Source of the DNA: Promethearchaeota archaeon | Lineage (GTDB): Archaea > Asgardarchaeota > Hermodarchaeia > Hermodarchaeales > Hermodarchaeaceae | Assembly: GCA_048939245.1 (NCBI GenBank) | Contig: JBHLPR010000004.1 | Span: 1 to 64,000 of the forward strand | DNA: 64,000 nt | Reading direction: 5' to 3' | Shown here: piece after piece, positions 1 through 64,000 of the stretch | Numbering within the stretch: position 1 is the first letter of the stretch | Layout: every line of letters begins with the position of its first letter | Notes under the pieces: model-generated | What the model saw: the letters and a program-made list of their open reading frames with translations, nothing else | The model's database searches: none | What the model was told of the DNA's origin: nothing | Translations under genes and position numbers: made by a program

Positions 1-2082
1 AATGGCTTCTTGGAAATTTGACATATTTACTTGTGAAGCCTCCATATTATTGCGAAGGACAGCTAGGACGGCTTTACGACAGACATTCTGGATATCTGCA
101 CCAGAGAATCCTTCAGTCGCAGAGGCGAGTTCATCGATTTTAACATCTTCAGCAAGGGGCATATTTCGAGTATGGACTGCAAAAATTGCCTGTCGTGCCT
201 TTTGATTTGGAGGAGGAGTGAACACGAAAATGTCGAAGCGACCTGGTCGAAGTAGTGCATCATCAATCATGTCTGGGCGATTTGTGGCGGCCAGCACGAC
301 GACGCTTTCAAGTTCTTCCATTCCATCCATTTCGACTAATAATTGATTTACAATACGTTCACTTACCCGGCTATCAAAGCCGGATCCACGGCGTGGAGCA
401 ATATTATCGAGTTCATCGATGAATAGTATCGAAGGGGCTGTTTGTCGGGCTCGACGAAAAATCTCCGCAATGATTTTTTCCGATTCACCGACCCATTTGC
501 TCATAACTTCAGCACCGCGAATACTAATGAAATTCGCCTGGCTTTCAGTCGCCACCGCCTTCGCTAAGAGAGTCTTTCCAGTTCCTGGAGGACCGAAAAG
601 CATAACTCCCTTTGGAGGTGTGATATTGAATCGGGTAAACACATCAGGACGAGTTATCGGTAATTCAACCGCTTCCCGTAATGCTTGTTTAGCAGATTCC
701 ATGCCTCCAACATCATCCCAATGAACCATCGGAATTTCAACTGCAATCTCTCGAAGCGCAGAGGGCTCAACGAGTTGACGAGCAGTTTTGAAATCATTAT
801 CGGTAACGACAATCTGATTGATAATATCAGGGGGGATTTGCATGTGTTTTTCTTCGATTTTTGGAAGCACGCGTCGTAGGGCTCCTAAGGCTGCTTCTTT
901 TACTAAAAACGCCAGGTCCGAGCCCACAAATCCGTGAGTCCCTTGGGCTATTTCTAATAAGTTAACAGACTCGTCTAGGGGAACACCCCGTGTATGAACG
1001 CGAAGAATATCATGACGCCCGCGAGTATCTGGTACTGCGATGTGAATTTCACGGTCAAACCGACCCGGTCGTCGCAGCGCTGGATCAACCGCGTCTAACC
1101 TGTTTGTCGCTGCAAGTACAAAGACTTGATCCCGATCCTGAAGTCCATCCATGAGAGTTAATAGTTGAGCGACAATCCGGCTTTCCATTCCTCCGGATTC
1201 GCGTCGTGCTGCAATAGCATCGATTTCATCGATGAAGATGATTGCAGGTTTATTCTTTTCCGCTTCTTGAAAGGCATCACGGAGGAATTTTTCGGATTCG
1301 CCGTAATATTGACTGACAATTTCGGGACCATTAATAGCCCGAAAGAAGGCTTCACTTTCTGTTGCGACAGTTCTAGCCAGAAGAGTTTTTCCACACCCTG
1401 GAGGGCCATGGAGAAGCACACCCCGGGGAGGTTCAATTTTTAATCGTGCATAGAGCTCAGGGTGACGAATTGGGAGTTCCACAATCTCTCGAATTCGTGA
1501 AATCACATCATCTAACCCACCTACATCATCGTAGGTAGCTGTTGGAATGGATGGTGTTTCTTCATGAGCTTGTTTTCGAAGCTCAAGCGTGGTATTTGCA
1601 TTGACAAGAACATTGCCTACCGGCACTGTCTTTGCAACGTAAAACTTTGCTTCACCCAAGGCAAATGCAGCTCTTCCCACAGCAATAATGATATCTTTCT
1701 TGATTGGCTTATCTAACAAATTGGTTTTCAAAAGTGAGGTAGCTAATTCCTCGCGATATTCAATCTCTTCGCCCTTGAGTGGCGTCAAGACAACACTCCT
1801 TGCAGGCTGTGCTTCAATTCCATGAATTGTGACTATATCCCCGATTCGAACTCCAGCATTCAATCGAGTTAATCCGTCCATTTTGATGACAGTCTTATTC
1901 TGGATAGTGGAATCGCGGACTGCAAGCGCACACACGCTTTTTTTCCCTGTAATCTCAACGAGTGAACCATCTGCTAGCTGTAATTGGTCTAGTACAGCAG
2001 GGTCAAGGCGTACTGTAAATCGACCCACGTCCACTGCACTCGCCTCTGCAACACGAACCGATGTAACACTCAGATTAGCCAC
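1..2082 (-). CDS. cdc48: CDC48/p97/VCP-family AAA+ ATPase (3' end runs off the window)
   Basis: Not in the ORF track; read by hand from GTG at 2082 (MANLSVTSVRVAEASAVDVGRFTVRLDPA...). Two Walker A motifs (GPPGCGKT, GPPGTGKT), FIDEID/FIDELD Walker B and RPGRFD motifs. The position-1 end is in the same frame (..EGFSGADIQNVCRKA..NFQEAI). Confidence 0.95.
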   Translation of the reverse strand, partial: MANLSVTSVRVAEASAVDVGRFTVRLDPAVLDQLQLADGSLVEITGKKSVCALAVRDSTIQNKTVIKMDGLTRLNAGVRIGDIVTIHGIEAQPARSVVLTPLKGEEIEYREELATSLLKTNLLDKPIKKDIIIAVGRAAFALGEAKFYVAKTVPVGNVLVNANTTLELRKQAHEETPSIPTATYDDVGGLDDVISRIREIVELPIRHPELYARLKIEPPRGVLLHGPPGCGKTLLARTVATESEAFFRAINGPEIVSQYYGESEKFLRDAFQEAEKNKPAIIFIDEIDAIAARRESGGMESRIVAQLLTLMDGLQDRDQVFVLAATNRLDAVDPALRRPGRFDREIHIAVPDTRGRHDILRVHTRGVPLDESVNLLEIAQGTHGFVGSDLAFLVKEAALGALRRVLPKIEEKHMQIPPDIINQIVVTDNDFKTARQLVEPSALREIAVEIPMVHWDDVGGMESAKQALREAVELPITRPDVFTRFNITPPKGVMLFGPPGTGKTLLAKAVATESQANFISIRGAEVMSKWVGESEKIIAEIFRRARQTAPSILFIDELDNIAPRRGSGFDSRVSERIVNQLLVEMDGMEELESVVVLAATNRPDMIDDALLRPGRFDIFVFTPPPNQKARQAIFAVHTRNMPLAEDVKIDELASATEGFSGADIQNVCRKAVLAVLRNNMEASQVNMSNFQEAI

Positions 2083-2165
2083 ACTCCAACAGTGAATTGG
2101 ATAGGGGAGTATTTGGTATTACCCACGCGAGTAGCATATTTAACTCCGGCGCCTGATAGGTGAAT

Positions 2166-3053
2166 ATGGGTCGAAAGCCTATGACCACCACAAAGCAGCC
2201 TTCCATCCTTTTTTCCACAGCACATAATGAAGAACTTGCCCCTAATGAACCTGAACTCGCCCATCTAATTAAATTACTTGAAGCCAATGGAATGATACCA
2301 GTAACCCAAAAGACACTCCTATCAGAGGAAGATCTTTCAAAGGCTCATGTCGTTGTACTGGGAAATCCTTTTGATTCCTTGCTTCAGGAACAGGAGATCA
2401 AAACGATAATGTCTTTTGTTGAATCTGGTGGCGGCTTACTACTAATGAGTGGCGGCACAATATTTGGGAAGGGAGGAGATGTCGCACGGAATACAAATCT
2501 CAATGAGCTCGCGGTCCACTTTGGATTCAAATTTGCTGATAGAGCACTCGAAAAATCTGCAGATACACCAGAAGAACTTTTCACAGCTGTTCCTGCTGGC
2601 AAACACCCTGCCTTGGCAGGAATTGATCAAGTGTATTTAACATCTGGCGTCAGTCTGCTGGCTGAAGATACAAACATCCATTTGCTCCGTATAGCCAATG
2701 TCCCAGGAACGCCCACAATCGCAATTGCTACTGAAAAAAAGGAGGGCCGTGTAATCGGCTTTGGAGGAGGAGCCTTCTTTTTCAATCATTATATTGACGC
2801 TAATAACCACGAAGAGTTCATTGTACAGTTATTTCGATGGCTGGCAGGGGTACCAACAGAGTCCTCGGTTCAAAAGCTCACAATGTCCTTAAGTACTATA
2901 GAGGAATCAACAACCAGATCTATTGCTGATCTTCGACAACAGCTCAATAGGATTGAAGAAGAGCTTGCAGGTCTCAAAGAAGTAATTAATACTAGTGTTA
3001 AAGAAATGGAAAAACTTGTGCGACAGTTCAAAGAAGAAACGAAGGAGAGCTAA
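2166..3053 (+). CDS. GIFT (GldG/IFT52-like, DUF4350-like) domain protein with C-terminal coiled coil
   Basis: ILFSTAHNE, VVVLGNP, FVESGGGLLL, NLNELAVHFG, GRVIGFGG and NNHEEFIVQLFRWLA fit the class I glutamine-amidotransferase-like GIFT fold. The last ~45 aa form a heptad repeat. Start is uncertain (2160, 2166 or 2181). Confidence 0.7.
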   Translation: MGRKPMTTTKQPSILFSTAHNEELAPNEPELAHLIKLLEANGMIPVTQKTLLSEEDLSKAHVVVLGNPFDSLLQEQEIKTIMSFVESGGGLLLMSGGTIFGKGGDVARNTNLNELAVHFGFKFADRALEKSADTPEELFTAVPAGKHPALAGIDQVYLTSGVSLLAEDTNIHLLRIANVPGTPTIAIATEKKEGRVIGFGGGAFFFNHYIDANNHEEFIVQLFRWLAGVPTESSVQKLTMSLSTIEESTTRSIADLRQQLNRIEEELAGLKEVINTSVKEMEKLVRQFKEETKES

Positions 3054-3712
3054 CCTGTATAGGAAACTAGTTGTTCGATCATAATCCTTCGTTCCAATTC
3101 TACAGCGCCTTGATTTTGGAGGGTGAAGTAATCAAGCATCACTTGAAAAACTGGTTGGTTAAGCGTTTGAGCAAGGTCTTCGATGGATCGCTGGCCATCA
3201 ACAAGATCTAATAAGGGATGGAATTGTTCGGCGATTTGGTTTTTCGGCATCGTGTGTACGCGTACCGGAACATATCGTTCGGAGACTGCAAAAGGACGAA
3301 AGAGTAAATCGATTTGTGGTGCAATATCTCGAAAATGGCCTAAATCACCAAGCCAGTTCTCTAAGACCTCGCTGTGCTCTCGCTCCATAATATTGATGAG
3401 GGCACGCATACGTTCGCGAATAGCAGCCAAATCATGGGTCGAAAATACTGCGACATAAATGTTCTTACCATATTCTAAGAGTATCTTGACATCTTCTCGG
3501 TCAATAACGCGTAAGCGTCCATCTTCGCGTTCTAATGCATGTAATTGTTGCCCAGTTTCCGAGATGCGACCAACCAAGTCAGATAAAAACATACTCACTG
3601 CCGAGAGAAAGCCAGTCACAAGATCTGGCTCCATATTCTCAATTTGAAAGTCTTTTTGGAGCAAGGTTCGACCATCACGATAGACGACATAAAGACTATA
3701 CAAATGAGCCAT
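3050..3712 (-). CDS. Longin-like domain + C-terminal winged helix protein (NPRL2-like architecture)
   Basis: N-terminal LYVVYRDGRTLL...PDLVTGFLSAVSMF...KILLEYGKNIYVAVF is typical of Asgard longin domains. C-terminal YVPV...LLDLVDGQRSIEDLAQTL...LQNQGAVEL is a winged helix. Confidence 0.7.
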   Translation of the reverse strand: MAHLYSLYVVYRDGRTLLQKDFQIENMEPDLVTGFLSAVSMFLSDLVGRISETGQQLHALEREDGRLRVIDREDVKILLEYGKNIYVAVFSTHDLAAIRERMRALINIMEREHSEVLENWLGDLGHFRDIAPQIDLLFRPFAVSERYVPVRVHTMPKNQIAEQFHPLLDLVDGQRSIEDLAQTLNQPVFQVMLDYFTLQNQGAVELERRIMIEQLVSYTG

Positions 3713-3769
3713 TCACAGTCAACCTTCATTTCATTGATTGCCCGGAGACGGTAAAAGGTTTGCGAGAAC

Positions 3770-6358
3770 TCATCGAACTCGCTGTGCAATTCGATGGATT
3801 TCGCTAATAATTTCTACTGGAGAGGTCAGTTCCTCACCAAGATAAGTTCGACCTCCAGTAATATAAGCCATATAAAAGGCAAGAAAAGGTATGAGTTTGT
3901 CCTCAGTGATTCCAACTTCAATATAATTGGAAATATCAAGTTCCTGAGCTCGTTTCCGTACCCAATCTAAGATGACATCATGGTGTTGTTTCTGTTTTAT
4001 TGGAAAGAATTCGTGGTGAAGGTTGATTGTCACTAGAGGGATGTGGTCTTTACCAAGTAAGTGACATTGATGGAGAACATCTGCAATCGCTTCTGGTAAT
4101 CCGATATCTGGAGTATCAGAATTAACCAATTGGATATTTGGTAGAAAATCGCTGAACACGACCACGATGGGAAGGGTACCAGGATTTCGTCGACGTTCAC
4201 GTTTAATTGTCTCACGAGCCCGTTTTAATCCAGCTGCGAGAGGAGTATAACCAGATAATCGAAGAGTCATGAATTTGGCAACTAGTCTCGTCCAGTTGGT
4301 TGTGGGGGCTTGTACTTCTATAGCTCCCCAGTCTTTCAATGCAATGAGTCCAACACGATCCCGAGTTCCCTCTAGGCAAGTTTTGAAGGCAATTAGTGAG
4401 AGTTGAAGTTTATCAAAGCTTTTGAGCATTGAGATGCTCAAATCGACCACAAAGATGATTGTGAGGGGGGTCCAGCTCTGAAAACGTTTTTCACGAACAT
4501 CAGGAGATTGAATGTGAATTCGAGGTTTTTGTGTAATTTGGGGATCTGTATGCAGGGCTGCGGCTTTGATAGTTGCAGGAATATGAATGTTGTGTGGAGA
4601 ACCTTTTGGGAGGCCAGAACCGAGAAGTACTCCACCTTCTGCTTGTCTCGAATGGATTGATCCTGCACGTCGTCCGACTTGTCGAATTGACCATTTGGGG
4701 GCTCGTTGGCGTCCAAAATAGCGGGGTTCAAGAAAATCTTTGAAATCAAAGAGCGGTTTACCTTCATCCATTCTGATAAGCGAAGAAGACACTACAGGTG
4801 TTCCGGAACTAGTTGGGGGTTGTGATGGTTGGTCTGCTTTGGGTGGAGTAGTGCTAGTCGTGGGCGGTGCGGTGGATTCTCCCCGATGTTTGGCACGGCG
4901 ATATTTTCCCCTGAAATCAGGCGATTGATCTCCCTGTGCAAGTGCGGGCATAACGGAACCGGCTCGTTTTTGATAGCGATATAACCGTTCTAATAGAACA
5001 ATTAATCCTGCTGAGATGACTCCCCCAATAATGAAATTAATTGGAAAAGGGAGTGGAAGGACAAGTCCAATAGCAGCTGCAATCACCATGAAGAAACATA
5101 CAAATCCAGTGTACGAGCAGCGTCCGGCAGCGCCCCTCCTAGGGGGGTTTCCGAAAAAACGCTCGCCATCCTGACTACTATCCAATGGATGGTGTTGTTT
5201 GAATTTGTTGGTAAGTTTTTCATGTGTATCTTTTGTAAATGGATCTTTGTCCTTGGAACGAGGTGTTTGGGTCTTGACCTTTTTTCTCGCTTCTTTCATA
5301 ACATTTTGAATTTCGTCGCCTGAAGGTGGTTCAAGAATTCCTCGTTGGCGTGTGCGATGGCTAAGAGCTAGTGGAGCGATGATTTCGACATCTTCAGCAG
5401 AAACCGTGGTTCGTCCGTCGAAGGCAGCAAAAGCCATTGCGGTTTTAGCAATCACGATATCGGGACGGGCTCCATCTACTTGGAGCTGAGTAGTTAAGTG
5501 AGCAATGATTTGCATGATGTCATCAGAGATTTCCACAGTTTTCATTCGTTCACGGGCTGTAGAAATTTCTTCTCGTAACTTTTCTTCTTTTGGTGCCCAT
5601 TTCTCTTGGAGGGATTGAGGATTCTGTTCAAAATCGATGTTTAATTTGATAATTTGAACGCGTTCTTCAGTGGAGAACGGACGTTGGAGGGCTACATGGA
5701 GTGGAAACCGATCGAGAAGTTGTGGTCGGAGTTCACCTTCTTCAGGGTTCATAGAACCAATAAAAATGAAACGAGCAGGATGACTCACAGAGATTCCTTC
5801 TCTTTCAACAACGTTGATGCCTGTGGCTGCAGCGTCAAGAAGAGAGTCAACAATATGATCAGGGAGAAGATTAACTTCGTCAACGTAGAGGATATTCTGG
5901 TTGGCATCTGCAAGAATTCCTGGTCGTAGTGCAGCCTCCCCTTCACGAATAGCTCTTTCAACATCTAAGCTACCAACTACCCGATCCTCCGTGGCGCTGA
6001 GGGGGAGATTTACTACGCGCATTTTTTGCATTATGGTGTCTAATTTCTTGGTCTTTCTGAGTTTTTCACTACATGCTGAACAAAGCCCGATTGTATCATC
6101 AGGGGCACACCGAAATTGACAGCCTTTAACAACAGGAATCTCTGGCAGAAGCGCCGCGAGTGAACGAACGACTGTAGTTTTTCCAGTTCCCTTCGGACCT
6201 GTAATTAGAAGTCCACCAATGCTGGGGTTAATTGCATTGAGTATTAGAGCAAGTTTGAGCTCCTCATGGTTAACGAATGCAGTGAAAGGAAGGACATTTC
6301 GTCTCACGGTTTTCGCTTCAGGGACCAAATAATGAACCTCTACAATTTCTCTCTGCAT
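3770..6358 (-). CDS. ChlI/ChlD-type chelatase-like AAA+ ATPase fused to a two-TM hairpin and a VWA domain
   Basis: [38 protein letters not shown] and [15 protein letters not shown] mark the ChlI AAA+ domain. A hydrophobic stretch lies at about aa 418-457. VWA MIDAS motifs are [15 protein letters not shown] and VVFSD. Confidence 0.88.
5139..5159 (-). other. Candidate -1 programmed ribosomal frameshift site
   Basis: In-frame CGT TTT TTC GGA AAC CCC CCT AGG gives slippery heptamers T_TTT_TTC, A_AAC_CCC and C_CCC_CCT. The -1 frame reads TTT TTT CGG AAA CCC CCC TAG. A GC-rich foldable stretch follows. Confidence 0.6.
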
Positions 6359-6467
6359 TCAGCTTATAGAACTTTGGGAAGATGCACCACCAAGGCTGAA
6401 ATATACGTTGTCAAGAAATGCGTTATTCGGGCAAAAGCTTTAGTCTGGGTGAATACTCCTTGTAGGT

Positions 6468-6986
6468 ATGACCAGTAAGGTGCCAAAGGATCTTCGAAGT
6501 GGGCTTATCGCTGCCTATAAGGCGGCGCGTAATCATCTCCAATATATTGTCTCTGATTTAACGTCAGAACAGGCAGGAAAAGAACCGGTTCCTGAATCAC
6601 GCACGATTCTCTATTATTTGACACATATTGCAAATTCTGAACTCTATTGGCTCTCGGCATCGGGGCGAAAGGTCATAGTGTATGCGAAAACAGTTCCCCT
6701 TGATATTGCCTTAGATCTTTTAGAAGATGTTCGAAAACGAATACTTCGGGAACTCAGAGATTGCCCAGAGGATGAGCTGGTGTTCCAACCACCTACCAAG
6801 AAGCAAAAACCGAGTTTGGGTTGGTTGGTTTCACATATTACACTTCACACACTATATCACTCGGGTGAGATTATTTATGCACGCTATGCTGTTGGTGGCT
6901 CGGATTTGCCTAATGACGAACTTGAAGAATATTGGGGAAAAATGATGGAAACCATCACGCAGCTGATCTTCTTAGTAAAACAGTAA
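6468..6986 (+). CDS. DinB/YfiT family protein
   Basis: LTHIANSELYW and HITLHTLYHSGEI give the DinB His triad. Confidence 0.85.
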   Translation: MTSKVPKDLRSGLIAAYKAARNHLQYIVSDLTSEQAGKEPVPESRTILYYLTHIANSELYWLSASGRKVIVYAKTVPLDIALDLLEDVRKRILRELRDCPEDELVFQPPTKKQKPSLGWLVSHITLHTLYHSGEIIYARYAVGGSDLPNDELEEYWGKMMETITQLIFLVKQ

Positions 6987-7032
6987 ACATTTCATGACAG
7001 CGCCGAAAGAGCCTTGGTTTGTAATTCTCAAT

Positions 7033-7566
7033 TTATCCAAAAGTGAGTGTGGAAAACGCTTTTTCAAAGATTGAATATGAGGCGGGATCAAAGAGACAAA
7101 AGACGATGCGACGAAGTGATGTTTTTGATTCACGAACGAATTCCAGTGTGGTTGAGAGAATGATATCTGCGGCGCGTTCTTTAGGAAAACCAAAAATACC
7201 AGTACTAATCGCTGGAAAGGCGATACTTCGTAAGCGTTTGGAGTTAGCAAGTTTTAATGCGTTATGAACTGCATTGGCGAGTTTGGCATCTTCGCCGCCC
7301 TCGCCCCATTGAGGTCCCACAGCATGAATAACATATCGCGCTTTGAGATTTCCACCAGTCGTAAGAACAGCGGTTCCAACTGGTGTTCCACCAATATCAT
7401 CGCATTCTCGTTGTATAGCAGGGCCTCCACGTCGGCGTATTGCTCCTGCGACGCCACCTCCCATTTGAAGTGATTCATTTGCCGCATTAACGATGGCATC
7501 AGTAGCTAGATCTGTGATATCCCCTTGGACAAGTTCGATGGTGACATTATTGATACCCCGCCGCAT
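7033..7566 (-). CDS. Macro domain protein (O-acetyl-ADP-ribose deacetylase/ADP-ribosylhydrolase, MacroD type)
   Basis: GDIT, AIVNAANESLQMGGGVAGAI, VIHAVGP, SIAFPAISTGIFGFP. Confidence 0.95.
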   Translation of the reverse strand: MRRGINNVTIELVQGDITDLATDAIVNAANESLQMGGGVAGAIRRRGGPAIQRECDDIGGTPVGTAVLTTGGNLKARYVIHAVGPQWGEGGEDAKLANAVHNALKLANSKRLRSIAFPAISTGIFGFPKERAADIILSTTLEFVRESKTSLRRIVFCLFDPASYSIFEKAFSTLTFG

Positions 7567-7706
7567 AATTCAACACCCATTCGACCAACCACTATCAGCA
7601 AAAGCTTAGCATCTCGGCTTAAAGGTTTCCCCTCCAAGCTTATCTCAATCGAAATGTGGGCAACACCACTCAGATCCTAAGTATCTGAGACCATAGTGAA
7701 ATTCGG

Positions 7707-8387
7707 TCATGGTAGCAGGGGACCCATGAGTAAACCCGTGAGTCCTGCGATGATGATTAGTATCCAAGCGAGAATAATGAGGAAGAAACAGATGTAGAGT
7801 ATAACACGATGGCCTGAAACGTTGATTAATCCTAGATGTTCATCAAGATAGGTTGTATTGAAAGTAACACGCACATAATATACTGCAGCGATACCCAGGG
7901 GAATCCAAATTAAATCAAGTATCGTCCAAATTGACCCAGTTAGCACAGCTGTGATTCCTGCAAAGACTCCCCCAACGAGAGTAAACAGGTAAAAATCAGC
8001 TAGCACAAAACCAGTGGTTTCCCATAGGACACCAGTAATCATTGCCCCTGGTTCTCCATATCGTTTATTTCGAAATCTTCGACCAAGGTAGCCTACGATA
8101 TAGGCTTCAATCCCCCGAACAGCTAATACCCCAGGAATATAGACTGCAGGTAATCCTGCATAGGTGATTAAAAGCCCTTTGCCCAGAAGCTGGCCTATGA
8201 CTGTGATGATGACACCAATTTCGGGACCATAGAGGATTGCCGCAGCAAAAATCAAAACCGAAGATGCATCGAGGCTTCCTAAGGGTGTGGGAACTACAAT
8301 GCTTGCATATGATAAGACGGCCATAAGTGAACTAAGAATTCCTATTGTGGCGAAGTACATTGACCGCGGTGAAGGTAATTTAGCCAT
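7707..8387 (-). CDS. ECF transporter S component (stand-alone)
   Basis: Real start is MAKLPSPRSMYF at 8387; the longer track ORF is antisense read-through of thiN. About 6-7 TM helices, with IFAAAILYGPEIG and AVRGIEAYIVG motifs. Confidence 0.75.
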   Translation of the reverse strand: MAKLPSPRSMYFATIGILSSLMAVLSYASIVVPTPLGSLDASSVLIFAAAILYGPEIGVIITVIGQLLGKGLLITYAGLPAVYIPGVLAVRGIEAYIVGYLGRRFRNKRYGEPGAMITGVLWETTGFVLADFYLFTLVGGVFAGITAVLTGSIWTILDLIWIPLGIAAVYYVRVTFNTTYLDEHLGLINVSGHRVILYICFFLIILAWILIIIAGLTGLLMGPLLP

Positions 8388-8526
8388 GATAGGTCCCTCG
8401 AAGCGAAGGTAGACAACCTTCCGATGGCGATTGTTATACGGGATGTATATAAGCCTTGTGTAAAAAACCGTACACTCAAAAGGAAGAATTATCAAGAACT
8501 TGGAAGGTTCAACCCACTGAGGGCTT

Positions 8527-9075
8527 ATGATGGCCAACGACCCGTTGAAATTAATCAAACAATTAAACACCAATATCATTGCCCTTACTCGAACGCCCAA
8601 TTTTGCACGATTAGTTCCAGAGGTAGGAAGTAATTTCGTCGCCTGTTTGCCAGGAGCCATCGAACTTTCCCAGGTGGCGGGTTTGACAGGACGCATTATC
8701 TTAATTCGTGGTGAACCGGAACCAGTAGGTGAAGTTGATTTTGGATGGGCCCCATTTATGGGTCGTGTTATTCTCAAAGCCCATGCACTAAATCCTACGA
8801 TTCGGGCAGCCGTATCATTACGGCATTCCAATTCAATCGTTGAAGCTGCGCGTAAGGCGAAATTACAGGTAGTTGGATTTCGGCTAGGAGAACGCAAACC
8901 GGTTCCAGACTGTATGACCTTAGAAGGATTAACGAAATTTGGTTTCGTCCCGGAAGTCCTTTTTGACTGGGGTGCACATGGAGTTGAACCGCTTGTAGTA
9001 GTATTTGGATCAATGCCGAAAGTCGTTACCCAACGCGCTCGAGCAATTTTGAAAGAATTAGTAGTTGATGAGTGA
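8527..9075 (+). CDS. thiN: ThiN-family (thiamine-phosphate synthase-like) domain protein
   Basis: LVPEVGSNF, VAGLTGRI, VDFG, IRAAVSLR and PEVLFDWGAHGVEPLVVVFG. Some catalytic-region residues look diverged (FGWAPFMG). Confidence 0.8.
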   Translation: MMANDPLKLIKQLNTNIIALTRTPNFARLVPEVGSNFVACLPGAIELSQVAGLTGRIILIRGEPEPVGEVDFGWAPFMGRVILKAHALNPTIRAAVSLRHSNSIVEAARKAKLQVVGFRLGERKPVPDCMTLEGLTKFGFVPEVLFDWGAHGVEPLVVVFGSMPKVVTQRARAILKELVVDE

Positions 9076-9847
9076 CTGGAGCTTGACAAACGCTTTAGAA
9101 AAAGTTGGGAAATATAGGCAAGCCGTGAGCCGAGCATTTGGATCGATTGCACAGATGTATGATTCATGGTATCAAACACCTATGGGGCGTTATGTCTGGT
9201 CTGTAGAAACGAATGCGGTTAAAGCCATCCTGCCTCAGGAGATTCATGAAGTTTCCATTGAAATTGGGGTTGGAACAGGAATGGCACTAACCTTCCTTCA
9301 ACAGGTGTCTAAACAGCTTGTGGGAATAGATATTGCCTGGCAAATGCTAACCATTGCACGCCAAAAGACTTTGACCCACGAAAATGTGCATCTTATTCTT
9401 TCAGATGGAGAGCATTTGCCACTACGAGGGGAATGTACGAATCTAATCTTGGGCATGACAATATTAGAGTTCATAGCTGACCAGGATCAATTCCTACACG
9501 AAATCTTTCGATGCCTTTGCCCTGCAGGTCATCTCATATTAGGAGTGCTGGCATCAACCAATCTTTGGGCTATTGAACGACGAATCCGCAACCTAGCTCA
9601 GCAAGATGTCTTTGAGCTTGCACGATTTCCAAGCCCCTGGCAAGTAATCCGCATCCTACGTGAAAATGGATTTTCCCAGGTCACTTACCGGGGGTCAGTG
9701 TACGCTCCACCCTTTGCATCCGCACGATGTCTACCGGCTTTTCATTACCTTGATATGAAACTGGGTACTCGATGGCTAAGTCGAGCATTTGGTGCGTTTC
9801 TGGTCTTTAATTCGCGACGAAGCGATTCTAAGCAATATGTGAAGTGA
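9068..9847 (+). CDS. Class I SAM-dependent methyltransferase (Methyltransf_11)
   Basis: YDSWYQTPMG, EIGVGTG, GIDIAWQML, DGEHLPL. Overlaps the thiN stop, indicating an operon. Confidence 0.88.
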   Translation: MSDWSLTNALEKVGKYRQAVSRAFGSIAQMYDSWYQTPMGRYVWSVETNAVKAILPQEIHEVSIEIGVGTGMALTFLQQVSKQLVGIDIAWQMLTIARQKTLTHENVHLILSDGEHLPLRGECTNLILGMTILEFIADQDQFLHEIFRCLCPAGHLILGVLASTNLWAIERRIRNLAQQDVFELARFPSPWQVIRILRENGFSQVTYRGSVYAPPFASARCLPAFHYLDMKLGTRWLSRAFGAFLVFNSRRSDSKQYVK

Positions 9848-10814
9848 AGCGTTTATAGGGATCTTCTCCGGGTTCAAGCTGCCAAGATTTTTCGTCTGTT
9901 TCTAAGCGTATTTGTTTCTTCTTGGTAAATGTACCGATGAGTGCCGCCTTTCGGTCAAACTTTTTTACCGCGTGAATTATTTCGTCTGCCACTTGGGGTT
10001 CAGTAACGATCAAAAAACTCCCAAAGGAAGAACAATAGAGCAGATTCCAATCCAAGTAGTTGGAAAGTGTGATGCTTGCTTCATCCCAAGGAATCTGATT
10101 GTATTGGATTGTGATTCCCTGTCCCGTTGCCCTTTGAAGCTCAAATAACGCCGTTGCTAAGCCTCCTTCCGCAAGGTCGTGTAACATTGTGATTTTTTCT
10201 TTTGGAAGGGCGTTAACCACGGGAACAACAGAAAAAGGGCTTAGGTCATTGGCAATCTCTTTACATTGTGATCGTGGGAGAATGGTTTCTACGGTTGAAG
10301 GTTCTACATTGGCGAGAAACCACAAGGTTTCCCTTGTAACGGGTCCGACGGCTATTAGTACATCATTGGGTTTTACTTTGAGGTCAGATATGGGTTCCTC
10401 TGGTAAAAGTCCAAAACACGTCGTTGTAATCAGAGGAACTTGAATTCCGTCATAGCCCCCTGTGTGTCCCCCGATGACCTTAAGATTAAGTTGTTGAGCT
10501 TCTCGTCCGAGTTGTTTCATAGTCATGGTGAGCCATTGCTTTTTGGTATTGGGCGGGTAATATACTCCTAAAGAGAGGAACTGGGGAGTGGCCCAAGCCA
10601 TAGCGACATCAGTTGCAGAATAGTGAGCAGCAAAAAAGCCATAGAACTGGAGTGGTATTCCTAAGACGGGATCTGAAGCAACGACCACGTTACCCTCAAT
10701 CCGTGTTGAGCCATAATCAAGAAGTACAGTACGCAAATCTTCAACTCGGGGAAGATGGGGGAATACCAATTTTTCAAGCTCATATAGCGGAAGTTTACCC
10801 TTGGGAAGGGTCAT
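9828..10814 (-). CDS. AIR synthase (PurM/HypE/ThiL superfamily) related protein
   Basis: GKLP, VASDPV, DVAM, IGGHTG, LHDLAEGGL motifs. Confidence 0.82.
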   Translation of the reverse strand: MTLPKGKLPLYELEKLVFPHLPRVEDLRTVLLDYGSTRIEGNVVVASDPVLGIPLQFYGFFAAHYSATDVAMAWATPQFLSLGVYYPPNTKKQWLTMTMKQLGREAQQLNLKVIGGHTGGYDGIQVPLITTTCFGLLPEEPISDLKVKPNDVLIAVGPVTRETLWFLANVEPSTVETILPRSQCKEIANDLSPFSVVPVVNALPKEKITMLHDLAEGGLATALFELQRATGQGITIQYNQIPWDEASITLSNYLDWNLLYCSSFGSFLIVTEPQVADEIIHAVKKFDRKAALIGTFTKKKQIRLETDEKSWQLEPGEDPYKRFTSHIA

Positions 10815-10886
10815 AATGATGGCACCTCTCATGAAACTGCATCTTTGCAGGTTATAACGAATACGGTTCACAGAAGAATAGACGGG

Positions 10887-11837
10887 TTACTCATGGGTGG
10901 TATTTCGGTCGGGTTGGGTGTGAGGTTCTCTAGCGATGAGAATGGTCGCGAGAAAAATCAGAGCTGCACCAAATGCCTGCCATATCGCCACAGGCTGTCC
11001 AAGAAATAGAAAACCAAAAATTACTGCACTTATAGGATCCAAGAGAAGGATAATAGCGGCAGCAGAGGCATCCACTTTTTCCACACCAACGTTGGTTAAG
11101 AGGTAGGGGATGGTAGTGGCAATCAAGCCAAAACCGAGTAATAGTAGCCATGCGAGGGGGGGTAGAAAGAGCTGGATTCCAACAATTCTAGGATCGGTTA
11201 CAAAGAGGCTAATGATACTAATAATCGGGGCCATCCAAAGCATTGCAAAGAAAAATCCCCAAAATGTTGTGACGGAGGGGCGATAGCCTTCATAGCCACT
11301 CCATTTTCGTCCTAAAACCATATAAATCGCTGCAAAACCTGCGTTGGATAAAGACAAGAGGATTCCTGCAATGGGGACTGCGACAAGATAAGGAAAGATG
11401 GGAATTGAAACAATCACTGCGCCTATGATTGAGAGAGGTACAGCAATGAGTCGGATTGGCGTCATTGATTCTTTCAGAAAGAGACGCCCTAAGATTAGGG
11501 TGATTGCGGGGTAGAGGTAGGTGATGGAGACAGCTACCACAACGGGTGTCCCGATGGCGATGGCAGTGATGTAGACGATGAGACTAAGAGCTAAACCAAG
11601 TAATCCGTAGACGCCAAATGGAGTCAGATGTTTGCGTTGAATGGTGATACCTCGAAAGGAATAGACAAGCCCGAGTCCGATGAAAATGTAGAGAACAGAG
11701 AATATTGTTCGAAAGAGAGCCTGTTGAAGTGAGGATACCCCCAAGAAGGTTAAGTAAAAGGAGAATACGGGGATAGTCCCAAAACACACAGCCGCGATGA
11801 TGAGACTCATATAGCTGATTTTTCGGGATTTGGCCAT
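10887..11837 (-). CDS. DMT/EamA family transporter
   Basis: About 10 TM helices in two EamA repeats (YLYPAITLILGRLFLKE; LLDPISAVIFGFLFLGQ). Confidence 0.9.
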   Translation of the reverse strand: MAKSRKISYMSLIIAAVCFGTIPVFSFYLTFLGVSSLQQALFRTIFSVLYIFIGLGLVYSFRGITIQRKHLTPFGVYGLLGLALSLIVYITAIAIGTPVVVAVSITYLYPAITLILGRLFLKESMTPIRLIAVPLSIIGAVIVSIPIFPYLVAVPIAGILLSLSNAGFAAIYMVLGRKWSGYEGYRPSVTTFWGFFFAMLWMAPIISIISLFVTDPRIVGIQLFLPPLAWLLLLGFGLIATTIPYLLTNVGVEKVDASAAAIILLLDPISAVIFGFLFLGQPVAIWQAFGAALIFLATILIAREPHTQPDRNTTHE

Positions 11838-11890
11838 CCACACTCACCTTGATAACTATTCAAGAGTTCAAATGCCCAGAACAAGTATAT

Positions 11891-12466
11891 CTATGTCTTA
11901 TAGAGTGTAACAGCATTTGCTCCACCCTGAAGTGCTTTGATATTATCTTTTTCAAAGCGTCGGAGTTTGTCATCAGTTTTTATTGTTTGTACTAATAGCG
12001 TGATGTCGATACGACCATCAATCGTGGCTAATGCCCCAAGAGAGGCAATGCCCATATATCTGACATTACCAAGTTTTTCGGCTAGTTTTCGTATTTCCGC
12101 TAGATAAATCGTAGTGCTGTTATTCTCTAGGAGATCTGCCAGCCCTAGTTGTACGGCTGTATTAGGAATTATTTCCGCTTCAAGTAGGAGCAGATCACTG
12201 CTGAGATCGGGGCTAATGGAGCAGCACTTCTTGAAAGCAGGTGTAGAGAGAACGATAAGGATATCTGGTTTCACAAAACCTAATTCATAGATTGGATTCG
12301 ATGAGATACTGAGATCTGCAGTGCAGGCACCACCTCGTGCAGCAGCACCGTGGGATTCTGTTTGGAGAACATGGAATCCTTTTTGCGTAAAGGTTAGCCC
12401 AAGAACACGGCTAGCGGTAACTACACCATAGCCACCATACCCTGCAAATCGAATCGTTATATGCAT
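11891..12466 (-). CDS. korC: 2-oxoacid:ferredoxin oxidoreductase gamma subunit
   Basis: IRFAGYGGYGVVTA, ESHGAAARGG; last gene of the D-A-B-C operon. Confidence 0.9.
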   Translation of the reverse strand: MHITIRFAGYGGYGVVTASRVLGLTFTQKGFHVLQTESHGAAARGGACTADLSISSNPIYELGFVKPDILIVLSTPAFKKCCSISPDLSSDLLLLEAEIIPNTAVQLGLADLLENNSTTIYLAEIRKLAEKLGNVRYMGIASLGALATIDGRIDITLLVQTIKTDDKLRRFEKDNIKALQGGANAVTLYKT

Positions 12467-12482
12467 TCTATACCAGGCCTCC

Positions 12483-13373
12483 TCACTGGTCCCAGAGTTC
12501 TTGCAGGTGTTCAATTACTGTTGGTTGAATGACTCGTTTGAACACGCCTAACTCAATGAACTTATTTTTAAATTTCAATTGATAGACCGGGTGCCCGAGA
12601 TTTTCTCCGGTTTTTTTACCTTTCAACGCCTTGAGCATCCATGCACCGGGATATCGCCTATACTGCTCTAGTTCTTCAGGGGAGAGAGTGGATTGAAACT
12701 CAGAGAAGAACCTTGCAGCATAAGTCGGGCATTGTGAAATAATTTCAATGAATGCAAATCCTGGATGAAGAATCGCCTCCTTGATTGTTGCGATGATTTC
12801 ATTCACATAGAATGTGGTCCATCGTGCAACGAAGCTTGCTCCAGCGCCTAATACGAGTTTCGCTAGATCAAACGGTGCTTCAGCATGTTGTGGATAAGTC
12901 GATGTTTGTACATGGAGTGGCGTAGTTGGCGCAGATTGACCTCCGGTCATACCATAATTGAGATTGTTGACAAGGATTACTGTCATGGGGATATTGCGCC
13001 GAGCGGCATGTATAAGGTGATTTCCACCAATAGCGGCTCCATCACCATCTCCTGTGAACACTACAACACGCAGGTTAGGGTTCATGACCTTTGCTCCGGT
13101 GGCAAAAGCAATTGCTCGCCCATGGGTTGTGTGAAGTGTATCACCCTTAAAGTGGGGACTTGGAATCCAAGCTGAACAGCCTATACCAGAAACGCCCAAG
13201 ATATCTTGGTGTCGAATCTTTTTAGCCTGAATGAGTTCATCGATTGCACGTACAAATCCATTCAGAATTGTTCCATTCCCACATCCTGCACAAAAGGCAC
13301 TGGGAAGATGGCGAAGGTAATTCTCGCGATAATATTGTTGAGGCCTCCCCAGCGATACTTTTGGTTTCGTCAT
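12483..13373 (-). CDS. korB: 2-oxoacid:ferredoxin oxidoreductase beta subunit (TPP-binding)
   Basis: FCAGCGNG, SGIGCS, HTTHGRA, GDGDGAAIGGNH, NYGMTGGQ, SQCP. Confidence 0.95.
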   Translation of the reverse strand: MTKPKVSLGRPQQYYRENYLRHLPSAFCAGCGNGTILNGFVRAIDELIQAKKIRHQDILGVSGIGCSAWIPSPHFKGDTLHTTHGRAIAFATGAKVMNPNLRVVVFTGDGDGAAIGGNHLIHAARRNIPMTVILVNNLNYGMTGGQSAPTTPLHVQTSTYPQHAEAPFDLAKLVLGAGASFVARWTTFYVNEIIATIKEAILHPGFAFIEIISQCPTYAARFFSEFQSTLSPEELEQYRRYPGAWMLKALKGKKTGENLGHPVYQLKFKNKFIELGVFKRVIQPTVIEHLQELWDQ

Positions 13374-14506
13374 GCGGGATCATCTCCCATAATTACTTCG
13401 AGAATTTCATCCGAATGATGGACCTCTCCTGCCACCTTGGGCACACTAATCACCTCAGTATGACATGCAAGGCGAGCAATTTCATTTACCATCATTCCCA
13501 TATTCATTTCCACCACAAGGACGCGAGGAATTTCTTTCAACAAATTTGTTAGTTGAGAAACATGAAGCGGCCAGAGGGTCTTCAAGCGGATGAAGCCCAC
13601 ATCAAGACCCTTTTTCCTTGCTCTTTGCACTGCCTGATAAGCTGGTCGAGCAGAAGCCCCAAAACTTAACACAACGGTTTGAGCAGAATCAAGATGCGTT
13701 GAGTCCAAATCGAGTCCCTCTTCCTGGAGAGCAAGTTCTGCTTGACGATTCTTCTCGAAGAGCCATTTGATTGTTTCACGATGAAAATGGGGAGTATAAT
13801 CTCGAACCCCTGTCGATCGATGTGCTGACCCAGTTACGAGCAGATTAAGTCCGTCACCAAATCGAGGCATTTCATATCGGAGGAAAATCTCTTCAGAATG
13901 AGAGTCTTGCATAGTGAGTTGCTGACGATTAACAATGGGGAACTTGCCTAGTTTTGGGATTGTAAGGGGTTCGCGCATGTAGCTGATTTCTCCATCAGTC
14001 ATGACTAAAGTTGGGGTCCGAAAGCGTTCAGCATAGTTGAATGCGTGAATGGTAAAATCGAACATTTCCTGGACGGACCATGGACTAAACGCAATCGGTG
14101 GAACATCACCATGGGTGCCAAACCGGGCCTGCATGATATCCTGTTGCCCTGGCATTGTGGCTTGCCCGGTACTTGGTCCGGAGCGTTGAGCATCAATTAT
14201 AACTACTGGCGTTTCGGTGAGATATGCATATCCGAGATTTTCCTGCATTAGACTGAAGCCGGGCCCAGAGGTGGCTGTCATTGCCTTTCCACCCGCCCAG
14301 GAGGCACCGATTATTGCGGCGATTGAGGCGATTTCGTCTTCCATTTGGAGATAGTAGCCTTTCACCTTGGGTAGACGTTGAGCCATCCATTCGACGATAC
14401 TAGTGGCCGGGGTTATAGGATAGCCCGCAAAGAAGCGGCAGCCGGCATAAATGGCGCCTTCAGCACATGCAGTACCCCCATCAACAAAGTGTAGGCCAGT
14501 TTTCAT
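13370..14506 (-). CDS. korA: 2-oxoacid:ferredoxin oxidoreductase alpha subunit
   Basis: AGYPITPAT, QMEDEIAS, TATSGPGFSLMQE, QRSGPSTG. Confidence 0.95.
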   Translation of the reverse strand: MKTGLHFVDGGTACAEGAIYAGCRFFAGYPITPATSIVEWMAQRLPKVKGYYLQMEDEIASIAAIIGASWAGGKAMTATSGPGFSLMQENLGYAYLTETPVVIIDAQRSGPSTGQATMPGQQDIMQARFGTHGDVPPIAFSPWSVQEMFDFTIHAFNYAERFRTPTLVMTDGEISYMREPLTIPKLGKFPIVNRQQLTMQDSHSEEIFLRYEMPRFGDGLNLLVTGSAHRSTGVRDYTPHFHRETIKWLFEKNRQAELALQEEGLDLDSTHLDSAQTVVLSFGASARPAYQAVQRARKKGLDVGFIRLKTLWPLHVSQLTNLLKEIPRVLVVEMNMGMMVNEIARLACHTEVISVPKVAGEVHHSDEILEVIMGDDPA

Positions 14507-14751
14507 TTCTCTTTCACCTCAATCATGATTGCAGCATCTGGACATCGTTTTTCACATAATCGGCATGGTACACCTTGTTTTCCCCGTACCAACATGCAAT
14601 TGGTTTCACCATTTTTGATAAGGCAGGGACTATGTCCACCCCATGCTGTGGGCTTATCTTCCGCTAAGATTTTCGTTGGACAAAAAAGGATGCAGATGCC
14701 ACAGCCTTTGCACAAATTCTCATCAACGGTGAGTTTGATGTACCGAGAGAT
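14503..14751 (-). CDS. korD: 2-oxoacid:ferredoxin oxidoreductase delta subunit (2x[4Fe-4S])
   Basis: CKGCGICILFCP and C..CRLCEKRCP. The frame is open up to ATC at 14751, which lies 8 nt after a GAGGAGG SD; start is uncertain (see findings). Confidence 0.85.
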   Translation of the reverse strand: MSRYIKLTVDENLCKGCGICILFCPTKILAEDKPTAWGGHSPCLIKNGETNCMLVRGKQGVPCRLCEKRCPDAAIMIEVKEK

Positions 14752-14821
14752 TCTTCATTCCTCCTCAAGTCATGTTTATGTTCCTACTCGTCGATGAATT
14801 TATATGAGCACCTAAAGTTTT

Positions 14822-16204
14822 ATGGAAAGACGATATGACAATGTCGTCATGATCAAAGCTGCCAGTAGTCGATTTCCTCGATGGCTTACCGCCGTTTTCA
14901 TGTTTGTCATTACTTTCGTACTCACCACTTTGACCTATTTTATTGATATTGTGGCGGCTCTATACTATTATATTACCATCCTCGCTGTGCTATGCCTTTG
15001 GCTATATGTTGATCGGCAACCACCTGAAGGTTTAGGGTTTCGTTTTGAACATCGTTGGTGGCTACAGATAACCCTTGGTATCTTCCTTGCGGGGATTGTG
15101 CTAGGACTTATCATCTGGTTCGAGACGCTAGTAGGTTGGGTGGCACTCACTCCGAGTTTTCTTAGTCAACCACTAGGTCTCGTAATTGGCTTTTTCGCAG
15201 TCTATGCGGTGAATCAGGCAGTAATCACTACTAGCGAAGAACTTGTGAGTCGAGGATATATCCAACAAAACCTTGGAACCAGTTTATCAATCCCGGCTAC
15301 GATTTTTATTTCTGCATTCATGTTTGCACTTTTTCATATACCAGCAATTATCTATCTAATGTTGACACCGATATTTGCCATAATCATGTTTTGTAATGTC
15401 TTTTTAGGCGGAGTCGTGTTAGGTTTAGCTTTTGCCCGGACCCAAAATCTCTGGTTATCTATTGGGCTCCATTTTGGTTGGAACACCATGTTATATCATA
15501 TTGTAGGAATTCGGGGAGATGGAGTGTTTCAATATCAAAGCCTAGCTTCAGAGATATTCACTGGAGGAACTACAGGTCCTGAAGCAGGGATATTAGGTAC
15601 TATTGGTTTCCTTTTTCTCATCATCATTATTTGGATTTGTACAAAAGAAGTTGATGGCCAACTCTTACGTACTTTTGAGCCGAAACCGCTTCTGATGTTT
15701 GCGGCTGGCTTCCTCGTCATTCTAATTCCTGTGGTATTAGGTCTGCTCTTAGCTGGCATGTGGATCTTTCTTGTTATCTGGATTGTATATGCGATTTTCT
15801 TTCTTCAGATATGGGAAAACCGAATTCTTTGTAGTCATTGTCCCTATTATGGTTCGGAGGGTCGAACTCTACGATGCCATGCAAATTATGGATTATACAA
15901 ACTGTGGAAATATAATCCAGCTCCAATGAGTCGATTGGAGCAGGCACAAATGGTAGTTGGGGTTGCAATCATGCTTGGGTTCCCCTTTCCATTCTTGTTT
16001 TGGGGTCAACAGTGGCTTTACCTAATATTTGCATCCTTTGGAGCAATTGTTCTTGGAGCGATTCTCTTTGGATGGTTATGTCTGCGGTGTGTGAATTTTT
16101 CTTGCCCTTTTAATCGCGTGCCCAAGAAGGAGATTTATGCCTTTTTGAAGGAACATCCTGAGATGAGAAAAGCCTGGAGGAGAAAGCGTTACAAAGGAAC
16201 ATGA
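14822..16204 (+). CDS. CPBP (CAAX/Abi) intramembrane metalloprotease fused to a Cys/His-rich membrane domain
   Basis: SEELVSRG, FALFH and GLHFGWN are intact. The C-terminal TM domain carries CSHCPYY..LRCH and CLRCVNFSCP. Confidence 0.8.
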   Translation: MERRYDNVVMIKAASSRFPRWLTAVFMFVITFVLTTLTYFIDIVAALYYYITILAVLCLWLYVDRQPPEGLGFRFEHRWWLQITLGIFLAGIVLGLIIWFETLVGWVALTPSFLSQPLGLVIGFFAVYAVNQAVITTSEELVSRGYIQQNLGTSLSIPATIFISAFMFALFHIPAIIYLMLTPIFAIIMFCNVFLGGVVLGLAFARTQNLWLSIGLHFGWNTMLYHIVGIRGDGVFQYQSLASEIFTGGTTGPEAGILGTIGFLFLIIIIWICTKEVDGQLLRTFEPKPLLMFAAGFLVILIPVVLGLLLAGMWIFLVIWIVYAIFFLQIWENRILCSHCPYYGSEGRTLRCHANYGLYKLWKYNPAPMSRLEQAQMVVGVAIMLGFPFPFLFWGQQWLYLIFASFGAIVLGAILFGWLCLRCVNFSCPFNRVPKKEIYAFLKEHPEMRKAWRRKRYKGT

Positions 16205-16215
16205 ACCGAAATTGG

Positions 16216-16842
16216 TTACTTCTCCTTATTTAATTTCAGGGCAAGTTTGGCAACGCGCGCTCCAACGAGTTGGCTATTCCGAATGGCGATTTCATCTTTA
16301 GGTGTTCCACGCCATGTGAAGCCTTCACTTTGGAGCCCGGTCATTCCAGCCCATGCTTCCTTTACTGGATCACCGACTCCCCCGGCTACAATCATTCCTT
16401 GCCCGAGTGCATAATTGATTATGGTAATTGCTGTGGTTTCTTGCCCTCCGTGCCTAAGACCTGCTGCAACAATAACGCCAACAATTTTATCGCGAAGGCG
16501 ATGATCGAGCATTTTTCTTGTTCGTGAGCGGTCGATGAGGTTCTTAAGAAGACCTGGGACGGTGGAGAAGTACGATGGACTAGCAAAAATAATGCCATGG
16601 GCTGCTTCCATTTTATCGAGAACCTTCGGAACATCATCCTTGACATCCTCTGGACACGACCTTTGCCGAACGCAATTATCACAGCCAGTACAAGGTAGGA
16701 TGTTATGATCTGCAAGGCGGAGTAGTTCGGTATTAACTTTGCCAACAGATTGGGCAGCTTCCAGCGATTTTGTTAACAGAAATTCCGAGCTGGATTTTTC
16801 TTTCTTTGGTGAGCCACAAATTCCCAAGACAGTGATTGTCAT
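16216..16842 (-). CDS. Iron-sulfur flavoprotein (Isf/flavodoxin-fold family)
   Basis: GICGSP, PCTGCDNC..SC, ASPSYF, LKNLIDRS, GGQETT. Confidence 0.92.
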   Translation of the reverse strand: MTITVLGICGSPKKEKSSSEFLLTKSLEAAQSVGKVNTELLRLADHNILPCTGCDNCVRQRSCPEDVKDDVPKVLDKMEAAHGIIFASPSYFSTVPGLLKNLIDRSRTRKMLDHRLRDKIVGVIVAAGLRHGGQETTAITIINYALGQGMIVAGGVGDPVKEAWAGMTGLQSEGFTWRGTPKDEIAIRNSQLVGARVAKLALKLNKEK

Positions 16843-16930
16843 AATAAGATGCTTCAGCATTGGTTATTATAATCCTTTACGGATTTCCCCAATATAATTC
16901 CTTGACCCTCTCAATGATAAGACAGCGAAA

Positions 16931-17572
16931 TCAACGTCGTTTTGATCCTTGAAGGCTTTGCTCAATGCGGTGAAGACCACTAGGAGTATTCACATTAGTG
17001 AATGTGAGAAGTTTGCTGTCAAATCTTTGAAGGGCAGTAGTTGAAAGGTATATCACACGCCCGATATTATCAATCAGACATTGCATCCGTTTATTTTGTT
17101 CTTCAAGACACGTAGATGCCACTTCTTGGGCGATTTCTGTTGCATAAACTGAGTGGAGCGGTTCGACCCAGCCATTAGGCCAGCGTGGAACAGCGGCATG
17201 ATGGTTTTCGACCATACTCCAAAGAATCTCAAAAAACATTTCATGGATTAACGGAGAATCGCAAGGGAGTAATTGGGTATATGGGCTCTTAGCGTGTTGA
17301 AAGGCGGTTAAAGCCCCAGCTAGAGGGCAGCGGATATCAGTCTTGATGTCTGTGAAGATTTGTTCTTCAGAGTAATGTGCAGAGAATAATTCACGATCCT
17401 CTATTGAATGGACGATTATGAGTATTTCATTTGCATAAGCTTCACAGGCATCCACCACATGTAAGAAAAGAGGTTTGCCTGCGACTATTGCAAGGGCTTT
17501 AGAGGGTTTGAAACGGTTACTTTGTCCACCGGCTAAGATCGCGACAGTAACTGGTTGCACTGCTAAATCCAC
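16931..17572 (-). CDS. mobA: Molybdenum cofactor guanylyltransferase
   Basis: ILAGGQSNRF..KAL, PLAG, LPCDSP, EPLHSVY, FTNVNTP. Confidence 0.93.
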   Translation of the reverse strand: MDLAVQPVTVAILAGGQSNRFKPSKALAIVAGKPLFLHVVDACEAYANEILIIVHSIEDRELFSAHYSEEQIFTDIKTDIRCPLAGALTAFQHAKSPYTQLLPCDSPLIHEMFFEILWSMVENHHAAVPRWPNGWVEPLHSVYATEIAQEVASTCLEEQNKRMQCLIDNIGRVIYLSTTALQRFDSKLLTFTNVNTPSGLHRIEQSLQGSKRR

Positions 17573-17951
17573 TCAACAACAAGCTGTTCATCCTTATGCG
17601 GCATCAGAAGTGAATAGAACTAAAAAGGTATTGATAAGCCGATTCATAAACCAAAAAACAGGGATAGTGTTGAAGGTATGGAATGTGGTCTCCCCTCCAA
17701 CAACAAATTAATATTCACCCTAGAACCTAAAAGGGGCAAAAAGAAGGTTTTAAAACACCAAATTCTTCGAATAACTTTAATTTTTTATATATTTTGAGGA
17801 TAAAAACTGTAATAGCAGCCTAAAACTCTAAAAAACCTTTCTAAGACTTTTAAATAGGATTCTAAGTTTGAACTCATAGAAAATATAATAGCAGAATAGC
17901 ACTTTATTACATAAAAGTCGCCTATAAACCAATACACCAGGGATATGCAGT

Positions 17952-19340
17952 ATGTCCAAAGAAGCCTTTGACAAACTAGAGAACCGAATCCTCTCACGTT
18001 TAGATCCACAGGATCGACGCGATGTGCGGAGCTTACTCCGGAATGTTACACTCTTTATTAGACGAATTGAGAGGACACACCTTAGTGAAGGAGAAAAGAA
18101 CTACCCGAGTCATCCACTTTTCTCTCACAGAGACCAAAAAGGAGGGCAAAATACAGCAGAAACCTTGCGTTATCGTTTACAATTTGTTGACCGATTTCAC
18201 ATTGATAAGAAGCAATACATCATCGATGTGTTGACCCAAAACGTACCCATGGGAGGTAAAAAACAATTATCAACCCGTAAAGCGCAAATCCTTTGGCAAT
18301 TATTTCAAGATCCAATCATACCAAAATACCAAATTGCGAAGAAAATAGGTACGACACCTCGCACAGTTTCGAAGGATTTAACGGAACTGGAACAGGATTA
18401 TGCACTGCGCGTTTTCACGAATATTGATCCACATAAATTCCATTTAACCATGCGCATCATAATGTTTGAGACTTACTCCTTTAATCATACTAAGAAGTTG
18501 GAAAAATTTGTATCAAACCATCGTGGGTTTCTACTATACTTTCGACTCGATCAAGACATGCGTCAAGGAACTGTCACTTTTCGTTATCCAGACCAGCCAA
18601 ATGGGCATCAAATGTTTGAGAAACGATATAGCTGGCTTAATGATGAATTCTTCAAAGAATCTTATCAGATTCAAGCCCTCGGACTATACCAATCGATTTC
18701 TTTCGAGATGTATAACCCAACAATACATGCATTCTCAATCGAACCAGAAATAGTGTCACAAGTTCCCTTTGATTACAGTAGGCAGTCCATAGATACTCTT
18801 CCGCAACCTCGTGGATTTGACTTCACCGAGTCTTTTGATTTTGATCAAGCAGATTTTCTGTTATCAGGAATCTTGTATTCATCTGGACCTCTTACACACC
18901 CGGAGTACAAACAAAATTTGTTAGCCCGATTTGGAATTAATTACTCGATGAAAACAATCTGGAAAAAACAGCAACGTTTACGAAAGGAGAAAGCGGGGTA
19001 TCCGATGATTGAATTACAAATTCCGGGCTTCGATGAAGATATGATGCTAGTTGTATTCTGCACACCTAAAGCTACTTCAGCGATTCGTGCCATCTCTGCT
19101 TTTCTTCCATCAGTGATGTTCATCAATACCAATTCTGGCTGCCTATTGCGGATTCAACGCCCTGTTCACACATCTGCTCTCACAGGTCAACTGATTCGGA
19201 AAATCCATAATCAACAAGGAGTAACTGATGTCAAACTACTTCGCTACAAACAAAGATTACAAACACCATTATTACCTGCGATTGTCAATCGATGGAATGC
19301 AGCAGAACAAGAATGGCAGCTTGAAGAAGGAGACATTTAG
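17952..19340 (+). CDS. Large double-HTH (tandem Lrp/AsnC-like) putative transcription regulator, paralog 1
   Basis: HTH KYQIAKKIGTTPRTVSKDLTELE; second HTH-like YSMKTIWKKQQRL; Trp-containing motifs closing each half. Homologous to 19359-20792 and 24484-25920. Confidence 0.65.
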   Translation: MSKEAFDKLENRILSRLDPQDRRDVRSLLRNVTLFIRRIERTHLSEGEKNYPSHPLFSHRDQKGGQNTAETLRYRLQFVDRFHIDKKQYIIDVLTQNVPMGGKKQLSTRKAQILWQLFQDPIIPKYQIAKKIGTTPRTVSKDLTELEQDYALRVFTNIDPHKFHLTMRIIMFETYSFNHTKKLEKFVSNHRGFLLYFRLDQDMRQGTVTFRYPDQPNGHQMFEKRYSWLNDEFFKESYQIQALGLYQSISFEMYNPTIHAFSIEPEIVSQVPFDYSRQSIDTLPQPRGFDFTESFDFDQADFLLSGILYSSGPLTHPEYKQNLLARFGINYSMKTIWKKQQRLRKEKAGYPMIELQIPGFDEDMMLVVFCTPKATSAIRAISAFLPSVMFINTNSGCLLRIQRPVHTSALTGQLIRKIHNQQGVTDVKLLRYKQRLQTPLLPAIVNRWNAAEQEWQLEEGDI

Positions 19341-19358
19341 TCCACAAGGAGAGACAAT

Positions 19359-20792
19359 ATGATGACACTAAAACGAATTCAAACTGTAGGAACAAGAAAC
19401 TCGCCTTCCATCGACTCAGATTTCATTGAAAATATAATATCGCGTTCTGAACCAGTAGAGGACCGAGATGATCTCCGCCAATTTCTCACAAATGTTCGTC
19501 TCTTCATTAAACGGGTGGATGGATTTGATTTAACCGAAGAAGAAAAAGAATATCCTGCGCATCCCCAGTTCAGCCACCTTACATTTAGAAAAGGAAAGAA
19601 TACAGCTGAAGGTCTTAAAGCCCGATTGAGAACTATCGATCGGTATCAGATTACGAACGTTCAGCAAATAATAAACATCATTGCGTCAACAGCCGTCTCA
19701 AGTCAAATGGAAAGCCTTACACTTCGACAGATTCGTCTTATTGAAGAATTGCATAAAAAGCCTTTAGCAGCTCAATATGAACTCGCTGAGAGACTTTTCA
19801 CTACATCGCAGGTAATTCGACAGGAGTTGACACAGCTCCGTCAAAATTTCTCTTTGGCCGTTCTCTATGATTTTGACTGTCACAAATTTCGACTAAATTC
19901 TTATGAGATAGATTTTCGCACTAAATCGCTTGATGCGTCTCAAGAATTGGAAACATATTTTCGGAGAACCCAGCCCACCTTTTTACAGCGCCTTAATTTT
20001 GACCATAATTATCGTGATGGATTCTTCTATTATTTCATACCAGATCAACCATCAGGGCAAAGAATGTTTGCAGAACGAGTAGAATGGTTGAATTCCAATT
20101 TTCTTGAAGATTTATCGATATTTCAGGTCCACAGTTTTCAAATTGACATCTCATTCGAAAATTATAATCATTTGACTGGAACATGGATGCTCAACGCAGA
20201 TACCTTCTCAGCCGGAATGCTCCAGTTCTTATCACACCAAGAGCGAAGCCAGCTTCCGCCCCGTGGAATGATATTTGGTGACTTTAATCGTTTTGATAGG
20301 ATTGATTTCATCATTGTGTCCACAGCATATGTCTTTGGGAAAAAGCGATATACGGATATTTGTCAGAAAGTGTTAGAACGGCACGGCTACTCATTATCTA
20401 GAAAAACAATATGGAATCGACTGAAGAAACTGTACCAGATGGGCACGATTTATCCATTGCTTTGGTATGATATTCCTGACTTTGAAGAGTTGGTCAAGTT
20501 TAGTATTATTTGTACTCCAGAGGCAATAGAACCGATTTACCGGCTCATTTCAATACTTCCGTACACCTACTCTTTAAGAACAGATGTAGGCATAACGTTC
20601 ACGTTTCAAAGACCCAGTCGTTGTACTTCAATCACCGGATTATTAGTGGAGACATTTGATCAGATTGAAGGCGTTTCCAACATCAAGATAATCCGTTATG
20701 AACCCACCTTTAGCCCACAATTGTCTACCAAAACGGCAGACCGATGGGATGAAAGCCGCCAACGTTGGTTACCCCAGAAAGGCGACATCTAA
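19359..20792 (+). CDS. Large double-HTH putative transcription regulator, paralog 2
   Basis: QYELAERLFTTSQVIRQELTQL; LSRKTIWNRLKKL; same C-terminal W...W...GDI as paralog 1. GGAG SD. Confidence 0.65.
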   Translation: MMTLKRIQTVGTRNSPSIDSDFIENIISRSEPVEDRDDLRQFLTNVRLFIKRVDGFDLTEEEKEYPAHPQFSHLTFRKGKNTAEGLKARLRTIDRYQITNVQQIINIIASTAVSSQMESLTLRQIRLIEELHKKPLAAQYELAERLFTTSQVIRQELTQLRQNFSLAVLYDFDCHKFRLNSYEIDFRTKSLDASQELETYFRRTQPTFLQRLNFDHNYRDGFFYYFIPDQPSGQRMFAERVEWLNSNFLEDLSIFQVHSFQIDISFENYNHLTGTWMLNADTFSAGMLQFLSHQERSQLPPRGMIFGDFNRFDRIDFIIVSTAYVFGKKRYTDICQKVLERHGYSLSRKTIWNRLKKLYQMGTIYPLLWYDIPDFEELVKFSIICTPEAIEPIYRLISILPYTYSLRTDVGITFTFQRPSRCTSITGLLVETFDQIEGVSNIKIIRYEPTFSPQLSTKTADRWDESRQRWLPQKGDI

Positions 20793-20801
20793 TTGAAGAG
20801 C

Positions 20802-21701
20802 TCATTTTGATTTGGAGTGGATTATTTTGAAAAAGTGGTCGACTAATTCATTAGCCACATTGATATCAGTGACTTGCTGCAACCCTTGCCATCCACTGCT
20901 GCTGTTAACTTCTGTAACAACTAATCCTTGTTCTGTTTCTAAGATGTCAACACCTGTATATTCAAGTCCAATTGTTTTTGCGCATTTTACTGCTAGATTG
21001 GCTAATTCGGATGTAAGAGGGTAAGGATGTGGTTCTGCCCCTTGTCTGATTGTAGTTTTCCAAGTATCTCCGATCCGAGTCATAGCAGCGATAGCTCTGT
21101 TTCCAATTACAAAGACCCGGATATCGCGATTTCCATGTTCGAGATATTCTTGAATATACATAACGTAGCGACTTGCCTCCAGTGAACGAAATACACGCCT
21201 GGCAATCTCATGGTCACTGACTCGAGTCATGCCCACTCCACCTGACCCGAACAGAGGTTTCACCACGACATCTTTGTAACGTCGAAAAGCGCGAAGACCA
21301 TCTCGGGTATATTGTGTCACTGTTGTCCGTGGGACAGGTATTCCAGCTAATTCTAATAGCCTTAGAGTATAGTATTTGTCTACTGCTTTTTCAACGGCCT
21401 GAGGACGATTCATAAAAGGAATACCAAGTCGCTCAAGGCAGTGAAGAGTATCCATTCGTAAAATAACCTGTTCCAATGAGCCACCAGGAACTGCACGCGT
21501 AAATACTCCTTCCAAAGTGGTCAAATCTTCTTTTTTGAATTGAACACGCGGTCGTTTACCACCTACGCGGACAACTGTTTCTATAATGTTGAAAACGACA
21601 CAGTCGGTATCTCGGCGCTCAATTTCATCCACAACCCGACTTGTCTCCCAGCCCTCCGGTTCAGCTGAAGCGACTCCAACTCGTTTGATTTTTTTCGCCA
21701 T
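20802..21701 (-). CDS. RimK-family ATP-grasp alpha-L-glutamate ligase (MptN-like, H4MPT glutamylation)
   Basis: PGGSLEQVILRMDTLH, VDKYYT, KPLFGSGG, QEY..RDIRVFV, TEVN. Co-transcribed with cofE. Confidence 0.85.
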   Translation of the reverse strand: MAKKIKRVGVASAEPEGWETSRVVDEIERRDTDCVVFNIIETVVRVGGKRPRVQFKKEDLTTLEGVFTRAVPGGSLEQVILRMDTLHCLERLGIPFMNRPQAVEKAVDKYYTLRLLELAGIPVPRTTVTQYTRDGLRAFRRYKDVVVKPLFGSGGVGMTRVSDHEIARRVFRSLEASRYVMYIQEYLEHGNRDIRVFVIGNRAIAAMTRIGDTWKTTIRQGAEPHPYPLTSELANLAVKCAKTIGLEYTGVDILETEQGLVVTEVNSSSGWQGLQQVTDINVANELVDHFFKIIHSKSK

Positions 21702-21707
21702 TCTATT

Positions 21708-22490
21708 TCACCGACGAAAGAGGTCCCTTTCTGCTTCTCGAACAAGCATTCTTGCAGAGCCCCTACCTTTTTCATAGGAGTATCCACGAATCACAATAAC
21801 TGCGTTTCCTTCATCAGCTTCACCCATCAATAATTCAGCAGCGGATGCGAGTTCATCAGCGATTGCGATTTTGGTTGTGCGTAACTCATACCCAAAGAGG
21901 TCGGTCAACCCGATGTAATTTTTTATTGGTATAAACCCAGCAATGCCGATGGCGATATTAATCGCGCCTTCACGAAAGGGACGACCATGTGTATCGGAAA
22001 TAATAATCGCAATCTCAATGCCCAATTGTGTTTTGATAGAATTTCTTATTTCATTCGCTGAACGATCTGGATCCTCGGGAAGTAATGTTACACATTCGTC
22101 TTCCGGAACATTTGAAGAATCGACACCAGCATTCGCACAAACATAACCATGTGGGGTTTCTACGATGAGATGACCTTGCTCAGCTCGCACAACCCTTTCT
22201 GAGGCTTGGAGGATAACTTCGACAAGTTCAGGTCGTTTATTCAGCTTATTTGCTATTTCAATAGCCTGAGTGGAGGGGGTAACCGTTGACAGTTTAATGA
22301 TACGTCCCTCGGCGCGAGAAATGACAGTTTGGGCGATGATTAAGATATCACCATTTTGTAGCGAGAATCCACTTTTTCGACTTGCATCGCAAATCTGAAC
22401 CCCGACATCATCGCCTTCTTTAATGATGGCTAAGCCGGGTAAGGAATGAACTGAATACGATGAGGAAATACCAGTGCTAGGTGAAGGCAT
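21708..22490 (-). CDS. cofE: Coenzyme F420-0:L-glutamate ligase
   Basis: ISRAEGR, CANAGVDSSN, LLPEDPD, ISDTHGRPFREG, ADELASAAELLMGE. Confidence 0.95.
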   Translation of the reverse strand: MPSPSTGISSSYSVHSLPGLAIIKEGDDVGVQICDASRKSGFSLQNGDILIIAQTVISRAEGRIIKLSTVTPSTQAIEIANKLNKRPELVEVILQASERVVRAEQGHLIVETPHGYVCANAGVDSSNVPEDECVTLLPEDPDRSANEIRNSIKTQLGIEIAIIISDTHGRPFREGAINIAIGIAGFIPIKNYIGLTDLFGYELRTTKIAIADELASAAELLMGEADEGNAVIVIRGYSYEKGRGSARMLVREAERDLFRR

Positions 22491-22640
22491 AATCAGGTCG
22501 TTCGGGACTCCGTTCTTCCCGCTTAAGAGTTTGCCGACGTCAAGGACGAATACTGAAGGAAACCTATAAAGACGAGAACCACTGCTGCAATCTTATCAGT
22601 GCATTACTGATTTCAGTGGAATACCTCGAGTGTGAAGCAT

Positions 22641-23249
22641 ATGGGCGATAAAATCATCAAATATCATGTCCAAAAAGACCAGTTGGTCCGAGTTCCCTCA
22701 GATTACCTGAGTGAGTTCGCTACGGGCGATGTGTACCTGGTTGACACGGGAAGTGTCATTTATTCATGGATTGGAAAAAAAGCCACTCCAGATGAACGTT
22801 TCATCGGAGCTATCACATCCGTATGGAAAGACCAAGATAGGAAGGGAGCAGCAAAGTTAGTCACGATTAGCGAAGGTAAGGAACCCAAAGAATTCTTGAA
22901 ACTCTTCAAAGACAAAATCACGATTACAGAACAAGACACCGAAGGAATTCTAAAACGTGTAGCCCTCAAACACCACGAATTCAAGCTGTTTCGTGTCCAT
23001 ATCGAAGACGATTTGAATTTGTATTATGAAGTCGACTGCTCGAAAGAATCCCTCGCGTCGGATGATGTCTTCCTTTTAGATACCTATAATGAAATCTATA
23101 TCTGGCGTGGTCAAAAATCCACAGCATTTGAACGATGGGAAGCGATGAACATCGCCGAAGGTTACGATGCACAACGCACAAGTCGTCAAGAAATCATTAT
23201 TGTCGAAGAAGGCGAAGAGCCAGAAGACTTCTTAGAAATTCTCGATTAA
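22641..23249 (+). CDS. Two-domain gelsolin (Asgard 2DGel-type actin regulator)
   Basis: Two gelsolin repeats (GDVYLVDTG..IYSWIG...EGKEPKEF; DDVFLLDT..IYIWRG...EGEEPEDF) joined by an ILKRV linker. Confidence 0.9.
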   Translation: MGDKIIKYHVQKDQLVRVPSDYLSEFATGDVYLVDTGSVIYSWIGKKATPDERFIGAITSVWKDQDRKGAAKLVTISEGKEPKEFLKLFKDKITITEQDTEGILKRVALKHHEFKLFRVHIEDDLNLYYEVDCSKESLASDDVFLLDTYNEIYIWRGQKSTAFERWEAMNIAEGYDAQRTSRQEIIIVEEGEEPEDFLEILD

Positions 23250-23263
23250 TTTCTCAGAAACAA

Positions 23264-23454
23264 CAATGGTGTGGAGGTAACCAAGAAAGGGGAAGAAACC
23301 CTATCTTTTAGTAATAATACAGTAGGCCCCAGAGCCCTTCTTGGTCAATTTCCCACTGGTCATTTTCGCTTTTTCCCGACGCAGCCCATGTAAACCAGTC
23401 GAACTCTGCCCCAGTGCAGGCGAGAGACACTGGGACAGAGCACTGTGACTGGTT
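23264..23454 (-). ncRNA. Structured 3' region (two long hairpins) downstream of the small-protein operon
   Basis: 14-bp stem 23403-23416/23428-23441 (2 G-U pairs on the minus strand) closed by 8-bp 23393-23400/23447-23454. Second stem 23279-23290/23335-23346. Confidence 0.5.
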
Positions 23455-23800
23455 AAGTGGCTTCATCGAGGACTAAGCTAACAAATTTACCCAATCGACC
23501 CGTGTGTTGAATAGCCTTGATCAGTCGGGCCTCGTGCGTCGACTTCTTGACAAGAAGATGATTCTCTCGGACGACAGCGAGTTCCGTGAGAAGGTCATAG
23601 AGTCGACGTAGTTCAACTCGATCGACTTGCTCAGAAAGGCGTTCCAGGAGGCGGAACACATCGGTCATTTCAACCTTCTCGAGCTGGTCAAGTTGCTCCG
23701 TGACATTATGCGACCGCAAATAGGATCGGGCTAGTCGTAAAATTGGGTCGCTTGCGTTTTCTGTCCCTGTGGTCACGGCAATTCCCCTCAGAGTCGCCAT
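23453..23800 (-). CDS. Hypothetical alpha-helical protein (115 aa)
   Basis: ATG 1 nt after the stop of the upstream ORF, with GGGGGTG SD. Amphipathic helical sequence MATLRGIAV...HEARLIKAIQHTGRL. Confidence 0.65.
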   Translation of the reverse strand: MATLRGIAVTTGTENASDPILRLARSYLRSHNVTEQLDQLEKVEMTDVFRLLERLSEQVDRVELRRLYDLLTELAVVRENHLLVKKSTHEARLIKAIQHTGRLGKFVSLVLDEAT

Positions 23801-23801
23801 G

Positions 23802-24065
23802 TTACGCACCCCCGATGCTGGCGACGTTAGAGATTTCTTGACCATTGGGCTCAACGCGTACGCGAACTCCGCTGGGAGTCGCTTCAACGATGACCCGACC
23901 ATTAAGGCCGCAGGTATCCTTGACTAATTCTAATAGCAAGGTACCAATTGCTCCGATTTCTCGGAGGTCTTCACATCCCGTCTTCGGGGTAATACAGAGA
24001 TCAATTGGGTAGGCGTCCGTGACGCCAATCATTCGCTGGGTTTCTTCCATCAGTTCTGTAGCCAC
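23802..24065 (-). CDS. Hypothetical small protein (87 aa)
   Basis: GTG start 6 nt after AGGTGGAG SD (MATELMEETQRMIG...). Beta-alpha-beta-beta pattern; translationally coupled to the next ORF. Confidence 0.65.
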   Translation of the reverse strand: MATELMEETQRMIGVTDAYPIDLCITPKTGCEDLREIGAIGTLLLELVKDTCGLNGRVIVEATPSGVRVRVEPNGQEISNVASIGGA

Positions 24066-24083
24066 TTTTTTCTCCACCTTTCT

Positions 24084-24248
24084 AAACACAACTAGGAAAA
24101 ATAAGAACGTGAACACAATGCCGTAGTGATATTCGTACTGAGCAAGCCAACTCAGTTTATCCGTTCTTTAGAACGGCCAAACATCAGATGTCCACGGACC
24201 CATTGTGCGTTTTTCACATCCGGTAATTTTTCCCTTGCGAGTGTGTTT
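24084..24248 (-). ncRNA. Candidate cis-regulatory leader RNA (long nested stem ending in a three-way junction)
   Basis: Mutually nested helices 24084-90/24242-48, 24095-102/24226-33, 24106-09/24208-11, 24114-20/24201-07, 24121-26/24192-97 and 24127-34/24179-86, plus hairpins 24137-56 and 24161-76. G-U pairs are valid only on the minus strand. Confidence 0.6.
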
Positions 24249-24270
24249 GCTGGAATCTATTACAAACAAT

Positions 24271-24313
24271 GGATACTAGCCTTTAAGTATCCGTTCAGAG
24301 AGCGGTGAACGGA
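24271..24313. promoter_or_regulatory. TATA box (minus strand TACTTAAAG) with two abutting inverted repeats
   Basis: GGATACT-N8-AGTATCC (24271-24292) and TCCGTTCA-N8-TGAACGGA (24290-24313). Confidence 0.55.
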
Positions 24314-24483
24314 GCTGACAAAAAAGCCGATTCATCGAAAAAAACCATCCAGAGCTTAGAATAGACTTTAAACACGTTAATGGTGATGCATTCCTGTAAC
24401 AGGATTTTGAGTCATCTTCTATAATTTCAACTTTTCGTCAAAAGGAAACTTTTTATGCCTGTTTCTTTCTTTCTGACGATGGT

Positions 24484-25920
24484 GTGGCGCGCGTGCAATC
24501 GGTGGTTGAAGTAGCAGATTTACTCTCATCATTGAAGCACAATATTCATGAAAATATGCGCCCAAGCGAAGAACTATTCGAAATAGATCTTTTACTCGAT
24601 AATCTGAAACTTTATGCAAAACGAGTGAAAGGTGTACCACTTAACGAAGAAGATCACAGGCTCCAACCGTACAAAGAATTCGATGGCATGGTTGTGACAC
24701 CTCGCGAACGAACGTATAATTCGTTGTTGCGACGACTTAAGGTCATCCTTCGATTCAACATCACTTCTTATGAGAAGGTTACCCGGGATCTATTACGGGG
24801 ATTAATCTCTGAAGAAGCCGATCGGATAACTGGAAGAGAAATCCGGTTAATGACGTTGCTGTATCAACGCCCCAACACGCCGCAGGCACAAATGGTAAAA
24901 GAGTTGAATGTCAGTCTGCCTACGATACGAAAGGACATCAAGACCTTAGAAGAGAAAATTGGTTTAAGGTTTGCCAATATGGTTGACTGGGGACGGTTTA
25001 AATTACGGCATTACGGGATTTTCTTCATTACCTCAGGTGTTGAAGCATCGAAGAATCTCGCAAAGGTCCTAAATGAAGAGATGTCCACTTATTTGAGAAG
25101 AGTGAATTTTGATACAACATTTCAGAGGGGCTTTGCCGGTTTTCTGATCCCGGATCAAGGAAAACCCACACAACTCTTTTCAGAGCAAATTAAATTGTTA
25201 AGCGAAAAGTTCTTCGAAGAGCACCAGCTCCACCAAATTAAGAAATACAACCAATCGATTTGCTTTGATCATTTTGACTATGAAACCAGCACATGGATGA
25301 TTGAAGGTGATGTTTCAACTCTCGGCCTTCTTAATTTTGTACGGGAAAACTGGGCGATTCTTCCAAAGCCACGAGGGTTATCCAATACTCTAGCACGTCC
25401 TTTCGATGACCTTGATTATTATCTTGCCTGTTTATTAGGTGGGGATAGTAATGCACCAATGAAGAAAATTTTAAGCAGATTAGAAGCAGTGGGAATCAAA
25501 GCACCTCGAACAACTGTATCTACACGAAAGAACCGTCTCCACAAAGAAAGGACATTGGAACCCTTTTTCACTTTTGGGACGCCACAACTCCCCTTTTTCA
25601 TTACTTTTGCAATTAGATGCGAGCCACATATTGCAGAGCAGCTGGCTGTGGCTGTTGCACAAATGCCACAGGGTTTCGTGTCAATTTCGAATATGGGTTG
25701 TGTTATTAATGTGTATGTGCCCGCAAGGAGCCTCGGAACTATTCTAAATCTTCTTTCACTAACACTTGAGGAGGAGGGAGTTCATGAGGTGTGGCAGATG
25801 CAACAGTATCGCAATATGGGATCTTATGGACCTGCACGAATTGCTCATAAGTGGAATGGGTCATATTGGACCTGGTCTGAGGATGAATTCGCTCTTCCAT
25901 CTTTGGGACTCGAGTTCTAA
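24484..25920 (+). CDS. Large double-HTH putative transcription regulator, paralog 3
   Basis: QAQMVKELNVSLPTIRKDIKTLE; PRTTVSTRKNRL. Shares the N-terminal domain and FK-L, IPDQ, SICFDHFD...W and PKPRG motifs with paralogs 1 and 2. Confidence 0.65.
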   Translation: MARVQSVVEVADLLSSLKHNIHENMRPSEELFEIDLLLDNLKLYAKRVKGVPLNEEDHRLQPYKEFDGMVVTPRERTYNSLLRRLKVILRFNITSYEKVTRDLLRGLISEEADRITGREIRLMTLLYQRPNTPQAQMVKELNVSLPTIRKDIKTLEEKIGLRFANMVDWGRFKLRHYGIFFITSGVEASKNLAKVLNEEMSTYLRRVNFDTTFQRGFAGFLIPDQGKPTQLFSEQIKLLSEKFFEEHQLHQIKKYNQSICFDHFDYETSTWMIEGDVSTLGLLNFVRENWAILPKPRGLSNTLARPFDDLDYYLACLLGGDSNAPMKKILSRLEAVGIKAPRTTVSTRKNRLHKERTLEPFFTFGTPQLPFFITFAIRCEPHIAEQLAVAVAQMPQGFVSISNMGCVINVYVPARSLGTILNLLSLTLEEEGVHEVWQMQQYRNMGSYGPARIAHKWNGSYWTWSEDEFALPSLGLEF

Positions 25921-25981
25921 CAATTAAATACGAAAGATATTTGTTTAGCGGAATTCAGGGTAGGAGTCCTTTCAATATTAG

Positions 25982-27022
25982 GTGGTGCAGCGTATTAGTA
26001 GTAAATTGATAGTTCGAGAAGGCGATTTCATTGAAACCATTGAAGGGCTTATTTTTGATGTCAAGGGACTCGTGCATCCACCGGATAGAGTTATCGCATT
26101 CTTGCGATATTATCCCTCGCCGAATGGGAAGCGAGAAAGAGATGGGCAACGTTATGATAAGGTCTATCATCTAACTGAACGCTTCGATTATCTGCGAGAA
26201 CATTATCCACACTATCTATACCATGACAAAGTATTTGGAACAGAATTGCAGAACATACCTCATTCTTTCATACGGGAAATCTTTCATCCGAAGGAACAGC
26301 TTCTTCGACTGAGAGAGCTTGAGCAACGAGACGCATTGCAGCAAGATGTGGTTACCTTTGCTGATATTATTGAGGAGAAGGCACGGGTTTCAGCTGACGC
26401 CTTGGGGATTTCTGGTAGTGTCCAAGTAAATCTTCATGGAGAGACCTCAGATATTGATTTGATCGTGTATGGTCGTCGAGAAGCACGAGCAGTACAGCTG
26501 GCATTACGCCGGGCTCATTTGATACCCGAAGAAGGAATTTCGGGGTATCGATTGGACACATACCGAACCGTCTACAACTTACGGTGGTCAGGGACCGGTA
26601 TCCCCATCGAAAAGATGCTGTTAGTTGATGGGTTGAAGTCCATGCATGGAGTATTTGGGGGGCACCACTACTTCATTCGAGCAATACTGGATTGGGATGA
26701 GATTCAAGAGGAATATGGGGATTGCATATACGAACCGATTGGACAGGCTCGAGCCCAATGCACGATTTCTGATGATCGTGATGGTCTATTTACTCCATGC
26801 CGTTATGAAATTGATGATGTAGTATTTTTGAAAGGAAAGAAAATTCAAGATCTGCGCGAGATAGTCAGTTTTCGGGGACGATTTGCTGAACAGGTCCGCC
26901 AAGACGAAACTGTCGTGGTGCAGGGCATGGTAGAAATAGTCAAATGTGGGAAAGAAAAGTGGGGTCGGTTCTTGTTAGGTGCTCAACCAACAGATATCTT
27001 ATTACCCCGTAATGTCATTTGA
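25982..27022 (+). CDS. Predicted Pol-beta-superfamily nucleotidyltransferase (COG1665-like), copy 1
   Basis: REGDFIET.EGLIFDVKG..HPP, GISGS...SDIDLIVYG, FTPCRY, SFRGRFAEQ. Confidence 0.82.
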   Translation: MVQRISSKLIVREGDFIETIEGLIFDVKGLVHPPDRVIAFLRYYPSPNGKRERDGQRYDKVYHLTERFDYLREHYPHYLYHDKVFGTELQNIPHSFIREIFHPKEQLLRLRELEQRDALQQDVVTFADIIEEKARVSADALGISGSVQVNLHGETSDIDLIVYGRREARAVQLALRRAHLIPEEGISGYRLDTYRTVYNLRWSGTGIPIEKMLLVDGLKSMHGVFGGHHYFIRAILDWDEIQEEYGDCIYEPIGQARAQCTISDDRDGLFTPCRYEIDDVVFLKGKKIQDLREIVSFRGRFAEQVRQDETVVVQGMVEIVKCGKEKWGRFLLGAQPTDILLPRNVI

Positions 27023-27044
27023 TTAATATGCTGGTGGTTTAGGG

Positions 27045-28091
27045 GTGGCACGGCTTCCAAAAGACAAAGACTTTATCGAAACCAAAGAGGGATTATTTTT
27101 TACTGTTGTGGGATATTTGCATCCCCCAAATGCATATACTGCATACTTGAAGTACCGTCCGGATTCAAAGGGCAAATGGGAACGGGGAGGTGTTCGGTAC
27201 CAGCGGATGATGCAAGTGTATAGTGCTGCTGAAGTGCAATCCAGCAGTAGTTGGTTACTGAAACATTTTCCTGAATACATCAAACTTGATCCAGTACGAG
27301 GGATTAAACTGCCATTGGTTCCTTGGGAGAATACTGTTGCTTATTATTTACCTGAGGTACGAATGGCTGAGATACTCCGCGATCCGCAAGATCCGCTGGA
27401 ATCAAAGGCGAAGGCGTTGGTTACTCTGCTATCCGAAGCCAGTGGAGTTGACTTGAGCAGGTTTGGTGTTTCCGGATCGATTCTTTTAGAAATTCATAAT
27501 CCAATGTTTTCCGATATTGATTTGCTCGTGTATGGATTAGAGAATGTGCAACGTGTTCGGGATGTGATGGACGAGTTATTTGGAGAGAATAAGGTCAAGC
27601 CCTACTCAGGGGAAGAGGTTCAATCATGGCAATTGCGGCAGGTAAGGATACTGGGAGTTCCTGCTCGCTACGCAGAACAAATTGCGTGGTCACATTGGCA
27701 ACGTGGACGATTTGGAAAAACAGCTTTTTCGATAGGTGCAGTTCGAATGGATGGGGAAATCATGAACCAATATGGAGCTGAAACCTATTCGCCGGTAGAA
27801 GCTGTTGAATTCACAGCCACGATTATTGAGGATGAGGAAAACCTCTTTGTGCCAGCCCGATATTTAGTGGGTGATATCAACATGGAGGAGGGTTATACAG
27901 AATTACCTGCGTTAACGGAAGTAATTTCATTTGAAGGAGTGTTTGCAGCAGTTTTCAACAAAGGTGACCGGGTTAGGATCCGTGGAATGGTGGAGGCGGT
28001 TCGTGACGAGAAGGAGAATATCCTTCGAAACCATGTGATTGTTGGCACCTTGTCTTCGCAGGGTTGGATTGTGCGGCTTACTTCGGCATAA
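27045..28091 (+). CDS. Predicted Pol-beta-superfamily nucleotidyltransferase (COG1665-like), copy 2
   Basis: DKDFIETKEGLFFTVVGYLHPP, GVSGS...SDIDLLVYG, FVPARY. Confidence 0.82.
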   Translation: MARLPKDKDFIETKEGLFFTVVGYLHPPNAYTAYLKYRPDSKGKWERGGVRYQRMMQVYSAAEVQSSSSWLLKHFPEYIKLDPVRGIKLPLVPWENTVAYYLPEVRMAEILRDPQDPLESKAKALVTLLSEASGVDLSRFGVSGSILLEIHNPMFSDIDLLVYGLENVQRVRDVMDELFGENKVKPYSGEEVQSWQLRQVRILGVPARYAEQIAWSHWQRGRFGKTAFSIGAVRMDGEIMNQYGAETYSPVEAVEFTATIIEDEENLFVPARYLVGDINMEEGYTELPALTEVISFEGVFAAVFNKGDRVRIRGMVEAVRDEKENILRNHVIVGTLSSQGWIVRLTSA

Positions 28092-28187
28092 ACTATTAGC
28101 TGTTTTTTGCTGCTTTGGACTTCAGCAAGAGATTTATTAAAGGTAATCAGTTATCGGTGGCATTCATAAGTGGAGTGTCGAAAAACA

Positions 28188-28586
28188 ATGCCTAGCTTGG
28201 AAGTTGTGTTACTGACCGGTCGGACTCGCCGTCAAGGTGTCGGTCTTGAGGCTGGAAAACTAAGCGATATTTACCATGAGGCAACAACTCAGATTCGCCT
28301 TGATCCGACGGACTTGGAGAAACTTAAGATAGAACCTGGTGATATCGTAGAGGTTACCACAGAGCATGGCACTGTAGTACTTCGGGCAGAACTTGCACCT
28401 CGCCCCAGTGAGGGTATGGGTTTTATTCCATATGGTCCTTGGGCGAATTGCGTTATTAGTGGAGATACAGATAGCACAGGTATGCCGACTATGAAAGGCT
28501 TGAAGGCAAAAGTGACTCCAGCGCCAGACAAGCAGGTATTGACCTTGCAGGAATTGTTTGCGCATATACGCAATTCTAGAGCTTAG
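28188..28586 (+). CDS. fwdD: Formylmethanofuran dehydrogenase subunit D
   Basis: LLTGRT..QG, FIPYGPWAN, TGMPTMKG. Confidence 0.92.
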   Translation: MPSLEVVLLTGRTRRQGVGLEAGKLSDIYHEATTQIRLDPTDLEKLKIEPGDIVEVTTEHGTVVLRAELAPRPSEGMGFIPYGPWANCVISGDTDSTGMPTMKGLKAKVTPAPDKQVLTLQELFAHIRNSRA

Positions 28587-28618
28587 TATGATGGCATTCC
28601 ACTAAGTTTGGGATATTC

Positions 28619-30802
28619 ATGATTACAGTCATCATTCTAAGTCTCGCAATTTTCATTGGGTTGTTAGCGATTCTGGTTGCTATTTTGTTTTATCGACTAG
28701 TAATGCGTGAAGATGAAGGAAATGAAAAGATGCGAGAAGTGAGTAACCTCATTGAAGAAGGCGCCCACTCGTTTCTATCGGTCCAATATCGGATTCTTGC
28801 CTTTTTCACAATCGTAATGGCTGTGATTATTGCTGTAGCTGAGTTTTTCTTTGGATCGGCAACTCTTATTTCCATTGCGCTAGCAACGGCCGTATCCTTT
28901 ATCATAGGATGTTTAGCTAGCATGCTTGCTGGATATATTGGTATGATGGTTGCGACGCGAGCAAACCGCCGCACAGCAGCAGCAGCGGAAGCTGGAGGCA
29001 TGAAACCAGCTTTTCGAGTAGCTTTCCGAGCTGGATCCGTCATGGGCCTAATTATCAGCGGAATAGCACTTTCGGGAATTGCAGCCTTGTACATGCTCTG
29101 GAATTTTGTTTTTCCTTTTCTCGGAGTCGAAGGTGAAGTTGCTCTGTGGGAGATTATCGTTGGTTTTTCATTCGGTGCTAGCAGTGTGGCTTTATTCGCA
29201 AGAGCTGGAGGAGGAATTTTCACAAAAACGGCGGATGTTGCAGCCGACATTGTTGGAAAAGTAGATTACGATATTCCAGAAGACGATCCACGAAATCCAG
29301 CAGCGATTGCAGATGCAGTCGGAGATAATGTGGGTGACGTTGCCGGAACAGGAGCAGATATTTTTGACAGTAACATTGCTGCAATTTTAGCAGCATCAAT
29401 TTTAGGTGCTACAATCGACCTAGCACTTTCTAATAACGGGATCAGCCCAATAATTCCGTATGGAATGGTTCCACTTCTAATTACAACCTTAGGTGGGATT
29501 GCAGCTGTTATTGGAGTTTTCACGGTTCGTACAAGTGAGAGTTGCGAGCCGGATTGTTCAATCAATCATGGAACTTATTATTCGACTATTCTGTTTGGAG
29601 TACTTGTGGTAATTGTCTTATTCCTTCTTCAGATACCCATTGTAATTGCTGTTGCGGGTATACTTGGGCTTTTAGCCGGAGTTCTTATCGGATTCGTCTC
29701 AGATATCTTTACTAACAATTATGGGCTAGGACGATTTCAACCTGTACAGAGTATGATAAGATCTGCAGAAACAAGCACTGGAACCTTAGCATTATCTGGT
29801 TATTCATATGGTCTTCTAAGCGTTGTTCCTTCAGTAGTGGGAATTGCAGTTGCACTGGTAGCTGCTTTTACTCTTGGAACCCTAATTCCTATCCCTGGAC
29901 CAATTGGGTTCTGGCAGGCTGGTGTTTTTTCAGTATCGATTGCCGCCGTTGGATTACTTGCCACAAATGGTCTAGTAGTGAGTGCAGATGCTTATGGACC
30001 AATTGTAGATAATGCGCGGGGTATCATTGAGCAATCCGGAGCATCAAAAGAAGCAATAGAAGAATGCGATAAACTGGATGCAATTGGAAACACTACTAAG
30101 GCGATCACAAAAGGTTTTGCCATCGGTGCTTCAGCGTTATCAGTTTTTGCACTTTTTGCAGCCTATATTCAGCTCGCTTCTCAATTAAGCGGTACGGTCA
30201 TTTACATCGACCTTTTGAATCCCATTGTGCTTGCAGGAGCGTTAATTGGAGGTATACTGCCAGCCGCGTTCTCAGCGATTTTAATTCTGGGTGTTCAAAA
30301 AAATGCTGACAAACTTATTCATGAGATCCATCGACAATTCCGAGATGAGCCAGGAATTCTCCAAGGAACAGTCAAGCCAAATTATGAGCGGGGGATCAAA
30401 ATTTCTACTCAAGGCGCCTTACGCGAACTTCTACCAGCCACTATCATCGCCATCATCACCACAATTATTACAGGAATCATCTTGGGCCTCGAAGCACTTG
30501 CCGCCTATCTTGCGGGTGCAGTTATTGTTGGACTCATCCTTGCCTTATTCATGGATAACGCAGGTGGAGCTTGGGATAACGCCAAGAAATTCATCGAATC
30601 CCCTGCTTACGATCACGATAAGCCTAACTACCATAAAATACATTCAGCATCAGTAGTTGGCGACACCATAGGTGATCCATTCAAAGACACCGCTGGACCC
30701 TCCATCAATACTCTTCTCGCTCTCACAAGTCTCACAGCCACCATCTTCTTACCGCTAATTTGGACTGGACATCTGTGGATAATCCTACTCTTGTTTCCAT
30801 AG
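28619..30802 (+). CDS. hppA: Membrane-bound pyrophosphatase, K+-independent H+-translocating type
   Basis: GGGIFTKTADVAADIVGK, PEDDPRNP, DAVGDNVGD, DAYGPIVDNA, GNTTKA (Lys determinant), GDPFKDTAGP. Confidence 0.95.
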   Translation: MITVIILSLAIFIGLLAILVAILFYRLVMREDEGNEKMREVSNLIEEGAHSFLSVQYRILAFFTIVMAVIIAVAEFFFGSATLISIALATAVSFIIGCLASMLAGYIGMMVATRANRRTAAAAEAGGMKPAFRVAFRAGSVMGLIISGIALSGIAALYMLWNFVFPFLGVEGEVALWEIIVGFSFGASSVALFARAGGGIFTKTADVAADIVGKVDYDIPEDDPRNPAAIADAVGDNVGDVAGTGADIFDSNIAAILAASILGATIDLALSNNGISPIIPYGMVPLLITTLGGIAAVIGVFTVRTSESCEPDCSINHGTYYSTILFGVLVVIVLFLLQIPIVIAVAGILGLLAGVLIGFVSDIFTNNYGLGRFQPVQSMIRSAETSTGTLALSGYSYGLLSVVPSVVGIAVALVAAFTLGTLIPIPGPIGFWQAGVFSVSIAAVGLLATNGLVVSADAYGPIVDNARGIIEQSGASKEAIEECDKLDAIGNTTKAITKGFAIGASALSVFALFAAYIQLASQLSGTVIYIDLLNPIVLAGALIGGILPAAFSAILILGVQKNADKLIHEIHRQFRDEPGILQGTVKPNYERGIKISTQGALRELLPATIIAIITTIITGIILGLEALAAYLAGAVIVGLILALFMDNAGGAWDNAKKFIESPAYDHDKPNYHKIHSASVVGDTIGDPFKDTAGPSINTLLALTSLTATIFLPLIWTGHLWIILLLFP

Positions 30803-30939
30803 TGAATGCAGAACATTGGGGGATATGGAATAATCGTTGTTATATGATGCCTAGAGGTAAAAAATTACTATTTAAAAAAATAAGACCTAATTGGTCCAAG
30901 AGCCAAGCAGTCATCAGTAATAATTTCCCCAGGAATTAT

Positions 30940-30961
30940 TTCCGAACTAGCTAGTTCGGAA
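30940..30961. repeat. Perfect 22-bp palindrome TTCCGAACTAGCTAGTTCGGAA
   Basis: Read directly in the hppA-CPBP intergenic region. Confidence 0.9.
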
Positions 30962-31072
30962 TCAACTCTTTTTTTCTCATCTAAAATAAGAAATACTAAC
31001 TGCCCGGATTCCATGCATTGAAAAACCCTGATATCGCGTTGGACTTAGCTCTAAGGTTAGGGTCTGATTGTT

Positions 31073-31936
31073 ATGACTGAAAAGACTTTGATACGTAAGC
31101 CCTTATTACCTCCCATTTTGTTAGCAATCTTATTCTTTGTCGTCGCGATGATCTTTCGAATCATCGATATCTTCGTGTTACAACTACATATGACGAATTG
31201 GAGTATTATTCTCTCCAAAGTAATTCCACTTGTCATACTATTTCTCTACGTCGGTATTCTATATCGCACATTTTCAGTTCTTGGGATTCACTTTCGACAT
31301 TTCATTATCAACTTAGTGCTTGGCGTTCTAATTTATCTTGTCTACTTCGTACTCCCCTACTTTCTCGAATATTTCGTTGAAATTGTATTGGGACTCGGTC
31401 CCATATTGAGTTTCACCACAGCACCTGTGATATGGATAGGATATTATGTTGTATTCTACATCATCAATTCCTTCACGGAAGAAGGGATCTTTCGCGGACT
31501 TATGATGCGATGCTTCATGACAAAGACGAATATGAACATCGCTAACATCATTCAAGCACTCTTCTTTGGCTTCTGGCATATTGTTTGGCCTATTAATTCA
31601 TTGCTTAGTGGGTTTATGGACCCAATCAGTGCCACCTGGTATGCAGTATACTATGTGTTATCCTCCTTTGTCTTCGGCATCGTGGCGGGCTATCTGTTCC
31701 AGAAAACTAGCAGTTTATGGGGTCCAATCGTGTTACACACGCTCTGGAATATGACACTCTTCCTGATTAACTATAATTACTTGTTTCCGCCGACCGGTCC
31801 AATGAGCATAATCCTCTATGCTACAACCTTTGGCACAGAAGTTGTTGGTGCAATCATTGGTATCTTAGTTATCCGCTTCATTACTCAACGGCAAAAACTT
31901 CCCAAACTTACTCCCTGGAATACACCCCTACCATAA
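31073..31936 (+). CDS. CPBP family intramembrane metalloprotease
   Basis: TEEGIFRG, FGFWH, VLHTLWN. Confidence 0.9.
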   Translation: MTEKTLIRKPLLPPILLAILFFVVAMIFRIIDIFVLQLHMTNWSIILSKVIPLVILFLYVGILYRTFSVLGIHFRHFIINLVLGVLIYLVYFVLPYFLEYFVEIVLGLGPILSFTTAPVIWIGYYVVFYIINSFTEEGIFRGLMMRCFMTKTNMNIANIIQALFFGFWHIVWPINSLLSGFMDPISATWYAVYYVLSSFVFGIVAGYLFQKTSSLWGPIVLHTLWNMTLFLINYNYLFPPTGPMSIILYATTFGTEVVGAIIGILVIRFITQRQKLPKLTPWNTPLP

Positions 31937-32045
31937 TTCCACAAGTAGCTATGCTGAAAAAATCGTAGTTTGGGCGAACCGCTTAAATGACAGAACTGCA
32001 CTGTAAACCTGCACCCTATGTTAGGTGCTAAATGAGGTTTACACT

Positions 32046-33443
32046 ATGACGACCAAAGATACCGATGCAATCCTCTCTACCCCGCGATCACGAATTACAA
32101 AGCATGTCATTTGTCCGTTTTGCGGTTGCCTCTGTGATGATATCGAAGTTGCAGTAACCTTAACTGGTCCTCTCCCTCGTGTTCCGGAAGGAACGATTGT
32201 AGAAGCATTAAATGCCTGTCGTATTGGACATACCAAATTCCTGAAGGTGCGAGATGAGTATCGGATTTACAAACCTGAAATACGGTCAGGGAAGGATAAA
32301 TCGCAAATTAAACAGGTGTCCTTAGAGGAAGCTGTGAAAGTCGCGGCCAAAATCCTTGCCAATGCAAAACGTCCAGTGATTTATGGATTAGCAAGCACCT
32401 CCAATGAGGCAAATGTGAAGGCCTTAGAGCTTGCAGAGGTTTCAGGTGCAGTCGTCGACAATACTTCTTCGGTGTGCCATGGCCCAGGAATTGAAGCCAC
32501 GCAACGTGTTGGGATTGGCACCTGTACTCTGGGTAAAATCAAAAACTATTCGGATCTGATTGTTTATTGGGGTTGTAATCCGATTGCGGCGCATCCACGG
32601 CATACACGACGGTATTCACAATTTATTGAAGGCTTATTCCAACAGGTGGAAGATCGGAAGGTCTATCATATCGATGCCCGTCCCACACGATTCACTGATC
32701 AGGTTACAAATTCGATTATCGTTGAACCGAACAAGGATTATGAACTGCTGCAGGCAGTCCGAGCACTTCTGCGAGGCAAAGAGCTACAAGCCTCCGAAGT
32801 AGCCGGGGTCCCAATGCGACAAATTCGGGAGTTTACGAACGATCTCAAAAGTGCCAAATTTACCACTATTTTCTTTGGATTGGGATTAACCCAGACCCAC
32901 GGAAAAGACCACAATGTAACGGCAGCTATCGATTTAACCGCAGATTTGAATCATCACACAAAAGCAGTGATTATGCCCTTGCGAGGGCACTTTAACGTTA
33001 CCGGTTCGAATCATGTATCTACATGGACTTACGGTTACCCCTTTTGTATAAGCCTGGAGCATGGAGCCCCTTACTATATGCCCGGAGAAACGAGTGCAGT
33101 TGACGTGTTAGTCCGGGGTGAAGCGGATGCCTTCTTTGCTATCGCAGCGGATCCCGCGGCTTCATTTCCTATGCCCGCTGTGAAAGAAATGATGAAAATC
33201 CCTGTGATTGTTTTGGATCCTAAGCGTTGTGCCACAACTGAGATCGCTGATGTTGTTCTCCCTTCAGCATATGTGGGCATTGAAGCAGATGGAGTGCAAA
33301 CCGCGTATCGAATGGATGGAATTCCCCTTCAATTAGACAAAATCGTTGATGCACCTGCAGGCATCAAAAGTGATGACCAGATTCTCGATATGATTGTTCG
33401 TGAGGTTTGCAAGCTCAAGAAGATCAAACGTTACCCGGAATAA
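32046..33443 (+). CDS. fwdB: Formylmethanofuran dehydrogenase subunit B (Cys form)
   Basis: CPFCGCLCDD, SSVCHGP (TGC, not TGA), WGCNP..AHPRH, PLRGHFNV, AYRMDG. Confidence 0.95.
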   Translation: MTTKDTDAILSTPRSRITKHVICPFCGCLCDDIEVAVTLTGPLPRVPEGTIVEALNACRIGHTKFLKVRDEYRIYKPEIRSGKDKSQIKQVSLEEAVKVAAKILANAKRPVIYGLASTSNEANVKALELAEVSGAVVDNTSSVCHGPGIEATQRVGIGTCTLGKIKNYSDLIVYWGCNPIAAHPRHTRRYSQFIEGLFQQVEDRKVYHIDARPTRFTDQVTNSIIVEPNKDYELLQAVRALLRGKELQASEVAGVPMRQIREFTNDLKSAKFTTIFFGLGLTQTHGKDHNVTAAIDLTADLNHHTKAVIMPLRGHFNVTGSNHVSTWTYGYPFCISLEHGAPYYMPGETSAVDVLVRGEADAFFAIAADPAASFPMPAVKEMMKIPVIVLDPKRCATTEIADVVLPSAYVGIEADGVQTAYRMDGIPLQLDKIVDAPAGIKSDDQILDMIVREVCKLKKIKRYPE

Positions 33444-33444
33444 G

Positions 33445-34134
33445 TCAGTCTTTAAGGTGTTTGCCTAATTTTTCGCAAAGAGTCTGAATTGTTAAACCAT
33501 CGAAAGTGGGAATGATTAAGTCAGCATGAGCAAGATCCTTCGCAGGATTAGTTGTTGTCAGAGCAACACAGGTCATTTGTGCTGATTTTGCTGCGGTAAC
33601 ACCTCTCGGTGAATCTTCAAAGACAAGACATTGCTTAGGTGGAACTACAAGGGTTTTAGCTGCCAAGAGGTAAGGCTCAGGATTGGGTTTAACATGGATT
33701 ACTTGAGTAGCATCGATCACGGGATGTTTGTCTAAAAGTCCAAGGGATTTTAAAGCTGCATTCAAACTGATTGGATGACCTGTGCTAACAAAGGCGATTG
33801 GAATATTCGCTTCGCGTACTGTATCGTAAAAAGAAGAAAATCCAGATACTGATTGGAGCTCACCGTTTTCTACCCGTTCTCGATATCGGATTCGCCGTTG
33901 CATAATTAGTGGTTCAGGGTCCTCGGCGATACCGTTTTCATCAAAAATTGTTGACATAATGACCATAGAGCCAGCACCAAGAAATTTCGTTTTCCACTCG
34001 TTTTCCGTGATCTGAATTTCAAAGGGAGCTAGGATTTCGTTAAATGTCTTTAAATGCAGGAGCTCACTTTCTACCACTACTCCATCAACGTCAAACAGAA
34101 CTGCTGCAATTATTGTAGACGCATCCATGGTCAA
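33445..34134 (-). CDS. HAD family phosphatase (beta-PGM/CbbY-like)
   Basis: FDVDGV, KPNPEPY, FEDSPRG. Confidence 0.92.
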   Translation of the reverse strand: MTMDASTIIAAVLFDVDGVVVESELLHLKTFNEILAPFEIQITENEWKTKFLGAGSMVIMSTIFDENGIAEDPEPLIMQRRIRYRERVENGELQSVSGFSSFYDTVREANIPIAFVSTGHPISLNAALKSLGLLDKHPVIDATQVIHVKPNPEPYLLAAKTLVVPPKQCLVFEDSPRGVTAAKSAQMTCVALTTTNPAKDLAHADLIIPTFDGLTIQTLCEKLGKHLKD

Positions 34135-34144
34135 TCATCCTAAC

Positions 34145-34903
34145 TTATAGATTTAATAGAAAGTCTTCGAGATCATGCAAAGTTCCCGAACCATCGATTC
34201 GGTACTGAGACGCTTCAATACCATTCTTAGCTGAATTCCCGACTTCCTTGGAGAGAATGCCCAGTCTTCCTTTTTCTTGATCCAAATCAACAAGGAATGT
34301 TCGCAACCCCAGTTCTGATGCCGCCATATCGCTGATTGGGTCATTTCCAGCCATAATGCAATCTTCCGGTTTCTGCTGGATTATATCTAGTATGGCTTGA
34401 TAATATTCTGGACGAGGCTTACAATAGGACATATTTTCAGCATGTGTCATTAAAGCGATATCCAAGTCTGAAAGATTGGCCCAGCTGATACGGATTTTAG
34501 TGGCAATTTCAGGAAAGATGGGATTCGTGGCAATAACTATCTGATAGTCTTCGTTCAAGACGCGCTCAAGAAGGGTACGACCATAGGGGACAACACGGAC
34601 AATGGATTTGAGTTGGTCAAAGGATTCTTCATAAAATTTCTGGAAGCGGTTAATACACTCATCATAGCTAAGCGCTGGCGTATCAGCGATGAAATCGTGT
34701 GTGAAAGCAGCGACATTGCTCATACGTCCATCGTTATGAATCATTCGGAGTGTTGATTGCAAGAGCTTCTGAAAGAAATTTGACTCATCGAAATAGTCTT
34801 TCAAATAGGGATACGCGAGTTGGGCGTAGGAGAGAAGAAAGTGGTCTTCATTGAAGAGAACTAAAGTATTGTCGAAGTCAATGAGTAGTGTTTTTATCGC
34901 CAA
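34145..34903 (-). CDS. HAD family hydrolase
   Basis: IDFDNTL, ATNPIFP, CKPRPEYY, AGND..SD. Confidence 0.9.
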   Translation of the reverse strand: MAIKTLLIDFDNTLVLFNEDHFLLSYAQLAYPYLKDYFDESNFFQKLLQSTLRMIHNDGRMSNVAAFTHDFIADTPALSYDECINRFQKFYEESFDQLKSIVRVVPYGRTLLERVLNEDYQIVIATNPIFPEIATKIRISWANLSDLDIALMTHAENMSYCKPRPEYYQAILDIIQQKPEDCIMAGNDPISDMAASELGLRTFLVDLDQEKGRLGILSKEVGNSAKNGIEASQYRIDGSGTLHDLEDFLLNL

Positions 34904-34958
34904 GGAGCTTGCCTCATTGCTTGCAGTTCTGCTTTTCTAATTTAATTTTCTTGATAAT

Positions 34959-35384
34959 CTATTGCTGCAAACCTTTGACATCAATTTTGAGTTTGGATGC
35001 AATATTCGCAATGAAATAGGATACTGCGTAGGGAAGGGCATTGTATTCCTCCTGAAATCCTTCGAAGCTGAGGGAGGCTATTCCCTCATGACCGATGACT
35101 CCAACGGCTCCTTGGTCAGTAATGAAGTATTTGATTTCAGCTAGTTGTCCATTTGCCTCGAGAAGGCTCTTGTATAATTTTGATTTATCAATACTCTTCA
35201 AATCATCAACTTCAACGATTATGATAAAAAATCGCACCCATTTATCGCTGCGGTCAATAATGAGCAGGAAACGGCGATCGTCAATAGTATAGGGAAGAAC
35301 GATTCGATCTTCAGCAGGAATGACACGATAGGTCAGATTCATTTCTTTAAGATAGCTTTCAATTGTCTCCATTGTTTTGGTCAT
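34959..35384 (-). CDS. YbjN-like (T3SS-chaperone fold) protein, copy 2
   Basis: LYKSLLEANGQLAEIKYFITDQGAVGVIGHEG; paralog of the upstream gene. Confidence 0.7.
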   Translation of the reverse strand: MTKTMETIESYLKEMNLTYRVIPAEDRIVLPYTIDDRRFLLIIDRSDKWVRFFIIIVEVDDLKSIDKSKLYKSLLEANGQLAEIKYFITDQGAVGVIGHEGIASLSFEGFQEEYNALPYAVSYFIANIASKLKIDVKGLQQ

Positions 35385-35464
35385 ACTCGTTACCTCCAAT
35401 GGAGTGAACCATCAAGGTTTCAGGCTAATAAAACGTTGCTTCGTTCGTTAAATTTCAGTCTAGC

Positions 35465-35929
35465 CTAGGAGTAGAAGGAAAGTTCGTCCTTGGTTGGTAA
35501 CTTTAAGTGCAGATTCAATTTTTTTGCGATAACAGTGAGAAAATAGGTTATCCCATATGGAATAGCTCGAAATTCTTCGCGAAAGCCGTCCACCGTAAGT
35601 ACCTTGACTCCTTCGTGTCCAACAATCCCCACGTCACCTTTCTCTGTGATGAAGTATTTGACCTCTGCAAGGTGCCCATTTGCCTTCAAAAGCTCCTGGT
35701 AAAGCTCTGTCCGTTTCTTCTCACTCGATATTCTTTCTGCTAGCATTATCAATACCCAAAACCGCAGAAACTGACCTGAAACATCGATTATCACATTGAA
35801 TTTCAAAGAATCCTTTGGCACAGAATAGGGAACCGTAATGCGATGAATCTCACCATTCACTGGTATCACCTCATAAGAGAGATTCATCGATTTTAGATAA
35901 GTCATAACACGGTCGAGGATTTCGGACAT
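35465..35929 (-). CDS. YbjN-like protein, copy 1
   Basis: LYQELLKANGHLAEVKYFITEKGDVGIVGHEG. Confidence 0.7.
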   Translation of the reverse strand: MSEILDRVMTYLKSMNLSYEVIPVNGEIHRITVPYSVPKDSLKFNVIIDVSGQFLRFWVLIMLAERISSEKKRTELYQELLKANGHLAEVKYFITEKGDVGIVGHEGVKVLTVDGFREEFRAIPYGITYFLTVIAKKLNLHLKLPTKDELSFYS

Positions 35930-36010
35930 AACTGTGACTCCGAGAACTCCCAGTGTTTCAACTGAGCCTAAGCCCCTAGAAAAAACTATCTACCACTCAT
36001 ACAAGTGGAG

Positions 36011-36042
36011 AAAAAAGGAGAGGGAGGTGCGATGGGCACCTC
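36011..36042 (-). terminator. Hairpin plus U-tract after the MFS gene
   Basis: GAGGTGC-N5-GCACCTC followed on the minus strand by CCTCTCCTTTTTT. Confidence 0.45.
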
Positions 36043-36052
36043 GTTTGGTCGA

Positions 36053-37345
36053 TTAAGTGTTTTCAGCCATTTCTGCTTCTTCACCAGCTTCGCCACGTCT
36101 GACAAAGAACATAGCGATCAAGGCGATGATAAGGAAGAAGATGGCATATGGCCAAAGCAGTAACCATTTGGTAGCCAGTGTGAATCCAAAGTGTAGCACA
36201 AGAATGTCAGCGAGCAGACCGAAGACAATGGGTCCGACTGCTGCTGCAAATTGGCTTGACACATAGTAAATACCAGTATAGGCGCCTTGTTTCTTCCGAC
36301 TCACTTCCCAGAGCATTACAATGCTATTGACATTTACGAAAGCCCAGAAGAAACCAGCCAGCCCTAGGCTCAGTAAGACCGTGATGAAGTCTTGCATAAA
36401 TGGGACGATAATGAGGGTTATAATCATGCCAATGAGCCCTACCATTATCGTTCGTCGACGACCAAACTTGACAGCAATTAAACCGCCTGGAACTGCGAAG
36501 ATCACGAAAACTAGCGCAAACAAAGTCATTGCTAGTGATGCAATATTTTCAGGCCAGAGAAGTGTGAACACACCATATGAAGTAAACCAGGTTTCAAGAG
36601 TGTTGAAAGCAATAAACCATGCAAAGATGGCAATGAGGATACTGAGAATGGAACGATTACTGACCGCTTCTCGTAGTGCTTGTCGCAGAGGTTGATCTAC
36701 CTTTTCTACTTCTTCAGGAATTTCAGGTTCACGAATCACCAGGACGAGGATAACTAATGCTAAAATCATGATGAGTGAAGTAACCCCGAAAGCAAGAATC
36801 GGGTTTATTTGATAGAGCATGGACCCAACCACGAAGGCAAATATTGAACCAACTCCACCCATGAGATTAATGATCCCATTCGCTGGACTTCGTTTTTCTG
36901 AGGGCGTAAAGTCAGGCATCATCGCGACAGTGGGAGCCCGGTAGATAGCCATGGAGATATCGAAGCCAAGGATGAGAATCACCAGCGATGCCAACCCAAA
37001 CATTCCAGTGACAGTGGCAGCAATTGGCAGTCCAATGAAGAATGCAGCAGCCAGTGGGATGCCTATGATGAGAAAAGGCATCCGTCGACCAAAGCGGTTC
37101 CAAGTCTTATCAGAACGACTACCCATAATGGGGTTCATGAGAATTGCTACGAGATTGTCAATGCCCATGAAGAACCCCGCCAGGGCAACCACAAAGGGAA
37201 AGGCAGGAATGGCACTTAGAATTGAGTTCTGAAGAAAGATTGGAATGTAGGAATTGAAAAGGGACCAGCTAATTGCGGTTGTGAAAAAACCGAGACCAAT
37301 TAGAAAGATGGTTAGCCAGCTAAACTTTCTTTTTTCGGTACTCAT
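36053..37345 (-). CDS. MFS transporter (GPH/SLC45-like sugar:cation symporter)
   Basis: GSRSDKTWNRFGRRMPF, RAPTVAMMPD, RSPANGIINLMG; 12 TM helices. Confidence 0.9.
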   Translation of the reverse strand: MSTEKRKFSWLTIFLIGLGFFTTAISWSLFNSYIPIFLQNSILSAIPAFPFVVALAGFFMGIDNLVAILMNPIMGSRSDKTWNRFGRRMPFLIIGIPLAAAFFIGLPIAATVTGMFGLASLVILILGFDISMAIYRAPTVAMMPDFTPSEKRSPANGIINLMGGVGSIFAFVVGSMLYQINPILAFGVTSLIMILALVILVLVIREPEIPEEVEKVDQPLRQALREAVSNRSILSILIAIFAWFIAFNTLETWFTSYGVFTLLWPENIASLAMTLFALVFVIFAVPGGLIAVKFGRRRTIMVGLIGMIITLIIVPFMQDFITVLLSLGLAGFFWAFVNVNSIVMLWEVSRKKQGAYTGIYYVSSQFAAAVGPIVFGLLADILVLHFGFTLATKWLLLWPYAIFFLIIALIAMFFVRRGEAGEEAEMAENT

Positions 37346-37504
37346 AGAATGACACACCTAATCTACTGAAGATGATTGGAGCGGCAGAGTATCACTGTTA
37401 GAGTACATTCACCACTTAAGTGTGACAGGTTGATGGAAAATAGAATGAATAACGTCAGGCAAAAAAGAAGAGCAGGGGAAATAGTGTGCAAGCAGGTCAG
37501 TTGG

Positions 37505-37687
37505 TTATAGTCGAATTGCCCGCCCACAGTGGCGGCAGCGTGCCTGTTTGTCTTTTGAAAGAAGCCAGTAGTAGAGCTTACTCTTGATGAGGTTGAGTTG
37601 TCCACAGGCAGGACATGTGACGGCTTTGTGTGTCGAGCGCTTGGTAGTAGTTGCTGCGCTGGACTCAATCGCTGTCGTTTTAATCAC
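37505..37687 (-). CDS. Small zinc-ribbon protein (CPACG...CRHCG)
   Basis: Two CxxCG knuckles, own TATA box (TTTAAATA) upstream and a U-tract downstream. Confidence 0.65.
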   Translation of the reverse strand: MIKTTAIESSAATTTKRSTHKAVTCPACGQLNLIKSKLYYWLLSKDKQARCRHCGRAIRL

Positions 37688-37738
37688 TTCCTAATTTATC
37701 CTCAATTCTACCGCACGAAAGATGCTATTTAAACCCTT

Positions 37739-37774
37739 GGATTTCGGAATATAGCGACAATATTCCCTAAATCC
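37739..37774. promoter_or_regulatory. Imperfect inverted repeat upstream of the zinc-ribbon gene promoter
   Basis: GGATTTcGGAATAT-N7-ATATTCCctAAATCC, adjacent to the TATA box. Confidence 0.45.
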
Positions 37775-37992
37775 CTTGAAATAGACATCAGACACTTAGT
37801 TAAGAGTTTTGAGCTGTTTAAGCTGATTTATAGGAGGATTAGGGGATTAAGGAATTCTAAAAGCTCATTTATATTAGCGGTAATACCCTAAGTGGTCCTT
37901 AATAACTGTGACAACTGACAACCGACGTGCTATTATACGGCATCAACAGGAATAACATCAACCCAACATGTTAGGTGGGAGAAAAGCCAATC

Positions 37993-38391
37993 ATGTCTCT
38001 AAGCGACAATCAATTAATCCAACGTGCGAAGGATGCTCAAACGCACGCATATGCTCCGTATTCAAAGTTTCGTGTCGGAGCTGCTTTACTTTCCGAGGAT
38101 GACCGAGTTTTTACCGGTTGCAATGTTGAGAACTCGACATTCGGTGCAACGATTTGCGCTGAACGGACAGCAGTTTTTACTGCTGTATGTCAGGGTGTTC
38201 GGAGATTTACAAAAATAGTTATTGTTTCCGATAGTGACGAACCTGTGATGCCCTGCGGGATTTGCCGCAGCGTTCTGTACGAATTCTCTCCCGACATAGA
38301 AGTCATTGCCGTGGGATCCTCGGGTAAAGTGGAAACAACTAATCTTTCTCAGCTCTATCCGAAAGGGTTTCATCTTACACCTAAAAAATAG
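37993..38391 (+). CDS. cdd: Cytidine deaminase (homotetrameric)
   Basis: AYAPYSKFRVGAA, GCNVEN, CAERTA, PCGICR. Confidence 0.96.
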   Translation: MSLSDNQLIQRAKDAQTHAYAPYSKFRVGAALLSEDDRVFTGCNVENSTFGATICAERTAVFTAVCQGVRRFTKIVIVSDSDEPVMPCGICRSVLYEFSPDIEVIAVGSSGKVETTNLSQLYPKGFHLTPKK

Positions 38392-38409
38392 TAGAATAAT
38401 ATTCCCAGT

Positions 38410-38769
38410 TTAGGCATTACGTGTCATGACTTGTCGGATGTATTTAAAAACTAATACAAGAAGCTCATAGTCCATTACCGGACCAAACGCAATGCGTTGG
38501 CTATCGTTGGGTTCCGCATAAAGGAAGACATTAGAATTCTTTTTGACGATAACACTGGCTTGATTGGCTTCAGCGTAAACATCCATACCTTGAAAGAATT
38601 GTTTTATATACCCGATGTCGAGGGGACGACTGATCTGTACGTTCGCATAACCTGATTCGGTACAATGTATTTTCATTTTACCGAGGAAGAGGGCATCATC
38701 GGTAACGGCGGGCTCAGCCTCTTGTAAAAGGGAGATGAGGGTTTGTTTGACTAGATCTTTCCTCGTCAT
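38410..38769 (-). CDS. Hypothetical protein
   Basis: 119-aa ORF filling the gap between cdd and the cupin gene; no recognised motif. Confidence 0.55.
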   Translation of the reverse strand: MTRKDLVKQTLISLLQEAEPAVTDDALFLGKMKIHCTESGYANVQISRPLDIGYIKQFFQGMDVYAEANQASVIVKKNSNVFLYAEPNDSQRIAFGPVMDYELLVLVFKYIRQVMTRNA

Positions 38770-38931
38770 CGTCTGTCCCGCCAGCTTATTCTAATCCAAA
38801 TGTATTTGTATGCGTGTGTTTGCAACCAATTAAGTGTTCTCGTAGCTCATCAGTCGGTTTTTAATACAATAGTATTATGCAGAGTCTCTGTAGAGTGCCT
38901 ATTTAAGTTTTCAACATTAGGTGAAAAGATT

Positions 38932-39273
38932 ATGATTGCTGGTCGATTTGATGAACGCCCACAACAAGAGGTCACGAAATATGGGTCAACAGGTACCACA
39001 GTTCGCTGGTTAATCAATCGAGATAATGGTGCCCGTACATTTGCTATGCGACGATTTATTGTACAACCTGGTGGCGAAATTCCTATTCACGAACATGAAG
39101 AGGATCATGAAATTTACATTCTCTCTGGTGAAGGTATAGCATTTACTCCAGATCAGGAAGCAACCCTTGAAGCCGATATGTTCCTTTATGTTCCCCCTAA
39201 AGAGAAGCATGGTTACCGGAATACTGGAAAGAATCCCTTGGTCTTCATTTGCTTGATTCCATTATTAGATTGA
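38932..39273 (+). CDS. Cupin domain protein
   Basis: FAMRRF..PGG..HEHEEDHEIYILSG, HGYRN, FICLIP. Start at 38932 after GGTGA. Confidence 0.9.
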   Translation: MIAGRFDERPQQEVTKYGSTGTTVRWLINRDNGARTFAMRRFIVQPGGEIPIHEHEEDHEIYILSGEGIAFTPDQEATLEADMFLYVPPKEKHGYRNTGKNPLVFICLIPLLD

Positions 39274-39290
39274 GCCTATATTGAAAAGTC

Positions 39291-40157
39291 CTATCTGACC
39301 TTTTTTCGATAGCGATTTCCAGTAGGAGTATTTGCAAGACCACCTTGTGCAGTTTCTCGAAGACTTTCGGGGAGGGCTTCACCAACTTCCCCCATAGCAT
39401 CAATCACTTCATCCACAGGAATTCGACTCTTTATGCCTGCAAGCGCAAGGTCTGCGGCAAGAATTGCTTGCATAAGCCCTCCAGCATTACGGAGAACGCA
39501 GGGAACTTCAACTAAGCCTGCAACGGGATCACAGACAAGCCCCAACATGTTACTCAGGCAGAGGGCTACTGCATGGCCAACCATGGTTGGGCTTCCCCTG
39601 GCGAGTTCGGTGAGGACACCTGCAGCCATAGCTGCCGCAACGCCACATTCCGCTTGACAACCTCCTTCCGCCCCAGATATGGAGGCATTAATTGAACAGA
39701 CGATTCCGATACCAGCGGCAGTAAACAGTGCCGTAATAATGGACTCTTCTTTCACTTGAAGTCGTTCTTGAGCTAGCATCAGGGCTGCAGGAACAATTCC
39801 ACAGCTTCCTGCTGTCGGACATGCCACAATACGTCCCATTGATGCATTGACTTCTGCCACACCTAAGGCTCGCGCAACAGCCCGGGTTACTGATGGGCTC
39901 AAATATTTGGATTCTCGTGAGAAAAAGAGCTTTCCATCACCCCCACTTAAGCCACTAACGGAATACACATCCTCAGTGACACCGCGCTCCATTGCCTGTT
40001 TCATAACCTCCCAAGAAATTACCATTTGTCCACGAATGGTATCAGGAGCCTCACCTTCTTGCTTTGCTTCCACAGCAAGGACAATTTCACCAATGGGCTT
40101 TTTCTCTCGCCCAGACATTTTGATAAGCTGTTTCATTGAATCATAGTACATTCTCAT
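39291..40157 (-). CDS. sdaAA: L-serine dehydratase (Fe-S) alpha subunit
   Basis: NASMGRIVACPTAGSCG, GAEGGCQAECG, GLVCDPVAGLVEVPC, RETAQGGLA. Confidence 0.96.
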   Translation of the reverse strand: MRMYYDSMKQLIKMSGREKKPIGEIVLAVEAKQEGEAPDTIRGQMVISWEVMKQAMERGVTEDVYSVSGLSGGDGKLFFSRESKYLSPSVTRAVARALGVAEVNASMGRIVACPTAGSCGIVPAALMLAQERLQVKEESIITALFTAAGIGIVCSINASISGAEGGCQAECGVAAAMAAGVLTELARGSPTMVGHAVALCLSNMLGLVCDPVAGLVEVPCVLRNAGGLMQAILAADLALAGIKSRIPVDEVIDAMGEVGEALPESLRETAQGGLANTPTGNRYRKKVR

Positions 40158-40170
40158 TCACCTAATCGGG

Positions 40171-40842
40171 TCAATAGATGGGAGGAATTAACCGCACAAT
40201 CTGTGCTTCATTTTCCAGTTCAGCCAGTGCTTCAGGTGGGAGTGGTTGATCCATTTCTACTGCCATAGCAGCAAGCCCCCCGCGGTGTTGCCGGCTAACA
40301 TGCATATTTGAGATATTGACTTTATTTTTCGCAATCACGGCAGTAGCCTTTGCTACAATGCCGGGTCGGTCGCTATGTATAGAAATCAGGGTATGATATT
40401 CTCCAGAGAGGGTAATTGGCAGCCTGTTAATCTCAACAATGCTGATATTACCCCCGCCCACAGAAATCGCAGTGATTTCAAAATGCGTTTTGCTGTCGCC
40501 TTCGATGAGAAGGCGAATTGTATTCGGATGGTAATCATCCCCCAAATCGACCTTTTGAAATTTAACAGCCATTCCCTTATCCTTAGCAAGTTCAAGTGAG
40601 GATTTAATTCGTTCATCAGCTGCATCAAAGCCCATTAATCCTGCAATCACTGCTTTGTCGGTTCCATGACCCTTTCCCGTTAAAGCATAGGAACCATGCA
40701 ATTGGATAATGGCTTTTTTTACCGGCTCTCCCAGAATAGCACGGCTTATTTGCCCTATTCGAACAGCTGCTGCGGTGTGAGAACTGGATGGCCCAATCAT
40801 TATGGGACCGATAACTTCGAAAACACTGTCAGCTTTGCCCAT
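40171..40842 (-). CDS. sdaAB: L-serine dehydratase (Fe-S) beta subunit with ACT domain
   Basis: IGPIMIGPSSSHTA, GHGTD, HPNT, DRPG. Confidence 0.96.
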   Translation of the reverse strand: MGKADSVFEVIGPIMIGPSSSHTAAAVRIGQISRAILGEPVKKAIIQLHGSYALTGKGHGTDKAVIAGLMGFDAADERIKSSLELAKDKGMAVKFQKVDLGDDYHPNTIRLLIEGDSKTHFEITAISVGGGNISIVEINRLPITLSGEYHTLISIHSDRPGIVAKATAVIAKNKVNISNMHVSRQHRGGLAAMAVEMDQPLPPEALAELENEAQIVRLIPPIY

Positions 40843-40919
40843 ATACTCCACCATCTATTGGTGGTTTCAGGCTTCTTCTTAAACGATTCGCCATACAGAT
40901 GAAAACTGATTCTAAGTCT

Positions 40920-40940
40920 ATGGATTTTGACAAAATCCAT
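40920..40940. repeat. 21-bp palindrome ATGGATTTTG-A-CAAAATCCAT
   Basis: Read directly. Confidence 0.9.
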
Positions 40941-41043
40941 TCGACTGATTGAAAACGCTGGATTTGAGCAGGTTCGAGTTGTAGAAAAATCCGCATCTGG
41001 TTACGTGGCTAGAGTAAGGGTGGAAGCGTGTAAACCCCCATAA
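40927..41043 (+). pseudogene. C-terminal remnant of an ArsM-like methyltransferase
   Basis: Reads ..IRLIENAGFEQVRVVEKSASGYVARVRVEACKPP*, matching the AGF..V.V...V.A.KP ending of arsenite methyltransferases. No upstream gene body is present. Confidence 0.5.
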
Positions 41044-41216
41044 TGGGCCCCGGATTTTTCGACTGTATTTTTTAATTAGAGTTTTCTTCCTAGTGAACTG
41101 CATTCAATTGCGCTTCTTTTCCATTCACTAGCATAATGAAGGCTACAAAGTAGATAAAATTTAAAATCAGGAAACCGACATCGAGTCCTTTCAAACTCCT
41201 GAAAAAACGATTTATC

Positions 41217-42047
41217 TTAGCCGATGATATGCGGTAAAGGTGTGATCATGAGGAAATACCAAATAAAGAAGCTAGTCAAGAAAAGACTTGTTAGGACGAT
41301 AAGCCAGTCCTTTTCGACAAAGTCAGGGAAGGCGAGGAATGTTCGATTCGGGGCATAGCCAAAGCCTCGCCCATCCATGGCTAGAGTGAGGGCATCAACA
41401 CGCCCCAATGCTGAAAATATGAGCGGCATGAAGGTATATTTAATTTGACGAAGGAATCCTCGAATAAGCCCTTGATCAACAGGAATCCCCCGTGCCCGTT
41501 GGGCAGATTGAACGGTATTTGATTCTTCGTCAAAAAGGGGAACTAATCGTAAGGCGAGGACGAGAGTATACGCATATCGGTAGGGAATTCTAAGTTGGGT
41601 CAAGGCAGCGGCGAAGCGACTGGGATCGGTGGTGGCGACGAATAAGGCGCTTGCTGAAACGATGTTTATGAGACGAAATGCCAGATTGATGGTATTGGCG
41701 AATCCTAGGATAGTTATTGGGAAAAAAGGACCGAAGCCAGGTGCAAGGGGTGGTATAAGATGGAAGAGAACTGTCCCATAGGGTGTGAAGAGAAGTTGGA
41801 CAAGTGCAATGAGAAGGATGAAGGTTAGGAGCCGTCGAAGTCGCCCAAAGGCGTAGCGTAGATTGATACCGGCACCAATGTAGCCGAGGAGAAGAAAACC
41901 AAAGATACACAGGGAAATAATGTCGGAGACCAAGGTTACTGTGAGAATCACAATTAGGATTAAGACTGCGAATTTTGTCAAAGGGTTTAAACGGTGAACA
42001 AAGGAGTTCCGTTGAAGGTAGCCAAAGGAGGAAGTGCGCATCATCAT
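41217..42047 (-). CDS. ecfT: ECF transporter T component
   Basis: HRLNPLTK, ALRLVP, AQRARG, AMDGRGF. Confidence 0.93.
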   Translation of the reverse strand: MMMRTSSFGYLQRNSFVHRLNPLTKFAVLILIVILTVTLVSDIISLCIFGFLLLGYIGAGINLRYAFGRLRRLLTFILLIALVQLLFTPYGTVLFHLIPPLAPGFGPFFPITILGFANTINLAFRLINIVSASALFVATTDPSRFAAALTQLRIPYRYAYTLVLALRLVPLFDEESNTVQSAQRARGIPVDQGLIRGFLRQIKYTFMPLIFSALGRVDALTLAMDGRGFGYAPNRTFLAFPDFVEKDWLIVLTSLFLTSFFIWYFLMITPLPHIIG

Positions 42048-43627
42048 TTTTCAGAACCACCCTCCGTATTCGTTGCTCTGTGTCTTGGTTTTGTTTGTTC
42101 GAGCGTGGCAGTATATTCTAGGCCTTGTTTGACAGGGGCATCGATGAGTAGTTGACCATCAAAGAGGAATAATAGCCGTTGACAGTATGTTTCAGCGATA
42201 GCTGTGTCATGGGTAGCAATCAAAATGGTCGTACCTTGTAGAGCTTCTTGTTGAAGAACCGTCATCAAGCGATGAACGTTGCGATAATCTTGTCCAATGA
42301 AGGGTTCATCCAAGAGGAGGAGTTGTGGGTTATGGAGCATAATGGAGGCGATGGTTAGGCGACGTTGTTCCCCTAAGCTTAGGGTATACGGTGACTGATC
42401 TTCGTAATCTAGAAGCTCAAAGATTTCTAGCAACTCCTTAGCTCGTTTTGATGCAGCTTGAGGCTCTGGAACCCCAAGATGTTTTGAAGCCAGAAGAACC
42501 TCTTCTTTTACAGTGGACGCAAAAAGTTGGTGAAGGGGATTTTGAAAAATGAAACCAATGTCGCGAGCTAGCTTCGAAACGGGTTGTTCATGGACATTTT
42601 GGTTTCTCAAATGAACTGTTCCCGAATCCGGTGTAAGAAGTCCCATGAGCTGAAATAAGAGGGTTGATTTTCCTGAGCCATTAGCTCCCATTAATGCGAC
42701 CATTTCTCCTGGACGAAAAGACAGGGTAAGATGTTGAAGCGCTGGTTGGGTAAGCGATTTCTCTTCCATTTGCGGATAAGTGAAGCTGAGATTTCGAATT
42801 TCTAAAAGGTTCTCTTCTGAGAGTTTCGTGGCTGATGACCTGTCTGAGTATGCGGATGGATGAAGAGCTACTCCCAAGTCCGTGAGTTTTTTGGATTGAG
42901 TTGAAAGCAGGTCTGAGGAGCCATCAAATGTAATCCAGCCTTTGTTCATAAGCAATATACGAGATGCAATTTTGAGAAAGGGTTGGATTCGATGTTCAAT
43001 GACAAGGATTGTGATGCCTTGTTGATGGAGTTTTTGCATGACCTTGATGAGTTCGCTTGTGGTTTGAAAATCAAGTCTGGCTATTGGTTCATCAAAGATA
43101 AGAATAGGTGGTTGGAGCGCTAAAAAGGAGGCGATGACGACCTTCTGTTTTTCACCTCCTGAGAGGGTGTGAGTATTACGGTTGTGAAGGTTTTCTGCAT
43201 TAATTGCATTTAATGCCCAGCCAATTTGAGTTGCTATTGTCTCAGGAGGGTGCTGGAAGTTTTCAAGGCCAAAGGCGATTTCATTTGATACTTTGAGGGT
43301 GACAAGTTGGCTGTCAGGATCTTGTTGTATAAGGCTAATAGATTGGGCTAGGTGGGGAATGGAGTTGGATTTGGTGTCTTGATTTGCGATGCTAACAGTT
43401 CCCTCGAATTGACCGGGGTATTCATTGGGGATGAAGCCCGTTAAACAGCGGGCAAATGTGCTTTTTCCACTTCCACTGGGTCCGGCAATAATGACGAATT
43501 CCCCTGCGAAGACGTCTAGATTGATTTCGTGGAGGGCTGGTAATTTATTGCCTTCGTAGGTGTATGTTAAATTAGAGATATGAATGAGGGGATCTTGTGA
43601 ATTGATTGGGTTATTAGGTGATGACAA
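42044..43627 (-). CDS. ECF transporter ATPase (fused A-A')
   Basis: GPSGSGKS/LSGGEKQ and GANGSGKS/LSLGEQR. Probable TTG start at 43627. Confidence 0.93.
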   Translation of the reverse strand: MSSPNNPINSQDPLIHISNLTYTYEGNKLPALHEINLDVFAGEFVIIAGPSGSGKSTFARCLTGFIPNEYPGQFEGTVSIANQDTKSNSIPHLAQSISLIQQDPDSQLVTLKVSNEIAFGLENFQHPPETIATQIGWALNAINAENLHNRNTHTLSGGEKQKVVIASFLALQPPILIFDEPIARLDFQTTSELIKVMQKLHQQGITILVIEHRIQPFLKIASRILLMNKGWITFDGSSDLLSTQSKKLTDLGVALHPSAYSDRSSATKLSEENLLEIRNLSFTYPQMEEKSLTQPALQHLTLSFRPGEMVALMGANGSGKSTLLFQLMGLLTPDSGTVHLRNQNVHEQPVSKLARDIGFIFQNPLHQLFASTVKEEVLLASKHLGVPEPQAASKRAKELLEIFELLDYEDQSPYTLSLGEQRRLTIASIMLHNPQLLLLDEPFIGQDYRNVHRLMTVLQQEALQGTTILIATHDTAIAETYCQRLLFLFDGQLLIDAPVKQGLEYTATLEQTKPRHRATNTEGGSEK

Positions 43628-44669
43628 GGCTGACGACCTTCTCCACCCAATACCATCCTGGGTAATTCTTCGCCACAAGCCTGAGTCCATCCTCGATTAT
43701 TAGGATAATTTCATTATCACTTAATACCTCTTCGAGGGAGAATATTGTACTATAGCCATCTGAAGCCACTACCTGAAGTGTGGTAGCAGATTCTAATGGT
43801 TGAGCATCAACAAGGATTATGGCTATTGGAACACCGGTGTAATTTTGTGCGGGAAGTTGTGTTACGGATCCAATGAGTTGAGCTTCGAAGGTAACCTCCT
43901 GATCCACATAGGTGGAGTATGAAAAACGAAATGGTTGTGCTACTTGACCAACAATTTCACAGCTGTGTGGATCAATAGTAGGTTGCCATACAAAGACCGT
44001 ATAAAGACTGGCACCGAAAGCAAGAATAATGAGAAAAATGAGGGCTGAAAGTCGATAAGGTCCTAGACGCCGCCAAATTGATCCTTTTGCTGTCACACGT
44101 GGACCATTAATTGCTGTGCGGTAGATACTGGATTCCAAGACGAGTTGCGTTGTTGTATATCCGAAATAGCCACTGAAAATAACGCCCGATGAAAAAGCTA
44201 GAATAACTAAGAGGGCGAGGAATATCAGAGGTGCCCCTGAAAAGAAGAATAATTGGAAAATAATAACATTAGATGCGGAAGCAAACCCTCCGATGATCGA
44301 CTGCAGCAGTAATGAATCTCGTTGCCCAATTGCGTAGAATCCGATGTCGATTATTAGCCCTTGAATAAGGCTGACTAAAACGACAATTATTCCATGGGTA
44401 CTTCCAGTGAAGAGCTCGACAAATCCTTTCAGCAGACCTGTGGCGGTTGCCGCCCCTGCTTTTCGGGTAAGCCCCAATGCTAAGACAAGCCAAAATACAT
44501 GGAGACCACTAAGAAACTGTCCAGCTCCGAAAGGGGTTCCGATGGCAGTATTCAAGAGAAGACCGAGATAACCAATAAAGGTGCTTAAAACCCCCCCGAG
44601 TGCACTTAATACCGCGATAGTAACTAAATCGCGAGTCCCAAAATAATAGGAAGGTTGGGAATCAGTCAT
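43614..44669 (-). CDS. ECF S component fused to a C-terminal molybdopterin-oxidoreductase-like domain
   Basis: TRDLVTIAVLSALGG, RKAGAA and QGLIID mark the S domain. An extra TM follows, then IVGQVAQP..YTGVP..VVASDGY..LRLV..YWVEKV. Confidence 0.8.
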   Translation of the reverse strand: MTDSQPSYYFGTRDLVTIAVLSALGGVLSTFIGYLGLLLNTAIGTPFGAGQFLSGLHVFWLVLALGLTRKAGAATATGLLKGFVELFTGSTHGIIVVLVSLIQGLIIDIGFYAIGQRDSLLLQSIIGGFASASNVIIFQLFFFSGAPLIFLALLVILAFSSGVIFSGYFGYTTTQLVLESSIYRTAINGPRVTAKGSIWRRLGPYRLSALIFLIILAFGASLYTVFVWQPTIDPHSCEIVGQVAQPFRFSYSTYVDQEVTFEAQLIGSVTQLPAQNYTGVPIAIILVDAQPLESATTLQVVASDGYSTIFSLEEVLSDNEIILIIEDGLRLVAKNYPGWYWVEKVVSLVIT

Positions 44670-44690
44670 GTGTTCACCTTACATGGTTAG

Positions 44691-45803
44691 CTACGGAGGA
44701 AAACTATCTCGAACAATTTCAATTATGGAGACATATTTTACCCACCGTGCACTCGCTGAACCGGAGAACCAAGATGGATGGGTGGTTTGACTAGCATCCG
44801 TATTGCTATAGCCTCCATCCGGTGCGAGAAAGACGAGCTGTGGACCATAATCCCAGGCAGGAACAATGTCCCCGTTGTAACTATAAGCAAATATTAGATC
44901 GCCTTGAATCGCTTTTATCGAGCTGTTTGGATAAAGGTTGTAATAGGCAAATAATTGATAGTAACCGTCGTTTGCAGTCACATTGACAAAATCATTATCA
45001 TCGATTATTGTTACTAGTTCAAGAATGGCGGAAAACGGAACACCGATATAAGTGCCATTACCTCCCCAGCTCCCAGTATATTTTTGGTAAGCAGAATAGC
45101 CTTCAAGACTATCCATCAACGCAAGATCCACCAGATACACCTTGTACTCCTCATCACCATCGATTATCGTAAAGTGTAAAGATCCACCAACGTAGACATC
45201 TTGGAGTATTTCGATGGATGCCACGTTGGAAACCCAACGCGCCCCCGCACTCCCCGAGAACCAAGCAGGATGGGTCGTCTGAGCGGCATCATCATTACTA
45301 TACGCTCCGTCATCGGGGAGAAATGCAATTCGGGGCCCATCCTCCCAATCTGTTGGCGTGGTGCTGTTATACGAATATGCTAAAATCAAATCACCTTGCA
45401 CCGGCGCAAAGGACGCATTCGGATACAGGTTATAATAAGCAAAATATTGGATATAACCATCCGTGGCATTTACTCGAATTACATCATTCGTGTCTATTCC
45501 ACCAACAAGTTCAACGATAGAAGATATTGTTACTCCAACATAGGTTCCACTGCCTTGCCAATTCTCAAATCGATTCTGATAAGAGGAATCACCTTCTGTG
45601 GGTGTTAGGGTGAGTAGTGTTGAATAATTGAGGTTGATTATGGTATCTCCATTGATAACTTGAACATCGACATCAGCTGCAGGCGGTTGGAAGGAGGGGG
45701 GAGAAGTCAGAATTCTAATTCCAACGATAGCGCCAGCCGCTACAACGATTGCAACAAGAACAATTACTACACCATATTTGAGATTTTGGTGAGATTCTGT
45801 CAT
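44691..45803 (-). CDS. Membrane-anchored surface protein with two tandem molybdopterin-oxidoreductase-like domains
   Basis: N-terminal TM; two repeats of GTY.GV...A.DGY...LI.AYSYN...GP...ARWV..V..IEI; many NxS/T sequons. Confidence 0.75.
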   Translation of the reverse strand: MTESHQNLKYGVVIVLVAIVVAAGAIVGIRILTSPPSFQPPAADVDVQVINGDTIINLNYSTLLTLTPTEGDSSYQNRFENWQGSGTYVGVTISSIVELVGGIDTNDVIRVNATDGYIQYFAYYNLYPNASFAPVQGDLILAYSYNSTTPTDWEDGPRIAFLPDDGAYSNDDAAQTTHPAWFSGSAGARWVSNVASIEILQDVYVGGSLHFTIIDGDEEYKVYLVDLALMDSLEGYSAYQKYTGSWGGNGTYIGVPFSAILELVTIIDDNDFVNVTANDGYYQLFAYYNLYPNSSIKAIQGDLIFAYSYNGDIVPAWDYGPQLVFLAPDGGYSNTDASQTTHPSWFSGSASARWVKYVSIIEIVRDSFPP

Positions 45804-45838
45804 GGTTGAAGACCTTCATCGCTTTAAGAAATTGTTAA

Positions 45839-45860
45839 GATATGCATATTCGTGCATATC
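45839..45860. promoter_or_regulatory. Operator-like palindrome upstream of the ECF operon
   Basis: GATATGCA-N6-TGCATATC, just downstream (minus strand) of a TATA-like GCTTAATAA. Confidence 0.55.
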
Positions 45861-45944
45861 ATCTTTGTTATTAAGCCTTACGCTGCAATATATTCAGAAA
45901 TAAAAGAGGAGGGAAGACACCGACTTCGAAGAGCAGCGTATTTG

Positions 45945-46967
45945 CTAGGTTCGTCGGTGCCAGAGCTCTTCGCGACGTTTCTTTTCTAGTTGTGGAAGAT
46001 CCGTCCAGAAGATAGATTTGCTCTTCATTGGCGCAACACGTTTGAGAACGAAGACAAACATTGCAACGATATTGATGAAGATTATATTAACCAGAACTAA
46101 AATGAAGCTTATTCCGGCAATGCCTAAATGCAGCGGCACGTTGACGGCACCCCCGAAATGTAGTGGGCCCAATAATGCATAGACCAGGTTCATTCCTGCA
46201 TTGACAGCTGGTGGCATTAACGATGCGGCAATAGCTACTCCGACTAAACTACTGATTTCTCCACGAGTTACAGCGAGAGCAACACCTGCCCCAGATGCAG
46301 CAGCCACAATGATACCTACAGCGACTCCAATGACAAGACCACGAGATAGCATTTCAGGTGTTGGCCACCCGGGTAATACGGGATAGAGAATTGGTGCATA
46401 GGGCATAAGGAGCGCACCCATAATGAAACCCATTATTACTGCGATTAAGATTCCATAGACCTCATTTTTAACTCCAGCTAATACTAATCGCCTGTCTTTG
46501 ATTATAGCACCAAGACTGAGCCCAAGAATCGGCCCCATTAATGGTGCAAGAAGCATACTAGCGACAATAAATACAGGGCTATTCGTCGCTAGGCCGACAG
46601 AGGCAATAATACAAGAAACAACAAGAAGGGCAAGGAAATCAAACGATAAACGAGCCCCTGCTGCGATTTTTCCGTAGATTTCCTCAACGGAAAGTCGTTC
46701 AGTGGGAGTGATTGTTTCGACTTCAGTTTCCATTGGTTTAGTGGCTTCAACGGGTAGAACGTCTATGATGCCATAATGTACTCCGACCCCGATTGTTTCA
46801 AGATCAGTCAGAATTTTCTGTGTTTTTGCTGGTGAAACACGGAAAATGAGCATAAAGCCAGGAGCTGTGTGAATCTTAGCAATGTTTCGTACGTTAGCTT
46901 TCTCTTCGAGGAATTCCATGACCTGTCCGACTTTTTCTTCGGGGAGCGTTATCTGAAATTGGCGCAT
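45945..46967 (-). CDS. DUF389/TIGR00341 family membrane protein
   Basis: NSPVFIVASMLLAPLMGP, GVAIAASLMPPA. Confidence 0.9.
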   Translation of the reverse strand: MRQFQITLPEEKVGQVMEFLEEKANVRNIAKIHTAPGFMLIFRVSPAKTQKILTDLETIGVGVHYGIIDVLPVEATKPMETEVETITPTERLSVEEIYGKIAAGARLSFDFLALLVVSCIIASVGLATNSPVFIVASMLLAPLMGPILGLSLGAIIKDRRLVLAGVKNEVYGILIAVIMGFIMGALLMPYAPILYPVLPGWPTPEMLSRGLVIGVAVGIIVAAASGAGVALAVTRGEISSLVGVAIAASLMPPAVNAGMNLVYALLGPLHFGGAVNVPLHLGIAGISFILVLVNIIFINIVAMFVFVLKRVAPMKSKSIFWTDLPQLEKKRREELWHRRT

Positions 46968-47159
46968 GTATATTTCCCCTGCTCGATTACGAGCGTTATC
47001 TCACCTCAGGGTATCTGCGTATAAGGCTTACGTTTTCAACCAAATATTAAAGGATGCTGAGAAATTCGGAACGGCAGAACGCTTAATTAGCTGTACCGCA
47101 GTAATCCGATGTATCTGCCCGAAGCAGGAGCGCATCCCATCAACCCCTGGTGCAATAAC

Positions 47160-48869
47160 GTGAAACCCCAAAGTATGCTTATCAAAAATGGCTTTGTCAT
47201 TGACCCCAAGAACGAGATTTTCGAAGTCAAGGATCTAGCTATACAAGACGGAAAAGTGGTGGAATCCGTTAAACCGGAATCAGCGGAAATAATTGATGCA
47301 GAAGGACGCATGGTCGTCCCCGGTGGTGTAGAAATTCATGCCCATTTGGCAACACCGAAAGTTGATTCTGGTCGGGTTCTTCGATGTGATCAATCACGAA
47401 TGGACCCATATACCTATTCAGATATCTGCCGAGCGGGAGTTTGGGCAAGTGTTCCTCCAACCTTCATGACTGGATACAAATATTCACAAATGGGCTATAC
47501 CTTCGTTACCGAAGCAGCTTCTGCAGGATTGGTAGCTAGGCACACGCACGAAGAACTTGCTGAAATCCAACCACATGACAAAATCATGTTCCCACTTTTT
47601 GGCAACTATCAACTCATCATGGACTATTCCCGAGAAAAGGAGTATGAGAAGCTTGCAGGATTCGTGGCATGGATGCTTGCAGCTACAAAGGGCTATGCTA
47701 TCAAAGCCGTCAATCCTACAGGAGTTTGTGACTGGTCTTGGGGTGGTAATGTTGAGAACCTCGATGAACCAATTGCCTGCTTTGACGTTACTCCTCGTGA
47801 TGCGGTAACCGCTTTACTTGAAGGTGCTGAGAGACTTGTCCTGCCGCACTCACTTCATCTACACGCGAATATGCTCGGTCGTCCAGGAAATATGGATATT
47901 ACGATTGAGACCATGGAACTTGCGAGTAATCGCCCAGCAACGAAACGTGCTTCAGGGCACAATCTCCATATGACACACATCCAATTCCATGCTTATGGTG
48001 GAGATAGCTTCATCACTTTCAAGAGCGCAGCAGAACCCATCGCCAAATACATCAAAAGTCACAAGAACATCAGTTGCGACTTAGGACAAGTTGTCTTCGC
48101 AGATACCACAACCATGACTGCGGATGGCCCGTGGGAATGGATTCTTCGTGGCATCTCAGGAAGCCGGTGGGTGAATGATGACATTGAAGTTGAGTGTGGC
48201 GGAGGAGTCGTACCTTACGTTTTTAGAAAAAGCTCACGAGTCAATTCGATCCAATGGGGTATCGGACTCGAAATTGCACTTATGGTCAATGACCCATGGC
48301 GGGTTATCCCAAGTACGGATCATCCCAACGCTGGAACCTTCATCAATTATCCATCAATCGCCGCCTGGTTGATGAGCAAGAAAGCCCGGGAAGCGGTCTT
48401 AGCTGAAATTAGAGGCTCAGCTAAGAAGCGGATGGACCTTCCTGCTCTCGAAAATGAATGGACTATGAATGAATATATTATCTCTACTCGAGCAGGACCA
48501 GCACGAATTCTGGGATTACCCAATAAGGGACATCTTGGGGTGGGAGCTGATGCTGATGTCGCGTTTTATGATTTAGATCCCAAGGAAGATTATGCTAATA
48601 ATCCGGATAAACTAATTCGTGGATTTTCGCAAGCATGGATGACCATCAAAGATGGCCGTATTGTTCAGAAAGCTGGCAAAATGGTTGCCACACCAAAAGG
48701 GAGCACTTATTGGGTTGATGCCCAAGTTGAACCAGAACTGGCAAAGGAAGTCGAGAAAGATATTCGAGAGAAATTCATGAGCTCCTATACGATTTCCTAT
48801 GAGAATTACCCTGTATCCAAACGATATCTTCACCGGTCTGCCCCTGTCAAACTCGAAGGAGCCAGCTAA
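47160..48869 (+). CDS. fwdA: Formylmethanofuran dehydrogenase subunit A
   Basis: PGGVEIHAH, MGYT, KAVNP, HSLHLHANMLG, HIQFHAYG, TMTADGP, STDHPN, GHLGVGADAD. Confidence 0.96.
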   Translation: MKPQSMLIKNGFVIDPKNEIFEVKDLAIQDGKVVESVKPESAEIIDAEGRMVVPGGVEIHAHLATPKVDSGRVLRCDQSRMDPYTYSDICRAGVWASVPPTFMTGYKYSQMGYTFVTEAASAGLVARHTHEELAEIQPHDKIMFPLFGNYQLIMDYSREKEYEKLAGFVAWMLAATKGYAIKAVNPTGVCDWSWGGNVENLDEPIACFDVTPRDAVTALLEGAERLVLPHSLHLHANMLGRPGNMDITIETMELASNRPATKRASGHNLHMTHIQFHAYGGDSFITFKSAAEPIAKYIKSHKNISCDLGQVVFADTTTMTADGPWEWILRGISGSRWVNDDIEVECGGGVVPYVFRKSSRVNSIQWGIGLEIALMVNDPWRVIPSTDHPNAGTFINYPSIAAWLMSKKAREAVLAEIRGSAKKRMDLPALENEWTMNEYIISTRAGPARILGLPNKGHLGVGADADVAFYDLDPKEDYANNPDKLIRGFSQAWMTIKDGRIVQKAGKMVATPKGSTYWVDAQVEPELAKEVEKDIREKFMSSYTISYENYPVSKRYLHRSAPVKLEGAS

Positions 48870-48968
48870 AAACTGTACTAATTGATTTCCTAAAACTTAT
48901 AACCAGAGTGAATATGCCTTTGTCTCGTTTCAGCACGATTCTGATATGCTGGAGCGAAGGTTCAAATC

Positions 48969-51900
48969 ATGACCAAAGTTCGAGACTTCACACCAGCCGA
49001 TGCAGCCGGGTTAGCAAAGTGCATTAACGAAAGTGAAGGAGGATGGCCAGGTGGTATCTCCGGAGGGTTAGACCACACTGCAGAACATATTCTCGAAGAC
49101 TATAAGCGGGAAGCGAAGCTAGCTTGGTTAATCGCAGTCTCCGATGAACAGCAAATTGCTGGTATTTCTACATTACACCCCCACTTTGACGATCCTGCAG
49201 CAGCATATCTTGGATTTCTCACGGTTTCTGATGCCTATCGGAAAAAGGGATTTGGCAAAGCGCTCCTGGTAGAATCGGTGAATCGGGTCATCGCTGAAGG
49301 ATATAAACGGCTTTTCTTACATACATGGGGGGGCAATCTCAACGCGGTACCAGTCTATAAGCGCACAGGTTTCTTCTGGTGCCCCGAAACCCAAGTACTC
49401 ATGGAGAACTATATTCCCACCATTATCACCTTACCGATTGCCAGACCCTTTTTCAAGAAGCATGACTGGTATGAGACCTATATCAGGCAAATTGAAATCA
49501 AGCCTGATGAAATGAAACATCGTGGGCTTAATGTCTATGAGTACCGATGGGAGAAAGGCGACGAATTTCTTAGAGTGGTAATCGACCGAGAGAGCCGAGG
49601 ACCCACTCTGATCGAAAACAGGCAGGTTCTAATAGAATGCTGGGTCGCAGATGCAGAGCCAACGCTCGGGCTGCCAATACCAGTTAGCTGGTCAATCCAG
49701 AATAAGAACCCGAACAAGCCACTCACTTGTCACCTGAAAGTTAAACTACCTAAAGGCTTCCAGTTAATTGAAGCACCAGCTTCCTCAATTATGGTCCCGG
49801 CAAAAGAAACAGTTGTTCTTGAGGGGATAATTCGGGGAAGCGTGAATGTGATTCCACCTCCAAAGGAAAGACCCGCATTAGCCATTGTAAGCCAATTGTT
49901 ATTAGAAAAAAGACCTGTAAAGCTTGAGACCGGGATAAGAGCCCAGCATCCAATCGAATTGACCACTGTGCCTCCATCAATTTGGTGTCGAGCAGGCACA
50001 CGATTCTCGATTCCCATCTCAATCAAGAGTAACCTAAAGAAAACCGCAACGGGACGGTTAATCATTCGAAAACCTCGGGGACTCCAAATAGACCAGAAGC
50101 AATTTGAAATTAGACTCAACCCAGAAAGACATTCTGGAATCGAATTAAATGTAGCAACTAAGTCTTCATTAGGCAGCATAGCATTACCCATCAAGTTGCA
50201 GGCTCAGTTAGATGTTGGAGGACAACAACTGAAGACCCGAACCGAAACAATTTTCGTTCACAATCTGAGCCAAGGCGGAGTCCTGGTTACACCTGCGCAG
50301 GATGACAAGCGTCTTCAAGTTCACACTGAAACCTTGCAGTTTTCTATTAATTTAGTAAAAGGCGCCCACATCGATAAACTTACCAACCGCCTTACCGGTC
50401 GAGTCCAACTTCGCTCACATTGCCGAGAAAGTATTGGTCCACCCTTCTGGCCTTCAGAACAGATGCGCACTCACTTTAAGCACCGAATCGAAAAACCCAA
50501 TGACGGAACCACACGAATAGTTACATGGATGACCTCCAAACGCTACTCGGGCCTAGTCTTTTCCAAGACATACATCATTACAGGTAACTCATCTGTTCTC
50601 GGCATTGAATATATGTTTGAAAATACTGATCCGAAAAAAACCTACAAAATACAACTTATCGTGGGGAGTATTCCCGGTGCTTGGGATCACCTTCATGTCC
50701 TCCCCCTAAAAACAGGTTTACTTCGTGAAGAATATATCGAAGAAGAATTTTTTGCATCAGAACGTGAAATACTAAAAAGGCGGGAAGACTGGGCTGAAAC
50801 CTGGTATTGCGCAGAACGCCCCCACAAAGGGGAAATCACAGCAGTACTATGTCCTCCTTCACTCTTTTATGAAGCAAGAGGAGTAACGTTCATTGATTTT
50901 CAGCTGCAGATCCCTCCTATCCCCCCAAAGAAGAAAATCATTCTACCGCCTTTATATCTCGTTGCAGGATTAGGCAGTTGGAAACATATCAGAAGACTTT
51001 GGCATCACTATTATTCCGATGAACCCGAAAGAGCCCTCCTTACAAGAATGGAACCCAATCCAGCGATTGATCTTCGAATAAAAGATAATCCAATGCTTCA
51101 TGAAGTTGCTTCAGAGATTACGATTCCTTTGCAACTCCATCATCACGTGCATCGCCCTCTAAAGGGAAGCCTCCAGTTCTCAGCACCAAAGGGTTGGCGA
51201 GTGACACCTCGAACCCATAAATTCGAGCATGTCAAAGATAGCAAACCATTGTCGGTTCCAATCCAACTCCATGCCAATGCAAAGGCTAAACATGAACCCC
51301 AAATACTATCAGTGACTGCTCATGTCAAAACTGACCTTCAAACCAGAGAATTTAACGTCCCAATTATTCTACACCGAAAAACAGGAAAAGTATCAATCAT
51401 TCAAGCAGTTGAGCATAACCAAAAAATTTGGATAATCGATAATGGAAAATATCTACTGAAGATTGCGCCTAGTTTCGCAGGAAGTGTATTTGCTTGGATT
51501 AAGAAGGAGACCGGTACAAACTATTTAGTATCTAATTTTCCAACCGCCGGACCCAAGGTTTGGTTTAATCCATGGTATGGGGGTATCCAATTTGAGCCCT
51601 TTGCTAGTGACCAACCTGGATGGTTTCCTACAAAACTTGATCGCGAGAAATGGACCCTTACTAAAAGTCAGCGCAATGACTGGCAAGGAATCCAAGTGAG
51701 TGTGGTTCCGGACAAGGAAGAGCGTAGACTTCGGGATCTGAAACTGGGATTTCATGTTCTAACTCAACCACAAAGTAATATCGTAGCACTCATCGGTCAG
51801 ATACAGAATCAATCTAAAGCGCCACGTCAACTGTACCACCGATTTCGAATTGCCATACCGTCAGATGAAACGACGCCCAAATTAGAAACGGTAATTCCCC

Positions 51901-52202
51901 GGTCCACAACAACCTACTGGCGAAATCGGGTGAAAACTCATGCATGGCCAACAGCCGCATACCCCTATCTTGGTATAGAACACGGACCAGATGATGCTAC
52001 ACTCATATTCACTCAAAACATGAATCCCATGACGGAACTTTTTATGGGAGATTTGAACTCCGAACTAGTCTTTATTCAAAGCGAAGATCCCATTGATGTT
52101 AGTCCCAATGAACTCGTCGAACGAACTGGGTTTCTTGTTGCCACCCAGGCACCTTGGGAACAAGCAAAGACCTATAGTCTACTCTCAAAACTTTCTCTCT
52201 AA
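48969..52202 (+). CDS. Large GNAT-domain protein with beta-rich C-terminal domains
   Basis: YRKKGFGKAL acetyl-CoA motif and TWGGNLNAVPVYKRTGFFW; about 850 aa of beta-rich sequence follows. Confidence 0.78.
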   Translation: MTKVRDFTPADAAGLAKCINESEGGWPGGISGGLDHTAEHILEDYKREAKLAWLIAVSDEQQIAGISTLHPHFDDPAAAYLGFLTVSDAYRKKGFGKALLVESVNRVIAEGYKRLFLHTWGGNLNAVPVYKRTGFFWCPETQVLMENYIPTIITLPIARPFFKKHDWYETYIRQIEIKPDEMKHRGLNVYEYRWEKGDEFLRVVIDRESRGPTLIENRQVLIECWVADAEPTLGLPIPVSWSIQNKNPNKPLTCHLKVKLPKGFQLIEAPASSIMVPAKETVVLEGIIRGSVNVIPPPKERPALAIVSQLLLEKRPVKLETGIRAQHPIELTTVPPSIWCRAGTRFSIPISIKSNLKKTATGRLIIRKPRGLQIDQKQFEIRLNPERHSGIELNVATKSSLGSIALPIKLQAQLDVGGQQLKTRTETIFVHNLSQGGVLVTPAQDDKRLQVHTETLQFSINLVKGAHIDKLTNRLTGRVQLRSHCRESIGPPFWPSEQMRTHFKHRIEKPNDGTTRIVTWMTSKRYSGLVFSKTYIITGNSSVLGIEYMFENTDPKKTYKIQLIVGSIPGAWDHLHVLPLKTGLLREEYIEEEFFASEREILKRREDWAETWYCAERPHKGEITAVLCPPSLFYEARGVTFIDFQLQIPPIPPKKKIILPPLYLVAGLGSWKHIRRLWHHYYSDEPERALLTRMEPNPAIDLRIKDNPMLHEVASEITIPLQLHHHVHRPLKGSLQFSAPKGWRVTPRTHKFEHVKDSKPLSVPIQLHANAKAKHEPQILSVTAHVKTDLQTREFNVPIILHRKTGKVSIIQAVEHNQKIWIIDNGKYLLKIAPSFAGSVFAWIKKETGTNYLVSNFPTAGPKVWFNPWYGGIQFEPFASDQPGWFPTKLDREKWTLTKSQRNDWQGIQVSVVPDKEERRLRDLKLGFHVLTQPQSNIVALIGQIQNQSKAPRQLYHRFRIAIPSDETTPKLETVIPRSTTTYWRNRVKTHAWPTAAYPYLGIEHGPDDATLIFTQNMNPMTELFMGDLNSELVFIQSEDPIDVSPNELVERTGFLVATQAPWEQAKTYSLLSKLSL

Positions 52203-52222
52203 TTGATAAGTACCAATGCACC

Positions 52223-53089
52223 TTATCCTATTTCAGAGGAATAGAATTCATACCATCGTTCAAATGTCATTTCAAGACGCCATTCCGCCTTTACATCATA
52301 AGGGGGAGCGGGTGCGCTATCCTTTTCCTTTTGAACTGCTTCTAAGGAAAGACCTTCAACTAATCGGGCTTGTATCCATGTCTCAAGCTGCTTGAAATAC
52401 GCAAGTTGGATGCGGATTTCCTCCTTATCACACAGAGGCCCATGACCCGGAACGATTGTGTCGACGGACATTTTTAGAATCTTCTCGAATGCTTTTATCC
52501 AGTCGGGAGGGCTGTTTGTCGAATCCCCCGCATAAGGATACTCTTGACAAAATACAAGGTCTCCGGCAAAGAGAACACGCTCCGGGACAAAGTAAACCAT
52601 TGAATGCCCTGCCGTGTGACCTCCAGTATGATGGATTTTAATTTCGTTATTCTCTCCCAAGAATAGCGATTTCTCAAAGGTTTTAGTCGGAGTAATGATC
52701 TGCAGATTTTCGAGTTGACGACTTAGCACGGGATCGGTTTCTGCACGGAACTGTCGCATCTCTTCAAGGCTTTCCTGAGACCACTGGTTTTCTAAAAGTT
52801 CCGGATATAACTCTACCATTTTAGAAGAGGCAATAAGTGGGTACATTTGAAAGTCTTGAGCACCAAATACGTGGTCAGAATGATAATGGGTGAGAATGAC
52901 TTCGGTGATTGGTGTGCCAATTTCTTGTTGGACCCGTTTATGAAACTCCTGAGCGATTACTGGTGTCATACCAGTATCGATGACAACAATATGCTTTGCG
53001 GTACGGATGCATCCAACGTTCCCATAGGTTGATCCGTCCATAACAGCCCAAGTGGACTTGCTTACTTGTTCGAGTTGCATGAGAATCAT
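52223..53089 (-). CDS. MBL-fold metallo-hydrolase
   Basis: THYHSDH, GGHTAG, FAGD, PGHG. Confidence 0.92.
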   Translation of the reverse strand: MILMQLEQVSKSTWAVMDGSTYGNVGCIRTAKHIVVIDTGMTPVIAQEFHKRVQQEIGTPITEVILTHYHSDHVFGAQDFQMYPLIASSKMVELYPELLENQWSQESLEEMRQFRAETDPVLSRQLENLQIITPTKTFEKSLFLGENNEIKIHHTGGHTAGHSMVYFVPERVLFAGDLVFCQEYPYAGDSTNSPPDWIKAFEKILKMSVDTIVPGHGPLCDKEEIRIQLAYFKQLETWIQARLVEGLSLEAVQKEKDSAPAPPYDVKAEWRLEMTFERWYEFYSSEIG

Positions 53090-53219
53090 CTTCCTTCAAA
53101 TAGAAGGGATTTACTATTAGGAGAAGCTGCCTTTAGATTTTGACTTGTAGTAAGACGAAAAGATGTTAAGAGGTATTGTTACCAATTACGGCAGATAAAA
53201 TATCTGAGGAGATTTCATC

Positions 53220-53660
53220 ATGCCTAAAGGTTCTAATAAACGGCAACAATTCAAGTTACAAATCATGGACTTGCTCCTCCAATTGCCTGTGCCTGCAGGT
53301 GTAGCAGATGAGGTAGCAAGCAAAGTGGTAAAAAATTCGACCATAGATATGCCTCCTGAGACCATTCGCTCAATGATATTAGATAGCTTACGCACACATG
53401 ATGCCATAGCAGCTGAAAAACTTGCCTTTCGCTTCGAACACGTTGAGCAGAGGCTTGCAGAGATTCAACTTGAGACAGTTGGACCTGCAGGCGAAATCTA
53501 TGATGAAGAATCCTTGAATGAACTTTTAGAAGCTGATGAAATTACAGCAGCAGAACTTTACTTCATGGAAGGTCGTAAAGGTCGTGCATGGCAACGTAAG
53601 GTGGATCATTTTGATACCGGATCAACTGAGTTAGCCAGAGAGGACCGATATGACGACTAG
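53220..53660 (+). CDS. Hypothetical protein, ATP-cone-like N-terminus plus acidic C-terminal domain
   Basis: VPAGVADEVASKV..PETIRSMILDSL..AA resembles an ATP cone; EIYDEESLNELLEADEITAAELYFMEG follows. Confidence 0.55.
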   Translation: MPKGSNKRQQFKLQIMDLLLQLPVPAGVADEVASKVVKNSTIDMPPETIRSMILDSLRTHDAIAAEKLAFRFEHVEQRLAEIQLETVGPAGEIYDEESLNELLEADEITAAELYFMEGRKGRAWQRKVDHFDTGSTELAREDRYDD

Positions 53661-54063
53661 AGAACATCAAACAGCACAGGGACCCTTTCAAACCAGTACT
53701 TTACCTAAAGAAGATTTTTCTAAACCTAAGTTGCGATTAGTTGTCACAACCATTGTGACCGTACTCGTTAGTGTTCTCATCTTTTTTGATCAACTCTTAG
53801 GGTTATGGCCCTTTGGGTTGTATTGGAGCCTATTCGCTGTGGGATTAATTGTATGCTGCATCGCCATTTGGATTCTTCTTAGATGGGATAAAAGAACCCG
53901 GAAAGAAGGTGATGAAACGTTCTTGGAAAAATGGGGTGATGAGATTGGATGGCCTTTAATGGTCCTTGCGTTCACACTTCAGTTTCTTATCCCACAAATT
54001 CGGCCAATACTTTTCGGAGCTATTATTGGAGGAAGTTGGTTTCTGGTGCTATGGAATAGATGA
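53650..54063 (+). CDS. Small membrane protein (about 4 TM)
   Basis: Hydrophobic segments; overlaps the upstream stop. Confidence 0.6.
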   Translation: MTTREHQTAQGPFQTSTLPKEDFSKPKLRLVVTTIVTVLVSVLIFFDQLLGLWPFGLYWSLFAVGLIVCCIAIWILLRWDKRTRKEGDETFLEKWGDEIGWPLMVLAFTLQFLIPQIRPILFGAIIGGSWFLVLWNR

Positions 54064-54088
54064 ATTGAAAAATCCGAAAAGCGAGAAA

Positions 54089-54454
54089 TTAGTTGTCTTC
54101 AGCAATCATTTCTATGATTTTAAAAAGTTCTTTTGCCCGTACGGGCTTCACCTGGAATACGGCAGCACCTGCTTCCATAGCCTCTGATCGAACGGTTTCA
54201 TCAGCACTGACAAAAACGATTTTGCTCTTGGCATTAATTTCTTGAATCATTTTCGTAGCGCTAATTCCATCCATGCGGGGCATACGATGATCCATGATGA
54301 TGACATCAGGTTTAGGATCCATCTGAAGGAAGAGTTCAACTGCTTCATCACCATCAAATGCAGAGCCAATTACTCTGTGACCTTTCATCGTGAAGAGAGC
54401 TTTGTAGATTTGATGAAGGTTCTCTTCGTCATCAACGATGAAGATTGAAGCCAT
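54089..54454 (-). CDS. Single-domain response regulator (CheY-like)
   Basis: IVDDE, MDHRMPRMDG, VSAD, KP. Confidence 0.93.
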   Translation of the reverse strand: MASIFIVDDEENLHQIYKALFTMKGHRVIGSAFDGDEAVELFLQMDPKPDVIIMDHRMPRMDGISATKMIQEINAKSKIVFVSADETVRSEAMEAGAAVFQVKPVRAKELFKIIEMIAEDN

Positions 54455-54666
54455 TGAATGCACTGTCCGTTTCACTTTCGTTTTGATTGGTATACGATGT
54501 AGGTGTCGCAGCATATCCCCGCTTACGTTGTCCACTGATTGCTGGGGAAAAAGTGGTTAAGAGTGTTGCGTGCGTCGTTAGTCCATCGGACTTCGTTTTC
54601 GGTTTTCTGCATAAACGTTCAAAGGAGTCGATAGTATATCTGAATCGTGACGACTTGCAGGATTCC

Positions 54667-57336
54667 TTATTCGTTTCCTTCGATTATGTCCTGAGCCACA
54701 TATTGTTCGGGGTTTGCATCGAAGGTCGCTTGGCAATGGGATGAGCAGAAGAAGTATCGGTGTCCTTTGAAATCACTGTGTAAAGCTGTGGATGTGTCAA
54801 CTATCATTTTGCATATGGGATCTCTAGCTCGGTCTGATTTTGGTGATGTGATCGCTTGAATCTTGAGGTGTTCATCTGCGATTGGTAGCGGTTTGAATCG
54901 TTGTAGAAGTAGCGCATTTGTTACGACACTTACACTAGACATTGCCATTGCTAGTGCAGCCCACTCTGGACGAAGGTTTACTAATGGATAGAGTATACCT
55001 GCTGCGATAGGCAGAAGAATAATATTATAGATTAAAGCCCAAAAGAATCCCTGTCGAATTTTTGTAACTGTCTTTTTGCCCAGTTGTATCGCGGTAACTA
55101 CATCGAGAAGATTATCACGAACAAGGACAATATCACCTGTTTCTACAGATACATCAGTGCCTGATCCAAGAGCGATTCCCACATCTGCCTGGGCTAGAGC
55201 GGGTGCATCGTTGATGCCATCACCAGCCATAGCTACAATGTGGTTCTTTCTTTGAAGATTTTTAATTTCTTGAGTTTTGTCCCCAGGAAGGACTTCTGCG
55301 ATTACTTCAGAAATGCCGACTTCGCGTCCAATGGCTTCAGCTGTGCGTTGCTTATCTCCTGTCAGCATGACAACTTGAATACCCATCTTTTGTAGAAGTT
55401 CTACTGCAAGGGCAGAATGTGGTTTGAGAGTATCAGCTATGGCAATCAACGCAAGGAGCTTTCCGTCTTTGGCAGCAAAAATTGTGGTTTTTCCTTCTTT
55501 TTGCAATTGTGCCAGATGGGGTTCCAATTCACCAATGTCAACATCGTTTTCACGCATGTATGTATCATTGCCTACATCAATGGTAAATCCAGAAATCAAG
55601 GCTTTGACACCTTTTCCAGTAATAGAATCGAAGTCATCGATTTCTAAGAATTGAATTTTATTTGCCTCAGCATATTGTACGATGGCGTTAGCTAACGGAT
55701 GTTCACTGTATTTTTCAGCCGTTGCAATTAAGGTAAGGGCTTCTGAAGAGCCAATATCCCCAGCGGGAATGATATCGGTGACAATGGGTTTTCCAGTGGT
55801 TAATGTTCCAGTTTTATCAAACACCATTCTATCCACTTGAGGAATGACTTCTAAGCCCTCTCCTCTTTTAATCAAAATACCAAGTTGTGCTCCGCGACCA
55901 ATACCCACCATGAGTGCAGCAGGTGTCGCCAGTCCTAGAGCACAAGGGCAAGCAGCAACTAAGACGGCAATTGAAAAGCCTAAAGCTGTGACCCAAGTGA
56001 GTCCTGGATACCACGGTGTGAACATGATTAGGACAAACCAGATGCTAAACACAACAAGGGATAGGAGGATGATGAAGGGAACGAATTTCTCTGCGATAGC
56101 GTCTGCTTTTCGCTGAATTGGTGGTTTATGAGTTTGAGCTTCTTCAACCATGTTAATTATTTGGGCAAGTACGGTATCTGATCCGACCTTCGTTGCTTCA
56201 ATCACCAGTATTCCAGTTTCATTGATTGTACCACCGACAACCGCGTCATCCACTTTCTTACTCACTGGAATTGATTCACCAGTAATCATTGATTCGTTGA
56301 CCGATGATTGCCCTTCAACAACATAGCCATCAACAGGAATTTGTGCACCAGGGCGTACAAGAAGTTGATCCGCTACTTCAACTTCATCTGTTGGGATGAT
56401 GAGTTCTTCGCCATCTCGGAGAACGACTGCAGTGTTTGGTTGAAGATCCATTAGAGCACGGATTGCTTGAGAGGTTCGGCCTTTCGCAATCGCCTCTAGT
56501 GTTCGACCCAAGAGAATGAAAGCAAGTAACATAGCTGCAGAACCATAGAATACTTCTTGACCTGGTAGAATGAATGTTGCCACAACTGAATAGAAATAGG
56601 CCACACTGGTACCAAGCATAATAAGGGTATCCATATTGGTTTTGCCATGTCTGGCTGCATTTAGAGCTGATTTGTAAAACGGATACCCTCCATAGAATTG
56701 GACAGGGGTAGTCAGGAGTAATAAGACGACGGCAGGTGTTATCCCAGGAGGAAGAAAAGGAGCAACAAACGCCGAAAAGAAGGATATTAACACAATGGGA
56801 ATAGTGAAACCAACCGCAAAGGCCAGCCGCCATGAATAGTGTCGGATTTCTTGTTTCCGAGTCATGGCTTCACGATCAATACTGGTGTCCATTTCAGCGA
56901 CCACATCAAAACCAATCCCATTCAGTGTATCTCGCATCATTTTTAGAGTTACAAGTTCCTCGTCATATTCAACAACTACACGCCCTGACATTGAGTGTTC
57001 AACAACTGAAAGCACTCCAGGAATGGCTTCAATGGTCTTAGTAATATATGACCACTCATCTGATCGAGGGGTTGGTGAGAGGGTCAGGGTCATTTTAGCT
57101 CGTTTTGGAGTATACCCCGTTGATGCTATGGCATGTTCTAATTCCGTACGAGTAACCTGAGTAGGTTCATAATCTATAGTTGCCTTTTTTTCTAACAGAT
57201 TGACAGAAGCTTTTGCGACTCCTTGTTGTTGGAGCAGCGCCTTCTCAATCGTAGCTACACAAGTGGCACAATGCATCCCTTCGATTCGTAATGACATTCG
57301 TTCGGTGTTGGCTTTTTTGTCCTGTTGTTCATTCAT
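54667..57336 (-). CDS. copA: Copper-translocating P1B-ATPase with N-terminal HMA domains and C-terminal YHS
   Basis: [57 protein letters not shown]. Confidence 0.96.
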
Positions 57337-57351
57337 TCAGTATCACCACCA

Positions 57352-57810
57352 TCATTTCCCCACGGAATTGGTTTCTTGTGTCCGATATGCGGCAGCGCAA
57401 TGACGACAACAAAATGCTAGCTGCTTTCCCTCAATTTCCTCAACGTGAGCACCTTCGTAGACTTTACATCCACAACTTGCACACACCTGGAGATTCGATT
57501 CAAAAGCAGCAGCAGTAATTGAGGCGAAACGATCAAGGAGTTGGTTAACTGAACGGCGCCCTTTACGAGTGAGACAATATTCCCGGCGGGGACGCTTTCC
57601 CACAGGCTTATCTTCACAGGTGACGATTCCCTCCTTTTCGAGCTGTTGTAGGAAAGGGTAAAGAGTGCCTGCGCTGAGTGATCGCCCCGTCCTATTATCA
57701 TATTTTCTGATGATGCCATATCCATGGCTAGGTCCTTCATTGAGCACGAGAAGGATATAGAATTTCGCGAGATTGTCCAGAACTGCATCTAGGGGTTTCT
57801 CCGTCATCAT
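57352..57810 (-). CDS. PadR-family regulator with C-terminal TRASH/YHS-like metal-binding domain
   Basis: HGYGI, GTLYPFL, RREYCLT; CASCG...FCCRHC. Confidence 0.88.
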   Translation of the reverse strand: MMTEKPLDAVLDNLAKFYILLVLNEGPSHGYGIIRKYDNRTGRSLSAGTLYPFLQQLEKEGIVTCEDKPVGKRPRREYCLTRKGRRSVNQLLDRFASITAAAFESNLQVCASCGCKVYEGAHVEEIEGKQLAFCCRHCAAAYRTQETNSVGK

Positions 57811-57841
57811 TAGCACCAGAAAATTTTATGTGACGAAATAG

Positions 57842-57861
57842 ATATATCCAATCCGATATAT
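57842..57861. promoter_or_regulatory. Probable PadR operator between divergent padR and YHS genes
   Basis: ATATATC-N6-GATATAT. Confidence 0.5.
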
Positions 57862-57917
57862 TAATATAATGCAGCAACATATGTCACCCAAACCCAACGA
57901 ATCAAGGAGGAAAAACT

Positions 57918-58061
57918 ATGGCAATTGATCCAATATGTAAAATGAAAGTTAACGAACGAACTGCTAAATGGACTTCTAAATTTAGAGGAAAAACATACTA
58001 CTTCTGTGCACCTGGATGCAAAGCTGAATTTGATAAGAATCCAGAGAAGTATGCATCCTAG
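57918..58061 (+). CDS. YHS/TRASH domain metallochaperone (47 aa, below ORF-track cutoff)
   Basis: MAIDPICKMKV...YYFCAPGCKAEFDKNPEKYAS; AGGAGG SD. Confidence 0.92.
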   Translation: MAIDPICKMKVNERTAKWTSKFRGKTYYFCAPGCKAEFDKNPEKYAS

Positions 58062-58084
58062 GAGTCGTGCCACCTTCTCTTTCT

Positions 58085-59521
58085 TTATGTTTGCTCTATT
58101 GGAAGAAGGATCCGAAAAGCGGCGCCTTGTTCAGAAGGTCCAGTGACAAGTTCGATTGCGCCGCTATACGCTTCAAGAACCCGTTTGCAGAGATTTAATC
58201 CTAATCCACCACCAGTGGTGGTGGTGCCACGTTGGAAGAGCCTAGCGTGCAGTTTTTTTGGAATACCGGGACCATTATCCTTCACATCGATTTGAACCTG
58301 TTGTCCTTTTTTACTGATTTTGACGTTAATGATTGGGTTAGAACCAGCATATTGGGCAGAATTTCGAAAGAGGTTAACAAAAACCATGGGAAGCAAACGG
58401 CCACTGGTTACCTGCACACGCTTAGTTTTTTCAGAGGCCTTGACTTTGATTGTTATATGCTTGTGGGTTTTCATTGCTTGTTTTGCTACACGCTGAATTA
58501 GGGCAAAAATTTCTTTTTCAGCTTCCTTTTCTGGGCGTCCGAAAACGTCGAGTAAGCGCGTCATCCGATCTGCGGCAGCTCGAGTAGCTTCGATAAACTC
58601 ACTAAGTTCGGAATCCTCTGGAGTCATCATTTTCGCCACCTCGGATGTACTGAAAATTACTTGCAGATCATTGCCAAGATCATGTCTTAAAAGCGACGCA
58701 TAGAGTTCAAGGTCACGATTTGTGTTTTTTAATTCAATTTCAGCGAGCTTGCGATCATGAATATCTCGAACTATCGAGAAGAGAGCAACGATTTCACCGT
58801 CATGAAAGACCTGTTTACTTCGCACTTCACCCCAAACATGTGACCCACCCTTGGTGACAAAAGGATATTCAACGGGACCTAACACTTCACCTGAAAACAA
58901 GCGTTTGGTATTTTCGAGAGCTTGTGGAAGATACTCAGGAGGGAGTAGACCTAAACTGGGATAGAATTTGCCTTTCAGCTCATCAGGAGGGTAGCCTAAA
59001 TGGGTTTCGATTGAGGGGGAGACATCTATGATATTTAGATCCTTGTCAAAATATAGTAAAACATCAGTGAGGTTTTCAAAAAAGAATCTGTAACGTTCTT
59101 CGCTCTCCGCTAGCGCTAGTTGAGCATGTTTTCGATCGGTTATGTCTTCAAGAGTACCTTCGTAATAGATTACCTTCCCCTGGGAATTTCGAATAGCTCG
59201 ACTACTGAGTAGCACCCAAATAAATCGACTGTCGAGTCGTCGAAATTGGGCTTCAAAACCAACGATTATATCCTCCTCAGCAACCTTCCGTTCCCATCTT
59301 CGTCGGGCAGTTGGATCAACGTAAAACGATGAAGCCTTTCTTTTCAAGAGTGCCTTTTTGTTAGGAAACCCCAACATTTTGACCAAAGCGGGATTTGCAT
59401 CGAGAATTTCTCCCGCCCCAGGTTTAGTCCGGAACAGACCAACCGGAACACTTTCAAAAAGATGGCGATAATCAGCTTCGGCTTTTTTCAATTTAGTAAT
59501 TTCACTTTTGGTGGCTGGCAT
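58085..59521 (-). CDS. Cytoplasmic PAS-PAS sensor histidine kinase
   Basis: Two PAS S-boxes, RHDLGN H-box, NLFRNS, DNGPG, GGGLGL. Confidence 0.93.
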   Translation of the reverse strand: MPATKSEITKLKKAEADYRHLFESVPVGLFRTKPGAGEILDANPALVKMLGFPNKKALLKRKASSFYVDPTARRRWERKVAEEDIIVGFEAQFRRLDSRFIWVLLSSRAIRNSQGKVIYYEGTLEDITDRKHAQLALAESEERYRFFFENLTDVLLYFDKDLNIIDVSPSIETHLGYPPDELKGKFYPSLGLLPPEYLPQALENTKRLFSGEVLGPVEYPFVTKGGSHVWGEVRSKQVFHDGEIVALFSIVRDIHDRKLAEIELKNTNRDLELYASLLRHDLGNDLQVIFSTSEVAKMMTPEDSELSEFIEATRAAADRMTRLLDVFGRPEKEAEKEIFALIQRVAKQAMKTHKHITIKVKASEKTKRVQVTSGRLLPMVFVNLFRNSAQYAGSNPIINVKISKKGQQVQIDVKDNGPGIPKKLHARLFQRGTTTTGGGLGLNLCKRVLEAYSGAIELVTGPSEQGAAFRILLPIEQT

Positions 59522-59682
59522 GGTGGTCCACCCATAATCGTCGACATATAGAGAAGTGACTGTTTCCCCAACCTCTTCTCATTTGTAAATCTAGAAAAAT
59601 GGAATAAGTGTCTTTCGTTCTGCTAATCTACTATTCTCCCTTAATTGCGAAAAGGGGAGAGCCGTTGAAATGAGCTTTGGGT

Positions 59683-60579
59683 CTAATCGAGAAGGGATTT
59701 CAGGTGGAGTTTGTGTTTTCCGAGTTTACCTTCGAAGTTAACGGCGGTGACCCGAACTAAACCAGGGGCCTTCACAGCCGCCTGTAAGGCCGCACGCATG
59801 CCGTCTTGCACAGTATTCTTGCTCAGACCGTTGAGTACAATCTCGAGGACACAATTCACATCGGAGGGAACAAGGGAATTGGGGACATGTTCCCGGAGCG
59901 TAGGACAAAGCCGCACATTCGTTGAGGCGGCTAGAAAATCGTATTTGGAACCTACTTGGCTTCCGCTGCGACAGATTCCACCGGGGAAGGGAGCCACACA
60001 CCCATCGACAGTATGAATTGCGTCAACGGCGTCTTCAGCGGCTTTTAACGTAGCCTTGGGGCTCTTACCCATCAGAATCAGGTTTCCACCACCGACTCCT
60101 TTCTTGATCCCAAATTTCTCTTCGATCACGAACTCTCCTTCGATAACAGGAATCCGCCAAGCAAGTAGTTTATCTCCTACACGCTTTCTGTCTTCAAAGC
60201 CATCACCAAAATAACGGAGCTGATTTCCAACATCAACCCATTCTTCAGGATCATCCAAGGCGTTGTAAACATTTGTGGTTGGACACGTGAGAATGCATTG
60301 TCCTGTTCGTTTCCGAAGCTGTTTTGCTAAATCTTTCGACTTCATAGCAGCAAAGAGCAGTGTAATCCCGTGTCGCTTATCTGGCGTCTCAGTCTTGGGA
60401 ATCACTCGGTCGATTCCTGCTTCAACTTTACATTCAATTACTGATGTGGCAAATCCAGCTGCAGATAAAGCGCAGGTCTTCGCCCATTTCGCCGTTTCCG
60501 CAGTCATCAGAATACGGGCAACTTGCATATCGAAGGCTTCAGCGAAGGTGTCTTCGATTTCTACTCCATTCAGTTCCAT
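59683..60579 (-). CDS. ftr: Formylmethanofuran-H4MPT N-formyltransferase
   Basis: IEDTFAEAF, GQCILTCPT, RYFGDG, GVGGGN, PFPGGICRSGS, NFEGKLG. Confidence 0.97.
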   Translation of the reverse strand: MELNGVEIEDTFAEAFDMQVARILMTAETAKWAKTCALSAAGFATSVIECKVEAGIDRVIPKTETPDKRHGITLLFAAMKSKDLAKQLRKRTGQCILTCPTTNVYNALDDPEEWVDVGNQLRYFGDGFEDRKRVGDKLLAWRIPVIEGEFVIEEKFGIKKGVGGGNLILMGKSPKATLKAAEDAVDAIHTVDGCVAPFPGGICRSGSQVGSKYDFLAASTNVRLCPTLREHVPNSLVPSDVNCVLEIVLNGLSKNTVQDGMRAALQAAVKAPGLVRVTAVNFEGKLGKHKLHLKSLLD

Positions 60580-60731
60580 TGATTAAACCCCGATTAGTCG
60601 TAAAGAGTTAGTAGGAGCAATAATAACATTACCATCCAACGGAAATTTATTTTAGTGTTTCACTACTCGCTTATTTAGAAGAGAGACCTAGAGCCTTTAT
60701 TGCTGTTATTTGGTCTGAGACTCTGCTTGGG

Positions 60732-61071
60732 TTAGGTTTCATTTAGATTTTCCATCGCATGTTCTATGACCTTAACCAAAGTTTCGTATGGAATCTCATC
60801 CGTAATTTTGAAGTTAATACTTGCCTGTTGTTATTCCTGGATGCTTTGCTTTAAACAGCGCTATGTGACCGGTATTATTTGTGTATACTAAGACGCCACC
60901 TTTCCTATAACCTAAGGCAACCCACCCCGATTCAACCTTGTAAGTCGGTATTTTGTATGATAATCGGGCTTGAGCATTCGGATAGAGCCGCATTATCACT
61001 GCTTGGAACCTTTCGAAAGGCGTTTTTCGTTCATCCACCACTTCATCAATATATCTTTGAATTTCGTCCAT
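60732..61071 (-). pseudogene. DUF1801/YdhG-family gene with a frameshift
   Basis: Frame stops at TTGKY* (60814). The expected C-terminus SINFKITDEIPYETLVKVIEHAME..* continues in another frame to 60732. Confidence 0.75.
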
Positions 61072-61211
61072 CGCTTTCCAATCTCCTTTTCTCGTTTCAT
61101 CGTTGCTTATTTATGGATAATGATAAATAACCTAAATCCGTTTATGGTAGTTCCACGAATGGCGATTATCCTTTCAAAAGACAAAATAACGTGAATGGAG
61201 CAATTATAAAG

Positions 61212-62105
61212 ATGGCTGCAGCGAAACTCATTCTCCGACCACTCATCAAAACCACAGAAAAGATTCCTCTTGATTTGAGCACCGTTTCACCAGATACGGT
61301 AGCTGGCAAGACGCTTGCTAAAATTGAGAAGATTAAAATTTGGCATGGAAACCGAAGGACTACACTCGACAAATTCTTTGAAGTATCTGGAAAACCAGCA
61401 AAGATCGCTGATAAAACGATTATAGTCGTTGAAGGAACCATTTCACAGGTTCGCCATTTTGGACAGGATATGACCGCGGGATCCATTATCATTAAGGGTG
61501 ACGCGGGAATGCATCTAGGCGCCCGAATGAAAGGGGGAACTATAGAGGTCAAAGGGAATGCAGATCATTGGCTTGGTGCAGAAATGTCTGGCGGGACAAT
61601 TCGGGTAGTAGGAAATGTCGGTGACAAGGCTGGGTCAGCCTATCTCGGCAGTAAATATGGCATGAATGGAGGAAATCTGTATGTCAAAGGGAACGCAGGA
61701 CATGAATTGGGAATGGGAATGCGCCGAGGGATAATCGTGGTTGATGGCGACACAGCATCCTATACTGGAACGCGAATGCTTGCGGGAACGATTATTATTC
61801 GGGGTCAATTAGGTGATCGCGCAGGGGCTGATATGCGATATAAAGGAACAATAATCGCTCTGGGCAAAGCGAAACCACCGATGCCTACACACCTATTCAA
61901 CGGCGAATATTCGGATATGGTCTTTCTCCGGCTCCTCATGGATGCTATTGAAAAGGAGATTCCAGGTGTCACATTCACTGAAAATGAGCGAGTGGGTCCG
62001 TACCTTCGATTTACTGGCGATTTTGGATCGGGTGGCCGGGGCGAGCTTCTTTTCTTCAAGTCAGTAAATAATCATATTCTGAAGGTCGGAAAGAATGGTG
62101 GTTAA
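61212..62105 (+). CDS. fwdC: Formylmethanofuran dehydrogenase subunit C
   Basis: GxxMxxG beta-helix repeats, AYLGSKYGMNGG, GMRRG, FTGD..GRGEL. Confidence 0.95.
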   Translation: MAAAKLILRPLIKTTEKIPLDLSTVSPDTVAGKTLAKIEKIKIWHGNRRTTLDKFFEVSGKPAKIADKTIIVVEGTISQVRHFGQDMTAGSIIIKGDAGMHLGARMKGGTIEVKGNADHWLGAEMSGGTIRVVGNVGDKAGSAYLGSKYGMNGGNLYVKGNAGHELGMGMRRGIIVVDGDTASYTGTRMLAGTIIIRGQLGDRAGADMRYKGTIIALGKAKPPMPTHLFNGEYSDMVFLRLLMDAIEKEIPGVTFTENERVGPYLRFTGDFGSGGRGELLFFKSVNNHILKVGKNGG

Positions 62106-63072
62106 AACAAAACCTAGTGTCAACAAGCTTGCTATGCCCCTTGTGAAACAGCTTATTGCTAAAAAAGACGTACTTCGCATCAACGTCCATCAAACCAAGG
62201 GCAAAGCAACCATCATTGATTGTGGTATAGATGCTCCTGGAAGCCTTGAAGCAGGCCGCCTCCTGGCAGAAATCTGCATGGGTGGATTGGGATCTGTTGA
62301 AATTGCCACAACTAGTATCGGCGGATCCACCTTCCCTGCAGCTCGTGTTTCTAGTGACCACGCAGCCCTCGCGTGCATTGGGTCCCAGGCAGCCGGATGG
62401 AATGTCAAGGTTGAAGGGTTCTTTGCTTTAGGGTCGGGTCCAGCGCGGGCCAGTTCTCGCGTTGAAAACAAGCTTTTTGATAAACTTGGCTACCACGACA
62501 AACACAAAGAAGCTGTACTTGTGTTAGAAACCCGAACACTCCCTAATCCTGCAGTATGCGAACATGTTGCTAAAGCCTGTAAAATCGATGAAAAAGATCT
62601 CTATCTCCTCGTCGCGCCTACTGCCAGTATTGCTGGTTCTGTTCAAATTGCCGCACGTATTGTCGAAACTGGCATTCATAAACTCAAAATTTTAGGATAC
62701 GACTTCCGGAAGGTCCTTAGCGGAATCGGATCATGTCCGATTGTTCCTGTTGCCAGGAAAGACATGCGGGCAATGGGAATAACGAATGATGCAATCCTAA
62801 TGATGGGTGAAACGTTCCTTTTCATTCAGTCCACAGAAGGTGATGGTTTAGATGAACTTATTCAACAAGCACCATCCTCAACTTCATCAGATTACGGGAA
62901 ACCCTTCCACCGAATTTTTAAAGATGCCGAAGGGAATTTCTACAAAATAGATAAAATGCTCTTTGCACCAGCGCATATGACAGTCAATGATCTCCGCACA
63001 GGTCTATTCCACATCGCGGGGCAACTTGATCCGAAGCTTTTCCTTAAAGCTCTAGAATTTACCCTTAAATGA
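62095..63072 (+). CDS. mch: Methenyltetrahydromethanopterin cyclohydrolase
   Basis: SVNK, ICMGGLG, GSQAAGW, GSGPARA, VAPTASIAGSVQIAARIVETG, TNDAI, FYKID..LFAPA. Confidence 0.97.
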   Translation: MVVKTKPSVNKLAMPLVKQLIAKKDVLRINVHQTKGKATIIDCGIDAPGSLEAGRLLAEICMGGLGSVEIATTSIGGSTFPAARVSSDHAALACIGSQAAGWNVKVEGFFALGSGPARASSRVENKLFDKLGYHDKHKEAVLVLETRTLPNPAVCEHVAKACKIDEKDLYLLVAPTASIAGSVQIAARIVETGIHKLKILGYDFRKVLSGIGSCPIVPVARKDMRAMGITNDAILMMGETFLFIQSTEGDGLDELIQQAPSSTSSDYGKPFHRIFKDAEGNFYKIDKMLFAPAHMTVNDLRTGLFHIAGQLDPKLFLKALEFTLK

Positions 63073-63150
63073 CAGCATATCTCTTTGGCAAAAGCCTAAA
63101 ATCAGAAGACCCATCCGTTAAGAGATACAGATATTCATGGAGGTTTTCTT

Positions 63151-63504
63151 GTGAAGAAAGGCATTGCACCAGATGAAGTGGCTGAACTCTTCTACAGATA
63201 CTTAGTTGAACAAAATAAAGAAAAATGGTTGTTGACCTTCCGTAAATACCACCAAGAGCGAGCTAATCAGTATGGGTCATCTCCTGATTTATACTGGCGG
63301 GCAGGGCAGAAAATGCAGCGTGACTATGGTTATACTTACAAACGAGTACCTGAAAAAGATACACAGCTTGATGAGAACCGGTGGAAGTTCTTTTTCCAAC
63401 GATATAAACCGGATGGCGAAAAAAGTGCTAGCCCAGCCCCCATCACAATCATTCGAGACGAAGATTTAGACGGCGAATGGCGAGTTGATGTAGCCACAGT
63501 CTGA
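63151..63504 (+). CDS. Hypothetical protein
   Basis: GGAGG SD; 117 aa ending EWRV, compatible with an NTF2-like topology. Confidence 0.65.
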   Translation: MKKGIAPDEVAELFYRYLVEQNKEKWLLTFRKYHQERANQYGSSPDLYWRAGQKMQRDYGYTYKRVPEKDTQLDENRWKFFFQRYKPDGEKSASPAPITIIRDEDLDGEWRVDVATV

Positions 63505-63626
63505 GCTACCTAGGACTTCATCGGAATTAAGGACAGGGGTTTTGAATCTGGTTTACAAAGAAAAGAGTATACAATAATTTGTCCATATCAAAGGCAATTA
63601 CGACAAACCTAACAGAAGGAAGAAGG

Positions 63627-64000
63627 TTGACAGAACAAAAAGCAATTACAACCGATCGGGCAAAAACTGAAGCAGTGAATGAGATTATGAAAACTCTGTC
63701 AACTAGTTCAAAAGGCCTTTCTTCAGAGGAGGCTTCCAAACGGATCGAGATTTTTGGTGCCAATGAAATAGTGGAAAGGAAAAAAAATTCTCTTCTAAAA
63801 TTCTTGAGCTACTTCTGGGGCCCTATCCCATGGATGATTGAAGCTGCCGCAATCTTGTCTGCTCTAATTCAACACTGGGAAGATTTTGTAGTCATTCTGT
63901 TCATGTTGATGATTAATGCAATAGTCGGATTTTGGCAAGAAAAGAAAGCAGATGACACTATCGAACTTTTAAAACAGAAATTGGCAACTCAAGCACGAGT
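63627..64000 (+). CDS. Plasma-membrane-type H+-efflux P3A ATPase (5' part only)
   Basis: GLSSEEASKRIEIFGANEI, KFLSYFWGPIPWMIEAAAILS, HWEDF, INAIVGFWQE. Runs off the window. Confidence 0.88.
   Translation, partial: MTEQKAITTDRAKTEAVNEIMKTLSTSSKGLSSEEASKRIEIFGANEIVERKKNSLLKFLSYFWGPIPWMIEAAAILSALIQHWEDFVVILFMLMINAIVGFWQEKKADDTIELLKQKLATQAR

Follow-up and report, generated by a model that had tools for sequence, protein, structure and literature searches.

A constrained U-rich cassette ahead of the membrane anchor suggests a -1 recoding site in an Asgard ChlI/ChlD-like AAA+-VWA gene

Comparison of orthologous genes from Promethearchaeota establishes, at the level of sequence, a nucleotide-level functional element at positions 5161-5139 of a gene for a ChlI/ChlD-like AAA+-VWA protein. 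A -1 ribosomal frameshift is the most economical explanation of this element. The chances seem evenly balanced that it is a real -1 recoding site, in which case the gene would make a soluble AAA+ protein of 406 aa in addition to the anchored 862-aa product. The DNA comes from a Promethearchaeota archaeon (Asgard; GCA_048939245.1 JBHLPR010000004.1:1-64000); coordinates are those of this whole 64,000-nt stretch, termed here the window.

The gene, P0001, encodes an AAA+ module, a membrane hairpin, a disordered linker, and a VWA domain, in that order. Its features, with the evidence for each, are:

3770-6358, minus strand: ChlI/ChlD-like gene P0001, 862 aa (ORF list and translation; Pfam; NCBIfam)
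5273-6289, minus strand: ChlI-like AAA+ module, residues 24-362 (TIGR02030 match over residues 24-356; AF2 secondary structure; invariant columns)
6176-6199, minus strand: Walker A motif GPKGTGKT, intact (invariant columns G54-K60)
4973-5119, minus strand: two-helix hydrophobic hairpin, the predicted membrane anchor, residues 414-462 (hydropathy; AF2; kept in all family members)
4469-4972, minus strand: disordered basic Ser/Thr/Pro-rich linker, residues 463-630 (AF2 pLDDT <50 over 460-532 and 546-629)
3779-4465, minus strand: VWA domain, residues 632-860 (Pfam VWA_2 over 634-738; AF2 pLDDT 75-89)
4430-4444, minus strand: MIDAS motif DLSIS in the VWA domain (D639, S641, and S643 invariant)

Pfam matches in P0001 are AAA_lid_2, AAA_5, Mg_chelatase, and VWA_2. 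The top NCBIfam match, scoring 543 bits against a cut-off of 779.5, is TIGR02442 ('putative cobaltochelatase' of the fused ChlI/ChlD type). The protein also scores under the NCBIfam cut-offs of the BchI and BchD models (TIGR02030 and TIGR02031), reaching 285 bits with TIGR02031, whose cut-off is 499.6. The Walker B motif is likewise intact, with D160 and E161 invariant among aligned relatives. Hydropathy marks a membrane-like segment at residues 414-460, and an AF2 model built on an alignment of 26 relatives (mean pLDDT 60) places the two hairpin helices at 414-433 and 440-462. The same model carries the AAA+ module to about residue 362, leaves residues 386-417 disordered, and gives a confident VWA domain at 632-860. 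Judged from sequence and structure prediction, P0001 is a membrane-tethered ChlI/ChlD-like AAA+-VWA protein.

The neighbourhood has a conserved order: Macro, DinB, P0001, a 220-aa familyless gene, a GIFT/DUF4350 gene, then CDC48. The 220-aa gene is:

3050-3712, minus strand (the same strand as P0001): P0121, 220 aa, downstream of P0001; position kept in orthologous loci

P0121 has no Pfam or NCBIfam match. Its N-terminus is longin/roadblock-like in appearance, judged by eye.

The earlier note on this DNA had raised the matter of a separate chlI; no second ChlI-like gene was found in the window's genome (88% complete), where the best other match has E = 2e-8 and 31% identity. CobN/ChlH (PF02514) likewise was not found in this 88% complete genome, whereas control genomes did give matches.

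Shortly before the hairpin, at residues E399-G409, the zero frame of the minus strand reads GAG CGT TTT TTC GGA AAC CCC CCT AGG AGG GGC. The three in-frame X_XXY_YYZ heptamers and the -1 frame TAG that had first drawn attention to this site are present as described: T_TTT_TTC (5159-5153), A_AAC_CCC (5150-5144), and C_CCC_CCT (5147-5141), with the -1 frame reading TTT TTT CGG AAA CCC CCC TAG. The TAG (5141-5139) stands four codons past the first heptamer, and a slip on that heptamer is predicted to give a 406-aa product with the C-terminus FFRKPP. The AF2 and hydropathy assignments together place the candidate shift site within a disordered stretch, 12-14 residues ahead of the first membrane helix. 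Its elements, with their conservation, are:

5139-5161, minus strand: conserved cassette, codons 400-407, CGT TTT TTY GGA nnn CCn CCT A(G/A), marked by synonymous constraint
5153-5159, minus strand: T_TTT_TTC, the slippery heptamer on which the -1 shift is proposed to occur; perfect T_TTT_TTY in 16/19 clade members
5150-5152, minus strand: GGA codon adjoining the heptamer 3', invariant (19/19, 0 changes)
5139-5141, minus strand: -1 frame stop TAG, formed by the T of CCT(406) and the AG of the next codon; TAG or TAA in 17/19
5141-5150, minus strand: heptamers 2 and 3 (A_AAC_CCC and C_CCC_CCT), strain-specific and outside the conserved signal (1/21 and 2/21 orthologs)

This arrangement suggests a model in which most ribosomes would stay in frame past U_UUU_UUY and make the 862-aa anchored protein. 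On that heptamer some would move back by one base, with tRNA-Phe pairing anew in the P site and the A site alike; these ribosomes would read four more codons and then meet the -1 stop. The resulting product of about 406 aa would hold the whole AAA+ module and lack both the anchor and the VWA domain. We infer the slippage itself, its efficiency, the solubility of the short form, and its assembly with the long form into a mixed ring. Because the site directly precedes the hairpin, recoding would split the AAA+ motor into membrane-tethered and soluble pools.

The case for the element comes from 28 distinct orthologous coding sequences, codon-aligned and placed on a tree rooted with outgroups. Nineteen form a monophyletic clade, one genus-level Promethearchaeota group with pairwise protein identity of 70-86%, and share the consensus CGT TTT TTY GGA nnn CCn CCT A(G/A)n at the site. 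Within this clade TTT(401) and GGA(403) are each kept in 19/19; the X-position T is kept in 17/19 (missing from L003 and L013), the perfect heptamer in 16/19 (lost in L021, which has TTT TCT), and a T run of at least 6 in 18/19. The -1 stop (CCT-A(G/A)) is likewise retained in 17 of the 19, as TAG or TAA. The next -1 stop lies 40-82 codons further on, so the conserved stop limits the length of the shifted product; L012 and L037, which have lost it, would carry a shifted tail of 40 residues. Most relatives have a predicted shifted C-terminus of ...FFWNPA, compared with ...FFRKPP in the window. Among 40 heptamer positions found in any ortholog, residue 401 is by far the best kept (16/21, against 8 for the runner-up).

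Outside the clade the slippery sequence is absent at this site: from L015 and L040, which form the genus's basal branch, from the sister genus (L022-L025), and from distant lineages (L042-L044; <=66% identity). The idea of a signal shared among orthologs therefore stands for the first heptamer and the -1 stop within the clade, and fails for the basal lineage and the other genera. On the tree the heptamer arose once, apparently inside an in-frame lineage; the window has a single uninterrupted 862-aa frame, and all 21 orthologs likewise have a single frame. Among the genomes of the genus that were searched, lineages without the site show no separate chlI either, and the short product is therefore not generally required.

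Two other candidates in this region were set aside. A further heptamer, A_AAA_AAG (5279-5285; the sole copy of this sequence in the gene), is found in 14/21 orthologs in one of two registers, with ordinary synonymous variation; it is likely a by-product of Lys-Lys. An overlapping -1 gene ending at the TAG was also rejected, the -1 frame being closed 1-6 codons upstream in most orthologs.

Synonymous constraint was assessed in two ways: by scanning pairwise synonymous identity in 9-codon windows, and separately by parsimony counts of synonymous changes on the tree. In the pairwise scan, residues 398-408 come fourth among 810 windows, outranked solely by the extreme 5' end of the gene. In the parsimony scan, no window among 600 scores lower than the 7 codons that start at residue 400 (z-sum -4.64, against -2.26 for the next independent window), and these codons again rank lowest, now of 632, once L015 and L040, the basal pair, are included. 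The peak of constraint thus falls exactly at the first heptamer, as the earlier note's proposal would have it. By codon, the counts are:

F401 (TTT): 0 synonymous changes; Phe class mean 3.6
G403 (GGA): 0 synonymous changes; Gly class mean 5.9; the sole unchanged Gly column
R400 (CGT, 16/17 Arg codons): 1 synonymous change; class mean 6.8
P406 (CCT): 2 synonymous changes; Pro class mean 6.5
F402 third base (the Z position; 12 TTT, 6 TTC): 4 changes; about average
P405: 6 synonymous changes; about average

Of the 562 conserved degenerate columns, just 13 are free of synonymous change, and two of the 13 are in the cassette. Within a stretch of 7 codons lie four that rank among the slowest-changing in their respective codon classes, amid adjacent synonymous sites that are saturated (4-7 changes each). 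The constraint falls on the positions that a -1 tandem slip would need: X, XXY, and the T of the new-frame stop. Z and P405, which such a slip would not need, are unconstrained; freedom at Z is as expected for tRNA-Phe. (The invariance of GGA is not accounted for by a plain slip model.)

RNA folding adds no stimulatory element: no structure is conserved downstream of the site or in its surroundings, and the AGGAGG after the stop is strain-specific. RNAalifold gave no conserved helix over -12..+90 (3 weak pairs, no covariation) and just 3-6 weak pairs without covariation over five wider spans. The GC-rich 3' hairpin of the earlier proposal can be drawn in the window but is not conserved, and the window's 76-nt fold (-16.4 kcal/mol) is worse than its shuffles (mean -20.9; z = +1.5). 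In E. coli, U_UU.U_UU.C/U without stimulators gives >0.1% shifting and is under-represented in genes (PMC4066793). The yield of U_UUU_UUY without a stimulator may be low.

The lack of a stimulatory structure also suits a different reading, in which the T-run serves some other nucleotide-level role (RNA-polymerase pause, partial terminator, or binding site) and the -1 stop is an 'ambush' stop that limits the damage of accidental slips. Archaeal RNA polymerases terminate at oligo-T. The constraint includes GGA, unneeded for a slip, and -1 stops are close on both sides of the run, upstream within 1-6 codons in most orthologs. Moreover, E. coli avoids UUUUUUU whichever frame it falls in, suggesting frame-independent effects (PMC4066793). 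However, a transcript terminated here would lack a stop codon and yield no useful protein; selection does not act on the length of the run, T6 and T7 swapping freely at Z (4 changes); and the motif is not recurrent, since TTTTTTYGGAA has 10 loose matches in the window's genome, scattered in unrelated contexts. Such a role also leaves unexplained why the run lies at the recoding boundary of related proteins (see below). We regard it as unlikely.

Could the site have no function? Phe-Phe might by chance be coded TTT TTY and inherited once, the 862-aa protein being the sole product. Heptamers of this kind are indeed abundant: a crude set of 1513 genes from the window's genome holds about 2150 in-frame heptamers, of which 124 are T_TTT_TTN, and for 47 of these a -1 stop lies no more than 8 codons away. 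A heptamer with a nearby -1 stop is thus common genome-wide, and the single sequence alone is no evidence. The feature also arose once, with several partial losses. (T_TTT_TTY is nonetheless underused in this genome: of 1394 Phe-Phe pairs it codes 60, whereas about 119 would be expected.) What makes chance rather improbable is the clustering of four such slow codons, drawn from 562 columns, within 7 codons among saturated neighbours, at a site that had been named ahead of the constraint test.

A third possibility concerns the polymerase rather than the ribosome, and is best judged beside a related family. Family f31, from the same phylum, shares about 40% identity and the same hairpin with P0001, and has a run of A9-A11 at the same boundary before the hairpin. 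At 23 of 30 f31 loci the hairpin and VWA part occupies the -1 frame; 5 loci keep it in frame and 2 place it in the +1 frame. The -1 arrangement typically goes with A9, the in-frame one with A10. The f31 site is the published poly-A 'magnesium chelatase' frameshift, for which 10-63% was measured in E. coli (PMC3711429), and its short zero-frame product has the same extent as the predicted short product of the window. Together, the f31 site and the published frameshift establish the boundary before the hairpin as a place where members of this protein family recode.

Transcriptional slippage, in which polymerase would insert one U in T6-T7 and ordinary translation would then reach the TAG, predicts the same short product. 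It accounts equally well for the T-run and the -1 stop, and in the relatives the A9-A11 tracts reach the length it needs, with tract length setting the frame (A9 mostly -1, A10 in frame). Productive slippage is described where some 9 A or T stand in a row (PMC5009743), however, and T6-T7 is short. Nor is T7 favoured over T6 by selection, and DNA contigs from four sequencing runs show no length variation in the T6 run (or in the C6 run). We judge this reading very improbable for P0001.

Least credible, and at odds with the comparison of orthologs, is the original idea that three stacked heptamers and a GC-rich 3' hairpin make one strong signal: the window does contain the three heptamers and could form a CCCCU/AGGGG stem, but A_AAC_CCC occurs in 1/21 orthologs and C_CCC_CCT in 2/21 (the second an independent case in L040), the stem has 3 alifold pairs and no covariation, and DNA contigs about 97% identical to the window read ACC CCG or ACC CCA where heptamers 2 and 3 stand, so that the 'stacking' is an accident of the window strain.

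Frameshifting by the ribosome at the first heptamer, if confirmed, would have several consequences. Cases of cellular -1 frameshifting in archaea are very few: Methanocaldococcus and Methanococcus chelatase genes, and possibly Sulfolobus (PMC5009743). P0001 would add an Asgard example that is directly testable. We also infer effects on ring stoichiometry and localisation: the short and long forms would differ by the membrane anchor, and recoding could therefore set both the AAA+ motor's location and its ring composition. More tentatively, with chances a little short of even, a chlD-type two-product gene has been re-invented in a fused, in-frame lineage, with a U6-7 run, the opposite topology, a motor split between tethered and soluble forms, and an Asgard operon that has a longin-like protein and no large subunit. 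If so, the chlD-type two-product design can return after gene fusion, contrary to the expectation of Kuznetsov et al. (2022), who considered re-evolution of such signals in unframeshifted chlD genes unlikely (PMC9227772). The same authors state the role of ChlI/ChlD pairs without a large subunit as an open question (PMC9227772); such pairs might be studied in the Asgard genes, next to which a longin-like gene is conserved.

One mechanistic parallel is E. coli dnaX, which makes tau and gamma by programmed -1 frameshifting. There too the long product is zero-frame, and a -1 slip on a heptamer meets a stop almost at once. The short dnaX product is a truncated AAA+ protein that shares its N-terminus with the long form and joins the same complex, as is proposed for the short product of P0001. 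Unlike the window, dnaX has A_AAA_AAG as its heptamer, preceded by a Shine-Dalgarno-like element and followed by a stem-loop, and shifts at about 50%; beyond the AAA+ fold the proteins are unrelated, and the host of P0001 is archaeal. For dnaX itself, reversed long/short topologies are known in some species (PMC5009743).

By analogy, the invariant GGA may be compared with HIV-1 gag-pol U UUU UUA GGG, in which a U6N heptamer is likewise followed by a strictly conserved glycine codon (PMC4373837). In HIV-1 the conserved GGG affects shifting (Mathew et al. 2015, PMC4373837). Unlike the Asgard gene, the HIV-1 site belongs to a virus of eukaryotes and is stimulated by a stem-loop, and its shift lengthens the protein.

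Like canonical ChlD/BchD and CobT, P0001 has an AAA+ module, a flexible linker, and a C-terminal VWA domain with a MIDAS motif. It differs from canonical ChlD/BchD in scoring under the cut-offs of TIGR02031, TIGR02030, and TIGR02442, in its intact, ChlI-like ATPase motifs, and in having a membrane hairpin and a basic Ser/Thr/Pro linker in place of a soluble linker. Unlike a canonical Mg/Co chelatase, it has no large subunit ChlH/CobN found in its genome (88% complete).

P0001 also compares closely with the frameshifted chlD genes (fs-chlD), known from bacteria and methanogens (Antonov et al. 2013, PMC3711429; Kuznetsov et al. 2022, PMC9227772; reviewed by Atkins et al. 2016, PMC5009743); what the earlier note had said of programmed frameshifting in chlD agrees with this literature. 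In fs-chlD, a -1 shift at the domain boundary gives short ChlI-like and long ChlD-like products (PMC3711429, PMC9227772, PMC5009743). P0001 similarly encodes a ChlI-like AAA+ half and a VWA half in one gene, with a slippery sequence under purifying selection at the AAA+/VWA boundary. Some fs-chlD members reside in genomes that have neither a large subunit nor a tetrapyrrole pathway, much as the window's genome is without CobN/ChlH. Unlike fs-chlD, the two halves of P0001 share one frame, and it is the short product, not the long, that a shift would yield; the run is U6-U7 rather than poly-A; and a membrane hairpin follows the site. Unlike the expectation of Kuznetsov et al. (PMC9227772), the signal apparently arose within an in-frame lineage. 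Two-product chlD genes were already known; what P0001 appears to add is reversed topology, a different run, an anchor after the site, and an apparently independent origin.

Across the whole genome (G000), the heptamer pattern T_TTT_TTY, the orthologs' consensus at the candidate −1 frameshift site, is about two-fold rarer than expected among Phe-Phe pairs; the first Phe after a T-ending codon is encoded by TTC in 272 of 332 cases. Two further places in the AAA+/VWA gene stand out as slippery or constrained:

5279-5285, minus strand: A_AAA_AAG heptamer at Arg-Lys-Lys, directly past the AAA+ lid
6319-6352, minus strand: codons 3-13, the gene's strongest synonymous conservation (top three of 810 nine-codon windows)

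The A_AAA_AAG heptamer is kept in 14 of 21 orthologs, in either of two registers. Its synonymous sites vary normally, however, and it was therefore rejected as a second candidate shift site; probably it is a by-product of Lys codons. Conservation of this kind at the 5' end is what constraints on translation initiation, or a start located elsewhere, usually leave behind.

The protein and its surroundings contain two additional features:

6071-6121, minus strand: cysteine cluster C80, C84, C93 and C96 (residues 80-96), inside the AAA+ module
3050-3712, minus strand: 220-aa gene, 57 nt downstream of the AAA+/VWA gene and on the same strand

The four cysteines are invariant in all 26 aligned relatives, and probably make up a zinc-binding insert of the AAA+ module. 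One same-genus ortholog (L013, G105:C35) has an in-frame TGA at about codon 526, within the disordered linker; a sequencing error, a pseudogene or a natural two-gene split could account for it.

Orthologous loci keep the 220-aa gene at this downstream position, and neither Pfam nor NCBIfam gives a match for it; judged by eye, the amino terminus of its product looks longin- or roadblock-like. Gene order is kept between window positions 1-9200 and related loci L037-L045: ECF-type transporter, Macro domain, DinB (divergent), AAA+/VWA gene, 220-aa gene, GIFT/DUF4350 (convergent) and CDC48.

Another Asgard family, f31 (loci L026-L036 and L048-L067, from the same phylum as the window), carries its own recoding site:

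f31 loci, AAA+/hairpin boundary: poly-A recoding site, tract A9-A11

Among the 30 loci in which frame was counted, the hairpin and VWA part lies in the −1 frame in 23, in frame in five and in the +1 frame in two, varying with poly-A tract length. The accessible literature on published frameshifted chlD genes yielded no mention of a membrane hairpin after the site. The f31 site is of the published frameshifted-chlD type, and in f31 a membrane hairpin follows it.

What the first reader, a model, noticed from the sequence alone, without database searches (positions are those of the whole stretch)
23264..25920. Candidate new RNA-controlled system: two orphan small proteins wrapped in structured 5' and 3' RNA, divergent from a double-HTH regulator
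Seen: an 87-aa and a 115-aa ORF are translationally coupled (1-nt gap; both begin MAT) and visibly more GC-rich than their flanks. They are preceded by a ~190-nt nested leader, followed by ~190 nt containing two long hairpins, and driven by a TATA box embedded in tandem inverted repeats, facing away from regulator paralog 3. Most neighbouring genes have very short or no UTRs. Inference: a self-contained regulated module, such as a stress/dormancy or toxin-antitoxin-like pair under both transcriptional and RNA-level control, or a ribonucleoprotein whose proteins bind their own RNA.
Basis: partly seen in the sequence, partly recalled or inferred. Interest (0 to 1): 0.8.

Follow-up and report, generated by a model that had tools for sequence, protein, structure and literature searches.

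The report
Folded Asgard operon with proline mini-gene
Two small proteins of unknown function in an Asgard archaeon are made from an unusually folded, slowly changing messenger RNA. Its 'leader' hides a conserved 11-codon proline-rich mini-gene, and this unit sits opposite the same type of DNA-binding regulator in at least five Asgard families, so it is probably an undescribed control circuit.

Summary
The 87-aa (23802-24065, GTG start) and 115-aa (23453-23800) minus-strand genes are real and 1 nt apart. They are GC-rich, follow a ~190-nt leader, precede two 3' hairpins, and face a double-wHTH regulator.

New here:
1. The leader contains a mini-ORF (24203-24168, 11 codons, own SD-like site). 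It is present in all 17 family genomes whose leader was assembled and in two metagenomic contigs. Its pattern is M-x-P ... P-aromatic-P-x-stop.
2. Similar mini-ORFs, an A-like small protein and a divergent regulator homolog recur in families f5, f8, f12 and f14. A mini-ORF with an A-like gene also occurs in f26. B is specific to family f1.
3. Synonymous divergence of A and B (pS 0.36) is half that of ribosomal-protein genes (0.68-0.73), without strong codon bias. The coding region folds at z = -4.1, against -0.6 and -0.7 for neighbouring genes.
4. Hairpin 1 of the 3' UTR covaries.
5. In 13/13 genus-1 species both SD sites are predicted to be masked.

The proteins match no family or fold, and a toxin-antitoxin reading is not supported.

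Best reading (about 0.45): a translated leader peptide controls A/B translation. Main rival (about 0.3): the peptide is a signal or ligand for the regulator.

The scan saw this operon before on other DNA (e1-5552442).

The parts
24484..25920 (+). REG3: 478-aa regulator with a wHTH domain, divergent from the operon
   Evidence: ORF. HTH_11/MarR-type hits at residues 116-158. Orthologs and paralogs in families f1, f3, f5, f6, f8, f12 and f14.
24435..24479 (+). REG3 promoter: TATA-like element (24450-24457) between the arms of a 14-nt inverted repeat, about 27 nt before the GTG start, so the mRNA is probably leaderless
   Evidence: Inverted repeat I1. The block is nearly invariant in 11 species, and one arm is kept in genus 2. 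TSS and leaderless status are inferred from spacing.
24268..24313 (.). Two tandem, overlapping inverted repeats around the operon's TATA-like element (24277-24284); candidate operator
   Evidence: I3 and I4. The TATA-like core is conserved in 11 species, the repeat arms only in close relatives.
24066..24257 (-). 5' leader of about 190 nt, a long nested rod
   Evidence: A 418-nt stretch (24066-24483) containing it folds at z = -4.5, and the leader alone at z = -5.5 in G000. Other species give z = -0.2 to -2.9. The same architecture appears in 13/13 MFE folds.
24225..24257 (-). Invariant 5'-terminal motif, predicted to pair with the region around the A SD
   Evidence: Invariant in 11-13 species and recognisable in clade-3 contigs. 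Predicted pairing in 13/13 species. Both sides are invariant, so covariation cannot test it.
24214..24221 (-). SD-like site of the mini-ORF, 10 nt before its ATG; predicted to pair with 24105-24112
24168..24203 (-). Mini-ORF: 11 codons plus stop, peptide MGPWTSDVWPF
   Evidence: Present in 13/13 genus-1 and 4/4 genus-2 genomes and in clade-3 contigs. Length is 10-14 codons and Pro codons vary synonymously. Similar mini-ORFs stand before A-like genes in f5, f8, f12, f14 and f26.
24155..24182 (-). Hairpin whose loop holds the mini-ORF stop codon
   Evidence: I2. Seen in the MFE of G000 and several other species. Only partly conserved.
24137..24156 (-). Conserved small hairpin in the leader (6-7 bp stem, 6-9 nt loop)
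   Evidence: 5 pairs kept in 9-10 of 11 species
24072..24078 (-). SD of gene A, predicted to be masked by the 5' end of the leader
23802..24065 (-). Gene A, 87 aa, predicted beta-alpha-beta-beta fold; member of an Asgard-wide small-protein family
23453..23800 (-). Gene B, 115 aa, all-helical (helical bundle over residues 43-115); specific to family f1, with one paralog
23393..23454 (-). 3' hairpin 1, starting within the stop codon: 6-bp outer and 13-bp inner stem, with a conserved loop motif
   Evidence: 96.5% of cells paired; 5 pairs with compensatory change; 0 of 500 shuffles reach the score; slid controls pair at 28-44%. Kept in clade 3 with a changed inner stem.
23280..23345 (-). 3' hairpin 2
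   Evidence: 11-bp outer stem with compensatory changes. The stem is kept in two species that have lost the inner part.

Best explanation
This is a chromosomal, vertically inherited three-cistron unit (proline-rich mini-ORF, gene A, gene B) transcribed divergently from a double-wHTH regulator.

The mRNA starts near 24257. Its leader folds into a long rod in which the 5' end masks the SD of A, and a downstream segment masks the SD of the mini-ORF.

I propose that the mini-ORF is a cis-acting leader peptide. Its end (Pro, aromatic, Pro, one residue, stop) is slow to elongate and terminate, and should depend on aIF5A. The dwell time of the ribosome there would then decide whether the A start site is opened, occluded or re-initiated on. 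B follows by termination-reinitiation across the 1-nt gap, with its SD inside the last codons of A. The regulator sets transcription through the palindromes at the promoter. The two 3' hairpins protect or define the 3' end.

Shown:
- The genes and the mini-ORF, and their conservation.
- The conserved link to the regulator.
- The covarying 3' hairpin.
- The suppressed synonymous change.

Inferred:
- The transcription start site.
- SD masking (predicted only).
- Ribosome stalling.
- The direction of the effect on A.
- The signal that is sensed.

The biochemical role of A and B remains unknown. My guess is that they are partners or modulators of the regulator.
For: Mini-ORF:
- An SD-like site and an ATG are present in 17/17 assembled f1 leaders and in 2 clade-3 contigs. 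Length is 10-14 codons.
- The frame is kept although the surrounding leader is only 55-61% identical.
- Pro codons differ synonymously, and all three stop codons are used.
- In other families the mini-ORF stop lies close to the A-like start: overlapping in f12, 16 nt away in f8, 10-35 nt in f14 and f26. A ribosome pausing at termination would sit on that start site.

RNA structure:
- In 13/13 genus-1 species the MFE pairs the mini-ORF SD with a segment about 100 nt downstream, and the A SD with the invariant 5' end.
- The mRNA is unusually constrained. pS is 0.36 for A and B, against 0.74-0.78 for flanking genes and 0.68-0.73 for four ribosomal-protein genes.
- Codon usage is only at the 20th percentile of the expression-linked axis.
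- No conserved overlapping frame exists.
- The CDS folds at z = -4.1, against -0.56 and -0.71 for neighbours.

Precedent:
- Pro-rich leader ORFs sense charged tRNA-Pro or EF-P in bacteria (mgtP, PMC8092293).
- A Pro-Pro-Trp motif in the AZIN1 upstream coding region makes eIF5A a polyamine sensor (PMC8705083).
Against:
- The SD-masking helices are invariant on both sides, so covariation cannot confirm them.
- Leader fold z-scores are modest (-0.2 to -2.9) in species other than G000.
- I could not find a conserved alternative helix that a stalled ribosome would free.
- The peptide is conserved across families whose leader RNA is not, and in f14 it carries a 30-residue N-terminal hydrophobic, signal-like extension. 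This fits a peptide that acts in trans better than a pure stalling device.
- Pro is at -2 from the stop, not at the last codon as in TnaC-type termination arrest.
Confidence: 0.45

Rival explanations
1. The mini-ORF encodes a functional micropeptide (a signal, or a ligand for the divergent regulator or for A), as in peptide-regulator cassettes such as Rgg/SHP or PlcR/PapR. A and B are co-expressed helpers or targets. The folded mRNA only tunes stability and stoichiometry.
For: - The layout is a regulator with a divergently transcribed small-peptide gene. It is kept in f1, f5, f8, f12 and f14 despite different neighbours.
- The peptide's two ends are conserved across families whose leader RNA differs.
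- The two f14 genomes encode a 40-aa form: a basic N-terminus, a hydrophobic stretch of about 20 residues, a small-residue motif, then the conserved 9-10 residue tail. This looks like a secretion pro-peptide.
- An earlier scan report on another genome reached this reading (e1-5552442).
Against: - In f1 and most other families the product is only 9-14 aa with no export signal.
- The regulator shows wHTH hits and no TPR-type peptide-binding domain.
- No exporter, protease or oligopeptide importer is linked in the loci read.
- The mini-ORF is embedded in SD-masking structure and abuts the A start site, as cis-acting uORFs do.
Confidence: 0.3
2. The transcript is a dual-function RNA or ribonucleoprotein. 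The folded RNA has a role of its own, such as a scaffold or a binding site for A/B or other proteins, and that role explains the nucleotide-level conservation.
For: - Synonymous sites are constrained without strong codon bias.
- z is about -4 for the leader region, the CDS and the trailer of G000.
- The loop of hairpin 1 is conserved in sequence even where its stem has changed.
- Predicted pairings, all between invariant segments: the A start with the B end, and the B start with upstream A codons.
Against: - Variation is still concentrated at third codon positions and dN/dS is 0.16-0.22, so protein coding dominates.
- There is almost no covariation inside the CDS.
- There is no Rfam match.
- Genus 2 lacks the 3' hairpins.
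Confidence: 0.12
3. A and B are a toxin-antitoxin or stress/dormancy pair.
For: Two small coupled genes under tight control. They are orphans, so a toxic activity cannot be excluded by homology.
Against: - No hit to any toxin, antitoxin or defence model.
- One copy per genome in a fixed position in all 19 f1 genomes.
- Divergence tracks that of the flanking genes (rho 0.65).
- A-like genes pair with different second genes in other families.
Confidence: 0.03

Closest known systems
Bacterial proline-codon leader ORFs (mgtP of the Salmonella mgtCBRU leader, and the related mgtL) and erm/cat-type leader-peptide translation attenuators
   Same: A short ORF with its own ribosome-binding site lies in a folded leader. 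It has proline codons at which ribosomes are intrinsically slow. The leader structure involves the downstream gene's SD (PMC8092293).
   Different: - The host is an archaeon.
- There is no sequence relationship.
- The motif sits at the very end of the peptide, next to the stop codon.
- No conserved alternative helix or terminator was found.
- The regulated genes are orphans, not a transporter or a resistance gene.
Eukaryotic AZIN1 upstream conserved coding region, with its Pro-Pro-Trp pause read out through eIF5A and polyamines
   Same: A conserved upstream coding element whose Pro/Trp end is the functional part. The factor needed (eIF5A/aIF5A) is shared by eukaryotes and archaea (PMC8705083).
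   Different: - Initiation here is SD-based, with no scanning or ribosome queuing.
- The motif is Pro-x-Pro-x rather than Pro-Pro-Trp.
- No link to polyamine genes was seen in the locus.
Peptide-regulator cassettes of Bacillota (Rgg/SHP, PlcR/PapR, ComR/ComS)
   Same: A small peptide gene is transcribed divergently from a transcription regulator. The peptide's C-terminus is the conserved part. One lineage (f14) has a signal-like pro-region.
   Different: - The regulator has wHTH domains and no TPR domain.
- Most peptides are 9-14 aa without an export signal.
- No linked exporter or importer was seen.
- The peptide gene is the first cistron of an operon with A.
Type II toxin-antitoxin operons
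   Same: Two small, translationally coupled genes under autoregulation-like control.
   Different: No family match, single syntenic copy, vertical descent.

Membership tests
Leader-peptide (uORF) translational attenuators | Short ORF with its own ribosome-binding site upstream of, and co-transcribed with, the regulated gene | tested here: met
   An SD-like site 4-10 nt before an ATG/GTG, and 10-14 codons, in 17/17 f1 leaders. Co-transcription is inferred from promoter position only.
Leader-peptide (uORF) translational attenuators | Conserved stall-prone codons or peptide motif | tested here: met
   Pro at codon 3 in 15/17 genomes. The end follows the pattern Pro-x-Pro-x-stop or aromatic-Pro-x-stop, and Pro codons change synonymously. 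The same holds in five further families.
Leader-peptide (uORF) translational attenuators | RNA structure that masks the downstream ribosome-binding site | tested here: inconclusive
   Predicted in 13/13 species. Both strands are invariant, so there is no covariation test, and there are no probing data.
Leader-peptide (uORF) translational attenuators | Alternative structure or occlusion set by the position of the stalled ribosome | tested here: inconclusive
   No conserved alternative helix was found in f1. In f8, f12 and f14 the stop lies 0-16 nt from the A-like start, so direct occlusion or re-initiation is plausible.
Leader-peptide (uORF) translational attenuators | Demonstrated ribosome pausing | not testable with these tools
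RRNPPA / Rgg-SHP type peptide-regulator cassettes | Small peptide gene next to its regulator | tested here: met
   Divergent adjacency in f1 and in 6/6 testable loci of f5, f8, f12 and f14.
RRNPPA / Rgg-SHP type peptide-regulator cassettes | Regulator with a TPR-type peptide-binding domain | tested here: not met
   Pfam and NCBIfam give only wHTH-type hits, with no TPR.
RRNPPA / Rgg-SHP type peptide-regulator cassettes | Exported and processed pro-peptide | tested here: inconclusive
   A signal-like N-terminal extension occurs only in the two f14 genomes. Elsewhere the peptides are 9-14 aa.
Type II toxin-antitoxin systems | Homology to a known toxin or antitoxin family | tested here: not met
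   No hit in Pfam, NCBIfam or PADLOC. Foldseek and VIA gave no specific match.
Type II toxin-antitoxin systems | Patchy, mobile, multi-copy distribution | tested here: not met
   One syntenic copy in every f1 genome. Divergence follows that of the flanks.
Stand-alone RAM-domain partners of Lrp/AsnC regulators | beta-alpha-beta-beta-alpha-beta RAM fold, or sequence similarity to a RAM domain or to the regulator | tested here: inconclusive
   The A model is beta-alpha-beta-beta only. hhalign of A against the regulator gives probability 0.2%. No RAM chain appears among the structural matches.
Curated RNA families (Rfam 15) | Match to a covariance model | tested here: not met
   In 22500-25000 the only match at E <= 1 is a chance snoRNA-like hit inside the gelsolin gene.

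The most novel reading that the evidence does not exclude
The regulator, the Pro/aromatic micropeptide and the A-family small protein form an ancient Asgard-wide signalling circuit of a new kind. The peptide would either be released (exported in f14) and sensed by the double-wHTH regulator or by A, or act as an aIF5A/translation-status sensor. The heavily folded, synonymously constrained mRNA would be part of the device. This would be a first described peptide-based, or arrest-peptide-based, gene circuit in archaea, in the lineage closest to eukaryotes.
Probability: 0.25. Interest if true: 0.85.

Novelty: new variant of a known kind. Interest (0 to 1): 0.62.

Why it matters
Leader-peptide and micropeptide controls are textbook in bacteria, and uORF/eIF5A sensing is well known in eukaryotes. 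My literature searches turned up no characterised archaeal case.

Here a 9-14-codon proline/aromatic mini-gene is kept with one small-protein family in six Asgard families, and opposite the same regulator family in at least five of them. It therefore marks a conserved and experimentally tractable circuit in the closest prokaryotic relatives of eukaryotes.

The locus is also a clean natural example of an mRNA whose synonymous sites are held about as tightly as those of the actin gene, without matching codon bias. That makes it a good test bed for RNA-structure constraint on coding sequence.

Finally, it assigns a context to three orphan families (A, B and the regulator) that annotation pipelines leave blank, and to a mini-gene they do not call at all.

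Tried and rejected
- Family and fold searches. Pfam, NCBIfam and PADLOC on A and B gave nothing. A PDB sequence profile for A gave nothing. Foldseek PDB and VIA-wide gave only generic matches: Z <= 5.2 for A, and Z <= 8.1 for B as a generic helical bundle. ESM Atlas features for B scored below 0.8.
Not supported.
- A against the regulator, and against the ArsR-type regulator of the paralog locus: probability below 1%.
- Complex prediction for A+B: no verdict, score 0.01. This is not evidence either way.
- Codon bias as the cause of low pS: rejected.
- Recent horizontal exchange as the cause: rejected, because divergence tracks the flanks.
- Overlapping or antisense ORFs as the cause: rejected. 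The longest frame open in all species is 42 codons.
- An upstream-extended B start (128-149 aa, as some gene callers give): rejected, because genus 2 has stops there.
- A frameshift fusion of A and B: rejected, because the gap is 1 nt in most species and 2 nt in two.
- A regulon of similar mini-ORFs in this genome: none found. The one look-alike, on contig C12, lies in a stretch that seems to code on the other strand.
- A similar mini-gene upstream of regulator paralog 1 in this window: none.
- tRNA genes in the window: none.
Full report
**What is there**

On the minus strand lie A (23802-24065, GTG start, 87 aa) and B (23453-23800, 115 aa), separated by one nucleotide. The stretch is GC-rich: 0.52-0.555 against 0.39-0.45 in the flanks. 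That is about the 98th percentile of 2209 ORFs in this 2.52-Mb, 44% GC Asgard genome.

Neighbours are a two-domain gelsolin (convergent), CofE and a RimK-like ligase on one side. On the other side are a divergent 478-aa wHTH regulator (REG3) and two nucleotidyltransferase paralogs.

**The genes are real**

Both are kept as an adjacent pair in all 14 other species of the genus (77-91% identity). In one of these, A is cut off by a contig end. Both are also kept in the 4 species of the sister genus (35-51%). With single-protein queries they were not found in 42 genomes of other families.

Public protein collections hold only unnamed Asgard homologs without Pfam domains. A profile of B finds 9 clusters among 1.84 billion representatives. 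Variation is concentrated at third codon positions and dN/dS is 0.16-0.22.

AlphaFold models give a beta-alpha-beta-beta unit for A (pLDDT 76) and an all-helical protein for B (pLDDT 78). Neither has a specific structural or family match.

B has one paralog per genome. It is translationally coupled behind an ArsR-type regulator and followed by a radical-SAM gene.

**An unusually constrained and folded mRNA**

| Gene set | pS between species |
|---|---|
| A and B | 0.36 |
| Gelsolin, REG3 | 0.74-0.78 |
| Four ribosomal-protein genes | 0.68-0.73 |
| Actin gene | 0.34 |

Only the actin gene is as slow, and it has extreme codon bias (GC3 0.75). A+B sit at only the 20th percentile of the expression-linked codon-usage axis, against the 0.1st percentile for actin.

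The low rate is not due to recent exchange, because A/B divergence follows that of the flanking proteins (rho 0.65). It is not due to overlapping frames either.

The coding region folds at z = -4.1, against -0.56 and -0.71 for the neighbouring genes (20 shuffles each).

The consensus fold pairs the A start with the B end, and the B start with upstream A codons. All these segments are invariant, so this remains a prediction.

**3' UTR**

Two hairpins follow the stop codon.

- Hairpin 1 (23393-23454) has 96.5% of cells paired and 5 of 13 inner pairs with compensatory change. No shuffle out of 500 reaches its covariation score, and slid controls pair at 28-44%.
- G-U pairs fit the minus strand.
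- In a third clade, from metagenomes, the inner stem sequence is different but still complementary, and part of the loop sequence is kept.
- Genus 2 lacks these hairpins. In 3 of its 4 genomes a CheY-like receiver gene follows B instead.

**5' region**

REG3 has a TATA-like element (24450-24457) between the arms of a 14-nt inverted repeat, about 27 nt before its start codon. It is therefore probably leaderless.

The operon's TATA-like element (24277-24284) lies inside two tandem, overlapping palindromes. About 26 nt downstream begins a 33-nt block that is invariant across species whose synonymous sites are otherwise saturated.

**The leader is translated, or at least encodes a conserved frame**

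At 24203-24168 lies an 11-codon ORF (MGPWTSDVWPF) with an SD-like site 10 nt upstream.

- An equivalent ORF of 10-14 codons is present in 13/13 genus-1 and 4/4 genus-2 leaders, and in two clade-3 contigs.
- Pro is at codon 3 in 15 of 17, and the end follows the pattern Pro-x-Pro-x-stop or aromatic-Pro-x-stop.
- Pro codons differ synonymously and all three stop codons occur.
- Length changes are whole codons, although this part of the leader is only 55-61% identical.

In 13/13 genus-1 species the MFE fold pairs the mini-ORF's SD with a segment about 100 nt downstream, and the A SD with the invariant 5' end. Fold z-scores are strong in G000 (-5.5) but modest in the other species (-0.2 to -2.9).

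**The module is older than family f1**

An earlier scan report on another genome (e1-5552442) gave the lead for a wider search for the regulator family and for A-like proteins.

- Regulator homologs occur in 34 of 101 sampled Asgard genomes.
- With a profile that includes distant members, A-like genes occur in 26 of 201 genomes, in families f1, f5, f8, f12, f14 and f26.
- In 6 of 6 testable non-f1 loci the A-like gene is divergent from a regulator homolog, with otherwise different neighbours.
- In all but one secondary copy it is preceded by a mini-ORF of the same type. Examples are MYPQDPFPV in f8 and MDPYSDDPFPF in f26.
- The mini-ORF stop overlaps the A-like start (f12) or lies 10-35 nt before it (f8, f14, f26). 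In f5 the distance is about 165 nt.
- The second gene differs between families and has no Pfam match. B is therefore an f1 addition.
- In the two f14 genomes the mini-ORF is 40 codons long, with a basic and hydrophobic, signal-like N-terminus before the conserved tail.

**Interpretation**

The conserved core is the regulator, the Pro/aromatic mini-ORF and the A-family protein.

I favour a cis-acting leader peptide (confidence 0.45). The mini-ORF is always the first cistron and abuts the A start site, or is structurally wired to it. Its conserved part is the last few codons next to the stop. Proline-rich ends are intrinsically slow and EF-P/eIF5A-dependent (PMC8092293, PMC8705083).

The main rival (0.3) is a trans-acting micropeptide sensed by the regulator or by A. 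It is favoured by the conservation of the peptide across families with unrelated leaders, and by the signal-like f14 form. It is weakened by the absence of a TPR-type receptor or of transport genes.

A dual-function RNA or RNP (0.12) would explain the synonymous constraint but has no direct support. A toxin-antitoxin pair (0.03) is contradicted by distribution and homology.

What A and B do biochemically is unknown.

**Limits**

- There are no expression data.
- The complex prediction gave no verdict.
- The TSS is inferred from spacing.
- The SD-masking helices are invariant and so untestable by covariation.
- MAGs are 72-91% complete, so absences are 'not found'.

Noticed in passing
G000 contig C45 (L021:2-781) and L049:3411-5806: The paralog of B (122 aa) overlaps by 11 nt the end of a 226-aa ArsR-type wHTH regulator that has an unknown C-terminal domain. 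A radical-SAM gene follows. The arrangement is kept in every genus-1 genome, so B-family proteins may be regulator partners.
   Followed up: partly
L018:6158-6526 (also L020, L017): In 3 of 4 genus-2 genomes a stand-alone response-regulator receiver (CheY-like, Pfam E = 9e-22) follows B in the same direction. It replaces the 3' hairpins of genus 1.
   Followed up: partly
L109 (G045) and L111 (G062), upstream of the A-like gene: The f14 version of the mini-ORF is 40 codons long. It has a basic N-terminus, a hydrophobic stretch of about 20 residues and a small-residue motif before the conserved Pro/Trp tail. It looks like a secretion pro-peptide.
   Followed up: partly
window 24309-24326 and 24365-24372: Two further conserved blocks lie between the divergent promoters: a T-run followed by a conserved 12-mer, and a TTTAAA-like element. 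Their role is unknown; a second promoter, a terminator or an operator are all possible.
   Followed up: no
window 24155-24182, 24268-24313: The same half-site (about 7 nt, with its complement) recurs in the two promoter palindromes and in the hairpin around the mini-ORF stop codon. It could be a regulator binding site, or a by-product of the Pro-Phe codons.
   Followed up: no
G000 contig C68:3626-4666 (L024): The actin homolog has GC3 of 0.75 and pS of only 0.34 within the genus. Assemblies of several species break inside it. High GC3 marks the most codon-biased genes here (actin, RadA, hydrogenase subunits).
   Followed up: partly
window 17952-20792 and G000 contig C39: Five paralogs of the regulator occur per genome, three of them in this window. 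No mini-ORF or A-like gene lies upstream of paralog 1.
   Followed up: partly
L055:3176-3370, L058: In the clade-3 metagenomic contigs the gelsolin gene is missing between B and cofE. One contig set has a called 64-aa ORF there, without a Pfam match.
   Followed up: no
window 25982-28091: Two diverged nucleotidyltransferase paralogs of about 347 aa lie in tandem behind REG3. They are syntenic throughout family f1.
   Followed up: no

Follow-up and report, generated by a model that had tools for sequence, protein, structure and literature searches.

A conserved proline-rich mini-ORF in the structured 5' leader of a small Asgard archaeal operon: a possible hairpin-gated first cistron

The window analysed here is the whole 64,000-nucleotide stretch at the start of an Asgard archaeal contig (Hermodarchaeota MAG), with a gene content that includes a gelsolin-repeat protein, CofE and a RimK-type ligase. 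On its minus strand, an RNA-like element lies between a TATA-like box (24288-24280; ACTTAAAGG, with CATATAAAGG in most relatives) and an 87-aa ORF. The box is a putative promoter element, with TAAAGG columns that are invariant and lie 22-24 nt ahead of the conserved transcript start (14 genomes). Conservation of the leader sets in at AGAUUCC, 26-27 nt past the TATA centre, and the transcription start site (TSS) was therefore predicted to lie at the base of the hairpin, near 24258. The resulting leader, delimited by sequence conservation, would span about 193 nt (24066-24258, minus strand) at the 5' end of an operon encoding proteins of 87 and 115 amino acids. An invariant Shine-Dalgarno sequence (the main SD, AGGUGGAG, 24072-24079, minus strand) precedes the start codon of the 87-aa gene at 24065-24063, which is GUG here and AUG at the same position in one relative. 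The leader is single-copy in its own genome, ruling out a repeat or MITE. In 13 of the 14 genomes of the genus, DNA similar to the leader was found immediately ahead of the 87-aa orthologue, and for comparison we used 20 distinct leaders, metagenome contigs included: 18 from the genus and two distant ones, L068 and L069.

The 87-aa gene (23802-24065, minus strand) is coupled to the 115-aa gene (23453-23800, minus strand), the two being adjacent in 18/18 genomes of the family; the 87-aa protein itself was detected in 17/18. A profile search returned further homologues in the families f8, f12, f14 and f26. The 87-aa protein had no sequence match in Pfam, NCBIfam or the PDB, and its AF2 model (pLDDT 77), which shows a beta-alpha-beta-beta core, found no Foldseek match below E 0.19; neither it nor the 115-aa protein has a recognisable family or fold match. 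The 115-aa gene has a paralogue elsewhere in its own genome. A 122-aa paralogue of its product is encoded by a gene whose neighbours are an ArsR-like HTH gene on one side and a radical-SAM gene on the other (C45:1-2200, locus L078, and L080), at a locus with neither the 87-aa gene nor a mini-ORF of the kind described below.

Divergent from this operon lies the gene for a 478-aa regulator (24484-25920, plus strand; paralogue 3 with HTH_11/MarR matches), for which Pfam and NCBIfam gave HTH-type matches only. Homologues of the regulator were found in 51 of the 151 Asgard genomes sampled. Within the 2.5-Mb genome there are eight large double-HTH paralogues in two subfamilies (about 470 and about 577 aa), encoded in the window (17952-20792 and 24484-25920), at C39:4600-8200, on contig C81 and at C9:64600-66100, and having a common Trp-rich C-terminal tail. 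The notion that the 115-aa protein is a copy of the N-domain of these regulators was unsupported (BLASTP E 0.08-0.3). Two blocks of the intergenic region are invariant in the genus and constitute candidate operators: AGUUUCCUUUUGACGAAA (24421-24460, minus strand) shortly before the start of the regulator gene, and UUUUUUGUC(A/C)GCUCCGUU (24308-24325, minus strand) some 35 nt ahead of the TATA-like box.

The first-pass annotation of this DNA had described the element as a long nested leader RNA. The minus-strand helices it named all exist in the sequence: the basal helix AAACACA/UGUGUUU (24248-24242 with 24090-24084), GGGAAAAAU/AUUUUUCCU (24234-24226 with 24102-24094), CACAAUG/CAUUGUG (24208-24201 with 24120-24113), CCGUGG/CUACGG, UGAUGUUUG/CGAAUAUCA, and hairpins at 24176-24161 and 24156-24137. 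In the minimum free energy (MFE) structure GGAUGUGA/UCACGUUC takes the place of the proposed AACG/CGTT pairing, and a 4-bp UCCA/UGGA helix extends into the main SD; the basal helix ends, as had been noted, 4 nt ahead of AGGUGGAG. A 211-nt stretch carrying the element folds with an MFE of -67.8 kcal/mol (z -4.73), a value that 0/200 shuffled sequences equalled, and the plus strand reaches a z of only -1.55, so that the strand specificity claimed for the fold holds in this genome. Such extreme stability is peculiar to this genome among the 20 orthologous leaders. For the whole leader the z-score is -5.7 here; the remaining 17 leaders of the genus range from -1.0 to -3.9, and L068 and L069, the two most distant, which come from metagenome contigs, lie at about 0. 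In 15 of the 20, folding is stronger for the sense strand than for its complement.

Conservation of the fold is uneven along its length. The 5' arms of the basal helices H0-H2 (24226-24254, minus strand; partners 24073-24102) are near-invariant in sequence, and on the alignment 81-94% of cells are paired in H0-H3, where columns are mostly invariant, changes are one-sided G-C/G-U exchanges and compensatory pairs are few. The corresponding value is 60% for H4 and 34-58% for the apical helices. The apical helices, the three-way junction and the hairpin at the stop codon (24161-24176) occupy 24121-24197 (minus strand) and belong to this genome and a few relatives only, the stop-codon hairpin being found in about 6 of the 20 leaders. 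The three-way junction reported in the first-pass annotation can thus be drawn for this sequence but is not kept among relatives. An alignment-free comparison of the coding strand with its own or a foreign 3' partner strand gave duplexes of -9.9 versus -8.7 +/- 3.4 kcal/mol, and by this test no co-evolution of the two strands was found. With poorly paired apical helices, this null result and the absence of the fold in the sister genus, the expectation of a junction core supported by covariation fell away. The pseudoknot or switch suggested between GAUGU and ACAUC fared no better, since its pairing is at the level of chance (-9.4 versus -8.4 +/- 1.8 for codon shuffles) and is not conserved in the 20 orthologues (mean z +0.48).

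What is conserved at the same place in all 20 leaders is a short open reading frame of 10-14 codons. In the window it comprises 11 codons and UAA (MGPWTSDVWPF; 24168-24203, minus strand), with its AUG inside H4 (24201-24208 with 24113-24120). Nucleotides diverge between leaders, length differences are whole codons, and the peptides carry proline at codon 3 or 4 and again at position -2 or -3 in 20/20, most ending in proline, an aromatic or aliphatic residue and the stop, and some in P-x-x-stop. All four synonymous proline codons are in use at the first conserved proline. At the last proline, the leaders of this genus use no codon other than CCG or CCC, two codons that make up 40% of proline codons genome-wide, and the rare CCG codon is enriched (46% versus 12%). 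This restriction hints at a constraint on decoding or at the RNA level; it is limited to this locus and this genus, and the rare-codon argument was dropped as a general one.

An SD-like site accompanies the mini-ORF in every leader. Here it reads GGAUGUGA (24214-24221, minus strand), matches GGAGGUGA at 7/8 positions and forms the 5' arm of H3, whose partner is 24105-24112; across the 20 leaders, GGA(U/A)GUGA or GGAGCUGA stands 6-9 nt ahead of the AUG. Because the MAG contains no 16S 3' end, the anti-SD assumed for these sites is the general archaeal one. A mechanical ORF list also gives a 104-aa ORF (24116-23802, minus strand), which arises because in this genome the mini-ORF and the 87-aa gene share a frame with no stops between them. 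Fusion of the two by stop-codon readthrough was rejected, the spacing being a multiple of three in only 6/20 leaders.

The mini-ORF is bracketed by structure. Its SD-to-AUG segment forms a stronger duplex with the 3' strand of the leader than with shuffled sequence in 20/20 leaders (duplex z below 0, mean -1.8), and a stable hairpin begins 1-14 nt past its stop codon in 23 of 24 leaders (mean z -1.8). In the window this is ACUGAGU...GCUCAGU (24137-24156, minus strand), 11 nt past the stop; at least five unrelated sequence versions of the hairpin occur across leaders. The window from main SD to start codon, touched only by the 4-bp UCCA/UGGA helix, is on average 63% unpaired. The conserved helices are thus predicted to hide the ribosome-binding site (RBS) of the mini-ORF and not the main RBS. 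A ribosome footprint forced onto the start or the stop of the mini-ORF left the main SD unpaired at 0.63, unchanged, or lowered it to 0.51. Unmasking of the main SD by a ribosome on the mini-ORF gained nothing from this constrained folding, a thermodynamic treatment that cannot capture kinetics. Directly past the 3' arm of H3 lies a run of five U residues (24097-24101, minus strand), a possible terminator element. Runs of at least four U residues occur in 18/18 leaders of the genus, and of five or more in about 13; the run is missing in L068, L069 and the sister genus, and a general U-run terminator model was therefore set aside.

Sequence constraint in two parts of the element goes beyond pairing. 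The 5' 35 nt are near-invariant, as is a stretch of about 70 nt around the main RBS that begins with the U run and extends to the end of codon 11 in the 87-aa gene. In codons 2-11 (24033-24065, minus strand) the minor-synonymous fraction is 0.04, compared with 0.27-0.29 in codons 12-30 and 51-70 (16 genomes). Pairing alone would not demand such invariance, which suggests a sequence-specific binder of the DNA or of the RNA; the invariant basal blocks may have a protein-binding role. Codons 74-86 of the 87-aa gene are likewise frozen, probably owing to the RBS of the 115-aa gene.

Outside the genus, the mini-ORF and the fold part company. In the sister genus the leader sequence is unrelated, yet 4/4 genomes carry a proline-rich ORF of 12-13 codons behind a perfect GGAGGUGA or GAGGUGA (e.g. 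MAPRIPPKPEPW). In three of these four genomes (L039, L040 and L042) the mini-ORF is preceded, at a distance of about 110-190 nt, by a conserved and highly structured 5' domain that has GAGGGAAGGAGACC-like blocks in common and no match in Rfam. In f8 a 9-codon ORF (MYPQDPFPV) lies 16 nt ahead of the 87-aa homologue, and in f26 an 11-codon ORF (MDPYSDDPFPF) lies 28 nt ahead of it; f12, with a Pro/Gly-rich 11-codon ORF upstream of the homologue, is a weaker case. Both f14 genomes encode a longer form of 40 codons: its N-terminus is basic, a hydrophobic segment of 23 residues follows, and the C-terminus reads A-D-P-Q-D-P-W-P-x-G-stop, which shares the D-P-x-D-P-W-P motif. It is the only form with a signal- or TM-like segment, and it looks like an exported or membrane-anchored version of the peptide. 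The f14 ORF (L113:1128-1250, minus strand, and L142) stands 17 nt ahead of the 87-aa homologue and is divergent from a 472-aa regulator homologue. Judged from these comparisons, the mini-ORF appears to be kept beyond the genus, more weakly, in four further Asgard families. Since it occurs across families and the long hairpin only in the genus, we take the mini-ORF to be the ancient first cistron of the operon and the hairpin a later, genus-specific wrapping.

In f1, f8, f12 and f14, the mini-ORF operon and a regulator homologue are arranged divergently. A scan of the own genome revealed three more proline-rich mini-ORFs with GGAGG-type SDs, all on contig C81 (C81:8200-12800; L082:4200-8800) around two tandem HTH paralogues of 577 and 578 aa. 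Like the window locus and f8, f12 and f14, these three loci show a mini-ORF next to a regulator gene. One of the three, MWPPSRPEPF, has a degenerate tandem copy, lies upstream of the 578-aa HTH gene and is followed by a hairpin and U run. The other two, MYPQRDPFPS and MYPAPGDEPGPL, adjoin the 577/578-aa paralogues and look like stand-alone mini-genes, each with TATA box, SD, ORF and T run. MWPPSRPEPF and MYPQRDPFPS, the two copies examined in relatives, are kept there as near-identical peptides. A genome-wide regex scan for similar mini-ORFs gave no enrichment (51 matches versus 36 in the reversed genome; 4 versus 4 with an SD), and the case for the C81 mini-ORFs therefore rests on their clustering, mutual similarity and conservation. 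Two of them are convergent with neighbouring genes, making antisense transcripts possible, and a T-run-G motif resembling the candidate operators of the window precedes the TATA box of the C81 mini-ORFs.

Taken together, these results point to the proline-rich mini-ORF, and not a ligand-binding fold, as the functional core of this leader. The account we put forward, with a probability of roughly 0.45, is that of a hairpin-gated mini-cistron, first gene of its operon, whose output is the peptide. H3 and H4 would pair the SD and AUG of the mini-ORF with a strand transcribed about 90 nt later, and H0-H2 would join the 5' end to the sequence just ahead of the main SD. Because the mini-ORF RBS is weak (7/8 SD) and paired with the later strand, ribosomes would load on it mainly co-transcriptionally, before the 3' strand has been transcribed, or when the hairpin opens, while the RBS of the 87-aa gene would stay largely accessible. 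The fold would thereby act as a gate limiting translation of the mini-ORF and would probably also shield the 5' end of the mRNA. The short proline-rich peptide would act with the divergently encoded double-HTH regulator. We infer from sequence and predicted structure, then, a start of transcription at the hairpin base, translation of the mini-ORF, its gating and a role for its peptide. A peptide product is favoured by residue-level conservation across paralogous loci and families, by the stand-alone copies, by the signal/TM-bearing f14 precursor and by the constant link to one regulator family. Against this, one would hardly expect ligands that are 9-14 residues long and lack an export signal, and the fast divergence of the peptides at this locus within the genus would fit a stall element in which few residues are required equally well. 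Nor does gating account for basal blocks that hardly vary, or for the frozen first ten codons of the main gene.

Three other readings of the element appear improbable to different degrees. The fold itself might sense a ligand or a protein, as the first-pass annotation supposed in proposing riboswitch-like or protein-binding translational control, and the mini-ORF would then be incidental to it. A conserved, structured mRNA leader with the anatomy of translational control is indeed present, the fold is very stable and strand-specific in this genome, the 5' 35 nt and the 70 nt at the main RBS are invariant beyond the needs of the helices, and the 87-aa product could be a putative RNA binder regulating its own mRNA. 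The ligand fold is the part that did not stand, with an apical junction that is not conserved and a switch pairing at chance level; z-scores in relatives are modest, and the mini-ORF persists in the sister genus and other families where the fold is absent. The annotation had recognised no matching family, and this was borne out by Rfam: neither the window nor six related loci gave a hit that reached the gathering score, and at E<=10 nothing meaningful appeared over 23900-24600. On this balance a sensor RNA is a poor candidate. We give very little credence to the idea that the basal arms are instead the half-sites of an operator for the divergent regulator, a DNA-level inverted repeat with the RNA fold as by-product: the basal helices are pure Watson-Crick, near-invariant and start at the predicted +1, but G-U pairs and one-sided G-C/G-U changes occur in H3 and H4, the sense strand is the better folder in most leaders, and the half-sites would be about 125 bp apart. 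It is similarly far-fetched, in our estimate, that the element is a CreT-like small RNA toxin, kept transcriptionally silent by the neighbouring regulators, in which an SD, a proline mini-ORF and a hairpin jam ribosomes or tie up tRNA-Pro. SD, mini-ORF and downstream hairpin are all required in the proline-codon CreT of Pseudomonas and in haloarchaeal CreT, which combine a strong SD with two consecutive proline (or rare) codons before the stop and are repressed by Cascade-CreA (bioRxiv 10.64898/2026.06.02.729485; PMC8501985). That anatomy, including the proline codons of the P. aeruginosa CreT and the stabilising hairpin, is matched here, and the stand-alone C81 copies carry strong SDs. In the window, however, a helix encloses an SD that is itself imperfect, proline codons alternate and none are consecutive before the stop (the ORF ends P-F-stop), the ORF heads a conserved operon, and no CRISPR-like CreA, nor any cas context, was apparent; the only repeat-like Rfam hit, CRISPR-DR19 at 24424-24449, was below threshold (16 bits, E 8.6) with a sequence unique in the genome.

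The alternative that deserves the most attention is a cis-acting attenuator in which the act of translation, and not the peptide, is the signal; we consider it rather unlikely. Decoding or termination at the proline-rich end would be slowed according to Pro-tRNA, aIF5A, Mg2+ or a small ligand, and this slowing would set how the leader folds and hence how far the 87-aa gene is translated or transcripts terminate at the U run; in f8, f14 and f26, where the next SD directly adjoins the ORF, a paused ribosome would occlude that SD or couple to it. A short leader ORF with its own RBS and conserved proline codons, always first on the transcript, is what was found in 20/20 leaders and in 4/4 genomes of the sister genus. 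Proline is conserved at codon 3 and beside the stop, a length of 9-14 residues fits inside the exit tunnel, structures overlap the mini-ORF RBS and follow its stop, a hairpin and U run stand between a C81 mini-ORF and a regulator gene, and the enrichment of CCG and the CCG/CCC-only last proline in the genus point the same way. There are precedents in bacteria, where MgtL has proline at codons 3, 5, 7 and 9 and depends on EF-P (PMC6460261), and in eukaryotes, where eIF5A aids termination and translation of proline motifs (PMC5499558). On the other side, a footprint on the mini-ORF does not raise the predicted accessibility of a main RBS that is hardly hidden, and the U run is missing in L068, L069 and the sister genus. 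Two C81 copies have no gene behind them, and the terminal motif is P-aromatic-stop rather than a strong stall of a documented kind, PP-stop for instance. The f14 form, moreover, places a conserved signal/TM segment ahead of a cytosolic-looking gene. Comparison with MgtL and MgtP of the Salmonella mgtA and mgtCBR leaders (PMC6460261) cuts both ways. All are short ORFs with their own SD in a long structured 5' leader, with proline at codon 3, alternating proline codons and overlap with leader helices; in the bacterial case of MgtL the output is transcription that depends on Rho or an attenuator, whereas constrained folding gave no ribosome-dependent alternative fold here, the partner in place of EF-P would be aIF5A, and stand-alone and signal-peptide-bearing copies, seen here, are not known for MgtL. 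SecM, MifM and VemP are force-sensing arrest peptides that control secretion or insertion factors. The f14 form resembles them in its N-terminal hydrophobic segment and its C-terminal proline motif directly before the SD of the next gene; it differs in that this gene encodes a small soluble-looking protein, and arrest is only putative.

Returning to the mini-cistron with a peptide output, the closest parallel is with the RRNPPA cassettes of Bacillota and phages (PMC9765709), in which a tiny gene for a fast-diverging peptide adjoins that of a cytoplasmic HTH regulator, as it does here. RRNPPA propeptides can occur in tandem (PMC11343458), and one locus here, on C81, has tandem duplicated peptide ORFs; the f14 precursor, with its hydrophobic N-terminal segment and conserved C-terminal motif, adds to the likeness. 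Differences are that the regulator is not a TPR protein, having HTH hits only (Pfam, NCBIfam), that most versions have 9-14 residues without an export signal, and that the operon contains two extra small genes. Export, processing, re-import and receptor binding in the manner of RRNPPA are putative. An extension that we advance tentatively, with the odds against it, is an Asgard peptide circuit: the proline-rich peptide of 9-14 residues would be the ligand of the divergent double-HTH regulator, the f14 peptide would be cut from or anchored by its 40-aa precursor, and the hairpin of the genus would set the peptide dose.

In summary, several Asgard families conserve a mini-ORF of about 10 codons that invariably stands first in one type of small operon, next to a member of one regulator family. 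In the literature searched, we found no paper describing such leader or mini-ORF elements in archaea, and neither leader-peptide or uORF control nor peptide-receptor signalling for this domain. Other 'structured leaders' with a variable apex may conceal micro-genes that are missed by gene callers and by RNA-family scans alike. Looking forward, two questions become testable on a defined 200-nt element, namely sensing based on ribosomes and uORFs, and the use of peptide ligands, in the closest archaeal relatives of eukaryotes. If the peptide circuit proved true, Archaea would have their first described cassette for peptide-receptor signalling.

Follow-up and report, generated by a model that had tools for sequence, protein, structure and literature searches.

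Which compound does a group of four ECF transporter genes import when two of its proteins carry extracellular domains of the SUOX fold? The genes belong to a Hermodarchaeota-type Asgard archaeon (genome 2.52 Mb, 88% complete), and the window analysed is the 64,000-nucleotide stretch at the start of contig JBHLPR010000004.1. The first-pass annotation had claimed a four-gene ECF-type operon at 41217-45860, and four co-oriented minus-strand ORFs with Pfam/NCBIfam matches were indeed recovered there. The features are as follows.

41217..42047, minus strand: EcfT membrane scaffold, 276 aa (PF02361, E 6e-29)
42044..43627, minus strand: fused A-A' ECF ATPase (TIGR04520/TIGR04521 above cut-off; ortholog lengths)
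43614..44669, minus strand: S component fused to SUOX-fold domain 3, 351 aa (PF09819 and weak PF00174)
44691..45803, minus strand: anchored surface protein, 370 aa, with two Cys-less SUOX-fold domains, putative capture protein (profile and structure comparison)
45192..45683, minus strand: SUOX-fold domain 1 of this protein, residues 41-204 (N77, which is invariant, takes the place of the Mo-Cys)
44694..45191, minus strand: SUOX-fold domain 2, residues 205-370 (structure match to PruR 7kp2)
45839..45860, no strand: candidate operator of the ModE type, a 22-bp palindrome with TATG-N10-CATA as its core, lying 36 nt ahead of the first start codon
45868..45883, minus strand: BRE/TATA-like block upstream of the operator, putative promoter, conserved in 6 upstream regions
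32025..33443, plus strand: context, outside the operon; FwdB, a pterin-cofactor client (TIGR03129 above cut-off)
16931..17572, minus strand: context; MobA-like guanylyltransferase (NF001457, E 4e-31, below cut-off)

Architecture of the transporter

The operon encodes an anchored two-domain protein, an S component with a third such domain, fused ATPases and EcfT. The S component, the ATPase pair and the T component are thus co-encoded, as in group I ECF systems. The longest ORF of the ATPase gene spans 42044-43690; the likely start is the TTG at 43627, because the resulting 527 aa fit orthologs of 527-528 aa. Both ABC domains pass the ECF_ATPase_1/2 cut-offs (Pfam/NCBIfam).

The S fusion consists of a YkoE-fold core of six transmembrane helices (residues 9-195), a basic flexible linker, a seventh transmembrane helix (204-227) and the extracellular SUOX-fold domain 3 (232-351). 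The core has the six-helix fold of S components and matched YkoE (5edl) with a Z score of 23.8 (rmsd 2.5, 185 residues aligned), whereas metal S components gave Z scores of 8-11, far below this. The equivalents of YkoE E77 and Q95 are kept (E85, Q103); the residues W49, Y46 and D131, which contact thiamine in YkoE, are replaced by H57, S/A54 and Q139. The SUOX-type matches in the structure comparison of the S fusion reached Z 15.8 (2blf) and 13.6 (7rkb).

The 370-aa protein matches PF00174 in Pfam (E 1e-5). Sequence-only PDB searches with this protein and with its close-family profile gave no meaningful match, and its SUOX relation is visible only through a wider profile or the fold. Structure comparison recovered the SUOX/PruR fold, a check against SUOX and MsrP that the annotation had itself proposed; domain 2 aligned with PruR 7kp2 at Z 15.4 (rmsd 2.8, 137 residues). 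The motifs YxG, AxDGY, G(P/L)xL and WV can be aligned across all three domains, so the shared motifs noticed in the first reading hold. The same is true of the lack of Cys: the 370-aa protein has none, and the single Cys of the S fusion, C237, lies in the first strand of its SUOX-fold domain, away from the metal-ligand position. N77 of domain 1 aligns with the Cys of an MsrP-like protein from the same genome, so that the Mo-ligating Cys is missing, and all three domains are presumed to be non-catalytic. Their conserved D-G-Y and W correspond by motif to the Asn-x-Tyr/Trp contacts of PruR, and D115, Y117 and W190 of domain 1 fit the pterin-contact pattern of PruR, again matched by motif only (PMC11194511). 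The label "glycoprotein" given to the surface protein is suggestive only (it has 7 sequons where 3.0 would be expected, p=0.018). A weak Pilin_N match (E 0.025) was rejected; there is no Glu at +5, and we read it as a plain signal anchor.

Candidate operator, genome distribution and associated genes

The palindrome described ahead of the operon was found as an 8-6-8 arrangement at 45839-45860. It is the sole site with up to two mismatches in the 2.52-Mb genome and is kept in orthologs with a varying spacer. A site of this kind is present in 19/19 family genomes, compared with 2 control matches. In geometry (22 bp, TATG/CATA core) it agrees with the ModE motif of M. acetivorans, which was validated by EMSA (PMC12327845). 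Judged from its sequence, it fits the archaeal ModE box, a 22-bp RTTATGT-N8-RCATAAY-like site before Mo/W genes, and is a candidate operator. In relatives that have no importer, the operator stands ahead of tupABC/moa genes. In G057 and G265 it precedes moaB-moeA-MOSC-moaA-moaC, in other cassettes tupA/moaA, and intermediate sites were found before tupA/moaA/moaB in relatives. Scanned with a PWM, the host genome showed no convincing further site of this kind ahead of any W/Mo gene, and the one ModE-like protein found in it (at 88% completeness) has 130 aa and consists of the DNA-binding (HTH) domain alone, with no Mop domain. An Rfam scan of the window and the archaeal loci gave no match.

A phylogenetic profile against loss of the moa genes had been proposed as a check, and carriers of the importer proved to be without moaC and moaE. 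The S fusion is present in 73 of 261 Asgard genomes and moaC in 108 of 261, with an overlap of 0, and the two stay apart even within six genera that contain both types of genome; the host's own family has 17 importer-only and 2 moa-only genomes. Most of the profiled genomes are incomplete bins. Since related genomes are not independent, Fisher tests overstate the significance, and weight was placed on the within-genus swaps instead. When 53 carriers were compared with 23 moaC-positive relatives, moaE was found in 0/53 vs 22/23, moeA in 1/53 vs 23/23 and tupA in 2/53 vs 21/23 (the tungstate transporter was scored by TupA, the ModA-type profile PF13531 being uninformative). Occurrence of the operon in genomes with no Mo/W enzymes had been named as evidence against a cofactor importer; every tested carrier has W/Mo enzymes, and AOR-family members were present in 53/53, with 2-13 in each. 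The single-contig genome G217 (4.9 Mb) has the importer and 10 AORs, and no moaA ortholog, moaC, moaE, moeA or tupA was found in it, while in G057 the operon is cleanly missing from its syntenic site within a contig. The controls mptG and thiC did not track the importer: mptG occurs in 14/14 tested genomes of the host's family and is absent from other carriers, and thiC is absent in carriers and non-carriers alike. One carrier, G037, has a moaA-like gene. The fragmented bin G080 has the importer together with tupABC-moaA and moaB-moeA on broken contigs, and therefore probably possesses both the importer and the de novo system.

Six bacterial loci with homologous genes are preceded by Moco riboswitches and by no other type of metabolite riboswitch, and TPP, B12, FMN and THF riboswitches were absent from all loci scanned; control of the THI-box type was thus not seen. 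The three Moco riboswitches inspected all lack P3 and are of the tungsten type by the criterion of PMC2408646. Neighbouring bacterial genes include moaA/C, moeB, tupA, wtpAB and modD. At L075 and L080 wtp/tup genes lie beside the importer, and L080 probably also has both systems.

A small APH/RIO-like kinase tracks the importer (40/53 carriers vs 1/23 moaC-positive relatives); in the host its gene lies apart from the operon, on contig C70. A surface metallophosphoesterase is linked at many importer loci. The kinase, and often the phosphoesterase too, appear to belong to the importer system. Their involvement is not universal, because the kinase is absent in 7/7 tested carriers of family f20 and the host has no linked phosphoesterase.

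Nature of the imported substrate

Because the carriers keep W/Mo enzymes without the genes for the pterin cofactor, uptake of the finished cofactor is the most likely explanation. We are highly confident that the substrate is some form of the W/Mo-pterin cofactor, and it is probable that the importer takes up the metal-loaded W/Mo-pyranopterin for cofactor auxotrophs. The annotation had suggested Mo/W-pterin or another pterin; cofactor import is supported, but the absence of moeA and tupA points to the metal-loaded cofactor, not another pterin. It had also named the nearby Fwd and MobA as the recipients. They are probably not the only clients, and the main ones are likely to be eight AOR-family enzymes encoded elsewhere in the genome.

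With somewhat less assurance, we favour a broader view, in which true auxotrophy for the W/Mo-pterin cofactor extends to many Asgard archaea (of the Hermodarchaeota, the Thorarchaeota and a lineage labelled Heimdallarchaeota). They would take up their neighbours' cofactor intact by a dedicated pathway of capture, trimming, import and rephosphorylation, which could be exchanged for the de novo cassette while the operator stays the same. In the narrower reading, uptake of the metal-loaded cofactor, which we hold the more probable, an ECF importer of the group I type, dedicated to this substrate, would replace the whole tupABC, moaA/C/E/B and moeA pathway. Scarcity of cofactor or metal would release the ModE-type operator. 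The three extracellular domains, whose fold is shown, may bind and shield the labile pterin-dithiolene. By analogy with known ECF transporters, the cofactor would be handed to the pocket of the S component, whose core would topple, driven by A-A'/T, while the seventh helix and flexible linker keep the fused domain outside. Judging from co-occurrence, the kinase may restore the terminal phosphate, and in relatives the linked phosphoesterase may trim nucleotide or phosphate before uptake. The cofactor would finally reach the eight AOR-family enzymes, the MsrP-like enzyme and also Fwd, the last by way of the MobA-like protein, which could convert it to the MGD form. Several observations sit uneasily with uptake of the metal-loaded cofactor: the ligands of PruR are small, metal-free pterins other than Moco (PMC11194511), most organisms are described as unable to take up free Moco because it is too unstable (PMC9026282), and there are the dual systems of G080 and L080 and the moaA-like gene of G037.

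A closely related but unlikely alternative is the import of a pyranopterin that carries no metal or has been partly broken down (MPT, dephospho-MPT or an oxidised form), with repair by the kinase and loading of the metal without MoeA or TupABC. It agrees with the co-occurrence of kinase and phosphoesterase, with the absent metal ligand and with the binding of metal-free pterins by PruR-type domains (PMC11194511), but the insertase and tungstate transporter are both missing in nearly all carriers, and no replacement for them is evident in the loci. Import of a W/Mo chelate or oxyanion, the pyranopterin coming from an unrecognised non-homologous pathway, would suit the missing tupA, and oxyanion transporters, too, are found under ModE-type operators and Moco riboswitches. 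We consider it very improbable, as it explains neither why moaC, moaE and moeA are missing together nor the pterin-binding fold, the core resembles YkoE, an S component for an organic vitamin, far more than it does metal S components, and wtp/tup genes adjoin the importer at L075 and L080.

We give equally little credence to a YkoE-type importer of thiamine/HMP, or one of methanopterin, folate or cobalamin, with incidental links to Mo/W. PF09819, the YkoE fold and the retained E85/Q103 would fit, as would the lack of thiC in carrier genomes, the H4MPT-pathway genes within the window and the MotA/DUF2149 genes upstream at one bacterial locus. However, the W49, Y46 and D131 positions are changed, riboswitches for TPP, B12, FMN and THF are absent from the loci scanned, thiC is equally absent from non-carriers, and mptG is confined among carriers to the host's family. 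On this evidence methanopterin, thiamine and cobalamin were rejected as substrates.

Significance and comparison with known systems

According to a 2021 review, de novo Moco synthesis is obligatory in all organisms except C. elegans (PMC9026282), and no report of a prokaryotic Moco/Wco importer or auxotroph was found in the literature searched. If the broader view is correct, Moco/Wco would be a cross-fed "vitamin" of anoxic communities, and the first Moco transporter and first dephospho-cofactor kinase would have been named. Uptake of the metal-loaded cofactor, if correct, would make the four genes a specific transporter that is open to testing, along with a candidate kinase and a phosphoesterase. 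Asgard physiology would gain a cofactor dependence relevant to cultivation and syntrophy. In the importer, moreover, a putative binding domain of the SUOX fold is tethered to the S component on the outside of the cell, and such small non-catalytic domains may stabilise Moco, with a possible use in Moco deficiency work.

Like the thiamine transporter YkoEDC, a group I ECF system (5edl, PMC5037267), the importer has S, fused ATPase and T in one operon, and its S core retains the Glu/Gln pair that reads an aminopyrimidine edge but not Trp49, Tyr46 and Asp131. Unlike YkoEDC, it has a seventh transmembrane helix with an extracellular domain and an additional anchored capture protein, and it stands under a ModE-type box or Moco riboswitch instead of THI control. 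PruR (7kp2, 7rkb, 7kom; PMC11194511), the solved precedent for Cys-less pterin-binding SUOX domains, is likewise exported and was the top structural match (Z 14-15), and its Tyr/Trp plus Asx pattern is present by motif. It differs in having Trp (PW motif) at the Cys position, where the importer domains have Asn (invariant in domain 1), and a truncated hairpin, whereas that of the importer domains aligns gap-free to an MsrP-type enzyme. PruR signals to DcpA-type receptors, while the importer domains are tethered to a transporter, and at the loci examined their gene neighbours are ECF genes. With the sulfite oxidase family (MsrP, SorA, SoxC) they share the Gx-DG, LR and WV motifs and a fold that matches at Z 10-16, but not the Mo-ligating Cys, the N-terminal cofactor-capping segment or the dimerisation domain.

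As in ModE regulons (PMC12327845) and with the Moco/Tuco riboswitch RF01055 (PMC2408646), the control element precedes genes of Mo/W homeostasis, although the DNA-binding-domain-only ModE-like protein of the host may set it apart from the M. acetivorans type of regulon. The dietary uptake of Moco by C. elegans also makes use of a cofactor of external origin, but it is eukaryotic, and its mechanism and transporter are described as unknown (PMC9026282).

Operon and domain folds

The first-pass annotation had placed here an operon for an ECF transporter carrying sulfite-oxidase (SUOX)-type domains. All four open reading frames were found at the positions claimed and their families were confirmed by profile scans:

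44691-45803, minus strand, 370-aa anchored (capture) protein with two SUOX-fold domains (family scan PF00174)
43614-44669, minus strand, 351-aa S component fused to a third SUOX-fold domain (S fusion; family scan PF09819)
42044-43627, minus strand, double ECF ATPase (frame open to 43690; ECF ATPase profiles above cut-off)
41217-42047, minus strand, EcfT (family scan PF02361)

The nearest relatives carry Hermodarchaeota/Promethearchaeota labels. The 370-aa protein contains 0 Cys and its two domain copies are 51% identical; the third copy, on the S component, is present and shorter than these. Downstream lies sdaAB (serine dehydratase, 39291-40854), which is absent along with the operon in the genus-mate G057, suggesting a single deletion or insertion block. 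Fwd/H4MPT genes (fwdB, fwdA-like amidohydrolase, ftr, fwdC-like GXGXG protein, mch) are dispersed in the window (32025-33443, 47109-48869, 59683-63072), and a gelsolin-domain protein with two repeats, of the Asgard eukaryotic-signature type, is encoded at 22632-23249.

The 370-aa protein was modelled (pLDDT 90) as an N-terminal helix and two domains. Structure comparison bore out the SUOX-type fold: the top matches of the two domains were PruR 7kp2 (Z 15.4, rmsd 2.8, 137 aligned) and 7rkb (Z 14.0), and sulfite-oxidase-family Moco domains also matched (Z 9-13.5; unrelated folds about 5). PruR is an exported Cys-less SUOX-fold protein that holds a stacked pterin with Tyr on one side and Trp on the other and contacts it through an Asn (PMC11194511). 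Residues of the PruR pattern, matched by motif only, are conserved in the three domains (D115/Y117/W190, D279/Y281/W354, D304/Y306/W341). As claimed, the Mo-ligating Cys is absent; when the domain is aligned by profile with this genome's MsrP-like enzyme, the invariant N77 falls on the position of that Cys and the hairpin is not shortened. Short stand-alone relatives of the domain (P0337, P0342, P0345, P0350, P0355, P0356) have a hairpin Cys near the Mo-ligand position and may be metal-ligating carriers. Large bacterial surface proteins (P0311, 1556 aa; P0373, 1234 aa; loci L021, L036, L069) contain up to 8-10 copies, some of these proteins bearing SLH anchors, and are possible cofactor 'sponges'.

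In its model, the S fusion runs from a YkoE-fold core (Z 23.8) through a basic low-confidence linker and a seventh helix to the third domain, predicted to point outward. The YkoE thiamine contacts E77 and Q95 are retained in the core, whereas W49, Y46 and D131 are replaced by H57, S/A54 and Q139 (PMC5037267). This residue pattern would be consistent with another aminopyrimidine-edged ligand, e.g. pterin.

Distribution of the importer and of cofactor synthesis

The S fusion occurs in records labelled Hermod-, Thor-, Loki-, Hod- and Odinarchaeota, in Thermoplasmata and in anaerobic bacteria, e.g. Syntrophomonadales. The S component-ATPase-EcfT core is unvarying across loci, with one to several SUOX-fold domains upstream. 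A calcineurin-like phosphoesterase, often fused to a SUOX-fold domain, is linked in 49/92 loci and an APH/RIO-like kinase, on either strand, in 43/92. At one locus (L101:6313-8253) a DMSO-reductase-family molybdopterin enzyme gene lies between the kinase and the phosphoesterase-core genes.

The importer swaps near-exclusively with the whole pathway that takes up the metal, synthesises the cofactor and inserts the metal. A survey of 261 Asgard genomes, each 80% complete or more, detected the S fusion in 73 (G112 by weak partial match only) and moaC in 108, and the two lists are disjoint, so the predicted profile against moa loss was upheld. The split runs within lineages (43 S fusion and 21 moaC of 69 in one family; 16 and 2 of 19 in another), and six genera include both types. 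When 53 carriers of the S fusion were compared with 23 moaC-positive kin, moaE was present in 0/53 versus 22/23, moeA in 1/53 versus 23/23, tupA in 2/53 versus 21/23 and the kinase in 40/53 versus 1/23. AOR-family genes were present in all 76 panel genomes (2-13 copies; 8 in this genome), and thus no tested carrier lacked W/Mo enzymes. The control mptG tracks family, not importer; thiC was found in none of the tested genomes.

Searches of this genome for moaA, moaC, moaE, moeA, tupA and wtpA found none; it holds FwdB, the MsrP-like enzyme and a MobA-like protein. The missing genes are not accounted for by gaps in the assembly, because the single-contig genome G217 (4.9 Mb) has an importer and the same pattern, with no moa/moe/tup genes found. 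Its minimal core (L094:9677-13208) has an AOR-like gene a few kb away; no adjacent capture protein and no kinase were found. In G057 the syntenic site, inside a long contig, is without the operon, and a tupABC-modE-moaB-moeA-MOSC-moaA-moaC cassette lies elsewhere; G265 likewise has the de novo cassette and no importer. Both cassettes (L097, L108) include MOSC, and moaE was not found in G057; the MOSC protein may stand in for the sulfur-transfer step.

Four exceptions were seen: G080 (probably both systems, on broken contigs), G033 (tupAB on a 2-kb contig), G037 (a moaA-like gene) and the bacterial locus L080 (both importer and de novo genes). The zero moaC overlap therefore makes the exclusion look slightly cleaner than it is, and prototrophs too can use the importer, as a salvage route. 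In many Asgard genomes both moaC and the importer are missing (moaC in 2/27, 29/64 and 0/9 genomes of families f4, f9 and f25); these may have no W/Mo enzymes, or another route.

Candidate operator and riboswitches

The palindrome reported ahead of the operon was located at 45839-45860, the sole copy in the genome when 2 mismatches or fewer are allowed. It is conserved in orthologs, downstream of a TATA-like block, and the site is present in 19/19 genomes of the family. Importer and de novo genes share this candidate operator: in G057 and G265 the only one-mismatch copy is some 60 nt ahead of moaB and weaker ones stand ahead of tupA, and in the cassettes of another Asgard family it is placed ahead of tupA and moaA. 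Other archaeal carriers have related sites in front of the capture gene, and G090 has a second copy in front of a 525-aa protein that contains a homologous domain. The geometry of the site is that of the EMSA-validated M. acetivorans ModE motif (PMC12327845). The only ModE-like protein found in this genome is HTH-only (130 aa, no Mop domain) and is encoded head-to-head with the APH/RIO-like kinase (contig C70, L092:814-2115), a layout kept in two genus-mates; possibly it is a regulator sensing the cofactor via a partner.

Six bacterial loci (L009, L039, L069, L070, L075 in tandem, L080) are preceded by Moco riboswitches. None was found at L043 or L056, with the upstream region in view at both, and no riboswitch for other metabolites at the loci scanned. 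Stem P3 is absent in the three inspected, the type tied to tungsten cofactor metabolism (PMC2408646). Moco RNAs were reported ahead of 'putative sulphite oxidase' genes in S. wolfei (PMC2408646), which are possibly the present domains. L080 lies after tupB-moaA-moaC-MOSC-moeB and tupA, L075 adjoins wtp genes and L043 comes after modD. At L009 (2302-3253), MotA/ExbB-like and DUF2149 genes lie immediately upstream of the riboswitch-controlled copy.

Substrate and comparison with known systems

The insertase and the tungstate transporter are also absent, which makes metal-loaded pyranopterin the simplest substrate, one that we consider likely; tungsten is the probable metal, given the AORs, the cassettes with TupA and the RNAs without P3. 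The main rival, import of a metal-free or degraded form, would leave carriers without moeA and tupA still to load the metal, and we regard it as rather improbable. That an oxyanion or chelate is carried seems very unlikely, and an ordinary vitamin equally so. For metal-loaded pyranopterin, the three SUOX-fold domains would bind the pterin and hand it off, and the S component would topple with its tethered domain; what chemical form is carried, and which reactions kinase and phosphoesterase perform, are likewise put forward as predictions.

Moco uptake was stated in a review to be known only in C. elegans (PMC9026282), and a literature search, with most subscription journals outside its reach, found no prokaryotic Moco importer; substrate and salvage route are probably previously undescribed. 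New here are the profile of auxotrophy, the finding that moeA and tupA are missing too, and the ModE-type operator common to importer and de novo genes. Three known identities were rejected: the YkoE thiamine transporter, as the W49, Y46 and D131 contacts are replaced; a catalytic sulfite oxidase, given the absent Mo-ligating Cys; and PruR proper. The system belongs to the group I ECF transporters, and its SUOX-fold domains probably work like PruR.
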